Assembly (NCBI RefSeq): GCF_004010195.1
Contig: NC_057757.1
Location: 4,584,807-4,648,806 of the forward strand
Direction: 5' to 3'
DNA: 64,000 nt
Source of the DNA: Chiloscyllium plagiosum
Lineage: Eukaryota
A model generated the notes under the pieces. It was not told the DNA's origin. It was given only the letters and a program-made list of their open reading frames with translations, and ran no database searches. Shown piece by piece: positions 1-64,000 of this stretch (position 1 is the stretch's first letter; every line of letters begins with the position of its first letter). The translations under genes were made by a program, and so were the position numbers.

Positions 1-133
1 GAAGGGTTTGGAGGGATATGGGCCAAGTGCTGGCAAATGGGACTAGATTAGGTTGGGATATCTGGTCAGCATGGACGAGTTGGATCAAAGGGTCTGTTTC
101 CATGCTGTACATCTTTATGACTCTATGACTCTA
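1..133 (+). mobile_element. 3' end of HER1-like (CR1 clade) LINE
   Basis: GAAGGGTTTGGAGGGATATGGGCC...GGGTCTGTTTCCATGCTGTAC ending in a CTATGACT-type tail; the same tail recurs on many LINE copies in the window. Confidence 0.8.
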
Positions 134-1782
134 AACCCTGGTCTGTGAGACCAGGCCACACCCAGCCAGGCTGCTTCTATTATTACAACTTTTTAAAAAA
201 ATCCAAGGCCTGACAAGCTGATTACTCCAGTGTTTCTGGTAGACTGTCCGGTACCTCTGCCTTACAACCTCTCTTCAAAAACAAACCAGGACAAAATAAT
301 CTCTTCAAGTCACAGCATTGTTCCATAACCTCTAACTCTGGCTTCTTAGAGTGAGATGCCAATGACACACAGAAGAGTTAGGAGCTGAACTTAGATTGGG
401 TAGGCACTATCCCTGTGCTCCAGTGAACAATGGCATGATGACTCATGTGCAAAGCTGCCTTATCATTTGACTGGATCTAATTGCTCCCTTCAGTAAAGTT
501 CACCAATATATATAATGGATAGTTCTATGTGCAGGGATATACTGCCATCTCATTGAATAAGGTTGAGGACATTCCAAACTACTTAGGTCTGTTCCTGCTC
601 TGAGAGGAAATCATTGACCAGACCATTGATCCAGCTCAATAGTGTTATGGACTAGGCCAGGCCACTCAAATCATTCTTAAGCAGGCAACCCAGACCATAA
701 CTTCCCAATTTGTTTCGGTAAGTATACAGCGAAAATTAACATGTCTTTCCCGGTTTGCAGGGGCCGCTTCCCGGATTGGATCCCAAAACAAACTGATTGC
801 CACTTTCCTGCTCAGAGCCCGCTTAATGTGAAATCAACCAATCGCTGCTCATGGAGGGACAGCCCTGCGCCGCTCCATCGGTCCAAAAGAGGGCACCAGA
901 TCTCCCTGCCACACCCCAGCCCAGCCCAGGCCTTCGCGATCATTCACAAGGACCGCAAATGATACTATCCCTCGGGAGAACGGTCTTCCTCGTTCCCGGA
1001 TTGGGGAGGGGGCAGGGAATGATTGTTATCCACTTTTCCGTAGGGACGAACCTCCATGCACGAGTTCAGATATATCGAAATAAAAATTTAGTCTTCCAAT
1101 ATTAAGAAATAATTAGAATTGAATTCCCTCTCTTGGTTTTCTGCTTCTCTTCCGGACGGTGAGAGTGAAGATGCAAACCCGCTGCTGAGGACTTTGATGA
1201 AGAGTTGGTCAGGACCTCGGTCCAGCCCTTCTCTGAGCTAGTTTCGAACGAGGAAGGCAGCTGGGGAGTTGGGGTCTTCACCATTCCCTTCATCTGTAAA
1301 TGTCAATGAGGTTGGGCTGGGGTTTATCTCCACTGGGTTGGGTTGAGGTCAGTTGGGTGTTGGGCCTGAATTGACTTAAAGCTGTTTGTGTTTCTGTGGG
1401 ATAGGTGGAGGTGAACACCAGGGTGGGGGAAGGAGTTAGTTGGGTTGGGTTGAGTGAAGGTGGACTCCAGTTGGTTTCTGTATCGATGGTGGATGATGTA
1501 ATTGCATCTTGCTTGCTTAATAAACTATTCCTGCATCTCAAGCGACTCGTTGATGGTTTTTAGAATCTCCCAGGTCGACATTACAAACATATTTGTGCTT
1601 CACTCTCTTTATTCCTGAATACTGTCATAAACCAAGCAGCAACATCCAATGGGATTGGGATAACAAAGGCATTGGATCCATCAGGATCTGTGTCCATGTC
1701 TTAATGATGTGATACAATAACAGTCCGTTGGTGTCAGCATTGACAGTATCATCAACCCACTGGAACCAAAAGGGATCTGTGT

Positions 1783-3240
1783 TCGAGTAAAGTTCCCTCT
1801 ACACTATCCCCATCAAACACTCCCAGGGACAGGGACAGCACAGGGTTAGATACAGAGTAAAGCTCCCTCTACACTATCCCCATCAAACACTCCCACGAGA
1901 GGGACAGCACAGGGTTAGATACAGAGTAAAGCTCCCTCTACACTATCCCCATCAAACACTCCCAGGAAAAGGGACAGCACAGGGTTAGATACAGAGTAAA
2001 GCTCCTTCTACACTGTCCCCCATCAAACACTCCCAGGGACAGGGACAGCACAGGGTTAGATACAGAGTAAATCCCCCTTTACACTATCCCATCAAACACT
2101 CCCAGGACAGGTATAGTACAGGGTTAGATACAGAGTAAAGCTCCCTCTACACTGTCCCTGCATCAAAAACCTCCAGGATAGGGACAGCATGGGGTTAGAT
2201 ACACATTAAAGCTGTCTCTACACTGTTCCCCATCAAACATCCCAAGGACAGTGACAGCATGGGTTTAGAAACAGAGTAAAGCCCTCTCTACACCGTCTTC
2301 CATCAAACACTGCCAGGATAGGGACAGCATGAGGTTAGATACAGAGTAAAGGTCCCTCTACACCATCCACATCAAGCACTCCCAGGAGAGGGACATCATG
2401 GGATTAGACTCAGAGTAAAAACCGCTGTACACTGCCCCCATCAAACACTCCCAGGGACAGGGACAGCACAGGGTTAGATACAGAGTAAATCTCCCTTTAC
2501 ACTGTCCCATCAAACACTCCCAGGACAGGTATAGTACAGGGTTAGATACAGAGTAAAGCTCCCTCTACACTGTCCCTGCATCAAAAACCTCCAGGATCGG
2601 GACAGCACGGGGTTAGATACACATTAAAGCTGTCTCTACACTGTCCCCCATCAAACATCCCAAGGACAGTGACAGCATGAGATTAGATACAGAGTAAAGC
2701 TCCCTCTACACCATCCACATCAAGCACTCCCAGGAGAGGGACATCATGGGATTAGACTCAGAGTAAAAACCGCTGTACACTGCCCCCATCAAACACTCCC
2801 AGGGACAGGGACAGCACGTGGTTAGATACAGAGTAAAGCTCTCTCTACACTGTCCCCCATCAAACACTCCGAGGACAGGGACAACACAGTTAGAAACAGA
2901 GTAAAGCTCTCTCTACATTGTCCCCCATCAAACACTTCCAGAACAGGGACAGCACGGGGTTAAATACAGAGTAAAGTTCCCTCTGCACTCTCCCCCATCA
3001 AACGCACCCAGGGGAGGGACAGCATAAGGTTAGATACAGAGTAACTCTCCCTCTATACTGTTCCCATCAAACACTTCCAGGACAGGAATAGCATAGGTTT
3101 ATATACAGAGTAAAGCTCTTTCTATACTGTCCCCCATCAAACACTTCCCAGGATGGGGACAGCATGGGGTTAGATACAGAGCAAAGCAGCGTCTCCACTG
3201 TCCCCCATCAAACCCTCCCAGGACACAGGATTGTATACAG
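1783..3240. repeat. ~69-bp tandem minisatellite, ~21 copies
   Basis: Unit ~CAGAGTAAAGCTCCCTCTACACTRTCCCCATCAAACACTCCCAGGACAGGGACAGCACRGGGTTAGATA; CAGAGTAA recurs at 1853 and 1922 (period 69). Confidence 0.95.
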
Positions 3241-3409
3241 TATTGAACAGCACCATCTACTGCTCTGAATTAATTTGAACTTGTCTTAAATGAAACAGGG
3301 TGGTCATTGTTAAAACAGAAGAGACCAGCTGAAGCAGGCCATGTGGATCTTCAGCCCTGCTGTACCCTGAATCATGGCTGCCCTCCACCAGTCCACTCTG
3401 CCCCTATGT

Positions 3410-4390
3410 CCATACAGGAGGATATAGATAGACTGGAGAGTTGGGCGGAAAAGTGGCAGATGGTTTTCAATCCAGACAAATGCGAGGTGATGCATTTAGG
3501 CAAAATTAATTCCAGAGCGAATTATACAATGAACGGAAGAGCCTTGGGAAAAGTTGATGGGCAGAGAGATCTGGGAGTGCAGGTCCACTGTACTCTGAAG
3601 GTGGCTGCACAGGTGGATAGAGTGGTCAAGAAGGCATATGGTATGCTTGCCTTCATTGGACGGGGTATTGAGTATAAGAGCTGGCAAGTCATGTTAACAT
3701 TGTACAAGACATTGATTCGGCCGCATTTAGAATACTGTGTACAGTTCTGGTGGCCACATTAACAAAAGGATGTGAACGCTTTGGAGAGGGTGCAGAGAAG
3801 GTTTACGAGGGTGTTGCCTGTATGGAAGGTGCTAGCTATGAAGAGAGGTTGAGTAGGTTAGGTTTATTTTCATTAGAAAAAATGCTTTGGAGAGGGTGCA
3901 GAGAAGGTTTACGAGGGTGTTGCCTGGTATGGAAGGTGCTAGCTATGAAGAGAGGATGAGTAGGTTAGGTTTATTTTCATTAGAAAAAATGAGATTGAGG
4001 GGGGACCTGACTGAGGTTTACAAAATCATGAAGGGTCTTGTCAGGGGTGGAGAGAGACAAGCTTTTCTCCAGGGTGATGGATTCAATAACGAGAGGTCAC
4101 TCTTTCAAGGTGAGAGGTGGAAAGTTTAAGGGGGATGCACGCGGCAAGTACTTCACACAGAGGGTGATGGGCGTTTGGAACGTGTTGCCAGCAGAGGTGG
4201 CAGAGGCAGGCACGGGAGATTCATTTAAGCTACGTCTGGACGGATGCATGAGTAGGTGGGGGGGGGAGCAGAGGGATACAGGTGCTTAGGACTTGACCCA
4301 CAGGTTTAGGCAGTACATTTGGATCAGCTCAGGCTTGGAGGGCCGATGGGCCTGTTCCTGGGCTGTAAACTTTCTTTGTTCTATATCGCT
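3410..4390 (+). mobile_element. 5'-truncated CR1-clade LINE (C-terminal ORF2 + 3' UTR)
   Basis: Translates QEDIDRLESWAEKWQMVFNPDKCEVMHLG...RDLGVQVH...LYKTLIRPHLEYCVQFW...LGLFSLEKMRLRGDL...TRGHSFKV, the typical CR1 post-RT region; has stops and frameshifts. Confidence 0.92.
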
Positions 4391-4485
4391 ACTTTCCTTC
4401 GTTTGAAAGGGCAGAGTGCCTTCCTCTGACACCCTGAGCTGGTGCTCTGGGTTCTCATGTTTTATTTCAGCTCCCTGGGACAATG

Positions 4486-4818
4486 GAATCATACATCACA
4501 GAAAGAAACCTTTCGGGCCAACCACACCCCAAACTGAACTAGTCCCAGCCGCCTGCTCCTGGCCCACATCCCTCGAAACCTTTCCTATTCATGGACTTAT
4601 CCAAACGTCTTTTAAATGTTGTAACTGTCCCCGCATCCATCACTTCCTCTGGAAGGTCATTCCACACACGAACCACCCTCTTGTTGCCCCTCATGTCTTT
4701 TTAAAACCTCTCTCCTCTCACCTTAAAAATATGCCCTCTAATTTTAAACTCACCCCCGCCCTAGGGAAAAGGCACCTGCCACCACCACGTGCCCCTTGTG
4801 ATTTTATAAACCTCTATA
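4486..4818 (-). mobile_element. CR1/HER1-like LINE 3' fragment, cut by assembly gap
   Basis: Reverse complement of the LINE 3' UTR and end of ORF2 (IEVYKITRG). Confidence 0.8.
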
Positions 4819-5318
4819 NNNNNNNNNNNNNNNNNNNNNNNNNNNNNNNNNNNNNNNNNNNNNNNNNNNNNNNNNNNNNNNNNNNNNNNNNNNNNNNNNN
4901 NNNNNNNNNNNNNNNNNNNNNNNNNNNNNNNNNNNNNNNNNNNNNNNNNNNNNNNNNNNNNNNNNNNNNNNNNNNNNNNNNNNNNNNNNNNNNNNNNNNN
5001 NNNNNNNNNNNNNNNNNNNNNNNNNNNNNNNNNNNNNNNNNNNNNNNNNNNNNNNNNNNNNNNNNNNNNNNNNNNNNNNNNNNNNNNNNNNNNNNNNNNN
5101 NNNNNNNNNNNNNNNNNNNNNNNNNNNNNNNNNNNNNNNNNNNNNNNNNNNNNNNNNNNNNNNNNNNNNNNNNNNNNNNNNNNNNNNNNNNNNNNNNNNN
5201 NNNNNNNNNNNNNNNNNNNNNNNNNNNNNNNNNNNNNNNNNNNNNNNNNNNNNNNNNNNNNNNNNNNNNNNNNNNNNNNNNNNNNNNNNNNNNNNNNNNN
5301 NNNNNNNNNNNNNNNNNN
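4819..5318. other. assembly gap (500 N)
   Basis: Run of N. Confidence 1.
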
Positions 5319-5324
5319 CACTTG

Positions 5325-6035
5325 TTCATAGAATCATACAGCCCAGAAACAGGCCCTTCGGCCCAACTTGTCCACATCGATCATAATCCCAAACCAAACT
5401 AGTCCCATCAGCCTGCACTTAGCCCATATCCGTCCAATCCTTTCCTATTGGACTTATCCAAATGTCTTTTAAATGTTGTTGCTGTACCCACATCCACCAC
5501 TTCCTCAGGGAGTTCATTCCACACTATGTAAAAATGTTGCCCCTCGAGTTCTTCTCAAATCTTTCTCCTCCCACCTTAAAAATATTCCCCCTAGTTTTGA
5601 AATCTATTACCATAGGGAACTGATCCTCATCGTTCACCCTATCCATGCCTTGCATGATTTTATGAACCTCTCTTAAGGTCACCCCTCAACCTCCTACGCT
5701 CCAATGAAAATATTCCCAGCCTATCCAGCCTCTCCCTGTAACTCAAACCCTCCATTCCCAGCAACGTCCTGGTAAATCTGTCCAGCTTAATAATATCCTT
5801 CCTATAACAGGGCGACCGGAACTGGACACAGTTACTCCAGAAGAGGCCTCACCAACATCCTGTACAATCTCAACATGACGTCCCAACTCCTGTACTCCAA
5901 GGTCTGAGCGATGAAGGCAAGCCTGCTAAACGCCTTCTTAACTCCCTGCCTACCTATCACGCAAATTTCAAAGAATTATGTCCCTGAACACCGAGGTCTC
6001 CTTGTTCTACAACGCTACCCAGGGCCCTACCATGA
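5325..6035 (-). mobile_element. CR1/HER1-like LINE 3' fragment
   Basis: Reverse-strand RT C-terminal remnants (GRALGSVVEQGDLGVQ) plus the LINE tail. Confidence 0.85.
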
Positions 6036-6039
6036 GTTG

Positions 6040-6195
6040 TATAAAAATCTGAAAGAACTGCGGATGCTGTAAATCCAAAATAAAACCATAAATTGCTGGA
6101 AAAGCTCAGCAGGGTCTGGCCACATCTGTGAAGAGAAATCAGAGTTAACATTTGGAGTCGAGTGCCCCTTTCTCAGCTCTGAAGAAAGATTAATT
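6040..6195 (-). mobile_element. Penelope-like element fragment inserted in LINE
   Basis: GAAAGAACTGCGGATGCTG...TGCTGGAAAAGCTCAGCAGG... family; degenerate hammerhead-like core on - strand; TTGTATAA on both sides is a possible TSD. Confidence 0.6.
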
Positions 6196-7084
6196 GTATA
6201 AGTCTTGTTTAAATTTTGAATTATTTTGATCTGCATTAATCTTGATTTTAAAATTCTTTGCCTCCATGGATTCCCCGTTCTCCCGATCCTGATCTTTGCA
6301 ACTTCCTTCAGGTGTGTAAATTCCAGAAATCTCCATGCTCCCCTAATTCCAGGTTCGTGTACATCTCCCAGTTTCTATATTGTTGAATTGCCTGGACCCT
6401 GTGCTCTGAGTTTCCCTCCCCAAAGCTCTCTGGCTGTTTGAAGATGCTGTTTAACACTGTCCTCTGTGATCAGGCTTTGTGTTGCTTGTCCCTAGCATCT
6501 CTTAATACTGATAGTCATCATCGTCCCCTGGTAGTGATCCTCAGAAGCTGTTTGGGACATTTTATAGCACCACACTCTCGACCCTGATCTTCAGCATCTG
6601 CAGTCCTCACTTTCTCCTAGCCCATCAGACATTTCATAATGTGATGTTTGACTGCAGAGTGGGGGTGCGGATGAGGGCTGGGGTGGGTGTTTGAAAAAAT
6701 GTAAAAGGGTGGCAAGTGGGGTGAAGAGATCGGTGAAGGTTCAGTCCAAACCCGACACCTGATAATCTCTACCAGCCACTGATGATAACAATCCGCATGG
6801 CTCCAGTAACTAATCCCTCACCCTATGGCATCCCAGTATTCCCCATCTCAATACTGCCACCACTGTATCCCTCCACCCCACCATTATCCTCCCTGATCAA
6901 TGGGTACCCATTATCCCTCCACCCCATACATCCCCACAGGCTCCATCCCATTTTCTTCCCTGCCTATCTCACCGACCCCACTATTCCACCTTAATATCCC
7001 TCAACTATCCATTCCCCTATCCCGATAATCTGTGAGTAAATTCCTCTACCCAGTATCCCAACTCCAATATCACCTCACCCCATT

Positions 7085-7220
7085 CTCATATACCACTGAC
7101 CCCAATATCCCCCACTTCCCATATCCCCCACTTCCCATATCCCCTTTACCCCAATATCCCCCACTTCCCATCAATATCCCCCATTCCCATATCCCCCATT
7201 CCCATATCCCCCTACCTTAG
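7085..7220. repeat. C-rich low-complexity tandem repeat (CCCATATCCCCCAYT-like)
   Basis: Several imperfect ~15-17-bp units are visible. Confidence 0.75.
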
Positions 7221-7382
7221 GTACCCCTCATCCGCAGTAACTCATGATTCTCCAATCTCCTGTAAGTCCCATTATTATTGCCGTGACTTCCCAGTGCATT
7301 ATTCCCACCCTCACCCACCCACCACCCATCACCCAGGCACCCTCACATCATTCTCTCTCATACCCGAGTATTGCCCTAGTGA

Positions 7383-9620
7383 CATAGAGTTACAGAGATG
7401 TACAGCACGGAAACAGACCCTTCGGTCAAATTTGTCCATGCCGAACAGATATCCTAAATTAATCCAGTCCCATTTGCCAGCACCTGGCCATATACCTCTC
7501 AACCCTTCCTGTTTATTAACCCGTTCGAATGCCTTTTAAATGTTGTAATTGTACCAGCCTCTACCACTTCCTCTGGCAGCTCATTCCATTCATGCACCAC
7601 CCTCTGTGCGAAAAGGTTGCCCCTTAGGTTCATTTAAAATTCTTCCCCTCTTGCCCTAAACCCTCTAGTTTTAGACTCCGCCATCCCAGGGAAAAGACCT
7701 TGGCTATTCACCCTATCCATGTCCCTTATGATTTTATAAACCTCTGTAAAGTCACCCCTCAGCATCCGATGCTCCAGGGAAAACAGCCCCAGCCTATTCA
7801 GCCTCTCCCTATAGCTCAAATCCTCCAACCCTGGCAACATCCTTGTAAATCTTTTCTGAACCCTTTCAAGTTTCACAACATCTTTCTGATAGGAAGGAGA
7901 CCAGAATTGTACACAATACTCCACAAGTGGCTTAACCAACATCCTGTACAGCCACAACATGACCTCCCAACTCCAATACTCAATAATCTAACCAATAAAG
8001 GAAAGCATACCAAACACCACCTTCACTATCCTATATACCTACAACTCCACCTTTCAAGTAGCTATGAACCTGCACTCCAAGGTCTCTTTGTTCAGCAACA
8101 CTCCCCAGGACCTAACCATTTAGTGTATAAGTACTGCCCTGATTTGCCTTTCCAAATTGCAGCACCTCCCATTTATCTAAATTAAACTCCATCTGCCACT
8201 CCTCAGCTCATTGGCGCATCTGATCAAGATCCCATTAAACTCTGAGATAACCTTCGCTGTCCACAACACCTCAAATTTTGTTGTCGTCTGCAAACTTACT
8301 AACTATACCTCCTATGTTCACATCCAAATCATTTATATAAATGACGAAAAGCAGTGAACCCAGGACCGATCCTTGTGTCACTCCAATGGTCACAGGCCTC
8401 CAGTCTGGAAAACAACCCTCCAGCACCACCCTCTGTCTTCCACCTTTGAGCCAGTTCTGTATCCAAATGGCTAATTCTTCCCGTATTCCATGGGAAATCT
8501 AACCTTGCTAATCAGTCTACCATGACAAGCCTTACTGAAGTCCATATAGATCACGTCCAATGCTCTGCCATCACGCTCCTTATCTTTCCAAATACATGTA
8601 AATCCTGTCGCTCAGGATTCCAACAACTTGCCCACCATCGATGTCAGACTCACTGGTCTATAGTTCCCTGGCTTGTCCTTACCACTTTCTTAAACAGTGG
8701 CACCACGTTTGCCAATCTCCAGTCTTCTGGCACCTCACCTGTGACTATCAATGATACAAATATCTCAGCAAGAGGCCCAGCAATTACTTCCCTAGCTTCC
8801 CACAGAGTTCTAGGGTATACCTGATTAGGTCATGGGGATTTATCCACATTTATGCGTTTCAAGATATCCAGCAGTTCCTCCTCTGTAATCTGGACATTTT
8901 CAAGATGTCACTATCCATTTCCCCACATTCTATATCTTCCATGTCCTTCTCCACAGTAAATACTGTTGCAAAATACTCATTTAGTATCTCCCCATCTCCT
9001 GCGGCTCTACATAAAGGCTGCCTTGCTGGTCTTTGGAGGTCCCTATTCTCTCCCTAGTTACTCTTTTGTCCTTAATGTATTTGTAAAAACGCTTTGGATT
9101 CTGCTTAACCCTATTTGCCAAAGCTATCTCACATCCCCTTTTTGCCCTCCTGATTTCTCTCTTAAGTATACTCCTACTGCCTTTATACTCTTCTCAGGAT
9201 TTACTCAATCTCTGCTGATTATACCTGACATGTGATTCCTTCTTTCTCTTAACCAAAACTTGAATTTCTCTAGCCATCCAGCATTCCCTACACGTTACCA
9301 GCCTTGCCTTTCACCCTAACAGGAAAATAGTGTCTCTGGACTCACTATCTCATTTTTGAAGGCTTCCCATTTTCCAGCCGTCCCTTTACCTGCAAACATC
9401 TGCCCCCAATCAGTTTTTGAAAGTTCTTGCCAATACCATCAAAATTGGCCTTCCTCCAATTTAGAACTTCAACTTTTAGCTCTGGTCTATCCTTTTCCGT
9501 CACTATTTTAGAACAAATAGAATTATGATCGCTGGCTCCAAAGTGCTCTCCCACTGAAACCTCGGTCACCTGCCCTGCTTATTTCTCAAGAGTAGGTCAA
9601 GTTTTGTAGCTTCTCTACAA
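7383..9620 (-). mobile_element. Long decayed HER1-like CR1 LINE (end of endonuclease region, RT, 3' tail) with internal deletions
   Basis: Minus-strand ORFs VSVGEHFGASDHNSI...LNWRKANFDGI (EN C-terminus) and LYRMLVKPLVEYCVQFWSP...KLERVQKRFTRMLPGL; LINE tail at ~7385. Confidence 0.93.
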
Positions 9621-9969
9621 GTTATGACATCCCACCCCATTACCTACTGTCACTCTCGCTATTCCCCTCACCCACTTATTGCACCACCACACCCCTTTAT
9701 CCATTATACATCCCTTCCCTCTCATCTTATGCCATTCACCCCCTCCCCATTATTTCTCATCCCTTCTCAAATTATCCCCACCCCTTCCCAATTATCCCAC
9801 TCACCCCATCCCCATTATGCCACACTCCGTGCCCTAGTATATCCCACACCCCTACCCCATTATCCCAATCACTCCTCTCCATTAACCCTTTACTCCTTCC
9901 ACATTGTTCCCCTCCCCCCCCCTTCCAGGTTGACTCTAATGTTGAGGGTGGGGGGTTAGAGCTGTGAGT

Positions 9970-10235
9970 TCTCTGTTTCTTCGTGGGGCGGGGGGAGGAG
10001 GAGGAGGCGGGGCTAAGACGGGACTCCCGCCCCTTCTGTCCCATTGGCTGTCCTCCGGGCATGCGGGAGCCTGGGATTGGGGAGGGCGCCTGTCAATCAC
10101 CGGCGGGAGGCGGGCTGGCGGGAAGGGCTCGAGGGGAAAGGGGGGCGGGGCGGAGCGGAGGCAGCTGCCAATCACAGCCCGCGGTGGGGACGGGGGAGAA
10201 TGGGCGGGCGAAGGGTGTTTTCCGGCGACAGTATT
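9970..10235 (+). promoter_or_regulatory. CpG-island, TATA-less promoter with GC boxes and CCAAT boxes
   Basis: Sharp CpG/GC enrichment; several GGGCGG/CCGCCC boxes (~9985, ~10026, ~10143, ~10202); CCAAT/ATTGG at ~10043, ~10076, ~10168; ETS-like TTCCGG at ~10220; directly upstream of a first exon. Confidence 0.85.
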
Positions 10236-10236
10236 C

Positions 10237-10371
10237 GATACATTGGAGCATACATTGTGTCTTCTGTCGGGATACACTGTAGCGCTCGGAGGATACATTG
10301 TATCTTCTGTCCGGATACACTGTAGCGGCGCGGCCGACACATTGTGGTCGCTCCGGGGGTTACATTGTAGT
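10237..10371. promoter_or_regulatory. Array of seven 13-bp G(A/T)TACA(T/C)TGT(A/G)(G/T)C-type pseudo-palindromes (DM-domain/DMRT-like sites)
   Basis: Motifs start at 10237, 10249, 10271, 10292 (GATACATTGTATC), 10314, 10336, 10359; the binding-site assignment is inference. Confidence 0.5.
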
Positions 10372-10636
10372 AGCGCCTAGGAGCGAGGAGGGGGTTTTCC
10401 GCTCCTCCTCCTGGGTCATATCGGCGGCAGCAGCAGTAGCCCCCCCACCTCGATGTCCGTTCGGCCCCCCCTCCTCCCCCACTCCAAAACATTAAGACAA
10501 CCCGAACCTGCGACCTTTCTCCCTCCCTCCTATCCCATCTCTCCTCTCCTCTCCTCTCCCTCCTTTCTAACCCATCTCCCTCTCCACCTCAGGGCTCTGC
10601 ACACTTGGGAAACTCCCCTCGACCGAGGCTGATAGC

Positions 10637-10659
10637 ATGGGGGACAAGTCTGGCACAAG
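10637..10659 (+). CDS. ARRB2: Beta-arrestin (beta-arrestin-2 type) first coding exon, MGDKSGT-R, phase-2 donor
   Basis: agcATGG Kozak; ATG GGG GAC AAG TCT GGC ACA AG|gtaggt; 23 coding nt and phase 2 as in vertebrate ARRB2 (human MGEKPGTR, teleost MGDKAGTR), whereas ARRB1 is one residue shorter (MGDKGTR). Only 8 codons are visible and exon 2 was not found in the window. Confidence 0.7.
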
Positions 10660-11884
10660 GTAGGTGCACTTTCACCTCTTGTTGAAATTGTGTGTGTGTG
10701 TGTGTCTTCTCCCACCTCTGCTGCAGGAGTGCATCTCCTTTACCTCACGCGTGGGGGCCAGCCCACATTTAAAGGAAGGTTGCACCCCCTACCCCCCCAC
10801 CCCCCAAAAGGCCTTCTGTTTGGGCTGTGAGTTTTCCTTTTGTTGCATATATCATCAGACCAAAGCAACAAGTATCCTTGTTTTTTATTATTATATTAAT
10901 CCATCTCTCAAGCAGGATTTAGAGGTGCTCAATTATCTGCCCTTGGTGTATACTGATGTTCTGCTATTTTTTAATTTACTATTGCACCACCATCTGTTCC
11001 CCCTCACCGCTTCCCTTGTTCTGCGCTTTGGTGCTGTTAGGCATGCCTGCTGCCCCCTCATTTCATTTATATATAAATGCTGTTGGTGGTCCAGTTCTCC
11101 CAATGATGCCTGATGGGCAGGTGGCTTGTTTTACCCAGTGCCTTCCTTTCTCCAGAGCTCCTGGAGTCTGCCTGACAAATCCAAGGTGTGGGGTTGAACA
11201 TGTGACATTCGGCTTCTGTGAACAGAACTTTGGGCTCCTTTGCATTTGTGTCTCCTTAAGGTGTACCTGCGTTTGATAGTTTGACCTCCTTCCACGTGGC
11301 TGTTTGTGGAATGAAGCTGTTTTGATAAGGATGTTCTGTCTATTGAATGCTGCTGGTTTTAAGAGCATCCATGTGTGTGAAATATATCGTCAGTATCGTT
11401 CTCTTTTGGCTAATTGTTGCTGTTGGACTTTGGCAATCCACTGCCCTCCTTCTCCCCCCCCCCATCCCAGTTTGGAGGAAGTATTCTAATTTGCAACTTT
11501 ATCACTCTTGTGCTGACTGATTTGCATTGTCTGCCGGTGAACCGATTTGGTTTTCAAACCTCATCTCGGCCTTGTTTCCAAACAAAAAAAATTCCAGGGC
11601 TAGTTCCCTAACCGACTCCTCAATCTCAACCAGCCCTACCCTCTGCTTGGGATCTCTCTGCCACTCAATTCTCACTCCCCAATCACCCATGATCTTAAGT
11701 GCCCTGCATTTGGTGGTTGACTAGGGCCTAGGACTCTGCAGTTGTCTCCCTAAACCTCTCCACCTTGCTACCTTCCTTTTTCTGCTTGACCTCTGTCCCA
11801 GTATCTGGTCAATGGACTGAGAACTCCTGATGTGTCCGTAAGACGTAGGCCATTCAGCCCATCGAGTTTGCTCTGTCATTCACG

Positions 11885-12232
11885 GGTGGTACAGTGGCTA
11901 CGGGCAGCGTGGTGGCTCAGTGGTTAGCACTGCTGCCTCACGGCACCAGGGATCCGGATTAGATTCCACCCTCGGGCAACTGTCTGTCTGTGTAGAGTTT
12001 GCACACACTCCCCATGTCTGCGAGGGTTTCCTCTGGGTGCTCTGGTTTCCTCCCACAATCCAAAGATGTGCAGGCCAGATGAATTGGCCATGCTAAATTG
12101 CCCATAGTATTAGGTGCAAAAGTCAGGGATAAATGTAGGGGAATGGATCTGGGTGGGTTACTCTTTGGAGGGTCAGTGCGGGCTTGTTGGGCCGAAGAGC
12201 CTGTTTCCCTACTGTTGGGAATCTAACCTAAT
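11885..12232 (+). mobile_element. HE1-type tRNA-derived SINE (V-SINE) with duplicated 5' start
   Basis: GTGGCTCAGTGGTTAGCACTGCTGCCTCAC head; GGGTTTCCTCTGGGTGCTCTGGTTTCCTCCCACA core; LINE-like tail. Confidence 0.9.
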
Positions 12233-13019
12233 CAATGAGATTGTGGCCGATCTGATAATCCTGTACACCACTCTCTTCATTCGATTCAACATCCTGATTT
12301 AAAATCAATCTCAGCCTCAAATATACTTAATGACCCAGCCTCAACAGCCCTCCGTGATAAAGAATTCCACAGATTCTCTTCCCCTTTCACAGAAGAAATT
12401 CCTCCTCCCCGCTGTCTTCGATTGGTGACCCCTCTTTCTGAGATGGTGCCCTTTGGTCCCAGGCTGTCCTGCAAGGGGAATCAACCTCTCCACATCTCCC
12501 CATCCAGTCACCTAAGAATCTGAAGGATATTTTCCTGTTCAGACGCTCCTTTAGAGCAGCTGGGGCATGGTCCTAGCCCAGAGGTAGGGACACTGCCATA
12601 AGTATCATTGCTGTCAGAGTTGTATGTTTCAATAATATTTCTGCTAATATCCAGTGAGCACCCGCGTTAAATGTTGTTGGAGGAGGTCCTTGTGAAAACG
12701 CATTGGGGCATGTTGTTACATTGAAGGTGCTTGATGAATGCTTATTTGATGGTCGTTGTTAATGGTCTCCTGATGCTTTTGAGCTTGTACTGATTTTGTT
12801 TCTGATCAGCCCTGTGCTGGAGGAGCAGTTGTCCATCCCCAGGACACATTTGCAGTACCAGATGTGCCTAGGGGAGGTCCAGTCAGCCCTGCTTCCATTT
12901 TGACGTGTATCTGAACATTGACTGTAAAGCTGAGTACAATGCTGAATCCCTTCAGGTTGATCTGTCATGTTCCATTGTGTGTAGTGACAAGGACAGTGTG
13001 AAGTAGGTTACTGCAGCTA

Positions 13020-13240
13020 AGATTCTGGATCAGTGGTGCTGGAAGAGCACAGCAATTCAGGCAGCATCCGAGGACAGGCAAAATCGACGTTTCGGGCAAA
13101 AGCCCTCCATCAGGATGATGAAGGGCTTTTGCCCGAAACGTCGATTTTGCCTGTCCTCGGATGCTGCCTGAATTGCTGTGCTCTTCCAGCACCACTGATC
13201 CAGAATCTGGTTTCCAGCATCTGCAGTCATTGTTTTTACC
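13020..13240. mobile_element. Young Penelope-like fold-back insertion with 16-bp TSD
   Basis: ~93-bp near-perfect inverted arms (13020-13112 / 13116-13208); TTACTGCAGCTAAGAT at 13008-13023 and 13241-13256; hammerhead-like core. Confidence 0.85.
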
Positions 13241-13446
13241 TTACTGCAGCTAAGATGCCTTGTGGTAGGATCTAAACGCATTTCTAACTGTCTGTTCGAG
13301 CTTCCAAACCAAGAAATGATGGTTTATGCAATTCGAGTGGGTTCTGTTGCTTGAGGGGTTCATGGACATATTTCCTGGGATGTATATTGCCCTTTAACTT
13401 TGGTGTTTGTCTGTGTCTGGCAGGAGAGTTTGTCTCTCATAAAAGA

Positions 13447-13788
13447 ATCATAGAATCTCTGCAGTGTGGAAGCAGGCCATTCAGCCCATCCTTTTTACAC
13501 TGACACCCTGAAGAGCATCCCACACAGATTAACTCCCATCCCTGCATTTCCCCTGGCTAATTCACCTAGCCTGCACATCCCTGAATACTATGAGCAATTT
13601 AGCATGTTCAATCCACCCCAACCTGCACGTCATTGGACTAAGCGGGGAAACTAGAGCACCCGGGAGAAACCCACCCAGACCTGGGCGAGAATGTGCAAAC
13701 TCCTCACAGACAGTTACCCGCTGGTGGAATCACCCCAGGTCTTGGGCGTGTGAGGCAGCAGTGCTAACCACTGAGCCACAATGCCCCA
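13447..13788 (-). mobile_element. HE1-type SINE
   Basis: Reverse complement of head (GAGGCAGCAGTGCTAACCACTGAGCCAC), core and tail. Confidence 0.88.
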
Positions 13789-14087
13789 AATCGTGTGTGT
13801 GTGTGTGTGTTTTTTTCTCAATGAAAGGGAGTGCTGGGTTTGAGTGCCTCTTGAGGGAGAGGGTGTTTTGGTGTGGGAGGGGTGTGTGTTTCAGAGGAAG
13901 GGAATGGGGGTGCATGTGTGTCTGTGCCACTGTCTCTACAAGTTCAGAACCTTGTCACATAAATTGCTGCTTCACCGTGCCTGAGGGAGCACACCCAAGA
14001 CAAAGGTGCCATCTGTCAGATGAGACAGGTGAGGGCCCCATTTCCTCCCTCTTCTGAACATAAGTTCCTGTGTGTAATAATTGCAAT

Positions 14088-14397
14088 ACAGTTAGCACTG
14101 CTGCCTCACAGTGCCAGGGACCCAGGTTTGATTCCACCCTCGAGCGACCGTCAGTGTGGAGTTTGCACATTCTCCCCATGTCTACACGGGTTTCCTTTGG
14201 GTCCTCCAGTTACCTCACACAGTCCAAAGATGTGCAGGTTTGGGTGGATTGGCCATGCTAAATTGTCCTTGCAATGTCCAAGGATGTGCAGTGGCTTAGC
14301 CATGGGAAATGCAGGTTTACAAAGATAGGGTATGGAAGGGTCAGTGTGAATTTGATGGGCTGATTGGTCTGCTTCCACACCATAGGGATTCTACAAT
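14088..14397 (+). mobile_element. HE1-type SINE
   Basis: GTTAGCACTGCTGCCTCACAG...CAGTCCAAAGATGTGCAGG. Confidence 0.88.
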
Positions 14398-15499
14398 ATA
14401 GGAGATGGGCATGAGGGAGCTCTTCCATGGTATCCTGATTAAATATTAACCCCTCACCCTGCCTCACCATAACAGGTCATCTGGTAGCTGCCTCACTGAG
14501 TTAACTTGTTGATGCAAAAAAACAGTTAGCAGCCACGTGTAATTAGTGGTGACATTTCCTGCATTTCAGTAGCGGCAGCACTTTGGTGGCTGAAAATGCT
14601 TTGAAATGTCCGGTGGTCAAATGTAAGTAGTTCTTAAATCATTTGAAGTTGCTTCGTGGGAGCTTTGTCAAAGAAAAAATTGACACCAAATAAAGGTTTG
14701 GATACTGAATCAAACGTTGTGTTTACAAAGAGGTACTTAGAGTGTCTGAATCTTGGAAAGAGTTGGAGAGGTTATTGGAAGGCTGGTGCTTATGTCACTG
14801 GATCAGCAATATGGTGATTTGAACTGTTACACCATTAATCATGTGTTTAAATCTTACGCAGGACATCTGAGAATTTCAATTCCATTTTGTTCTATTTTTT
14901 AAAAAGTGCTGTTGTTTAAGCAAAACTGCTTTGCCCCCACACCATGGAGCTACGTAGGTTTATTTGTTAAATTCATATCCATGACGATGAGGGGTGTGAC
15001 CAGGGTGGATAGAAAGCAGCTGTTGAAGGGCTCTTCATGAGGGGGGAGCATAGTTTCAGGATGAGGGACAGAAGGGAATTTGTGAAAAAAAACGCTGTCA
15101 CTCAGTGGGAATCTGGAATGAACTCCCTGGAAAGGTGGTGGAGGCTGGGAACCTTTTTTTTTAAAATAAATTTTGGAAGAGCACTTCAACTATCATAACA
15201 TTAAAGGGTATGAGACAAGTGCAGGGAATTGGGATTAGAGCACTTTCAGTGGTTGTTATGTCAGTGCTGACTTGATGGGCCAAAGGGCCTTTTCTACACC
15301 TGAATAAATCTATAAATACCTGTTGTCCTTACCTGGTTTGGATAGATACGTGACCCCAGGCCTACACCAACATGATGGGTCCTTGCCTCAATCCAACCTG
15401 ACTAACTGCAGACTTGTACTCAGTTATGACCTGAAAGTCGGGCCCATTGCTGATTTGTTTTCATCTCGTGCTCATCAGGATCAATGCAAGAATGCCACA

Positions 15500-16250
15500 T
15501 TTGAAACCATGATTGACAGGCGGAAGTCTGGGAGAACACAGCAAGCCAGGCAGCATCAGCAGGTGGGGATGTTGATGTCCCGAAGAAGGGTTGCGCCCGA
15601 AACATCAACTTAGAATCAGAAAGAAGTACAGCATGGAAACAGACCCTTCAGTCCAACCTGTCCATGCTGACCAGATGTCTTAAATTAATCTAGTCCCATT
15701 TGCCATCACCTGGCCCATATCCCTCTAAACTCTTCCTATTCATATACCCATCCACATGCCTTTTAAATGCTGTAATTGTACCAGCCGCCACTTTCTCTGG
15801 CAGCTCACTCCATACACAAACCACCCTCTGTGTGGGAAAAAAAGTTGTTCCTTTTAAATCTTTCCCCTCTCTAGTTCTGAACTTCCCCACCCCAGGGAAA
15901 ATACCTTGTCTATTTACCCTATCCATGCTCCTCATAATTTTGTAAACCTCCTATAAGTCACCCCTCAGCCTCCAACGCTCCAGGGAAAACAGCCCCAGAC
16001 TGTTCAACCTCTCCTTGTAGCTCAAACCCTCCAACCCAGGCAACATCCTTGTAAATCTTTTCTGAACCCTTACAAGTTTCACAATATCCTTCTGATAGGA
16101 AAGAGTCCAGAATTGCATACACTAATCCAAAACTGACCTAACCAATTCTCCATGTCCTGATGCTGCCTGGCTTGCTGTGTTCTTCCAGTCTCCTGCCTGT
16201 CTACGTTTTAGATTCCAGCATCTGCTGCATTTTTTTTTTGTCTCTTACCA
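15500..16250. mobile_element. Penelope-like fold-back (15500-15610, 16148-16250) split by a minus-strand HER1-like LINE 3' fragment (15612-16145)
   Basis: Arms GAACACAGCAAGCCAGGCAGCATCAG / CTGATGCTGCCTGGCTTGCTGTGTTC flank the LINE; hammerhead-like CCGAAGAAGGGTTGCGCCCGAAAC at ~15580. Confidence 0.75.
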
Positions 16251-16479
16251 TATTTGAAAACGTCACAACGATTTGTACTACAGTGGGGTTTGGGTGTCAT
16301 TGGCTAGCAAGTCGCGCTGATTGGTTGAAGTATGGCCATAGTGAATGCAAGAGGGAACAATTGGCTTTCCACATTCCTGAATAACTATAAGAGGGTGCAA
16401 AAGCTTTGGGGGTATTAGTTGTTTGCTGAGAATCCATCTCCTAGTGACCTTGTGCCTCCACTCCTAGTGACCTTGTTAA

Positions 16480-16918
16480 GTCAGCTGGAAGCAAGGAGAG
16501 GCTGAACGGGCTGGGGCTGTTTTCCCTGGAGAGTCGGAGGCTGAGTGTTGATCTTGTAGAGGTTTATAAAATGAGGAGGGGGCGTGGATAGGGTAAGTAG
16601 ACAAGATCTTTTCCCAGCGGTGTGGGAGTCCAGAACTAGAGGGCATAGGTTTTGGGTGAGAGGGGAAAGATATAAAAAGGACCTGAGGGGCAGCCTTTTC
16701 TCAGACGGTGGTGCATATATGAGAGGTGCAGCCAAAAGAGAAAGTGCGGCTGGTACAATGACAACATTTAAAAGGCATCAGGATGGGTATATGAATAGAA
16801 GGGTTTGGAGGGATATATGGCAAACGGGACTAGATTAGGTTCAGATATCTGGTCGGCCCGGACGAGTTGGGTCGAAGGGTCTGTTTCCCTGCTTGAACAG
16901 ATCTGTGACCCCCATGAG
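16480..16918 (+). mobile_element. HER1-like LINE 3' fragment
   Basis: GLFSLESRRL...SRTRGHRFWVRGERYKKDLRG plus tail. Confidence 0.85.
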
Positions 16919-17749
16919 TCATTTTGTGAGCTTGATCGCCCGAAATTGATGTATGGTGTCACTAGGAGATAGTGAGAGCTGGAGAGTCAGAGTGGATAAA
17001 GTGTGGAGCTGGAAAAACACAGCAGGGTCGGCAGCATCAGAGGAGGAGGTGGGAGCCTCATCAGGACGGTGTGGTTTGGTGGAACGGCTAACGCACATTG
17101 GATTATACAGCAGACGCTGAATATTTACAGAAACACAGCGAACAGATGATGTTCTTGGGTGGGGGGTGAGGTTTTGCAAGCACAGGCTGACTGCATGTAG
17201 TCTGTACGCTGCCTGATGTGAACTACTCAAGAAAATTGGTTCAATTAATCAGTTGCTAGGACACAAAAAGACTTATTCCAAATTAATTTCCTCGATTTGA
17301 AATTTTGCCAGCTGGGTTTGGGATTTGGACCCCTGTCCCCAAAGCATTTGTCAGAGTCTCTGGGGTACGGAGCTGCCTTGACGTAGTTCACAAAAGTGCT
17401 GGTGAAAGATGAGAATATCTCTTTATTTTAAGAAGTGACTTACTGTGATATGGAAAACGCTGCCTGATGGGGCAGTTTGAGCAGATTCAGTTGGAAGTTT
17501 GCAAGGGGAATAGAGTTGGAGGAAGTGAACCTGCAGAGTGAGGGGTTGTGGGACGAATTTAAGAGGGCAGCCGTGGGCATGATAAGCCTATTACTTGGAC
17601 TGAGTGCTCTGTTAGACAAAGAAAATTTAAAAATAGTCAAACTATCATTCTTGTTTTTTTTTGAATGAGCTTGGAAGTTAGAATGATTTTCTGTTTGAGA
17701 TATGGGAGCTTTTTTTCCCCAAGTTAAAACACTGCACTCTGACTTAGAG

Positions 17750-18062
17750 TTTAGAATCTCTACAGTGTAGATTTCGAGGCCACTTGATCTGTTGAGTCTG
17801 CACCAACCCTCTGACGAGCATCCCACCCTAACCCTGCATTTCCCATGGCTAAACCACCCTAACCTGCACATCCCTGGACACTATGGCTCAATTTACTTGA
17901 ACCTGCAATCTTTGGATTGTGGGAGGAAACCGGAGCACCCGAAGGAATCCCACGCAGACACGGGGAGAACTTGCAAACTCCATGCAGACAGTCGTCCAAG
18001 GGTGGGATCGAACCCAGGTCCCTGGCACTGGGAGGCAGCAGTGCTAACCACTGAGCCATCCT
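17750..18062 (-). mobile_element. HE1-type SINE
   Basis: Recognisable core and head on - strand. Confidence 0.88.
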
Positions 18063-18944
18063 TGACAATCTGTCTTTTCCACGGTACAGTTTGGGCGGTC
18101 TCCTGCTCTGATCTAGAAGCTTCGGCTATGGGATCCCTTCCAGGATTTGATGGGTTGGGGGGGGGATGTGTCTGTGACGTGAATTAAACGGGTAGGAGCT
18201 AATTATTGCAGATTCTGGAATCTGTACTGAAAACAACAACTGCTGGAGATCACAGCAGGCCAGGCAGCATCCATGGAGAGAGAGTGAGCACACTAACATT
18301 TCAAAATAAGGAGTGGGGCAGCACCTATGCATTAAGGTGGAGGGTGCTGGAAAGACATTGATAGTTCTCTCCACTAGCCCTCCAACCCACTTCTCTTCCT
18401 CCCAAACTATAGCATGAATTAAAGGGGTTTGACCTCCCCTGCCTTTCCAGTGAGAGGCTGTTGCTGGGCAGACAAGTGATGGCAAGGTGATCGGAAACTG
18501 TACCATCTTGATAACGCGTGTTGTCCGAAGCAACTGGGAACCACCGAGTGAGCTGTAACGTGCTGCCTCCATCTGCCCTCACACTGGGCGGGAGACCAAA
18601 GTAAACAGGCTCAAATCTGTCTGCTGTCTTCCTTCCAACCCTGTCCCTGTCCCCAGTCGGGAAACAGAGTCACACACCAGTTCCCTCATCTTCCAGCAAT
18701 TGCAATGCCTGCCACATGGTCCCCTAGTACAGCTGCCTCACGAATTCCTGTGATCACAAAAGGGGAAGTCTGGTGGTCCACCTTGATTGGGGATCTGGGG
18801 GTGCTTGGGAGAGGTGGTTTTGTGTAGGGTCTGTTCCAGACCCTCCCCCAGCACCATTACTATTCCAAGCCTTACACCTCAGTGAGTTCTATCAAGTGTC
18901 CATCTAATTTCCTGTTTGTTTCTTCACCCACGGGACGTCGGCTG

Positions 18945-19645
18945 CGACAGCATTGATGTTCCAACCTTAATTGCCCCTGGAGGAGGTGGTGAACTGCCTT
19001 TGTTGAACCACTGGAGTCCCTCGTGGTGTAGGGACACCCACACAGCACTGTGTTAGGGAAGAGTGTTCCAGGATTCTGACCCAGTGGAGAATGGCAATAT
19101 ATTGCCAATTAAGGATGGTGAAAAATGAGTTTTTAACTCACCACCTGACTTACCCCCCCCCCCCACCCACCAAAGCCTGTCCAGCTTTGACCAGGCACAA
19201 GTCGGGAGTGTGAGGGAATGCTCCCCACCTACCTGGGTGAGGACAGCTCCAACAACACTCAAAAAGCTCGACATCAGGAAAAAAGCACTCCCGCTTGATT
19301 GGCACCACATCCGCAAATGTCCACTCCCTTCACCACTGATGCTCAGTTGCAGCAGTATGTACCATCTACAAGGCAACACCTTCCAAACCCCTGGCCACTT
19401 CCATTTGGAAGGAGAAGGGCAGCAGATACAGGGGAACATCACCTCCCACAAGTTCCCTTCCGACTCCTTCACCATCCCGACTTGGAAATATATTGTCTGC
19501 TTCCTGAGTGTCACTGGGGTCAGAATCCTGGAACTCCATCCCCAGCGGCACGGTGCGGGTCTCCCTTCAGCACGTAGACTGCAGCGGTTCAAGAAGGCAG
19601 CTAACCACCATCTTCAGGGGGCATTTAGGAATTGGTAACGTTGCT
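18945..19645. mobile_element. Two fragments (- then +) of a second CR1/L2-superclade LINE 3' region
   Basis: + frame resembles AQVRSVMEYSPLAW..AAPTTLKKLD.IQ.KA; 3' UTR CAGCGGTTCAAGAAGGCAGCT..CCACCA; the family recurs at ~32550, 38210, 45710, 46300, 51620, 56640, 57330, 57815. Confidence 0.75.
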
Positions 19646-20229
19646 GGTCCATTTGATCGTTTCGAGTCAAATGTGCGGCACAGAAACAGACCCTTCAGTC
19701 CAACTCATCCATGCTACCTGAAATTAATCTAGTCCCATTTGCCAGCACTTGATATTAATAACTTGTCAAGTCTTGATAAGTGTATTGAATTTCAAGTAGT
19801 TTGTAGTGATGTACACCTGAGCTGCCGCTTCTGATGTAACTGAGAGTGAAATCTGAAGATGCTTTATCTTTTACAACATTGTTTACACTCAAACACACAA
19901 GCAGATACAAAACAAGTCAAACTAGTTCAGGAGAGGCAACACTGCCCTGAACTGGTCTTTGTATAATGAGTGTTTTCCCTGTCTTTTCTTTTTAAAAAAA
20001 AAAATTAGTGGATGGGGCATTGTTGGCAAGCGCAGCTTTTGTTGCTCGTTTGTAATTGCCCCTTTGAACTGAACTGAGTGGGCAGGTCAAAGTGAACGCC
20101 ATTGGCTGAGAGTCTGGAGTCACGTATAGGCCAGGCCAGATGAGGAACATTTTCCTTCTCCAAAAGGCATTTGAGAACCAGATGAGGTTTTAACAACAAT
20201 GGTTGCCCATTAGGCTATTAAATTCCACC

Positions 20230-21360
20230 AGCTTGCCTTCATTGCTCACATCTCTTGAGTACAGGAGTTGGGATGTCATGTTGAGGTTATACAGGATGCT
20301 GGTGAGGCCTCTTCTGCAGCACTGTGTCCAATTCTGGTCGCACTGTTATAGGAAGGATATTATTAAACTGGAGGAGGTTCAGAAGAGATTTACCAGGGAT
20401 GGAGGGTTTGACTTACATGAGTCTGGGATGTTTTTCACTGTAGAAAAGGTCAAGTCACCATTGGCCCAGGGGGTGGTGGGGGTTGCTCTTCACCAGAAAC
20501 AGAAACAATGACTGGTGGTACACTTAACCTGAGGATCCTGACACCCATAAAGATGGGAGGTTCTGGTCTGCAGGAAGGGGTGCAGAGGAGGTTCACCAGG
20601 ATGTTGCCTGGGTTGGAGACATTAAGCTACAAGGAGAGACTAGATAGACTTGGGATGTTTTGTTTTTAGGATAGTAAAAAACAGAGCGGGGGGGGAGCAT
20701 TGGGGTGGCACGGTGGCTCATTGGTTAGTGTTGCGGCTTCACAGCAGCAGGGCACTGGTTCAATCCCAGCCTCTGGCGACTGTCTAAGTGGAGTTTGCAA
20801 ATTCTTCCTGTGTCTGTGTGGGTTTCCTCTGGGTGCTCCGGTTTCCTCCCACAGTCCAAAGATGGGCAAGTTAAGGTGAATTGGCCATGCTAAATTGTCC
20901 CAGGGATACATAGGTTAATGTACATTAGTCAGGGGTAAATGTAGGGTACGGGAATGAGTCTGGGTGGACTTGTTGGGCCGAAGGGTCAGTTTCCACACTG
21001 TAGGGATTCTATGATTTGAGGTGTGTAAGGTTATGAGGGGGGATGGGAACAGGGTAGATGGAGAGCAGCTGTTCCACTTGGTCAAGCGATCAGTGACGAG
21101 GGGTATAATTTTAAGGATAAAGAGCAGGGGTTTTGGGAACAAATGGGGAACAAATGTTTTCACTGTGGGTGTTGGGAATCTGGAATGCACTGCCTGGGAA
21201 GGTGGTGGAGGCTAGAAACATTTCAAAAAATATATTTGGATGGGCACTTCAAATATAACATTCAAGGGTATGGGACAAGTGCATGAAATTGGGATGAGTG
21301 GTCCTGACAGTGTAGTCTTGATGGGCCGAAGGGCCTTTTCTGTGTTCTGTGTATCTAGCG
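20230..21360 (+). mobile_element. CR1-like LINE fragments with a nested HE1 SINE (~20703-21015)
   Basis: EYRSWDVMLRLYRMLVRPLLQHCVQFWS...; SINE head TGGCACGGTGGCTCATTGGTTAG. Confidence 0.85.
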
Positions 21361-21659
21361 ACTGGCTGTGTGGGCAAGGATCTCCTCAGGCCATGCTGTT
21401 AAATCTTCTATTGCCAGTGATGTTAAATTGGTGCCCTCTAATCGCATGGGTCAACTGTATCCCTCCTGTCCTCATCCACCCCACTGCCCTGATCATACCA
21501 ACTCTGTCCCTCTTTCGAATTTCATCTCTGTCCCGTCTTCCATCTCCATGATGAATAGCCCCATTCTGATCAGATCACTGAAGTTATCCTGTCCCCAGAC
21601 GACTGTCTTTAACTGCAGTCTCCTCACTCCTGCACCTATTGACATGTAGGAGCAGAATT

Positions 21660-21990
21660 TCATAGAATCCCTACAGTGTGGGAGCAGGCCCTTTGGCCCA
21701 ACAATCCCACACCGACCCTCCGAAGAGTAGCCCACCCAGGCCCACTCCTTTACACTATCACTCTACATTTACCCCTGACTGATGCATCTGTCCTATACAT
21801 CCCTGAACACTATGGGGCAATTTAGCATGACCAATCCACCCTAACCTACATAACTTTGGATTGTGGAAGGAAACTGGAGCACCCGGAGGAAACCCACACA
21901 GACACAGGAAGACTGTGCAAATTCCACACAGATAGTTGCCCGAGGCTGGAATTGAACCCTGGTTCCTGGTGCTATGAGCCACCGTGCTGC
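21660..21990 (-). mobile_element. HE1-type SINE
   Basis: Core and tail on - strand. Confidence 0.88.
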
Positions 21991-22430
21991 TAGAACTCCG
22001 TCATTAGCTCATGGCTGATAAGTTTCTCAACCCCCATTTTCCCTAGAACCCTCGATTTCCCCCTTGCTGATCAAGAGCCTATCTATCTCTGTCTCAGAGA
22101 CACTCAACGATTTGCCCTCCACAGCCCTCTGCGGCAATGAGTTCCACAGAGTCACCACCCTCTGGCGGAAGAAGTGCCTCCTCATCTCAGTTCTCACCCT
22201 GCTAAAGTATGGGATTCGGTACACCCCATCAAGCAGCAGCAGTGGGAGCTTTAGTGGGAGAAGCTGAGAGGACAGGCACAACAGGATGACGTTGCTTGAG
22301 GAGAACTCTGCTGGTCAGCAGCAGCTAGAGAAGGAGGGGGGGCAAGGAGGCTGCTTTTTCACTTGCTCAGCAAGTTAGCTGATCTTCAGAGTGGTGAAAG
22401 TAGATTTGTAGCTTTCAAAAGGGAAGTGGA

Positions 22431-22699
22431 TATAACTCTCTTGACCTTGTATTTGGCTTGACATTTAGGTTGTTGTGAGCACCTGACTTCCTTCCTATGT
22501 TTGACCCAACTGTCATGGGTGAGCAAATTAAAAGGAACAAAAAAAGTCAGCAGCTAGTTCTTTATGGTCAACACAGTGGAGTTTTCAGATCTGGAAGGTC
22601 AGAGAATAATTTGCTCACCCATGGGTCAAACATAGGAAGGAAGTCAGGTGCTCACAACAACCTAAATGTCAAGCCAAATACAAGGTCAAGAGAGTTATA
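22431..22699. repeat. Long inverted repeat (93-bp arms, 76-bp spacer)
   Basis: 22607-22699 is the exact reverse complement of 22431-22530 apart from a 7-nt insertion in the left arm. Confidence 0.93.
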
Positions 22700-23750
22700 G
22701 CTTGACACTCTCCACTCGTTCCACCTCTGTGCTGTTAATGTGTAGGGGGGCATGAGTAACATCCTGCCAAAGTCAATAACAAGCTCCTTGGTTTTGCCGG
22801 CATTGAGAGCTAGGTTGTTGTCAGTGCACCATTTTTCCAGGTCTTCCACCTCCCGTCTGAAGTCTATTTCGTCGCCATCTGAGATTCGACCGACTGTGGT
22901 GGTGTCATCAGCGAACTTGTAAATGGCATTAGTCTGGTATTTGGCGACGCAGACATGGGTATACAGTGAGTACAGCCGAGGGCTGAGTACGTACCCCGGG
23001 GTGGGGGGCTCCAGTGTTGAGTGTTAGTGAGGATGAAATATTGTCCCCAGTCTTCACTGATTGTGGCCTGTGGGTCAGGAAGCTGAGGATCCAGTTGCAG
23101 AGAATGGGGCTTAGTCCGAGATCACTAAGTTTAGTCATCAGTCTCAAGGGGATAATAGTGTTGACAGCTGAACTGTTGTCAATGAGTAGGATTCTTACAT
23201 AGCTGTTCTTGGTGTCAAGATGTTCCAGGGAGGAGTGAAGGGCAAGTGATATGGCATCTGATGTGAGTCTGTTTGTCCGAAAGGCAGACTGGAGTGGGTC
23301 AAGAGTAGTAGGGAGGCTGGAGTTGATTAATGCCATGACCAGCCTTTCCAAGCACTTCATGACCATCAAAGTTAGGGCCACTGGGCGGTAGTCATTGAGA
23401 CATGCTGCATGAGCCGCCTTGGGCACAGGGATGATGTTGGCCTTCCTGAAACAGGCAGGGACAGTGGCCTGCTGCAGGGAGAGGTTGAAGATGTCCGAGA
23501 AGACCTCTGCCAGTTGATCTGCACATGCTCTGGGTGCACGGCCTGGTACTCTGTCTGGTCCCATCACTTTCCTTGGATTCAAACAAAGGAAAACTGATCT
23601 GACCTCTGATGCAGTGACCGATGGGATAGGTTCGTCAGGAGTTCTCGGAATAGGTGTTACCCCTCCGCCAAAATTCTGCTCGAAGCGAGCATAGAAGTTG
23701 TTGGGACGATCTGGGTGGGATGTGTCATTGTCTGCTACCTTGTCAAGGTG
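22700..23750 (-). mobile_element. Rex1/Babar-like non-LTR retrotransposon RT fragment
   Basis: NNFYARFEQ...GPDRVPGR..CADQLAEVFSDIFNLSL..CLNDYRPVALT..MKCLERLV..LDPLQSAFR..LIDNSSAVNTIIP..LTLNTGAP; frameshifted; continues to WCTDNNLALNAGKTKELVIDF. Confidence 0.9.
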
Positions 23751-25197
23751 TTATAGAATCATTAACATTGCCATGTGACTGTGATCTTCTGTTGCCTTGT
23801 ATGGGTGGTTCTGGGATAGCACGCTTTTCTGGGCAGAGCGATTTGACTTTAACATGGCTGAAGAATTAGGGAACTGTACTTTGGGGAGCGCTCCCCAATG
23901 TTGGCAAGAACATGATTCCGGCAGGCATCTGTTCACCCACTCCGTTCTGGGCACTGGAATCTCCATGCCGTACTGCACCAATGCCAGCTCTCGACACAGG
24001 AGCTTTCTGTGGGAGGTACTGTACAGAGAGCAGCTTTCTTACATTTATTAACAAAAGTAAATTTAATAAAAATGCACAAACTCCACACAGACAGTCACCT
24101 GTGGCTGGAATTGAACCCAGGTCCCTGGTGCTGTGAGGCAGCAGTGCTAAAAAATAGTTTACCTTTATTGACCCTGTCTGTACCTGTTCCTATCTTGAAG
24201 ACTTTGAGTTAGGACGCTCCTTCCCGACTCTGGCCTCTGTTGTGTAATCTCTCCATGATTCAACCTCACGGGGATACTTTTGTGTTAGGCCATAAAACAC
24301 CAGCATGGAGCAGAGGGCCAAACAGCCAGTTCCCCTGGTGGTATGAGGTTCTTTGCACTTTCCCAGATGAAAGGAAGGGCTCATTTGCATTGCAAACCCA
24401 TCTGATGCACACCCCAGTGTGGAGTACCCAATGTGGCTGTTTATAGGGGAGTGGCTGTGCTGGGTTCCACTCTGGGCTGGATGCTCTCACTAAACCTCCA
24501 CCCAAGGTGGCATAGTGGCTGTGTTTAGCACTGCTGCCTCAAAGCGCCAGGAAACCGGGTTCGATTCTGTCTTCCGATGACTCTGTCTCTGTGTCAAATT
24601 TGTGTGCCCCCCCCCCCCCACCCCAAAGCTATCTGCAATTTCACCACTTCTCCTTTTTTGGCCGTTTCCAGAGCCCCAGCAAATCTCTGCATGTATCCGA
24701 CCAAATACTAGCATGTGCCTAATCACCGCTTCCCCAAACCTTCTCCCCCCCCCACCCCCAATGAAGTGTCTTTTGATGCTGTAATATTCTTGATTAGTAA
24801 CATGTTGTGAAAGCACATTCTGAAACCTCCCGCGTTGGTCATTGTAGAAAGTGGAACTGCACTGGAATATGTCGCAATCTGAGATGTCACAATAAATTTA
24901 CAATGCATGTGGAATTGGGAAGAGACGATGCCAAAGTAGCTGGTGTCACTGCTGTCGTTTTCAGGGCTGTTCATCTTGAATCCCAACCTGTTAATTGTGC
25001 AGCTCTCCATCTTCTTTTTCTCCTCCTATCCCCCCACTCTCTAGCTCTCCTTCTCTCTGTTGCTCTCTCCTCCTGCTCCCCCACCCCACACGCACACCTT
25101 TCTCCTCTGCCTCTTGACTGACTCTCTTTCAGAAGATTCTGTTCATATCACGTCTGGCTCACAGTGTTTGACAGCAACTCAGCTCCTTTTGTTTTGG

Positions 25198-25545
25198 GGA
25201 GGCAGAGTGTCTCAGTGGTTAGCACTGCTGCGTCGCAGTGTCAGGGACTGGGGTTCAATTCCAGCCTCGGGCAGCTGTGTGGAGATAGCAAGTTCTCCCC
25301 ATGTCTGTGTGGATTTCCTGTGGGTGCTCCGGTTACCTCCCACAGTCCAAAGATATGCAGGTTAGGGTGGATTGGCCATGCTGAATTGTCCCAGCGTGCC
25401 CAGGGATGAGCGGGTTAGGGTGGGTTAGCTATGGGAAATGCAGGGTTATAAGGATTGGTTGGGTCTGTGTGGGATGCTCTTCGGAGGGTCGGTGTGGACA
25501 GAATAGACCAAATGGCCTGTTACACACTGTAGAGATTCTGTGATT
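25198..25545 (+). mobile_element. HE1-type SINE
   Basis: CAGTGGTTAGCACTGCTGC head with B-box GGTTCAATTCC; core and tail. Confidence 0.88.
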
Positions 25546-26359
25546 CATTCTTACCCTCTTCCTTCTCTTTCTCAGCTGTCGGCACCCCCCTCCCCTACCT
25601 CTCTTTCCCCTTCCCTCTTCCTACGTAAACCACCCCAGGCTGATTAAGTACAGAATAGGTTTCTGTCCAAATTAACCAGGACAACTTCTATTGCAAGTAA
25701 GTAAACTCCAACCATGGATGAAGAATTGTTAGCCTTTACCTTGACGAGTTAATACTTGGACCCGCTTATAGTTACGTGAAGCCTCCTGTTTCAAAAGTAG
25801 GGACACTCATTTTGTTATCAGGTCCCTTTGAGGGTATGATCACTGCACTGCGAGCTCCCTTCAATTATTTCTGATCAAAAGAGAGCCAGAGGCTTCTGGC
25901 TAATTATTGCCAGTCTGCCTAGAGGAGCAGGAGGGTGCGTGTGGGAGCTGTGCGCATGAGAGGCATAGGGTCTGACTGTACCATCACAAAGCCTGCAAGG
26001 CCCACAGTGACATCCTGCTGTGCTGCACCATTGTGTGGTTCAAGTCTCATGTTAGACCAAATAGGTTCTGAGATTCCAACCCTTTGAGTAGCCAGATATG
26101 GGCAACTGCTGGCAAATGGCACTCGATTAATTTAGGATATAGAGTCATGGAGCTGTACCGTGTGGAAACAGATCCTTCGATCCAACTCCTCCATGCCAAC
26201 CAGGTATCCCAACCTAGTCGAGTCCCACTTACCAGCACTTGGCCCACATTCCTCGAAACCCTTCCCATTCATATACCCCGAATGAGTTGGACTCAAAGGT
26301 CTGTTTCCATGTTGTACAAGTCTACAAGCTCCTCGAAGACCTGCCTTCACCTATGTTTT

Positions 26360-26651
26360 GATTAGATTGTTTAGATTACTTACAGTGTGAAAACGGGCCC
26401 TGCGGCTCAACAAGTCCACACCGACCCACCGAAGCGCACTCACCCAGACCCATTCCCCTACACCTAACACTACAGGCCCTAACCTGCACATTTTTGGACT
26501 GTGGGAGGAAACCTGAGCACCTGGAGGAAACGCACACAGACACGGGGAGAATGTGCAAACTCCGCACAGGTCAATCCCTGAGGTGGGAACTGAACCCGGG
26601 TCTCTGGCACTGTGAGGCAGCAGTGCTAACCACTGTGCCACCATGCCGCCC
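26360..26651 (-). mobile_element. HE1-type SINE, near full length
   Basis: ATCTA-type tail, core and head CCACTGTGCCACCATGCCGCCC. Confidence 0.9.
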
Positions 26652-27149
26652 ATGTGTCCAGTCCCCACTCGGAAAGTCAATTGCTGACTCTACTACCACC
26701 ACCCTTTAAGTAACTGTGCCAATGTGTTGTCCCGTGGGCACCAAACCCATAACAGCTATGTTATGTGCAGGCTAAGTTAGACCATGCTGTAATGGTTGTG
26801 TTCTCAGTGCTGAGAGGAGAGAGGGGAAGAGAGATGTTGATTTTTATTTGTGGGTGGGGGAGGTTATTAAAAGAATAATAGAATAACAAAGCTTACTTGT
26901 TGCATTGACTCTTAGTAACCTGTGACGTCTCTGGCTGCGGCTCGACACCAATGTGTGTGTGTTTTTAAAAAAAAAATTCTGTTCTCCATAAGCCAGAACA
27001 TTGAAGCAGGAGCCAAGTGTGTTCTATGAAGCCTTAGTTGATGCTGGACTGAGGCAGGGATCCCTGCACAGCACAGGAGCTGTCCAGATGGTCAACACAT
27101 GCTGGTGTTTAGCATTGAACCCATCGCGGTTTTTCTGTTCCACTTGTCC

Positions 27150-27600
27150 GAAAGATGAAGGCGGCACTTGGCACACTTGCTTTTATCGGTCAGAGCACTG
27201 AGTGTCAGAGTTGGGATGTCTTGTTGCAGCTGTGCAAGGTGTGGCTGAGGTCACATTTGGAATACTGCGTGCCTTTCTGGGTGCCCTACAATAGAAAGGA
27301 TATTATTAAACTGGAAAGGGTGCAGGAAATTTGGTACCTGGACTGGAAGATCCATGTTAAATGGAGAGGTTGGATACGCTGGGACTCTTTCTCCTGGAGC
27401 TTAGGAGACTGAGGGGTGACCTTTATAGAGGTCAATAAAATCACGAGTGACGTAGAAAAGGTTAGATAGCCAGCAGCTTCCCTCCCCCAGTTAGGGGAGT
27501 GTAAAACTACAGGGCATGGGTTTGAGGGGAGAGATACAAAAAGGTCCAGAGGGGCAATTGTTTTCGTGCAGAGGCTGGTCAGCGTCTGCCAGAGGTAATG
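27150..27600 (+). mobile_element. CR1-like LINE fragment
   Basis: KAALGTLAFIGQSTECQSWDVLLQL..SHLEYCVPFW. Confidence 0.85.
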
Positions 27601-28777
27601 GATTCATGGTCACCATTAGACCATAGTTCCAGGTATGTTTTGTCGAATTCAAATTCCACCATCTGCCATGGCAGGATTCAGACCCGGGTCCCTAGAACCT
27701 TAATCAAGTTTCTAGATTAACAGTTGAGGGATGATACCACTAGGCCATTGCCTCGTCTTGCCTGCAATTTGAACTAATTGATCTGTGACTTGATGGGGTC
27801 ATGTGTTCATTACTACTACTTTTTGAAAATTCTCCCTTTTGTCTTCATCTCCCCTCCCTCTCATCCTCTTCGTTCCTCTGGGCTCAGCTTGTCACCCTCC
27901 TGATCTCCAATGCCCTGGTGGGGTTTGAACTCTGCTGTCTAGCTTGAGAGGAGGAGCGATTCCATCGCCTGGAGACGAGGGAGTCTGTGGACTACTCTGC
28001 CACAGAAAACAGTCGAGGGCAAAAACGTTGAATGTTTTCCAGCGTCGAGTATAGCTCTCTGGGCTAAGGGTGATCAAAGGGTACGGGGAGAAAGTAGCGG
28101 CGGTGCACGGAGTTGGATGAACAGCTGTGATCATATTGGAATGGCAGGGCTAGGCTCAAAGGACTGAACGGCCTACTCCCATTCCTATTTTGTACCAGCT
28201 GTCTTGCCTTCTGCATTGCAAGACTTGCCACCTAGGCTATTGTCTTCAGGTGTGTTAGACTACGATGTGCTGTGGGCTGAATTGACCGTTGTTTCTCAGC
28301 GACCGTGATGGAACTTGTGGACTATTTCAACTGCAGAGGTTTCACAACCCGCGTCAGAGTGAGTGTTCACCCCATTTTGACAGGGATCATTGGTTAGCAA
28401 GCAGGAATCTGTCCCCGTACTTTATACAGTGGACTTTCAACACCGTCACTGACAGTCTGAGAGTTTTGAAAATAAATAGATGCATTTGGGGAAGTGGGAA
28501 ACACCGAATGTGGTGTGTATTTTCCATGAGGAGGCTGTTTTATCCGATGTTCATCTTAACATAAGAAACTGCAGGTGGATATTGGGCATTGAAGAATCCA
28601 GAGTTTTATTGCAACTAAGTATGATGTACAGACATTACGTTCGTCAGGCATGAAAGTGTCTGGGCTAACATTAAGCTGTTGGATTGCAGCAGAACAGCAT
28701 CTGACTGGCAGAGTGTCATGCTTCAAGTGATCTGAGGTATGATGGAGTCTGACATCTTTACACCCTCCTCTTATGTC

Positions 28778-29240
28778 AGGCCCAACCCGTCCAAGCCGAC
28801 CAGATATCCCAACCCAATCTAGTCCCACCTGCCAGTACCCAGCCCATATCCCTCCAAACCCTTCCTATTCATATACCCATCCAAATGCCTCTTAAATGTT
28901 GTAATTGTACCAGCCTCCTCCACTTCCTATGGCAGCTCATTCTATACACGTACCACCCTCTGTGTGAAAAAGTTGCCCTGTAGGTCTCTTTTATATCTTT
29001 CCCCTCTCACCCTAAACATATGCCCTCTAGTTCTGGACTCCCTGACCCCAGAGAACTTTGCCTATTTACACTATGCCCCTCATAATCTTGTAAACCTCTA
29101 AGGTCACCCCTTGGTGCTCCAGAGAAAACAGCTCCAGCCTGTTCAGCCTCTCCTTGTAGCTCAAATCCTCCAACCCTGGCAGCATCCTTGTGAATCTTTT
29201 CTGAACCCTTTCGAGTTTCACAACATCCTTCCGATAAGAA
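28778..29240 (-). mobile_element. HER1-like LINE 3' fragment
   Basis: Reverse complement of LINE tail and RT C-terminus. Confidence 0.88.
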
Positions 29241-29264
29241 GTGTTGTACTAATTAATGCAGATT

Positions 29265-29435
29265 GATGTGGAGCTGTCGGTGTTGCACTGGAGTGGGCAA
29301 AATTGCATGACACCAGTGTTATAATCCAACGGACTTATTTGAAATCACAAGCTTTTGGAGCGCTGCTCCTTCAGGTGGAGACTTCACCTGATGACAGAGC
29401 AGCGCTCTGAACGCTTGTAGTTTCAAATAAACCTA
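29265..29435. mobile_element. Penelope-like fold-back fragment
   Basis: Inverted arms TTATTTGAAATCACAAGC..GAGCGCTGCTC / GAGCAGCGCTC..GCTTGTAGTTTCAAATAA; CTGATGA core followed by GAAC instead of GAAA. Confidence 0.7.
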
Positions 29436-29769
29436 ACACTGTTTGACAGTGAATAACACCAGATTCTAGGCTCCATTTCCTGCTTATCCCTTCTTGAATT
29501 CACTGCAGTCCTCGTGGTGCTGGTGGTAAGAAGCCCACTCCACCTTTTTCAGGAAGCTCCTTATAAAACCAAGCTCACTCGTCAGATGCGGAGAGCACTT
29601 AGAGAACTCAGTTGCACCCCACTGGCAACTGTTTCTGCTGAGTTTCTCCACTGTTCTGTTTTCAGATTTCCAGCATCTGCAGTCCCTTGGTTACGAATGT
29701 CCCATTCTCGAGTCTGTGTGTAAGCTGACACGTCGGAACACAGTACGGTGTAAAATAGTCTTTCGTCGG

Positions 29770-30197
29770 TAAGCATTCACGTGTTTTAAATTTAACATGG
29801 ACATGCCCTTGGGTGGGATGTATGTGAGCTGGGCATTCATAAGCTGGGGACTGCCTGCATTTTACCTCTTTTGACTGATCACTGGCTCTGTGGGGGCCTT
29901 GGACGGTGCTATGCAAATGCACGTTGTAGCTGCCAACTGCAAAGGGCCACTGCGGGGAGCGCAGGGGTGAGGTAACGCACCAGGCGCGGCATTGGCCAGG
30001 AGGATGTCGCTTGTATCTGCGACTGAGATCTTGCGCGTTTTCCTGTCGCCCGGGCAGACCCGTTCACCTCCCGCTTGCTGCTCTGAGCAGAGAACAGGGT
30101 GTGTTTTGGAGAGGGGTACAGTGAGAGGGTGAGCCACCCTGTTAGCTGGATGGTTTAACACCCGACGCTGGCAGTGTAGCAGAGGACAGAGAGGAAC
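29770..30197 (+). promoter_or_regulatory. Candidate internal (alternative) promoter and 5' UTR
   Basis: Unique CpG-enriched stretch in repeat-rich surroundings; E-box CACGTG 29778, octamer ATGCAAAT 29911-29918, inverted CCAAT 29991-29995. Confidence 0.55.
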
Positions 30198-30262
30198 ATG
30201 GCAGAAACACTGGGCAGCAACCCTGCACAAACCAAAGGGGCCACACAAACGCGACACAGGAA
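30198..30262 (+). CDS. Candidate alternative first coding exon of the beta-arrestin gene: MAETLGSNPAQTKGATQTRHR-K
   Basis: aacATGG Kozak; 65 nt open (21 codons + AA); consensus GTAAGT donor; phase 2, the same as exon 1 at 10659. Confidence 0.5.
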
Positions 30263-30286
30263 GTAAGTTGTTTTTACTTTTTGTTT

Positions 30287-30290
<4 letters not shown>

Positions 30291-30335
<45 letters not shown>
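30291..30335. repeat. (TC)n microsatellite
   Basis: ~22 TC units. Confidence 0.95.
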
Positions 30336-30340
<5 letters not shown>

Positions 30341-31009
30341 TCAGTTTATACCAGCCAGCAAGCAGTCAAACTTTTCATGCCCTATAATACCAGAGGCCGA
30401 GCTAACACACTTAATTCATCTTAGGCGGATCCTTTGCAAGCTTACAGCACAGGAGGGGGGCATTCGGCCCAATGTACTGCTGCTAGCCTTCTGTAGGAGC
30501 GACCCAATTTGCCCCACTCCCATTCCCAGTCTGTCTCTGTCTCTCTCTTTCTTTCTTTTCCTGCAGCTCTACAAATTTCCTCTCCTGCAGATAATTCTCT
30601 AGTTCCCCTTTTTGCTTTTCTTCTTCCTCCCTCCACCTCCCACCCCTCTCGAAACCACAAGCGTATCTGTCTCTACTCCTTGGGCAGCTTGTTCTGGATC
30701 CCATTTCAGAGTGTGTTTTTATTCTTCCCTTTTTTTTTAAAGATTACCAACAATTTTTCCTCATCTTTGTTTTTTTTTTATTTTGGAGCATTTCCCTTGC
30801 AAATAATATCCCCCATCTCTTTTTTCCTTCCACCAACTGGGACAGTTCTCTCCTGCTTTACTCAGGTGCTGGGTAGTTATGCTGAAAGTCTCCATTGTAT
30901 CTTTTCTTGAACCCAGCTTCTCCATGTCCTTATTACCAGGGAATGTTTTTCTGCACGCTCCCTTAAGCCGCCTCACCCCTGAAGTAACGGAGGTAGTGTT
31001 GCTGTTTCT

Positions 31010-31316
31010 TCGAATCCCTTCAGTGTGGAAACAGGCCCTTCGGCGCAACAAGTCCACACTGACTCATTCCCCTACCCTATCACACTGCATTTACCCATGA
31101 CTAATGCACCTAACCTTCCCATCCCTGTACACTATGGCCAATTCACCGAATCTGCACATCTTTGGACTGTGGGAGGAAACCGAAGCACCCGGAGGAAACC
31201 CACACAGACATGGGGAGAATGTGCAAACTCCACACAGACAGTTGCCCGAGGCAGGAATCGAACCCGGGTCCCTGGCGCTGTGAGGCAGCAGTGCTAATCA
31301 CTGAGCCACTGTGCCA
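31010..31316 (-). mobile_element. HE1-type SINE
   Basis: Core and head on - strand. Confidence 0.9.
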
Positions 31317-31787
31317 TGGACAATGTTTCCATTGTCTGGCCTGACTTTTTTTTGTGAAGTTCAGGTGAGCTGGAGATAAGCATATGAGGGTCTGAAAGAG
31401 ATGCTTGCTCTTTCTCCGTGCGACCCTTTGTCACAACGGATGCTGTCTTGATCTCCACGTCCCTCCAATTTCAGCCTCCCAGGGCACCCCTGGCTTCCAT
31501 TCTTGACATCCTGTCTTCTGGAATGCCCCAAGTTCTGGAATTACCTCTGGGAGGACTTCCTTCAGCCGGAAGCTGGTAAATCTGTGAAACTCATTGCCAC
31601 AGAGGGCTGCGAAGGCCAAGATGATGAGCATCTTTGAGACGGGGAGAGGTTTTTTTTGATTATTGAGGGGATTAAAGTGGAGAATGGGGTTAGAGAAACA
31701 CATCAGCTGTGATCAAATGGCAGAGTAGATGTGATGGGCCGAATGGTCTGATATGTTATAGTCTCCTTGGAAAAAGCTTGCCTGAAT

Positions 31788-32225
31788 TAGAATCCCTACA
31801 GTGTGGAAACAGGTCCTTCGGGCCCGACCAGTCCACACTGACCCTCTGAAGGGTAACCCACATAGACCCATTTCCCTACCCTGTATTCACTCCTGACTAT
31901 TGCACATCCCTGAACACTCTGGGCAATTTAGCATGGCCTGTTCACCCTAACGTAGACATCCCTGAGCACTCTGGGTAATTTAGCATGGCCCGTTCACCCT
32001 AACCTACACATCCCTGAGCACTCTGGTTAATTTAGCATGGCCCGTTCACCCTAACCTACACATCCCTGAGCACTCTGGGTAATTTAGCATGGACTGTGGG
32101 AGGAAGCCCACACAGACACTGGGAGAACAGGCAAACTCCACACAGGCGCGCAAGGGTGGAATCGAACCCCAGTCCCTGGCACTGAGAGGCAGCAGCACTA
32201 ACCCACTGAGCCACCATCCCGCCCA
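31788..32225 (-). mobile_element. HE1-type SINE with internal tandem expansion
   Basis: About 4 copies of CATCCCTGAGCACTCTGGGTAATTTAGCATGGCCCGTTCACCCTAACCTACA inside the SINE. Confidence 0.88.
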
Positions 32226-32544
32226 TGAGCCCTAACACCATAGTGGCTCGTGTTTGATAAAACTCTATGAAGTGACTTGGAATTGTTTCTGCGACATTAA
32301 ATGTACCTCATGTATAAACCAGGAGCATGATAAGGCCATTTGGCCCGTTGAGCCTGCTCCTGCCATTCAGAATCATTGTGGCTGATCACTTTGCGACTTC
32401 AAACTCTCACACCCGCCTACTCCAATAACGTTTGCTGCCTCGTTTAACAGGATTCCATCTACCTGTGTTTTTTTTTTAAAACTACAGTAATTCAAAGAGT
32501 CAGCTTCCATTGCCATTTCAGAGTTCCAGATTTTACAAAATTCA

Positions 32545-33050
32545 TTTCGTGGGATGTGGGCATCGCTAGCTGGGCCCAGCATTTATTGCCGGTGGGAGTG
32601 AACTGCCGACTTGAACTGCTGCAGTTCACCTACTGTAGGTTGACACAACACTGTGCCCTTAGAGAGGGAATTCCAGGATTCTGATCAAGCGACACTGAAG
32701 GAACGGCAAATGTATTTCCAAGTCAGGGTGGCGAGGGGCTCGGAGGGGAGCTTGCAGGGGCTGGTGTTCCCATGTATCTGCTGCTGTGGTCCTTCTAGAT
32801 GGAAGTGGTTGTGCTTTTGGAAGGTGCTGCCTGAGGATCTTTGGTGAATTTCTGCTGCGCGTCTTGTGGACAGTCTGTGCTGTTGCTGCTGCTGAGCGTC
32901 AGTGGGAGAGGGAGTGGATGTGGTGCCAATCAAGCGGGGGCTGCTTTGTGGATGGTATCGAGCTTCTTGAATGTTATTGGAGCTACCCCCATCTGGAGCA
33001 AGTGGGGGGTATTCTCTCTCACTCCTGAATTGTGCCTTGTGGATGGCACT
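32545..33050 (-). mobile_element. CR1/L2-superclade LINE 3' fragment
   Basis: Same family as 19135-19645, reverse orientation. Confidence 0.75.
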
Positions 33051-33430
33051 TTCTCTCCCAGTGATAGAGAGAGAAACTGGCCTCTCTCTTTTTTTTTTAA
33101 ATTGGTAACCTTGACCTTAAAACAATGACCCCTGGCTCACCCTTCTCTTGTGAAGGGTAGCACTGACACCCCCCTGTATGTACCCCCTTCAGGCCACTCG
33201 TTGGTTTTGCATGCACATGTCCAAATTGCCCTTTACACAAGGCGAGACGGTGGTTGTTTTTCCAAACGGAAGAAACTGTACTCGGAAGTTTGTTAACGTG
33301 CTTAGATCTGTGTACATGTATTAGTGTGGTCCAGTGGTAGTGTCCCTATCCCTGGGCCAGAAGGTCCGAGATCAAGTCCCACCCTCTCGGGAGGTACACC
33401 GAATTTGATCTATGACTGTCACATGTACAC

Positions 33431-33520
33431 AATCACCTGATGAAGGAGCGTCGCTCCGAAAGCTAGTTGCTTCCAATTAAACCTGTTGGACTATAACCTG
33501 GTGTTGTGTGATTTTAAACA
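33431..33520 (+). mobile_element. Penelope-like fragment with intact minimal hammerhead core
   Basis: CTGATGA-A-GGAGCG T CGCTCC-GAAAGCTA at 33437-33465, then CTTCCAATTAAACCTGTTGGACTATAACCTGGTGTTGTG; ACATGTAC on both sides. Confidence 0.75.
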
Positions 33521-33529
33521 TGTACGAGA

Positions 33530-33860
33530 TGCAGTGAAATGTATTGTTTTGCGTGCTAACCAGACAGATTATGCCTTGCATAAATACTTCAGGGTAATGG
33601 AACAGAAGGCAGGATATAGTGTTACAGTTGCAAGAGAAGGTGAAAGTTCAACTCTAATATAAGAGGCTTGTTTATGAGTCTGGTCACAGCAGGGAAGAAG
33701 CTGCCCTTGAATCTGTTGGTACGTCTTTTTAAACTTCTGTACCTTCTGCCCGATGGAACAGAGTGAAGAACGTACAACCCGGGGTGGGAGGGGTCTTTGA
33801 TTATATTGGCTGCCTTCCTGAGGCAGCGGGAAATCGAGACAGAATGTATGGAGTTCTTGA
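33530..33860 (-). mobile_element. Rex1/Babar-like LINE 3' end
   Basis: SRCLRKAANIIKDPSHPG...PSGRRYRSLKRRTNRFKGSFFPAVTRLIN. Confidence 0.85.
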
Positions 33861-34221
33861 ATCTTGGCTGTTGGCTTGTCCCCCTCCTCCCACTTCCATG
33901 CAATAGATGCTCCCTTTGTTTTCATCCAAAGCTATTCCCAGGTGTCAGTCCCTGCTGTTATACCACCAAGTCCCCCTACCCTGAGCTGTGTAGGCAACTT
34001 GCTAATGCTAGTCCCGTCTTGTAGTGTGTTTGGTGCCTGTCTTAATCTGAAATAACTGATCTGGACTCGCAGGTTTTGGAGAACCTCCACTGGGCTATCA
34101 TCTTGCTTACGCTTGTAATCTTTTTATTATCTCCAACTCCCTTTAATCCCCCCCCCCTCCCAAAACCTACCTCCTATCACCTCCAATGTCTCTCCTTCGT
34201 CCAACATCTCAATGGCCAGAC

Positions 34222-34590
34222 NNNNNNNNNNNNNNNNNNNNNNNNNNNNNNNNNNNNNNNNNNNNNNNNNNNNNNNNNNNNNNNNNNNNNNNNNNNNNNN
34301 NNNNNNNNNNNNNNNNNNNNNNNNNNNNNNNNNNNNNNNNNNNNNNNNNNNNNNNNNNNNNNNNNNNNNNNNNNNNNNNNNNNNNNNNNNNNNNNNNNNN
34401 NNNNNNNNNNNNNNNNNNNNNNNNNNNNNNNNNNNNNNNNNNNNNNNNNNNNNNNNNNNNNNNNNNNNNNNNNNNNNNNNNNNNNNNNNNNNNNNNNNNN
34501 NNNNNNNNNNNNNNNNNNNNNNNNNNNNNNNNNNNNNNNNNNNNNNNNNNNNNNNNNNNNNNNNNNNNNNNNNNNNNNNNNNNNNNNNNN
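34222..34590. other. assembly gap (369 N)
   Basis: Run of N. Confidence 1.
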
Positions 34591-34889
34591 AGCTCACCCC
34601 CTTGCCCTCGCCCCAAATTATGCGGTTTATTTTTATTGATTGAACCACGGAGTCCCTGCTGTGATGATGTTTGCCGCAACAAAAAACACCCAAGGCTTCC
34701 AGGGCTTATCTCTGGCTTGGAAAATTAGACGTGGCCATCTCCTGTTGATTTGAAACAAAAGTCTTAGCTTATCTGATACTGTGCCTGCACGTGATGTCCC
34801 AGTGTTTTTGTAGAAACCTAGAAAATAGGAGCAGGAAGGGGCCGTTCGGCCCTTCACATCTGAGCCAGCGATCAATATGATTGTGGTTT

Positions 34890-35120
34890 TAGATTACTCG
34901 GAGTGGAAACAGGCTGTTCGGCCCAACAAGTCCACACCGACCCTCTGAAGAGCAACCCACCCAGACTCATTCCCCTACATTTGCCCCTTCACCTAACACT
35001 ATGGACAATTTAGCATGGCAATTCACCTAACCTGCACACTTTTGGATTGTGGGAGGAAACTGGAGCACCCGGAGGAAACCTACGCAGACACGGGGAGAAT
35101 GTGCAAACTCCACACAGATC
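34890..35120 (-). mobile_element. HE1-type SINE, 5' truncated
   Basis: Tail and core. Confidence 0.85.
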
Positions 35121-35967
35121 GTCCAACTCTGTCCCCCATTCCTGCTTTCACCCCTTTTAGCTTTAAGATCCATGTCTCATTCATTCTCAAAAACAGTCAA
35201 TATTCTGGCCTCTGCATACATGCTCACAAAAAACAGACGTTCCTGGAAAGGCTACGCAGGTCTCTTATCAGTGTTAACATTTCACATCAAGTGACTCTTC
35301 CTCAGAGCTGACAGTGGCCAGGAAAATATCTGTTTATCTACAGAAGGCCGAGTAGGGGGGCAGTGTTGGGGAGGGAGTAAACGATAGGTGGGAATAGAGG
35401 CCAAAGAAGGAGAAGAACAGTTGGACAGACAAAGGACTGGCCTCAAACACTTTCTGTGGCCGAGAATTCCCCAGGCTCCCCACTCTCTGGGTGAAGACAT
35501 TTCTCATCCTCTCTATCCTATCATGTCTCTCCTTAGACTGTGACCCCCCCCTCCTCGGTTCCTGTCGTCGGGAATATCCTTCCTGTGTTTACCCCATCTC
35601 GTCCTGTTTAGAACTTCGTAGGTGTCTATGACGTCTCCCTGCCCACCTCGTTCTTCTGGACTCCCAACGGATGTAATCCTAACCAAGGCAGTTTCTCATC
35701 CAGCATCATTCCTGTCTGGCTGCGCTCCCTCTCTGTGTTTTTATTGCTTTGGAAATGTGCTGTGACTGTGCCTCAGTCCAGAGGCACAATCTTTCCTCTC
35801 GGGGTCCACACCTCGACAACACAATGAGCTGAGTGTTTGCCCCGTCCTGTGCATCCTCATTCTTCCTGTTCCTCCGTTTCCGTACAATTCTTCGTTGGTG
35901 GGGGTATGAGCGTTTCCTAGTAGGAGATACGAGGCTGAGTCTTGCAGTTGGGAATTGGTAGGGTCGT

Positions 35968-36980
35968 GAAATCCTGACAGTGCAGGTAGAGGCCATATGC
36001 CTCGCTGAGTCTGCACTGACCCTCCAAAGAGTGTCCCACCCTAACCCAGCACTTCCCCTGTAACCCTGCATTTCCCATGGCTGACCCACCTAGCCTGCAC
36101 ATCCCTGGACACTTGGAGCAATTTAGCATGGCTAATCCACCCTAAGCTACTCATCTTTGGAGTGTGGGAGGAAACTGGAGCACCCAGAGGAAACCCACAC
36201 AGGCACTGGGAAGTCCTACAGCGTGGAGACAGGCCCTTCAGCCGAAACTGGCCCATGCTGACCAAAATGACCAATCATGCTAATCCCATTTCCCTGCACT
36301 TGGCCCATATCCTCCTTATCCTTTCCTATCCACATATTTGTCCAAATGCCCTTTAAATGTTGTTAATGTACCTGCCTCAATCACTCCTCAGCCAGCTCAT
36401 TCTGTATGCATACCACCCTCTGTATAAAAAGTTTCCCCTCGGGTTCTCTTTTATTCTTTCCCCTCTAACCTTAAACTGCTGCCCTCTGTTCCTTGATTCT
36501 CCAACCCTGGGGAAAAAGACTGAGTACATTAACCCACCATGCCTGTCATAATCTTAAACACCTCTATAAGATTCTATCTCCGTCTCCTACGCTCTTTTTA
36601 AAAAAAAGTCTCAGCTTGTCCAGCCTCTCCCTATAACTTGGACCATTGAGTCCTGGCAACAAGCTTGTAAATTTCTTCTGCATTCTTTCCAGTTTAATCA
36701 CATCCATTCTATAGCAAGGTGACCAAAACTGAACCTAATGCTCCCAAGTCTGGCCTCAACAACATCCTGTATAACTGCAACATAGCTCCTCAACTTAACG
36801 CCCTGACTGATGAAGGCCAGTGCCAAAAGCTGCCTTCACTGTCCTGTCTACCTGTGACCCCACTTTGAGAACCGTGAACCCGAACTACAAGATCCCTCCA
36901 CGTAAACAGTCGTCCGAGGGTGGAATCGAACCCAATTCCCCGGCGCTGTAAGGCCCCAGTGTGGACCACTGAGCTGCCCA
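35968..36980 (-). mobile_element. HE1 SINE (35968-36210 and 36895-36980) interrupted by a CR1-like LINE 3' fragment (36215-36895)
   Basis: SINE core stops at ~36210 and the head resumes at ~36900 (GGAATCGAACCC..ACCACTGAGC); LINE RT remnants lie between. Confidence 0.8.
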
Positions 36981-38209
36981 GATCTGGATATCGGGCAGAG
37001 TTTTGGGCTCCTTTAACTGAGCGAGGATGTACTTTGGCCAAGGAAGGTTGCAATCACTGATTGGAAAGTCCATTGCCATTCCCTCTATCAAATTCCCGAG
37101 TGGGATCGGAAATGGGGCGTGAGGTCCTGATTTCTGAGGCCACTGCCAATCCCTGCCCCTATTTACCCTGCTGTCATCTCCCCAAACCCTCCCCACTCTG
37201 CTAGCACAGGAGGGTCCGTAACAGCTTGCAGATCGCAAAGTTGAATGTCCTGGGCAGGCAGAGCGGAACAGGGCTGTGCCCTCTGGGATTTGGAGGAACG
37301 TGAGGTGGTGCCCACTCCTGTTGGTGAAGAATACCCAGGGTGGAGGGGTCGGTCATTTCACATTGAGATGAAAAATGTGACACATGGGAATTCCCTACCC
37401 CAGAGCGCTTTGGTTGTTCAGTTATAGAATGCTGGATATGGAGGGCACAGAGAGATACAAAGGTGTTCCAGGATCAGCTGTGATTGTGTTGAGGACTCCC
37501 ATCTCCCAAGTGTTTCATGAGATACAGCTGGGTGTGGGCTGGGCCAGTATTTATTGTCTGTGTGACAATACTTTGTAAGGTATATTCTGTCCTGTTTGCT
37601 CTGAAGAGAGGTTTTAAGTCAGACGCACTGAGCTACATATTTGAATCCATTAGAGTCAACAGCTTGTGAGGCCTTGGTTTTTTTTTTAAAAGAGTTGAAA
37701 CAATAGAAATGGCCTGACTGGGTGGGGTCGCACTCCCACAGAACTAGGATATTTTGGTTGAACCTTTTTCAGTAGCAAATGCTGGGGTCTTGGATTTGGA
37801 AGCTGCGGCACATCTCTCCTCGCTACTCTCTCAGTTTTTTCTTGATTTTTTTTTTCCTTCCTGGACTGGAGAATTGGATGTGCGACAATTTATTTTACTG
37901 AATTTGCCTTTGCCAAGGGTGTGTTTATGGGATGTTATTATGTTGGAGCAGTTGATCTTTAATATTTAAATAATCTATTATTCCAGTCAGTTTTGCAATA
38001 GTGTTGTTATTCCAAGTTTGTTCTTTTGTTTGTCTTTTAACTAGTGTTGGAATAAAATGTGTTTTGCTTCAAGCCTGGAAGTTGGCCCAATTGAAATTGC
38101 ATTCAGAACACAATGCTTGGCACTAGCCTTTAACATAAGAAAGAGCTAAGGTGTACGCTGTTGTCTTAATGTGTTTTGAGAGGGGGTTTGGTCTGGTCCA
38201 TAACACGTG

Positions 38210-38810
38210 TTGCTGATTTCCCAGAGGAGTAGTGGTGAGCTACCACCTTGGGCCACTGCACTCTTGACCCCCACACAGCGCTATAACAGAGAGGATTCCA
38301 GGCTTCTGACCCAGCAACACTGATGAAACCGTGATTTATATTTTTGTGTGGTGTTCCCTTGTACCTGCTGCCCTTATCCTTCCAGATGGAAGGTTTGGAA
38401 GATGCTGTCTGAGGTTGTTTGGTGAATTTCCGCAGTGCATCTTGTAGATGGTGCACGTTTGAGCATTGGTAGTAATTACGTGGACTGCTTTGTCCTGGGT
38501 GGTGTCAAGTTTCTTGTGTTGTTGGAGCCCCCCCCCCCCCCCATCCAGGGCAAGTGGGGAGTATTCCTTTACACTCCTGTGTTGTGCCTTGTTGATGGTG
38601 GACAGGCTTTGGGGAGTCAGGAGGTGAATTACTCGCCGCAATATTCCCAGCTTTTGTAGCCATTTAGTGTTTATGTAGTGAGTCTGGTTCAGTTTCTCAT
38701 CACTGGTAATCCCCAGGATATTGATAGTGAGGAATTCAGTCATTCAGTAATACATTATGAGGCAGCGGTTATGGTCCTTGTCTGGCATTTGTGCAGCGTG
38801 TATGTTACTT
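38210..38810 (-). mobile_element. CR1/L2-superclade LINE fragment
   Basis: INILGIT.DEKLN...LGILRRVIHLLTPQSLSTINKAQHRSVKEYSPLA..KLDTTQDKA. Confidence 0.85.
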
Positions 38811-39611
38811 AGACTCAAATGGTATTCTGGAGATAGAACATAACCCTTCTAACAATCTTCAAGTTCCAATAGTATTTAACTCTTTCAGGTGCAGATGATG
38901 TGTAAAAACATGACACAAAGTGGCTACTGAAATGTGATTCCTGCTGCTCAGCCTGTTGGTTAGAACAAAGAGTAATGATTAATGTGGAACTCACTCCCGC
39001 CTGGAGTAGTTGAAGTGGGTAGTATTGATAGAAAGACCGGAGCAAAGGAGGAGACCACTCAGCCCCTCGATGAGATCGTGGCTGACCTGTGGCCTTACTC
39101 TTAATACCTCAGTTGCGCAAAAACCTACCTAGCTCAGAATTAAAATTAGCATTTGATCCAGCATACAGTGCCGTTTGTGGGAAAGAGTTCCCACCCTTTG
39201 TGTTAAAGTGCTTCCCAACGTCTCTCCTGAACAGCCTAGCCCTAATTCTCTGACTCTGCCCCTTAGTTCTGGAATCTGCCACCAGCAGAAACTGTTCCTT
39301 TTCCTGGTAAAGACTTGAATCAGATCCCCCCTTCACTCATAAATTTGAGAAATGTTGTGTGGTCTAAAACCATTCTAATTTGTAAAGACTCCTCGTAAAC
39401 TAACCTCTGAAGTCCCAGTATTATTCTTTTTAAACCTACATTGCCCACCTACCCCCTCACTCCCCTGCCTTCCAAGGCCAAATATATCCTTCCTATGGTG
39501 TGCTGCCCAGATCTGCTCTCTACTGCAAGTGAGGGTCTAATAAAGGTTTTGTATCACTGCAGGATAACCTCTGCATCCGTGTGGGGGGTGGGGGGGAGGG
39601 AGGCAGGGAGG

Positions 39612-39940
39612 GAGGTGTGACTCTGTGGTTAGCACTGCTGCCTCACGGCGCCAGGCACCCAGGTATGATTCCAGCCTCAGGCAACTCTCTGTATGGAATT
39701 TGCATATTCTCCGTGTGTCTGCATGGGTTTCCTCTCCACAGTCCAAAGATGTGCAGGTTAGGGTGGATTGGCCATGTTAAATTTCCCCGAGTGCCCAGGG
39801 ATGTACAGGTCAGGGCGGATTAGCTTTGCATATTAGCAGAGCTATGGGGATAGGGGGTTTGGGTGAGATGCTCTTCAGAGGGTCGGTGTGGACTCAATGG
39901 GCTGAGTGGCCTGCTCCCACACTGTGGTGGTTCTATTTGA
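39612..39940 (+). mobile_element. HE1-type SINE
   Basis: Head, core and tail. Confidence 0.85.
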
Positions 39941-41249
39941 TGATATTGAGATATCGTTGCATTGCTGTTCACAGCATTCTAAAGATGCATTTCAGGGCCA
40001 GATGGGATAAGCAGGCAAGGTAGAACGGGAGGCTTGCAGGTTGAGATGAAAAGGGAGGGCTGTGTGGAGATTGATGCAAAGGTCAGAAGCACCAGTATAG
40101 CACAGCTGGGCCGAGTGGCCTCCTCGTGTGTACTGTCTTTTTTTTTGATGCTACGCTGCTTGGAAATGTGCAAACTCTGGACCCGATTTTGAAACATGCC
40201 ATCCATCTCTGATGCACAGCAGTGTCTGAGGGACATCGACTCGTATGTTATCTTGACTGAACTGTGCAGGAAAAGTCGTTGCTGATGGAGCTCTGCCTGA
40301 GGAGATACCGGAACTTTTTTGACGCTGCGTGAGCTGACTGCGAGGCAATTTGTCCCACTCTTCCTTTTTCTTTACTCTGTCTCCCAGCAGCTCAGTGGCC
40401 TGAGCAACATGTTCACCCTGACACTGTGAGATGATGCTAGACAGGAAACTGAACAGAGGAGCACTAGATCAGATTATTGTTCAAAATGCAGGTTGGTGTG
40501 TTGTTTTTTTTTTTGAAAACGCCAAAAGCAATTGAAACGTCAAACCGGAAGTCCTCTGTCTCTTCCTGGTTTTCTAGATCAGAGGTTTGCAAATTCCAGC
40601 CCCACTCCCAGAGAGCTGAACCCCCAGGTTCTAGGCTGATTCCTCTGGTTGCTGCACTGGGAGGGTGCTACACTGTCACGGGAAACGTTGTTTGGCAGGT
40701 GATGATCCGAGGCACTGACTGCTCTCCAGGCTGGAGGTTGCTGTTTCAAAAAGGCAAGCAAGGGAAACCCTCCTTCTGAGGCACCTTGGGTTTGTGAAGC
40801 CTGTATCATTTGTGCCAAAAAGGCTTCTCCCACTTCCACCTTCCTCAGGTTAAGCCACCACCAGTCCTGTGTCACCAGAGAGAGTGGTTGTAGAATTATA
40901 GAATCCCCTGCAATTATAGAAGCAGGCCGTTCGGCCCATCGAGTCCACACCGACTCTCCTGACTGCATCTCACCCAGACCCACCACCCCTCCCCTAGCCC
41001 TAACCCTACATTCCCCATGGCTAACCCATCCAGCCTGCACATCCCTGCGATTTCCATCCTCTGAGCTTAAGGTAACTCAGATGGATGGACCCTACCACCT
41101 TTTCACCTTTTATCCTTCAGATCTGGGATGCACTGCCTTTAAAATGTGGTGGGGACAGCCGAGGGGCAATTTGTTGGTTATTTGGCTAGAAACAGTGTTC
41201 AGAAATATCTTGAAAATGCAGGAGATTTTTGAAAACTCCATTCATGTGA

Positions 41250-41785
41250 TAAATGTTAAGCCAGCATTTATTGCCCATCCCTAATTGCCCAGGGAGCAGT
41301 TGAGAGTCAACCACATTGCTGTGGGGTTTGGAGTCACATGGGCCAGACCAGGTAAGGATGGTAGATTTCCTTCCCTAAAGGACATTAGTGAACCAGATGG
41401 GGTTTTCTGATGGTGGACAATGGTTTGATGGTCATCATTAGACTTTGAATTCAAGATTTTTATTTAATGCAAATTCCATCATCTGCCATGGAGGGATTCA
41501 GACCTAGGTCATCAGAACATTACCTAGGTCTCTCTTTTTTTAAATTCACGATAATTGCCCAGAGGTACCCACATTGCCGTGGGTCCAGAGTCACATGTGG
41601 GCCAGGCCAGATAAGGGTGGCAGTTTCCTTCCCTGAGGGACATTAGGTTGGGTTTTTTCTGACAATCGACAATGGATTATTGGATCATCATTAGACTCTT
41701 AATTCCAGATTCTGTATTGAATTCAAATTCCACTGTCTGCCATGACAGGAATCGAACCCGCGTCCCCGGAACGTTATCGTGAGTT
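41250..41785 (-). mobile_element. Two tandem copies of a second tRNA-headed SINE sharing the L2-like LINE tail
   Basis: GCCAGCATTTATTGCCCATCCCTAATTGCCC tail; CCACATTGC..GGAGTCACATG..CCTTCCCTAAAGGACATTAG body; B-box-like GGAATCGAACC; other copies at ~20005-20200 and ~27600-27755. Confidence 0.7.
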
Positions 41786-42129
41786 GGTATTAGAGAAAAG
41801 AGATCATGCTGAATGGGCTCCTTCAGCGCTGCATTAATACAGTGGGACCTTCTGTAGATTCGCTACCTCTTGCTTGAGCATTTCTGTGCTCATCTACAAC
41901 ACCAACCCACATCATTTCCTTCTCCTCCTCCACCTCCCCCCTCTCCCCCCCCCCCCACCCCCCCCAACACATCCCCTAGTATTTATTCCCGTCACTGAAT
42001 GAATGCACGACACCAGTTGAAGTAGTCATGGTCTTCTCCAATTCCTACCATTTCTTGCCTGAACCATCTGTGAAAATGCTAGCCCTTTTTCCTGGTGATG
42101 TCAATTGATGCTGCTTCAGGGGTTTAAGC

Positions 42130-44690
42130 ACAGGAGATAAGAGCTGGGGAGGCCATTCAGCCCTTTGAGCCTGCTCCGCCATGCATCACAATCATGGCTG
42201 ATCATCCAACTCAAGCCTAATTCTGCTTTCTCCCCATAACCTTTGGTCCCAGTTGCCCCAAGTGCTATATCCAGCCGCCTCTCAAATACATTCAATGTTT
42301 TGGCATCAACTCCTTCCTGTGGTAATGAATTCCACAGGCTCCCCGCTCTGTGGGTGAGGCAATGTCATCTGACCTCTGTCCTAAATGGTTCACCCTGAAT
42401 CCTCAGGGTGTGACTCCAGGTTCTGGACACACCCACCATCGGGAACCTCCACCCTGTGTCCTCCCTGTCTAGGGAGAAAGTGAGGGCTGCAGATGCTAGA
42501 GATCAGAGTTTGAAAAGTGGTGCTGGAAAAGCACAGCTGGTCAGGCAGGTTCCAAGGAGGAGGAGTTCTTCAACTTTTGTTGAAGAGCTTTTGCTTGAAA
42601 TGTCGACTCTTCTGCTGTTCGGATGCTGCCTGACCGCTGTGCTTTTCCAGCACCATACTTTGTGAATCTACCCTGTCTAGCCTAGTTAGAATTTTATAAG
42701 TCTCTGAGATTCCCCCTCACTCGTTTAAACTCCATTGAAAATGATCCTAACCTCGTCAATCTTTCCTCATACGTCAGTTCCGCCATCCCCTGGAATCAGC
42801 CTGGTAAACCCTCGCTGCACTCCCTCAGGAGCAAGAGCATCCTTCCCCAGAAAAGGAGACCAAAACTACTGTCAATATTCTAGGTGTGTCCTCACCAATG
42901 CTCTGTATAATTGCAACGCATCCCTGCTTCTGTACTCAACGTCTCTCAGTGAAGGCCTACACCCCATTTGCCTTCTTTACCACCTGCTGCTCCTGCATGT
43001 TCACCCTTCCGTGACTGGTGCACAAGGACACCCAGATCCCACTGCACACTCCCCTCTCCCAATATACAGCCATTCGGGTAGTAATCCACCTCCTTGTTTT
43101 TGCTTCCAAAATGAATAGCCTTACACTTATCCAAATTATACTGCATCTGCTATTGGTTTGCGACTCACTCAAACTGTCCAGATCATGCTGGAGGACCTCT
43201 CCATCCTCGTCCTGGTTTACCCTCCCACCCAACTTGGTATCAGCTGCAAACTTTGAGATGTTAACATTTTGTTCCCTCATCTAAATCATTGATATATATT
43301 GTGAATAGTTGGAGTCCAAGCACTGATCCCTGTTGCATCCCAATAGTTGTTGCCTGCTGATTTGAAAAGGACCCATTAATTCCTACTCTGTTTCCTCTCT
43401 GCCAACCAGTTTCCTAGCCATCTCAATACACTCCCCCCAATCCCATGCACTTTAATCTTGCATAATAATCTCTTGTGCGGGACTTTCAGAAAGAGTTTTA
43501 CAAAGTCCAAATATACCACATCAACTGCCTACCCCTTGTCACCTCTATTAGTTACATAGGGTCATAGAGATGTACAGCATGGAAACAGACCCTTCAGTCC
43601 AACTTGTCCATGCTGACCAGATATCCCAACCCAATCTGGGCACCTGCCAGCACCGGCCCATATCCCTCCAAACCCTTTCTATTCATATACCCATCCAGAT
43701 GCCTCATAAATGTTGCAATTGTACTAGCCTCCACCACTTCCTCTGGCAGCTCATTCCATACACGTACCACCCCCTGTGTGAAAGAGTTGCCCCTTAGGTC
43801 TCTTTGATATCTTTCCCCTCTCACCCTAAACCTATGCCCTCTAGTTCTGGACACCCCCCACCCAAGGGCAAAGACTTTGTCTATTTATCCTATCCATGCC
43901 CCTCAAGGCTTTATAAACCTCTAAGATCTTGATAGCATTCCAATAGACTTGTCAAACACAGTTCCCCTTCATAAATCCATGCTGATTCTATCTGATCCAG
44001 CTTTCTAAATGCTCTGCCATAAAGTCCTTGATAACAGATTTGGCAATTTTCCCCACAACCAGTGTTAGGCTCACTGGTCTATAATTCCCTGGTTTCCCTC
44101 TACCTCACTTTTGGAATATTGGAGTGATATTAGCTAGCCTCCCGTCTGCAGGGGCTCTTCCACCAGAGTCTATAGAATCTTGGAAGGTGATCACCAATAC
44201 ATCCACTATGTGGGCGTCTAGAGCCACGTCCTGAGATGTAGATTATCAGCCCCTGGGGATTTATCTGCCTTCAAGCCCCTCAATTTTCCCAGCACCATTT
44301 CTCTACTAATATTGATCCCCCTCAGTTCCTCCCTCACACTAAATCTTGCTGCCTTCTTCATTCCTGGTATCTGATTTGTGTTCCCCTTTTGTGAAGACAG
44401 AGGCAAAATATGTATTTAGTTGCTCAGCTGTCTCTTTGCCCCCTATTATACATTCCCCCATTTCTGTCTGACCTCCATTTGTCTTCACTAATCTCTTTCT
44501 CTCTCCACGTACCTATAGAAACTTTTAATGTCAGTCTTTATGTACCCCTGCAACCTTGCTTTCACACTGTATTTTCCCCTTCTCAATCAATCCCTTGGTC
44601 CTTCTCTGCACCCAATCCTCAGACATATTGCATTTCTTGGCCAATTTCTGTTTCTTCCTTGGATCGACTGCTGTTTCTAATTTCCTCCTA
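42130..44690 (-). mobile_element. Decayed CR1 LINE with nested Penelope-like fold-back (42473-42670) and nested HER1 3' fragment (43555-43925)
   Basis: ISKFAADTKLGGRV..LQHDLDSL; EMVLGKLRGLKADKSPGADNLH; PLE flanked by CCCTGTCTAG at 42463-42472 and 42671-42680. Confidence 0.88.
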
Positions 44691-45189
44691 AGCCCTCTTC
44701 CCCCGTCTCCCCGGTCTCTTTCCCCCCCCCCCTTCCCATCTCCCCCGACACAGCAAGGCTGGTTGTGGCACTAAACGTGCTCCACAACTCCTCACCCCCA
44801 CCTCCTCAAAGCGCCGTGGTGCTCTGTTTGTCTGACCCTCTCCGGGATCCTGTGGAAAGCTACACTACGCACTGGCAGAGGTGATTGCTCCCTCACTGCT
44901 TCTGCTGACTGTAAAAGCCTTTTTTTTCTGTTATTGGGAGATGCTCCTGGATTCTATCCGATATCATTTGGACGTGACTGTGGGAAAGTCTCCTCGGTTT
45001 ATTTTCTCCTTTCACCCAGGGCTGTGATGCTGTTGGCTCTGCGTTAAATTGGGTTTTTACCCTCACCCTCTCGTGCCCCCGACCTGAGGTTATTTACTGA
45101 CTTTTAACCTATTTGGAGATGTTGCAATTCACACTGTGAAGCAAGTGGGACTTGAACCCAGGCCCCCGGCTCAGAGTGAGGGACACTGC

Positions 45190-45690
45190 CCCAGTGGTTA
45201 GCTCTGCTGCCTCACGGCACCAAGGAGCCAGGTTCGATTCCACCCTCAGGTGACTGTCTGTCTGTCTGTCAGGAGTTTACACATTCTTTCCCCCCCATCC
45301 TTCCCTGCGTCTGTGTGGGTTTCCTCCGGGTGCTCTGGCTTCCTCCCACGTCCAACATTGTGCAGGTTAGGGTGGATTGGCTGTGCTAAATTGTCCCATA
45401 GTGCCCAGAGATGTGCAGGTTAGGGTGGATTGGCCAAGCTGAATTGTCCCATAGTGCCCAGGGATGTGCAGGTTAGGGTGGATTGGCCGTACTGAATTGT
45501 CCCATGGTGCCCAGGGATGTGCAGGTTAGGGTGGATTGGCTGTACTGTATTGTCCAATAGTGTCCAGCGATGTACAGACTAGGTGGGTTAGCCATGGGCA
45601 ATGGTGGGTTTGAGTGAGATGCTGTTCTGAGCATCAGTGCAGGTTCGACAGGCCGAATGGCCTGCATCCACACTGTAGGAATTCTGTGGT
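45190..45690 (+). mobile_element. HE1-type SINE with internal tandem expansion
   Basis: 4-5 copies of TGTGCAGGTTAGGGTGGATTGGC..TGCTRAATTGTCCCATAGTGCCCAGGGA. Confidence 0.88.
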
Positions 45691-46681
45691 AGTGTGTTCC
45701 TTTGACAAGATGCACTGTGGCAACTCGAGTGTCCTCCACCAGCATCTTCCCAACCCACGCCTCTCTTCCCACTACTGAAGGTGCACTGAGAACCAATCCG
45801 CTCCAAGTCATTCACCATCCTGACTTGGGAATATATCGCTATTCCTTCAGTGTGGCCGCGTCAAAATCCTGGGACACTCTCGCTTTAGTAGGCTGGAACA
45901 ATTCAAAGCAGCACCTCCCCTCCCAGGAGGACTTCGGGATGGGCAGTAAATGAGACCACTTAACCTGAGACAACTGCATCTCTCAAAAGGTTTGGAAGAT
46001 GGAATCTTCATGTTGTTGATCTTCTCCCATCAACCTCCTTTCTCTCCATGTCCTTCATTCTCAACTGATCAACCAAAAAGCTCTGAGGATAGAGATTTCC
46101 CCTGAGTCACATTTCTTGTCTCAATATGAAATGACCGACCCCTTTACCCTGGATATTCCCCACCAACAGGAGCTGTCGCCACCTTGTGTTCCTGCAAATC
46201 CCAGCGAATGTAGCCCCTTTCTACACCGTCTCCCTGCCACGGACAGTACTTTCCAAACCGTTTCCCAATGTGAGTCCAATTTTGTGATGTAAGAGTTTGC
46301 AAGCCCTCCGGACAAGGGTGGCAGATACATGGGAACACCACCCCCCTGCAGGTCACCCTCCAAGCCCCTCCCCATCTCCACTTGGAAACATATCGGCCGT
46401 TCCTTCAATGTCGCTGGGTCAGAATCCTAGAGCTCCCTCCCTGATGGCCTCCCCCACCTTCTCAGGGGCAGTCAGCAATGGGAAGACATTGCTGGGCCCT
46501 TGTCAGTGATGCCCACATCCTGTGAAAGAATATTTTTTATATAAAAAAAAACACACACAAAATAAGCGTATTCTGTTTCATCACCTGTGTTTTGTATACC
46601 GGGAGCATAGACAACATCTTGTTGACTTCGAGTTACCAGATACCAAGGGAAGAAACACTGAGCTGGGCAGGGGTTTGGGTT

Positions 46682-47005
46682 CCAGGGATGTGCAGGTTAG
46701 GGTGGATTGGCGGTGCTGAATTGTCCCATAGTGCCCAGGGATGTGCAGGTTAGGGTGGATTGGCCATGCTATTTTGTCCCATAGTGCCCAGGGATGTGCA
46801 GGTTAGGGTGGATTGGCGGTGCTAAATTGTCCCATAGTGCCCAGGATGTGCAGGTTAGGGTGGATTGGCCGTGCTAAATTGTCCCGTTGTATCCAGGGAT
46901 GTGCGGGAGAGCCATGGTTAATACAGGGATAGCTGATTGGAGGGTCAGTCTGACTCAATGGGCCAAATGGCGCCTCTTCTGCACCATAGGGATTCTATGA
47001 TTCTT
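46682..47005 (+). mobile_element. HE1 SINE 3' half with internal tandem expansion
   Basis: At least 4 copies of the same ~51-bp unit, then the tail. Confidence 0.88.
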
Positions 47006-47817
47006 AATTTTGTTTCTTATGCCCATGCATTGTCAGCGTCAAGTAGTTTGTTCTCATTTGGCCCTGCACTGTTGGCCAAGTTCTTGGGGTGGTGGGGATG
47101 GGGAGTTGGTGAGCTGGCTGGCCTGTAAGGCGATCACTGCCCAGCTCTTCCCGGTTGCATGGCTGATGGGGACGTATGGGAGGCTTTGCCATCTGACCTT
47201 GTGGTTTCTATCGTCACTAACCTACAATAATCGGTGTCTGCTCAATCTTCGCACTGGGATGTGATGTGGTGGTTAATGCCAGGCCCAACCCCTGAGCCCA
47301 GTGCAGAAGCGCTGCAGAGATACCAACCCCAATCTTACCAACTCTGCCAGTCAGACCATGCTGAGAAATATATGGGTTTGAGAGCTGTTCCTCCACACCC
47401 CTTCCTTCCTGTTTCCCCTCCCCCGCAAGGGTTGGTGATGGATTCCTGCTGTGGGAGGGACAGAGAGTGAATCAGATGATAACTCTGCCACATCACAGTG
47501 ATTAGTTGTTAGGGTGGGAGGGGAAAGGGATGTTAGTGAACGTAACCAGTCACTGGAAACGTGACAATGTCCTATCACCTGGGAAAGGGAGCTCTGTATT
47601 TCCCCTTCTCCTCTTGGGGGTCGTCTCCACCATCCTCTTGACCTCATTTCTCTCTACTTCCCCCACCCTCGCTCCCTTCTCGCCCTCTATCGCTCCCTGT
47701 CCTCACCCTCGCTCCCTCTCATGCAACCCCATGCTCCCTCTGGCCCTTGCTTCTCACCCCACCTGGTCTTCTCACCCACACTCCCACACCCCCCCCCAAT
47801 TCCTCCTCTCTCCCTCA

Positions 47818-48639
47818 NNNNNNNNNNNNNNNNNNNNNNNNNNNNNNNNNNNNNNNNNNNNNNNNNNNNNNNNNNNNNNNNNNNNNNNNNNNNNNNNNNN
47901 NNNNNNNNNNNNNNNNNNNNNNNNNNNNNNNNNNNNNNNNNNNNNNNNNNNNNNNNNNNNNNNNNNNNNNNNNNNNNNNNNNNNNNNNNNNNNNNNNNNN
48001 NNNNNNNNNNNNNNNNNNNNNNNNNNNNNNNNNNNNNNNNNNNNNNNNNNNNNNNNNNNNNNNNNNNNNNNNNNNNNNNNNNNNNNNNNNNNNNNNNNNN
48101 NNNNNNNNNNNNNNNNNNNNNNNNNNNNNNNNNNNNNNNNNNNNNNNNNNNNNNNNNNNNNNNNNNNNNNNNNNNNNNNNNNNNNNNNNNNNNNNNNNNN
48201 NNNNNNNNNNNNNNNNNNNNNNNNNNNNNNNNNNNNNNNNNNNNNNNNNNNNNNNNNNNNNNNNNNNNNNNNNNNNNNNNNNNNNNNNNNNNNNNNNNNN
48301 NNNNNNNNNNNNNNNNNNNNNNNNNNNNNNNNNNNNNNNNNNNNNNNNNNNNNNNNNNNNNNNNNNNNNNNNNNNNNNNNNNNNNNNNNNNNNNNNNNNN
48401 NNNNNNNNNNNNNNNNNNNNNNNNNNNNNNNNNNNNNNNNNNNNNNNNNNNNNNNNNNNNNNNNNNNNNNNNNNNNNNNNNNNNNNNNNNNNNNNNNNNN
48501 NNNNNNNNNNNNNNNNNNNNNNNNNNNNNNNNNNNNNNNNNNNNNNNNNNNNNNNNNNNNNNNNNNNNNNNNNNNNNNNNNNNNNNNNNNNNNNNNNNNN
48601 NNNNNNNNNNNNNNNNNNNNNNNNNNNNNNNNNNNNNNN
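47818..48639. other. assembly gap (822 N)
   Basis: Run of N flanked by C-rich low-complexity DNA. Confidence 1.
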
Positions 48640-49914
48640 AAGCTGTCGCTCACTCCCTACATTCCCCATTCCTCCCTTCCCCACCCCTCCTCTCGCCCTC
48701 ACTGCCTCCCTCCAAACCTCCACTCCCCGCTTCCTCACTTCTGCCACCCTCCGTTACCCCACCCCTCCCTCCCTCCACCCCCTACCTTATGACTAGGGTA
48801 GAGGAGTTGGAGGAGTGATCTAACTAAAATGTGTAAGGTTCTTGGTGCAGGAGGTGGTGGTGGGCTGGATACTGGCAAGGTACCTCTTTGCTCTTTGCCC
48901 CCTGCCCTTTCAACTGGCAATCTGAAAGCCAGGTGTTTGGCAACACAGCGTTCCAGGTGGAGATGAGGGGAAATTGTTTCCACGTGGGAGGACCTTTTTG
49001 GAATTCTCTGCCCGAGGCGATTGGTGAAGTTCACTTCCTGTCTATATTCAAAACTCTGCTCAGTGGGGACTTTGGGAAACAGAGAAGGCAGAGCTGAGCT
49101 GTTGCTCTGACAGTGTTCAGTGAGCTCGGCCTGGATGGGTTACTCTCCATCCCTTTTCCTGTTCTGAGTCCAACTTGAGATGAGTTGACACCGTGCCAAC
49201 AAAGATCTTTCTCGATTGTTGTGGGTCCCCTCATCCCGGTGCGATCTATCACTGTCTGGGCTGAGACACTCTTTCCAATTACTCTGAGTATAAGCCAGCG
49301 TGTTGATAAAGGCCAATAAATTGCTTTTAATTGTTTCCATTGTTTCCATTGAATAATTACTCAGCGCACGCAGCCCCATGCTGATGCACAAACCTGACCT
49401 GTCCAAAACACTCCGCTCGCTGCTGTGAAAGATGGGGGCAGTATGGCTCGAATTGGTTAAGGGGTCTCGAGGCATGCTGGTAGTGTCCCTCCCTCTGAGC
49501 TGGGAGATCTTCATTCAAGACCCTCCCCCCCCCCCCCCCCCAAGGCAATTCCCTTTGGAAAGTCACTAATGGATCTCCTACTGCCATGCGTCAGAGTCCT
49601 GGGAGATCTCTATTCGACCTCCCATTCACCAGAGGCGTCTTATAAGCTGGATTTAAAATATTTCCGAGAGGCCACCCTACAGTTGTGCAGAGGGTGTGTT
49701 TCTGGGCCCCACAGCCATGAGGTGAGCGGGGAGAACATACCCTTCCTTTGAGGGAATTTGATTCAGCAGCATGTTAGCCGAGCCAAGCTCCAGGTCTGAA
49801 ATGAAGAGAAACCATTCTAGTCTTGCCATCAACGTCCACATCCTGTGACCCAGTAAGGTCACAGAGCTGCTGGTTGGCCCGGTGCTAGTTTCTGTACCTC
49901 TTTGCCAGAAGCTC

Positions 49915-50121
49915 CAGTCAACGAGTTTTGAGAAAGTTTGCAACTCGGGTTGAGGTGCTGGATGTAAGGTTGCTCGCTGAGCTGGAATGCGTGTTTTCAG
50001 ACGTTTCATCGCCATGGCTAGATAACATCTTCAGTGAGCCTCCGGATGATGATGTTACCTAGTATGATGACGAAACGTCTGAAAATGAACCTTCCAGCTC
50101 AGCGAGCAACCCTACATCCAG
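49915..50121. mobile_element. Penelope-like fold-back (another family) with hammerhead core and TSD
   Basis: Arms CTGGATGTAAGGTTGCTCGCTGAGCTGGAA / TTCCAGCTCAGCGAGCAACCCTACATCCAG; CCAGAAGCTC at 49905-49914 and 50118-50127; a related single arm at ~57652-57750 is flanked by AATCTGTGG. Confidence 0.78.
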
Positions 50122-51191
50122 AAGCTCTAGTGTTTGATTTCCTATCTCGGGGAAAGGGATGGATTTAAGTGTTGTTTTTATTTTTGGATATTGTGACGGT
50201 GCACTTTCGCCTTTAACTGCTAACGATTCCCGAAGAGTGCGAGACTCTTAATGGTACGCTGCTCCAATAAGTACAAGTGCCACCTATATAACAAAACAAT
50301 AGCATTTAGTCTCTCGAAAGTACAGCCAGGTTACGTCTTCCTGAACTTTGTGTCTTCTCCGCTGATCCTTCGGTCAGGAAGGCCTTTTCCCTGTAGGGCA
50401 TCTGTCAGGAATTCAGATGGTGTGTCACGGTGCCATGGTAAATAGATTGTGCTTTCTCGAAGAGCTGAGAGCTATTATCTCTTAACAGGTGTCAGGACCA
50501 TGTCCCGTGACCCATTAAGAAGACAGTGTCTAGTTGGCACGGTGATAGTTTCCCTACCAGAAACTCTGGTGTTCCATTTTCAGCCTCTGGGAAGGGGTTA
50601 CTTAACCTTATTTTTATTTTTGGGATATTACGTTGGCATTTATGGGCAAGCACTACATGAAACATGGTGCTTTTTGGATGATGGTGGCGACTTCCAATTG
50701 CACAAATACTTTTAGGAGAGAATAGGTTTTTTTTGAGCAGTGAAGGAATTAAGGGTCAGGCTGAGCAGGACAGCAAGTGGAGCTGAGTTCACGAAAGGGT
50801 CAGCAGTGATCCTGTTGAATTGTGGAGCAGGTTTGAGGGGCCGAATGGCCCACTCCTGCTCCTGTTCCTTATGTTGTCGTGAGATCAGGAAAGTTGGGGG
50901 GTAGTGGAGCTAACCAGACTGCGCTTGTTGAAAAGCTGGGGTTTGGTTTAAAGGGGTCAAATGAGCCATTTCTCCTTTGGACCAATCTGAAATTCTATAA
51001 TTCTATGGTTTCTGATTAATGAGACATCCCTCAATGAGAACATGACACAGAGCTTTGACTGAGTTCTATCTTGCAAATTGGCAGTGTTTATCAACCAGCT
51101 TGACCACAAACTCCTGCTGATCGTGTTTGAATTCCATCTCCAGTACTTGGTTCATGTTAACTCCGAGTCAGTGCATAGACCCGTTTATTCT

Positions 51192-51600
51192 GCACTGGTG
51201 GGGATAGGTATGTCACTGTATAACACTGGGGCACAGTACTGGTGGGGACAGGTCTGTCACTGTATAACACTGGGGTACAGTACTGGTGGAGGACAGGTCT
51301 GTCAGCGTATAGCACTGGGTACAGTACTGGTGGGGACAGGTCTGTCCCTGTGTAACACTAGGGTACAGTACTGATGGGGACAGGGCTGTCACTATTACTC
51401 TGTGTGGTACAGTACTGGTGGGGACAGTTCTGTCACTTTATAACACTGGGGTACAGTACTGGTGGGGACAGGTCTGTCACTGTGTAACACTGAGGTACAG
51501 TACTGGTGGGGACAGGTCTCAGTGTATTACTCTGGGGTACAGTACTGGTGGGGACAGCTCTGTCAGTGTATAGCACTGGCGTACGGTACTGGTGGGGATA
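51192..51600. repeat. 44-bp tandem minisatellite, ~9 copies
   Basis: Unit CAGTACTGGTGGGGACAGGTCTGTCACTGTATAACACTGGGGTA. Confidence 0.93.
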
Positions 51601-51619
51601 GATTTCATTAAAATTACAT

Positions 51620-52210
51620 TATTGTCACTGAATTCCCCACCAGAGTTCTGGGGAATACTATTGACCAGAAACTGAACCAGACTCTCCATGCAAGCACAAT
51701 GGCTACAAGAGCAGGTCAGAGGCTGGAAATCTGCAGTGAGGAACTCACCACCTGACTCCCCAAAGCCTGTTCACCATCCACAAGGCACAAGTCAGGAGTG
51801 TGTGGGATACTCCACACTCACCCTGGATGGGGGCAGTTCCAATAACAGTCAAGAAGCTCAGAACTATCCAGGGACAAAGCAGGCCCAGCTTAATTGGTGC
51901 CACATCCACAAACATCCACTCCCTCCATCGCTGACGCTCAGTAGCAGCAGTGTGTACCATCAGCAACTCACCAAATATCCTCAGGCAGCACCTTCCAAAC
52001 CCACAACCACTTCCATCTCGATGGAAGAGGGCAGCAGATACATGGGAGCACCAGTCCCTGCAAATTCCCCTCCGAGCCCTTCACCATCACGACTTGGAAA
52101 TATATCGGTCGTTCCTTCAGTGTCGCTGGGTCAGAATCTGGGACTCCCTCCCTAACGGCGATGTGTGCGTGCCCCGACACCACACAGGACTGCAGCAGTT
52201 TAAGAAGGCG
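51620..52210 (+). mobile_element. CR1/L2-superclade LINE fragment
   Basis: Same family as 38210-38810, forward orientation. Confidence 0.8.
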
Positions 52211-52544
52211 GAAGTTTACTCAGAAGCTTGAGTATTATTAGTGTGATGTCTATAGAAAACAAGAGCAAGGTGATTGTATTAAATAAAAACAGCGCTGGAG
52301 AAACTTAGCACAGTTGGGCAGCATCTGTGAGGAGAAACCGAGAGACAGTTAACCTTTCGAGTCTGGTATGACTCCTCTTCCTCAGTCTAACTGAGAACTC
52401 GCTCTTGTCCATATAGGCCTGAGGAAATGCTCAGTTCCTGTGCAAACTGAGAAACGGCTGTTTCTGGGTTGTCAGTTGTTTTATTTTTTCGAAGCTGCCC
52501 TTACACCAGCTGAGGCAGTAATGTTTGAACTAGCTCACGCAGCA

Positions 52545-52845
52545 ATTCTCTGAACAGCACCCTATCCGGACCCAGCCCCTTACCCTGTCCCTGTAACTCT
52601 GAATTTCCCATGGCCAATCCACCCCCAACCTGCACATCCTAGGGCACTATGGGGCAGTTTAGCATGGCCAATCCACCCTAACCTGCATGTCCCCAGCACT
52701 GGAAGAAAACCAGAGCACTTGGGAGAACCCCACACAGACACTGGGAGAATGTGCCAACTCTACACAGACTGTTGCGTGAGGCTGGAATCGAACCCGGGTC
52801 GCTGGTGCTGGGAGGCAGCAGTGCTCACCACTGAGTCACCGTGCT
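52545..52845 (-). mobile_element. HE1-type SINE
   Basis: Core and head (GGAATCGAACCC, GAGGCAGCAGTGCT). Confidence 0.85.
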
Positions 52846-53711
52846 TGAATGAAAGCAAAACACAGGGGTGATGCTGGAAATCTGAAACAAGACTCTGAGA
52901 ATGCTGGAGAGACTCAGCAGATCTGGCAGCATCTGTGGGAGGAGAGAGAGAAACTGAGTTAAGATTTCGGGTCCAGTGACTTTTCTGTGCAGCTGTCAGT
53001 CCTGCTGAGTTTCTCCCACAATTTCAGCTTCAGAACCGGGTAGCTCACTATTCTATGGTCTTGTCAGCTGGTTTGGATAGGGGGTGAACATCCTCTGTCT
53101 TAACTACCACCCGCCCACTCCATCAGGTCCTTTCACAGCCTTTATGGGTTTTGACAAGGTCACCCCTCATTCCGATAAGCTCCAGTGGATACTGGGCCCA
53201 ACCTGCTTGGCCGTTCCTCATTAGATGAGCCCCTTCATCCCAGGAATTGGCCGATGCCCACCTCCTGGGCTTTGTCTCTGGACTGTGTCCCATGCAAGGA
53301 CCCCCCACTTCCTCCCAAGGCCCGAGCTCTTGACTGGCATCTCTCCCACCAGGGGCAGAAAGGCCCTATCAGCCTGGGAACTGGAGCTCAGTGGATGCCT
53401 GGGGTGGCAGCTCATTGTCTGGTTACATTTGGAGCACAGCCAGAGGGTTGAAGACCATGTGTGAAGAGTCACAGGATATAGCAAGCAACCACCAAGTGGG
53501 ATGAGACAAATGGTTATGAACTTGGTTGAGCTCACGTGTGTATCGCTTTGTCACGGCACACTTCCTTTATCGTGTGATAGATGTGCGGTGGGTGGGTGTG
53601 TACTCTGAGTCTTACCACTAGTTGATCCAACTGTCTCCAAACTGACACAAGAGACAGTTGAAGAAAAAAAATATAAATTGTCCCTCCGTTTTTCTCATGT
53701 TTGCGTGCTCG

Positions 53712-54290
53712 GTCTCTGTCTGTCTCTGTCTGTCTCTGTCTGTCTCTGTCTGTCTCTGTCTGTCTCTGTCTGTCTCTGTCTGTCTCTGTCTGTCTCTGTC
53801 TGTCTCTGTCTGTCTCTGTCTGTCTCTGTCTGTCTCTGTCTGTCTCTGTCTGTCTCTGTCTGTCTCTGTCTGTCTCTGTCTGTCTCTGTCTGTCTCTGTC
53901 TGTCTCTGTCTGTCTCTGTCTGTCTCTGTCTGTCTCTGTCTGTCTCTGTCTGTCTCTGTCTGTCTCTGTCTGTCTCTGTCTGTCTCTGTCTGTCTCTGTC
54001 TGTCTCTGTCTGTCTCTGTCTGTCTCTGTCTGTCTCTGTCTGTCTCTGTCTGTCTCTGTCTGTCTCTGTCTGTCTCTGTCTGTCTCTGTCTGTCTCTGTC
54101 TGTCTCTGTCTGTCTCTGTCTGTCTCTGTCTGTCTCTGTCTGTCTCTGTCTGTCTCTGTCTGTCTCTGTCTGTCTCTGTCTGTCTCTGTCTGTCTCTGTC
54201 TGTCTCTGTCTGTCTCTGTCTGTCTCTGTCTGTCTCTGTCTGTCTCTGTCTGTCTCTGTCTGTCTCTGTCTGTCTCTGTCTGTCTCTGTC
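53712..54290. repeat. (TGTCTCTGTC)n perfect decamer array, ~58 copies
   Basis: Directly visible. Confidence 0.98.
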
Positions 54291-54893
54291 ACTCACTCAC
54301 TCACTCACTCACTCACTCACTCACTCACTCACTCACTCACTCACTCACTCACTCACTCACTCACTCACTCACTCACTCACTCACTCACTCACTCACTCAC
54401 TCACTCACTCACTCACTCACTCACTCACTCACTCACTCACTCACTCACTCACTCACTCACTCACTCACTCACTCACTCACTCACTCACTCACTCACTCAC
54501 TCACTCACTCACTCACTCACTCACTCACTCACTCACTCACTCACTCACTCACTCACTCACTCACTCACTCACTCACTCACTCACTCACTCACTCACTCAC
54601 TCACTCACTCACTCACTCACTCACTCACTCACTCACTCACTCACTCACTCACTCACTCACTCACTCACTCACTCACTCACTCACTCACTCACTCACTCAC
54701 TCACTCACTCACTCACTCACTCACTCACTCACTCACTCACTCACTCACTCACTCACTCACTCACTCACTCACTCACTCACTCACTCACTCACTCACTCAC
54801 TCACTCACTCACTCACTCACTCACTCACTCACTCACTCACTCACTCACTCACTCACTCACTCACTCACTCACTCACTCACTCACTCACTCACT
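54291..54893. repeat. (ACTC)n perfect tetranucleotide array, ~150 copies
   Basis: Directly visible. Confidence 0.98.
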
Positions 54894-57003
54894 GTGTGAG
54901 CCTCTCACTGAGCACCTCTTCCCCTCCCCCTCCCTCTCCCTCTCTCTGAGGCGCTCTGCCTCTCCCTCTCTGTCTGTCTGTGTGAGCGTCTGTCTCTCTC
55001 TCTCTCTCTCTCTGCCTCTTGCGCTCTGTGCCTTTGTCTTGCTGTGTGTCCGTATGTGTTTTTCTCTCACTGTCACTGTGTGGATCTATCTCTCTCGCTC
55101 TTGCGTGTCTCCACCCATATAAACACTAGCACATCATTCTAGTATCATTCTGCCAGGACCTGTCAAACAGTGTGGTTGCATGTGAGAATGGGGTAAGTGG
55201 TTCTCATTCCATTGATCTGTTCTTCTTTCAGTCTCAGAATATGGGATGGGCTATTTTGGACTGAGACCAAGGAGAAATGTTCTCACCCAGAGAGGGTGAG
55301 GAGATTGTTCAGCTGTCTGCCAGGGAAGGTGATGGAGAGCAAAGCATTGAACATTGAGTTTAGATCTAGCACTTGGGGCTAATGGGAACAAAGGATAGGG
55401 AGAGAAAGCAGGAGCAGGGGACTGAGTTGGGGGATCAGCTGTGATCCCATTGGTTGCGCAGGTTCCAAAGGCTGAATGGCCGCCTCCCTATTCCGGTTCT
55501 CAACATTTCCACAACTGTGGCTGTGGCCTTTTACCTCGGGAGATGTTGGGTCCTGTGGCTTTTATCTTGGTTGTGGGTGTGGCTGCAGGTCTTTGGGATG
55601 CTTTTGGGATTTTCCATTTTACTGAATGCTGTTCAGCATTGCCATCTCAGAGCGCTGCATGTCTTAGTGATGCCAGTCTCTGTGTACATGACTGGTTGCT
55701 GCTTTAAAATGTCTGCTCCATGCTTCAATATGTCTGGCTTCTAGCTCTTTCTGCGTTTCATTTTTGTTTAGTTGTTTTGAGTCCCAAGTCCAGTGTAAAC
55801 CTGACCAGCACAGAGTCCACAGTAATGGGTAATGCTGCAGTAGACTCTTCAGCAGGTAAACTAGGTTGCCTGTTCCAGTACAGGACCAAGGGAGCATTGC
55901 TAAAGGAAGAGGCCATTCAGCCTGTGGAGACTGCACCGATGCTCTGAAAAGCATCCCACCCAGACCCACCCTCTTACCTTATCCCTGTAACCCTGCATCC
56001 CCCATGGCCAATCCACCCTAACCTGCACTTCCCTGGGCACTATGGGGTAATTTAGCACGGCCAATCCGCCCTAACCTGCACGTCCCTGTATCCGCCAAAG
56101 ATCTTTGGCCGGGTCGGGTGGAATGGGGCCGAACGTAATCTGTGCCATCTTAGTTGAGCGATGGTCCAGGTGGTAAGAAATCTATCCCATGTTGACTTCC
56201 GAAAGCGTCGCCGCAACATTTTTTTCTTAAGACAAAATAGCCAAACACATTTGTCTGCGGGAGCCCTGAGGCAGCGGTGGGGAGCGAGGCAGAATATCTG
56301 CATGAATAAAATTGGAAATTGCTGGAGAAACTCAGCAGGGTTTGGCAGCATCTGTGGAATGAGGGAAAAGAGAATTAATGTTCTGATCCTCCTTCAGAGC
56401 TGATTGCAGCTGGGAAATGGCTGGTGTATGTGCGAGAGAGGGAGATGGACCCTGGAGAGAGAGAGAGTACTGTGGACAGCCACAAGAGTGGGGTCAGGGT
56501 CAGCCTGAGAGAATCAGTAGCTGCTAATGTGTCCCTGACACTGAGGCAGCCCTGCTAACCTCTGAACCACTGTGCTGCCCAGAATTAGATTGCCATCAGG
56601 TAAAAGGCATTCAGGTCTTGTGGCTTTGCATTAGATTACCTTCCAAACCCACGACCACCTCTATCAAGGAGCACAAGGGCAGCCGATACATAGGAACTCC
56701 ACCCCCCTGCAAGTTCCCCTCCGACCCCTTCACCATCCCGACTTGGAAATATATCAGCTATTCCTTCAGCGTCACTGGGTCAGCATCCTGGCTCTCCCTC
56801 CCTAACGGCACTGTGTGGGTGTCCCTTCACCACACAGACTGCAGCGGCTCAAGGAAGCAGTTCACCCCACCCCCTCAAGGGGGCAACTAGGGACAGGCAA
56901 TAAATGCTGGGCCCACCCAGCGACACTCTGGTCTTGTGAATCAGCGCAAATTAAATGCGACTTGGAAATTGTGTTGCATCTTTGTTAGAACGTCAGTTGT
57001 TCC

Positions 57004-57265
57004 TAGAATCCCCACAGTGTGGGTACAGGCCCTTCAGCCCAATAAGTCCACACTGACCCAATCCCCTCCATTTACTCTGACCTACATATCCCTGATCACT
57101 GCAATTTAACATGGCTAATCCACCCTAACCTGATTAGATTGCCCGCAGGGTGCTCGCACTGACACTGGGAGAATGTGCAAACTCCAGTCGCCCAAGACCG
57201 TAATCGAACTCTGGTCCCTGATGCTGTGAGACAGCAGTGCTAACCATTGAGCCACTGTGCCGCTT
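57004..57265 (-). mobile_element. HE1-type SINE, internally deleted
   Basis: Tail and head recognisable. Confidence 0.8.
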
Positions 57266-57814
57266 GGTTAAAGCATGAGTAAGTGTCAGTGTTTGTGGGT
57301 AATAACCTGCTGGGAAAGGCTACTGCAGAGCTCAAAACTATCACCATCAACTCAACCGACCCTCTGCACCCCACGAGGGGGAGGTGTGAAGGTGTCAACT
57401 CCTCTGAATTCTCCACCACTCCAAGGTATCACCCCACCAAGTCTCACCGCATGGGTGACAGTGTTTCAAGAAGGCAGCTCACCACCCACCTTCTCAAGGG
57501 CAACTAGGGACAGGCAATGAGTGCTGTCCCTGCCTGAGATACCCACATCCACTGAATGAATGTCAGACAAAAGGAAGGGGTCACCTATTTAAGACCAAGA
57601 TGAGGAAGAATTACCTTTCTCTGAAGAGGGGAGTGAATCTGTGGATGGAACTTAGCATGATGACGAAACATCTGAGAACAGACCTACCAGCTCAGTGAGC
57701 AAGCGTACAACTTGAACCTCAAGCTGAGCTGCAAATCTTCTGCAAAATCACAATCTGTGGCATTCTTTACTGCAGAGCGCTGTTGAGGGTTAGGTCTTGT
57801 ACTATTTTTTAGTA

Positions 57815-58425
57815 GGACACGGGTGTCGCTGACTGGGACCAGCATTCATTGCTCGTCCCTAGTTGCCCCTTGAGAAGATGGGGGTGAGCTGCTGCCTAGA
57901 ACCGCTGCAGTCCACCCGCAGTGTCATTAGGGAGGGAATTGCAGAATTTTGACCCAGCGACAGTGAAGGGACGGCCGTGTGTTTCCAAGTCAGGATGGTG
58001 AGTGGCTCAGAGGGGAACTTGTAGGGGGTGGTGTTCCCATGTATCTGTTGCCCTTCTTCCTTCAAGATACAAGAGGTCAGGGGTTTGGAAGCAGCATGGA
58101 AACAGACCCTTCGGTCCAACATGTCCATGCTGACCAGATATCCTAAATTAACCTAGTCCCATTTGTCAGCATTTGGCCCATATCCCTCTAAACCTTTCCT
58201 ATTCATGTACCCATCCAGATGCCTTTTAAATGTTGTAATTGTACCTGCCTCCACCACTTCCTCTGGCAGCTTGTTCCACACAAGCACCACCCTCTGGGGG
58301 AAAAAGTTGCCCCTCAGGCCCCTTTCCCATCTCACCTTAAACCTATGTCCTCTAGCTTTGGACTTGCCTACAGGGTGGGGTGGGGTGGGGAGCAATCCTT
58401 GTCTCTTTACCCTCTCCATGCTCTC
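57815..58425 (-). mobile_element. L2-like LINE 3' fragment (57815-58090) joined to HER1-like LINE 3' fragment (58090-58425)
   Basis: Both tails recognisable; RGHRFKVRWERGLRGNFFPQRVVLVWNKLPEEVVEAGT. Confidence 0.82.
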
Positions 58426-59509
58426 ATCCCTCAGCATGCAATGATCCAGTAGACATGGCCCCTCATATAACTTGTAAAAAGGTACGAGGTTCCCGAATGG
58501 AACTCGTTCACACCCCAGGGACTGCCTGCATCCTCGAGGTCACGTGCTGTAATAGTGATTATATCACCAGCTTATCTCTTAAAGGTACTGAGAGGCCTCG
58601 AGTCGGAGAGTCATACAGCATGTTCCACGCACAAATGATACAGCAGTGAATATACCCGACAGGCCCTTCAAATAAAAAAAAGTAGTTCACCATATTTTCA
58701 AGCCACTCATGTTGAGCATCCTATCCGGGGCATCTGATCGCAGTGTGCATTTGATTTTGCTTCTTAAAGTCTCAGCGACCCTGCCCTCTGGAGAGAGAGT
58801 GCGTGTGTGTGTGTGTGTGTGGCAATGCAACATCTGATGCTCTGGAATAAAGGTGCAGTTGTTTCATGAACCAAGCTCTCTATTGAGAAAGGGCAATGGG
58901 GAATGAATACAGGAACGATGTTTTCGCATGTTCTGAGTATTTACAGACTCTGTTCTGTTGCAGCGCTCAATAGAATGAGTCGGGATGTTGGAGCAGTCTG
59001 ATCCTTGATTATGATGGCCAGTTTTCTGAAGGATGTGATCCTCAGAACATGTTTAGAGCAGTTTTTCTTCTGTGTGCACGTGTGCAAACTTGTAAGGTAT
59101 CTGTGGCTTTATAAGTAGACACAGCAAACTTTACCTTAACTGGCACCTTACGAGCTGGCATTCTTGATTAAACCGGCAAGAAATGCATACCTCAAGCACT
59201 GCAAAGTTTACTGGACTATTCTGACCGATTGTTAGTTTTGTTTTATTGATCTCGATATCAATGGTGTTGGAATGGCCATATGAAATACTAACACCTGATT
59301 CAATTCCGAGTCACTTTCTCCTCAAATACTGCAATCTCAGAAGTCTGGTGAGGGTGTGAGTGAGAAGGCTCTCTGCCAGTAAGTTTTATTTAAGGCAAAA
59401 GTGTATTATTATTTAAGTAACTTTGGCTGTGATAAAGTATAACTGTGATGTGTATTCCCCCTGCATTGTATTTCTATTTCTTGGAGTGTGTTTTTATGTT
59501 TTCATTGAA

Positions 59510-60450
59510 ATGGAGTCCCAGGTCGACAGGGTAGTAAAGAAGGCGCTTGGTACACTTGTCGTCATTGGTCAGAACATTGAGTACAGGGGTTGGGAGGTCA
59601 TGTTACGGCTGTACAGGATATTATTTCGGCCACTTTTGGAATATTGTGTTCAGTTGTGGTCTCCCTCCTATCGGAAGGATGTTGTGAAACTTGAAAGGAT
59701 GCAGAAATGATTTACAAGGATGTTGCCAGAGTTGGAGGGTTTGAGCTAGAGAGGGGCTGAACAGGCTGGGGCTGTTTTCCCTGGAGCGTCAGAGGCTGAG
59801 GGGTGACCTTATAGAGGTTTACATAATTATGAGGGGCATGGATAGGGTAAATAGGCAATGTCATTTCCCTGGAGTCGGGGAGTCCAGAACTAGAGGGTAT
59901 AGGTTTAGGGTGTAAGAGGAGAAATTTAAAAGGGACCTAAGGGGTAACTTTTTCACAGTGTGGTGCGGTGTATGGAATGAGCTGCCAGAGGAAGTGGTGG
60001 AGGCTGGTACAATGTCCCCATTTAAAATGGATAAATGATTAGATTTAGATTAGATTAGATTCTGTAAATGGGCCCTTCGGCCCAACAAGTCCACACCGAC
60101 CCTCTGAAGAGTAACCCACCCAGACCCATTTCTGTCTGACTAATGCACCTAACCCTATGGGTAATTTAGCATGACCAATTCACCTGGTCTGCACATCTTT
60201 GGATTGTGGGAGGAAACCCACGCAGACATGGGGAGAACGTGCAAACTTCACCGAGGTGTGGATTGAACCCAGGTCCCTGGCGCTGTGAGGCAGCAGTGCT
60301 AACCACAGAACCACCGTGAACAGAAAAGATTGAGGGGGATATGGGCCGGGTGCTGGCAAGTGAGACTAGATTGTGTTGGGATATCTGGTCAGCGTGGACG
60401 CGTTGGGCCGAAGGGTCTATTTCCGTGCAGTACCTCTCTCTCTGACTCTA
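59510..60450 (+). mobile_element. HER1-like LINE 3' portion with nested minus-strand HE1 SINE (~60038-60318)
   Basis: SQVDRVVKKALGTL..EYRGWEVMLRLYRILFRPLLEYCVQLWSPSYRKDVVKLER; the LINE tail resumes after the SINE. Confidence 0.9.
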
Positions 60451-60993
60451 GCTTATCCAGAACATTTGAATGTTTATGGCGCCTCCTGTTCTCGTAGTTA
60501 TTAAAATGTTAGCTGTACGAGCAGAAAAGACAAAAGTAAGGATGCGATGTTTAAGTGAATTGTTGCTTTTTGACTGTGTGGGAGCAGCACCTCCAGTTCT
60601 GAACCACGCGTTGCTTTTTATCTTTGGAAGGATATCAGAATGTGACTGTCAATGTTATGGAGAAGGCTGTAGGGGATAGAGACTACAGTAAACTGGGCTT
60701 GTTCTTTCAGCAGACTTGCTAAAGCTACAAAACCCACTGGTCAGACCACAGCTGGAAAGCTGTGAACCATTTTTGGGGCCCTGTATCTAGGAAAGATAAA
60801 TTGCTGTAGGAGGCAGTCCAGAGAACATTCACTCGGCTGATGCCAGGGATGGAGAGACCGTCTTATGAGAAGAGGTTGAGTAGGCACCTATTGGAGTTTT
60901 GAAGAATGAGCGGTGATCTTATTGAAATGTACAAGGGGGCTGGACTGGGCAGGGGTGGGGGGGGAGGTTGTTTCCCCTCGTGGGAGCGTCGTA

Positions 60994-61305
60994 GGGCGGC
61001 ACGGTGGCACAGTGGTTAGCACTGCTGCCTCACAGCGCCAGAGACCTGGGTTCAATTCCCGCCTCAGGCTACTGACTGTGTGGAGTTTGCACATTCTCCC
61101 CGTGTCTGCGTGGGTTTCCTCCGGGTGCTCCGGTTTCCTCCCACAGTCCAAAGATGTGCAGGTCAGGTGAATTGGCCATGCTAAATTGTCCGTAGTGTTA
61201 GGTAAGGGGTAAATGTAGGGGTATGGGTGGGTTGCGCTTCGGCGGGTCAGTGTGGACTTGTTGGGCCGAAGGGCCTGTTTCCACGCTGTAATCTAATCTA
61301 ATCTA
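60994..61305 (+). mobile_element. Young full-length HE1 SINE with intact Pol III A and B boxes
   Basis: A-box TGGCACAGTGG 61005-61015; B-box GGTTCAATTCC 61049-61059; CpGs retained; (TAATC)n tail. Confidence 0.95.
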
Positions 61306-61309
61306 CACT

Positions 61310-61665
61310 TACGGAGCTGAGGTGGCGAGGTTTGGAAATGTCAGGTTCCTCAATGACAATAGCCAACAATTTGTCCTGGAACTCCCCATGGAGCTGCAAC
61401 GATCAAGAAGGCATATCAACGCCATCTTTTCCTCGGGCAGCTCACAAAGTTCGGCATGTCCATAAGGACCCTCACCAACTTGTACAGACGTACCATAGAA
61501 AGCATACTGTCCCAGTGCCTAATGGCCTGGTACAGTAACTGCTCTGCCCAGGCCCGTGAGAAACTACAGGAGGTTGTGTGCACAGCCCAGACCATCCGGG
61601 ACCCCGCCATTCATACTACTTGTTCCTGCAGAAACATTGCAAACATCATGAAAGACTCCTCCCTC
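61310..61665 (+). mobile_element. Rex1/Babar-like LINE fragment
   Basis: TLTNLYRRTIESILSQCLMAWYSNCSAQAREKLQEVVCTAQTI. Confidence 0.85.
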
Positions 61666-61984
61666 CCTCCCTCCCTGGTAATGCTGCCCCGCTGTCTCTA
61701 TCTGTGTGTGTGTCTTCCTCTACCCCCCCCCCCCCCACGCGCGCTCTCCCCGTTTTCTCAAACAACCAGCACAGAGGCAATGGGCTGATGGGTCCCTTTT
61801 ATGCACGGCTTGACCATATGATCCGCTCCTGCTCTCTTGGTCGGATCTCGGTGGACAGACTCGGTCGTTACCAGTAGTTTTATTATGGTGGTGTTGGAGG
61901 AGGAGAGAATGGAGCGGGGGGCGCAGTGCAGCAGAGACAGAAATAACCTGCCATGATGTAGCACCTTCAGCAAACACGCAGATG

Positions 61985-62125
61985 TTCACAAGTCGCTGCT
62001 GTAATGTCAAAAACGCAATGGCCTCATCTCACACAGCAAGATCCCACAAACAGCAAGGTGATCACCACCAGATTACATTTTCTCTTTTTTTTCTCTGACA
62101 AAGCAAGGTGGCTTGAGGGATTAAT
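61985..62125 (-). mobile_element. Ancient DeuSINE/AmnSINE-like core remnant
   Basis: GCTGCTGTAATGT..AAACGC..CACACAGCAAGATCCCACAAACAGCAA resembles my recollection of the Deu-domain consensus; weaker relatives at ~14420-14620 and ~62640-62790. Confidence 0.5.
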
Positions 62126-62884
62126 ATTGTGTTTGTGGCTGTGGGAATAAGTCTGTCCCTCTCGCTGTCTTTCTCTGTCTCTCTGTGTCTCTGTCTTTCT
62201 GTGTGTGTGTGTGTCTTTCTGTGTCTCTCCCTCTGGTTTCTGTCTGTGTGTCTGTCTCTCTGTCTGTGTGTGTCACACTGTGTTGCTCTATCTGTGTCAC
62301 GCTCAGCATGTCTGTCTCTGTCTGTGCGTGTGTATATTGATTCTGGGTGAACATAGCTATACTTCAGACTCTAAACAAGCTTGACGAAACACACATGTTT
62401 TGGAAAAGAAAATTAAGCCCTTAAAATACTTGCAATGACGCACGGGCTGGTGTTGTTTTCACCATGAGCATGTAGTCCCATCAACTTCATAGTGACACAG
62501 AAATGGCGTAGACTGACAAGAAACAGCTGATCCCATTCCAGCACTCAACAACAATCACAGCATCGTAACTGGACACATCCCTCCCTCCCCATTCATCGGC
62601 TGTGCAAACTCCTGGGGGGTGGGGGGGAAAGGCTTAGCGAAACACTTGCATTTATGTAGTGCCTCTCACAACCAGCGAGCTTTGCTGAGCATTTTGTGGC
62701 CAGTGAAGTGCTTTCTGAAGCGTAATTACTGTCAGTGTGGTGTAGCAGTCATCTGGAGACCCCAGACTAGGAGCTCTCCACAGACAAGAAATTACTTTGA
62801 CAGGTTCAAGTCCCACCCACAGCTGCTGGTGGGGTTTAAATTCTGAATCAATCTTCAATTTTGAATAAAACTTTTAATCTAACT

Positions 62885-63430
62885 GTGTACGAGTTGGGAC
62901 GTTATGTTGAGGTTGTACAGGACATTAGTGAGGCCTCTTCTGGAGTACTGTGTCCAGTTTTGAGCGCCCTGTTATAAGAAGTATATTATTAAGCTTGGAG
63001 GGGGTTCAGAAGAGATTTACCAGAATGCTACTGGGAATGGAGGGTTTGAGCTATAGGGAGAGGTTAAATAGGCTGGGAGTTTTTTCCCTGGAGCATCGGA
63101 GGCTGAGGGGTTTATAAAATCATGAGAGGCATGGATAGGATAAATAGACAAGGTGGGGTGGGGGAGCCCAGAACTAGAGGGCTATAGGTTTAAGGTGAGA
63201 GGGGAAAGCTTTGAAAGGGACCTAAGGGGCAACTTTTTCAGGTAGATGTGGATGTGGTGGAGGCTGGTATAATAACAACATTTAAAAGGCATCTGGATGG
63301 GCATATGAATATGAAGGGTTTAGAGGGATGTGGGCCAAGTGCAGACAAAGGGACTGGATTAACTAGGTCTGGTCGGCATGGATGAGTTGGACCGAAGGGT
63401 CTGTTTCTGTACTGTACGACTCTATGACCC
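62885..63430 (+). mobile_element. HER1-like LINE 3' fragment
   Basis: SWDVMLRLYRTLVRPLLEYCVQF.. plus CTATGAC tail. Confidence 0.88.
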
Positions 63431-63764
63431 TTGGACAAAGGGTGAGTGATAACACCCAGAGCACCCATTCCGTGTGCTGTTGAGGGATACGTATTGAACA
63501 GGACAGCCGAGGTGGTGTCCCAGCTGAACGAATGATGGTGATGGGGTGAGCTCCAGTTACCAACCCAACCAGCGAGTTCAGGTGCAGTCCTGGCTGCCTC
63601 CCAACCTGAGAGTGGTAACTGCCTCACTCAGTGCTAACTGTCAGCTACTGGCATTTAGCACGGACTGCACATCCACCTTCACTCAACGACCTTTACTTAT
63701 TCTGAGATTCCCCACTTGCTCAGTCACGCATTCCCAGTAACACCCTCGCTCACTCACTAACTCA

Positions 63765-64000
63765 TGCACACTCCTACACACACACACTTAGGTGCACACA
63801 CATACTCAGACAGACTCTTGTGCACGTGTGTGCACGTACCCCTCTGTATACCCCCACACACTTTTACACACATCACACCTCTGTACACACTCACACGTAT
63901 GTATGCACCCGTGCACACATCACACCATTGTGTACTCTGACACACACACACACGCACACACATCGCACCACTGTTTACTCATGCATACCCCTACATACTC
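63765..64000. repeat. CA-rich low-complexity repeat
   Basis: Imperfect (CA)n. Confidence 0.8.

Follow-up and report, generated by a model that had tools for sequence, protein, structure and literature searches.

The splice variants known for arrestins, as given in the available parts of PMC5501109 (Appendix 7) and PMC6251804, are the skipping of exon 13 in ARRB1 and of exon 4 in ARRB2, an exon-7 stop, the skipping of exon 15, and p44, all of which change the protein internally or at its C-terminus. As for the N-terminal end, the accessible text of three papers reports that residues 1–9 are not resolved in arrestin structures (PMC6251804), that Arg7 of beta-arrestin-1 contacts pSer362 of the V2R, a receptor phosphate (PMC7486103), that T16, the minimal JNK3 scaffold, starts at Val-Phe and activates JNK3 better than residues 1–25, and that ASK1 and MKK7 were pulled down only by the peptide that contained residues 1–8 (1–25; PMC9368909). 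Here we describe a conserved N-terminal isoform of shark beta-arrestin-2 in Chiloscyllium plagiosum. Like the described variants it is a case of alternative RNA processing in the same gene family, but it is the start of the protein that is exchanged. The isoform is real, and its source is likely an alternative first exon. Automatic annotation already contains it, and we found no description of it in the literature searched, which covered few subscription papers: the available part of the arrestin evolution survey PMC5501109 treats isoforms as internal or C-terminal and does not use the words "first exon", and the available part of PMC5795056 does not mention the isoform.

We analysed a stretch of 64,000 nucleotides (the window; G000:C48:4584807-4648806) that holds both the canonical and the alternative exon. 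Judged from its sequence matches, the gene is ARRB2 (beta-arrestin-2) rather than ARRB1. The top proteins among the matches listed for an internal-exon query were ARRB2 or "arrestin red cell", and the best six PDB sequences were beta-arrestin-2 chains; these alignments begin at query residue 22, which corresponds to residue 8 of the chains. Exons 1–8 lie on C48 (exons 3–8 in L006-L007), and the later exons match the unplaced contig C100447 at up to 94% identity (about 25,900–36,500, minus strand), which we infer to be linked to C48. With the 3' exons probably on C100447, the predicted protein of this gene (P0001) stops short at 231 aa, its end being read-through; the break beyond L007:997 is an assembly break and not evidence of a pseudogene. 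We also found three other arrestin loci in the genome, on C6, C15 and C13, and a genome search with the Pfam Arrestin_N domain gave 15 matches, none of them at the ARRB2 locus. On C13 two arrestin genes lie close together on opposite strands (G000:C13:11,602,000-11,657,000), a pair that fits the tandem duplication of SAG that the available part of PMC5501109 reports in cartilaginous fish.

The alternative exon lies in intron 1, which is 85,172 nt long, of which 80,658 are sequenced. The preliminary description had read it from the sequence as a strong Kozak ATG at 30198, followed by 65 open nucleotides and a GTAAGT donor in the same phase as that of exon 1. All of these were confirmed: the ATG has A at -3 and G at +4, the frame stays open to the AA that precedes GTAAGT at 30263 (phase 2), and exon 1, with its ATG at 10637, ends in AG at 10659 (Table 1). 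No other ATG in the sequenced part of intron 1 (80,658 bases) is open to a phase-2 GTAAGT, with or without a Kozak filter; the pattern of ATG plus donor alone is not decisive, because a looser donor, GT[AG]AG, gives 13 matches with a Kozak context and 52 in total. The exon region is single-copy as far as checked, with one match genome-wide for 29900–30270 and no repeat match over 29700–30900 in the 312 kb of sequence compared. The latter result led us to reject a transposon origin. Stops close all three frames of the 5' leader, so that 30198 is the only start for the reading frame. The short upstream ORF of the leader could damp translation of the alternative isoform.

Table 1. Positions of features of the ARRB2 gene, counted from the first base of the window.
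Feature	Position	Strand	Remarks
Main CpG-island promoter region of ARRB2	9950..10500	+	40 CpG in 10000-10500, o/e 0.80, GC 0.64; putative promoter role
Canonical exon 1, coding part	10637..10659	+	7 codons + AG, phase-2 donor at 10660; matches residues 1-8 of P0004
Likely second promoter, free of repeats and weakly enriched in CpG	29700..30200	+	promoter role suggested by RNA-like contig starting at 30078
Octamer motif	29911..29918	+	160 nt upstream of 5' end of RNA-like contig; candidate element
Inverted CCAAT, purine-purine-CCAAT-S context	29991..29995	-	85 nt upstream of 5' end of RNA-like contig
5' leader in RNA-like contig	30078..30197	+	120 nt or longer; a stop in each of the three frames
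Upstream ORF, Met-Val-stop (two codons)	30150..30158	+	same frame as main ATG; weak -3 context
Alternative exon, coding part	30198..30262	+	21 codons + AA, Lys completed by exon 2; 100% match to residues 1-22 of P0001
GTAAGT donor, phase 2	30263..30268	+	splices to exon 2, which lies beyond the window (L005:1832-1862 = G000:C48:4680638)

Four of the 17 runs listed were mapped onto 29560–30290. One contig of 330 nt (depth 31.5) from X1, a contig set whose status as RNA is a guess, matched 30078–30263 (186 nt) without mismatch, and its loose end continued with the following 30 nt of exon 2 (L005:1833-1862). Exon 2 is 31 nt long with G as first base (L005:1832-1862), and the intron from the new donor spans about 65,569 nt including gaps (~65.6 kb). 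The splice predicted from 30262 to the second arrestin exon is therefore crossed by this contig, and the split codon, which had been left as Lys or Asn, reads AA+G and encodes Lys. In one contig of one run the alternative exon is thus joined in frame to exon 2, and its junction, frame and start codon are established. A processed pseudogene is an unlikely source of the junction, given the one genomic match and the zero depth of X1 on the DNA flanking the exon. The exon was seen in one of the four runs mapped: X6 and X8 gave no depth on it, their coverage being limited to a repeat fragment (29634–29692), and X7 was uninformative; X6, X8 and X7 are not known to express ARRB2.

We then compared the leader with predicted proteins, using the 65-aa internal exon as query (1,104 matches, of which the best 120 were examined) and, in a second search, the 40-residue region of residues 1–40 (phmmer). 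P0001 (NCBI XP_043539570.1) starts with exactly this peptide (22/22 residues). No other model of this locus appeared among the matches listed; a canonical one could sit inside another cluster. Leaders of 22 residues ending in RK were also found in proteins of 423 aa from Rhincodon (whale shark; P0006, XP_048476124.1), Stegostoma (zebra shark; P0007, XP_059498598.1) and the stingray Hemitrygon (P0012, XP_072905014.1), beside canonical counterparts of 409 aa (P0003, P0004 and P0011). The four models are named "arrestin red cell" or "arrestin red cell-like" and join the leader to the same exon 2; they are automatic predictions, for which the literature searched yielded no functional study, and P0001 differs from the others by its cut at 231 aa. 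The leader was present in four of the six elasmobranch species among the matches listed, with Heptranchias and Mustelus represented by one entry each. Expectations about the protein held up as well: the leader counts 22 residues against 8, making the isoform 14 residues longer (423 against 409 aa in the three other species), and in sharks it carries 4–6 K/R beside strand I against 2. At the protein level, the start, the frame and the phase of the donor were preserved in these four of the six elasmobranch species listed, firmly in carpet sharks and probably in the ray.

Among carpet sharks the leaders share 14–15 of 22 residues, against 196/199 in the body of the protein. The middle of the leader drifts, and its length of 22 and its basic end (R/H-H/Y-R-K) are kept. 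The stingray leader shares 5–7 of 22 residues with the shark leaders, a weak link in sequence, and has the length and end of theirs; it is probably orthologous to them. The shuffle test against the sharks gave p 0.006–0.013 (uncorrected), and the phmmer search with residues 1–40 recovered it at E 1.7e-4, with four of 242 candidates passing and no canonical form among them; a profile of the three shark leaders missed it at E<=5. Other predicted N-termini of elasmobranch ARRB2 (P0008, P0167, P0009, P0005, P0013 and P0014) contain cassette exons particular to one species, placed between exon 2 and one or the other first exon (32 aa in the whale shark and 24 aa in the zebra shark). No clear match to them was found in this shark locus, and the leader of P0013 matches many repeat copies.

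Such N-termini bear on the idea that the exon is a neutral, low-level exonisation of intron sequence that related sharks have retained by chance, comparable to the repeat-derived N-termini of some predicted isoforms. The other predicted N-termini are lineage-specific or, as in P0013, repeat-like, and the high divergence of the leader would suit that origin. We regard it as very improbable, since the region shows no repeat origin, the contig runs unbroken across the junction at a depth of 31.5, and the alternative form is the only model of the locus among the matches listed. The same length and phase recur in four species, and the ray leader passed the shuffle test (p 0.006–0.013) as well as the phmmer search (E 1.7e-4), the latter being one that no canonical form passed.

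Upstream of the exon, the preliminary description had placed a unique CpG-enriched island. The enrichment was recovered, in a weak form, and the word unique overstates it, because four clusters of 500 bp and 21 of 200 bp in the window reach GC>=0.5 and o/e>=0.6, this region being one of each. The same values are the usual thresholds of a CpG island, and the region meets them over 29701–30200 (GC 0.55, o/e 0.66) and over 29900–30100 (0.61 and 0.81), while the o/e threshold fails (0.53) over the 501 bp of 29770..30270. The region is the second-richest 200-bp CpG patch of the window, behind the main promoter. Two more clusters pass at 500 bp (601–1350 and 27951–28450), and within the main CpG island, just 5' of canonical exon 1, lies a 43-nt tandem unit of 1.9 copies that are 92% alike (10245–10327).

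The octamer and the inverted CCAAT were both found where they had been placed (29911 and 29991). The octamer is expected 0.02–0.04 times per 500 bp and occurs five times in the window; no paper relevant to it (POU factors) was found in the literature searched. CCAAT is expected 1.2–1.4 times per 500 bp, i.e. at chance level, and has little weight alone, and its extended context, with 30 sites in the window, is likewise weak evidence alone. The usual spacing of CCAAT from the transcription start is -60 to -100, and the RNA-like contig starts 85 nt past this one. Matches to general consensus patterns, taken without a chance test, included a minus-strand ETS-like core (30040–30047) and E-boxes at 29778, 29914 and 29934; no GATA, TATA or GC box was found in the candidate promoter with such patterns.

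The contig itself begins at 30078 without foreign 5' letters, 8–11 nt upstream of two acceptor-like AGs and not at either of them. A pyrimidine-rich acceptor-like AG at 30056, 22 nt upstream of this start, leaves room for an upstream non-coding exon. The alternative exon could then be internal and entered through that AG, with the CpG content, the octamer and the CCAAT being incidental, which would accord with the weakness of the CpG island and with the fact that a contig's start need not be a transcription start. We consider this improbable, as the CpG enrichment at 200 bp is second only to that of the main promoter and the CCAAT spacing, by the usual distance, fits a start near 30078. Furthermore, exon 1 joined to the leader would hit a stop, all the leader frames being closed, and the order exon 1 followed by the alternative exon occurred in none of the protein models compared.

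The reading that we favour as likely is that the alternative exon is a first exon driven by a promoter of its own, which would serve mainly to set where or when ARRB2 is expressed, the arrestin core remaining unchanged. Transcription would start near 30078, ribosomes would pass the two-codon upstream ORF or re-initiate after it, and the splice from 30262 to exon 2 swaps the 8-residue head for the 22-residue one. Compared with canonical ARRB2 (arrestin-3, 409 aa), the whole body from strand I on is shared, residues 1–8 are replaced by 22 others, and the residue at the junction of exons 1 and 2 changes from Arg to Lys. The fast change of the leader relative to the body suggests that the second promoter is the likely point and that the new head would be a disordered, mostly passive tail with its basic end kept. 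The junction Lys stands at the position of Arg7 of beta-arrestin-1, and two or three basic residues are added before strand I, so that the isoform would keep its phosphate binding, with fine adjustment at most. The JNK3 scaffold is common to both forms, since T16 starts at the Val-Phe of exon 2. AlphaFold2 models reached a mean pLDDT of 43.9 (alignment A2, P0007) and 44.4 (A3, P0023), too poor to bear on the leaders.

It is also conceivable, though rather unlikely, that the protein swap itself matters, with the longer basic head strengthening the binding of receptor phosphates or anionic lipids, altering the binding of ASK1 and MKK7, or adding a patch resembling a nuclear-import signal. All four species with the leader preserve its length of 22 and its RK end, and the Lys is kept despite requiring a non-consensus AA at the donor. 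The pull-down in the accessible text of PMC9368909, in which ASK1 and MKK7 were bound only by the peptide including residues 1–8, points in the same direction, and bony vertebrates too keep an alternative N-terminus of ARRB2. On the other hand, the middle of the leader is strongly divergent, in the ray leader the K/R are matched by an equal number of acidic residues (4 each), and the minimal JNK3 scaffold, again in the accessible text of PMC9368909, lies outside the swapped part.

The N-terminus of bony vertebrates was found in predicted models: of 166 proteins anchored by exon 3, 18 begin with another N-terminus, which stands in for both exon 1 and exon 2 (P0022, P0023, P0124, P0170, P0168, P0066, P0135, P0138, P0026, P0039, P0054, P0139-P0142, P0145, P0149 and P0150). 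They belong to 10 frog species, 3 teleosts, the reedfish (3 entries), a sturgeon and a gar (partial). This N-terminus has 27–39 residues before exon 3, with its own V-F/Y-K/R-K, and in the predicted models strand I is exchanged together with the first half of the JNK3 scaffold. A leader profile trained on 14 sequences recovered the sturgeon (E 2e-9) and the gar (E 2.8e-7), both untrained. By eye, the acidic-hydrophobic middle of the leader resembles the arrestin C-tail strand.

The N-terminus of frogs and ray-finned fish is in the same gene and likewise replaces exon 1, but it joins exon 3 and replaces exon 2, whereas the shark exon joins exon 2. Homology between elasmobranch and bony leaders was rejected as not significant (shuffle p at least 0.07 for P0001, P0007 and P0012 against all 8 bony leaders compared), and by its joining to exon 2 and by this leader likeness (p at least 0.07) the shark exon falls outside the bony-vertebrate class. 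We found no copy of the bony leader in the window and L002-L007, where the best match (E 0.73) was a fragment without an upstream frame and intron 2 has a gap of 2,730 bases. The replacement of strand I in bony vertebrates may be a more surprising lead than the shark exon. A broader proposal, which we hold to be unlikely, is that a second beta-arrestin-2, made through a promoter switch, is maintained across jawed vertebrates, and that its N-terminus rewires the end that senses phosphates and scaffolds JNK. Elasmobranchs would add a basic head of 22 residues ahead of strand I, and frogs and ray-finned fish would put a conserved alternative in place of strand I itself. If true, this would amount to an overlooked tissue-specific biasing of arrestin signalling, absent from the mammalian proteins compared.

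Alternative first exons are common, and the isoform is already in the automatic models, which together set a modest ceiling on the importance of the finding. For annotation, the listed model of the locus uses the alternative exon instead of canonical exon 1. Finally, the first 25 residues of beta-arrestin-2 carry receptor-phosphate contacts and the JNK3 scaffold, and a natural N-terminal swap offers a ready test of what the N-terminal tail, which is not resolved in structures, does.
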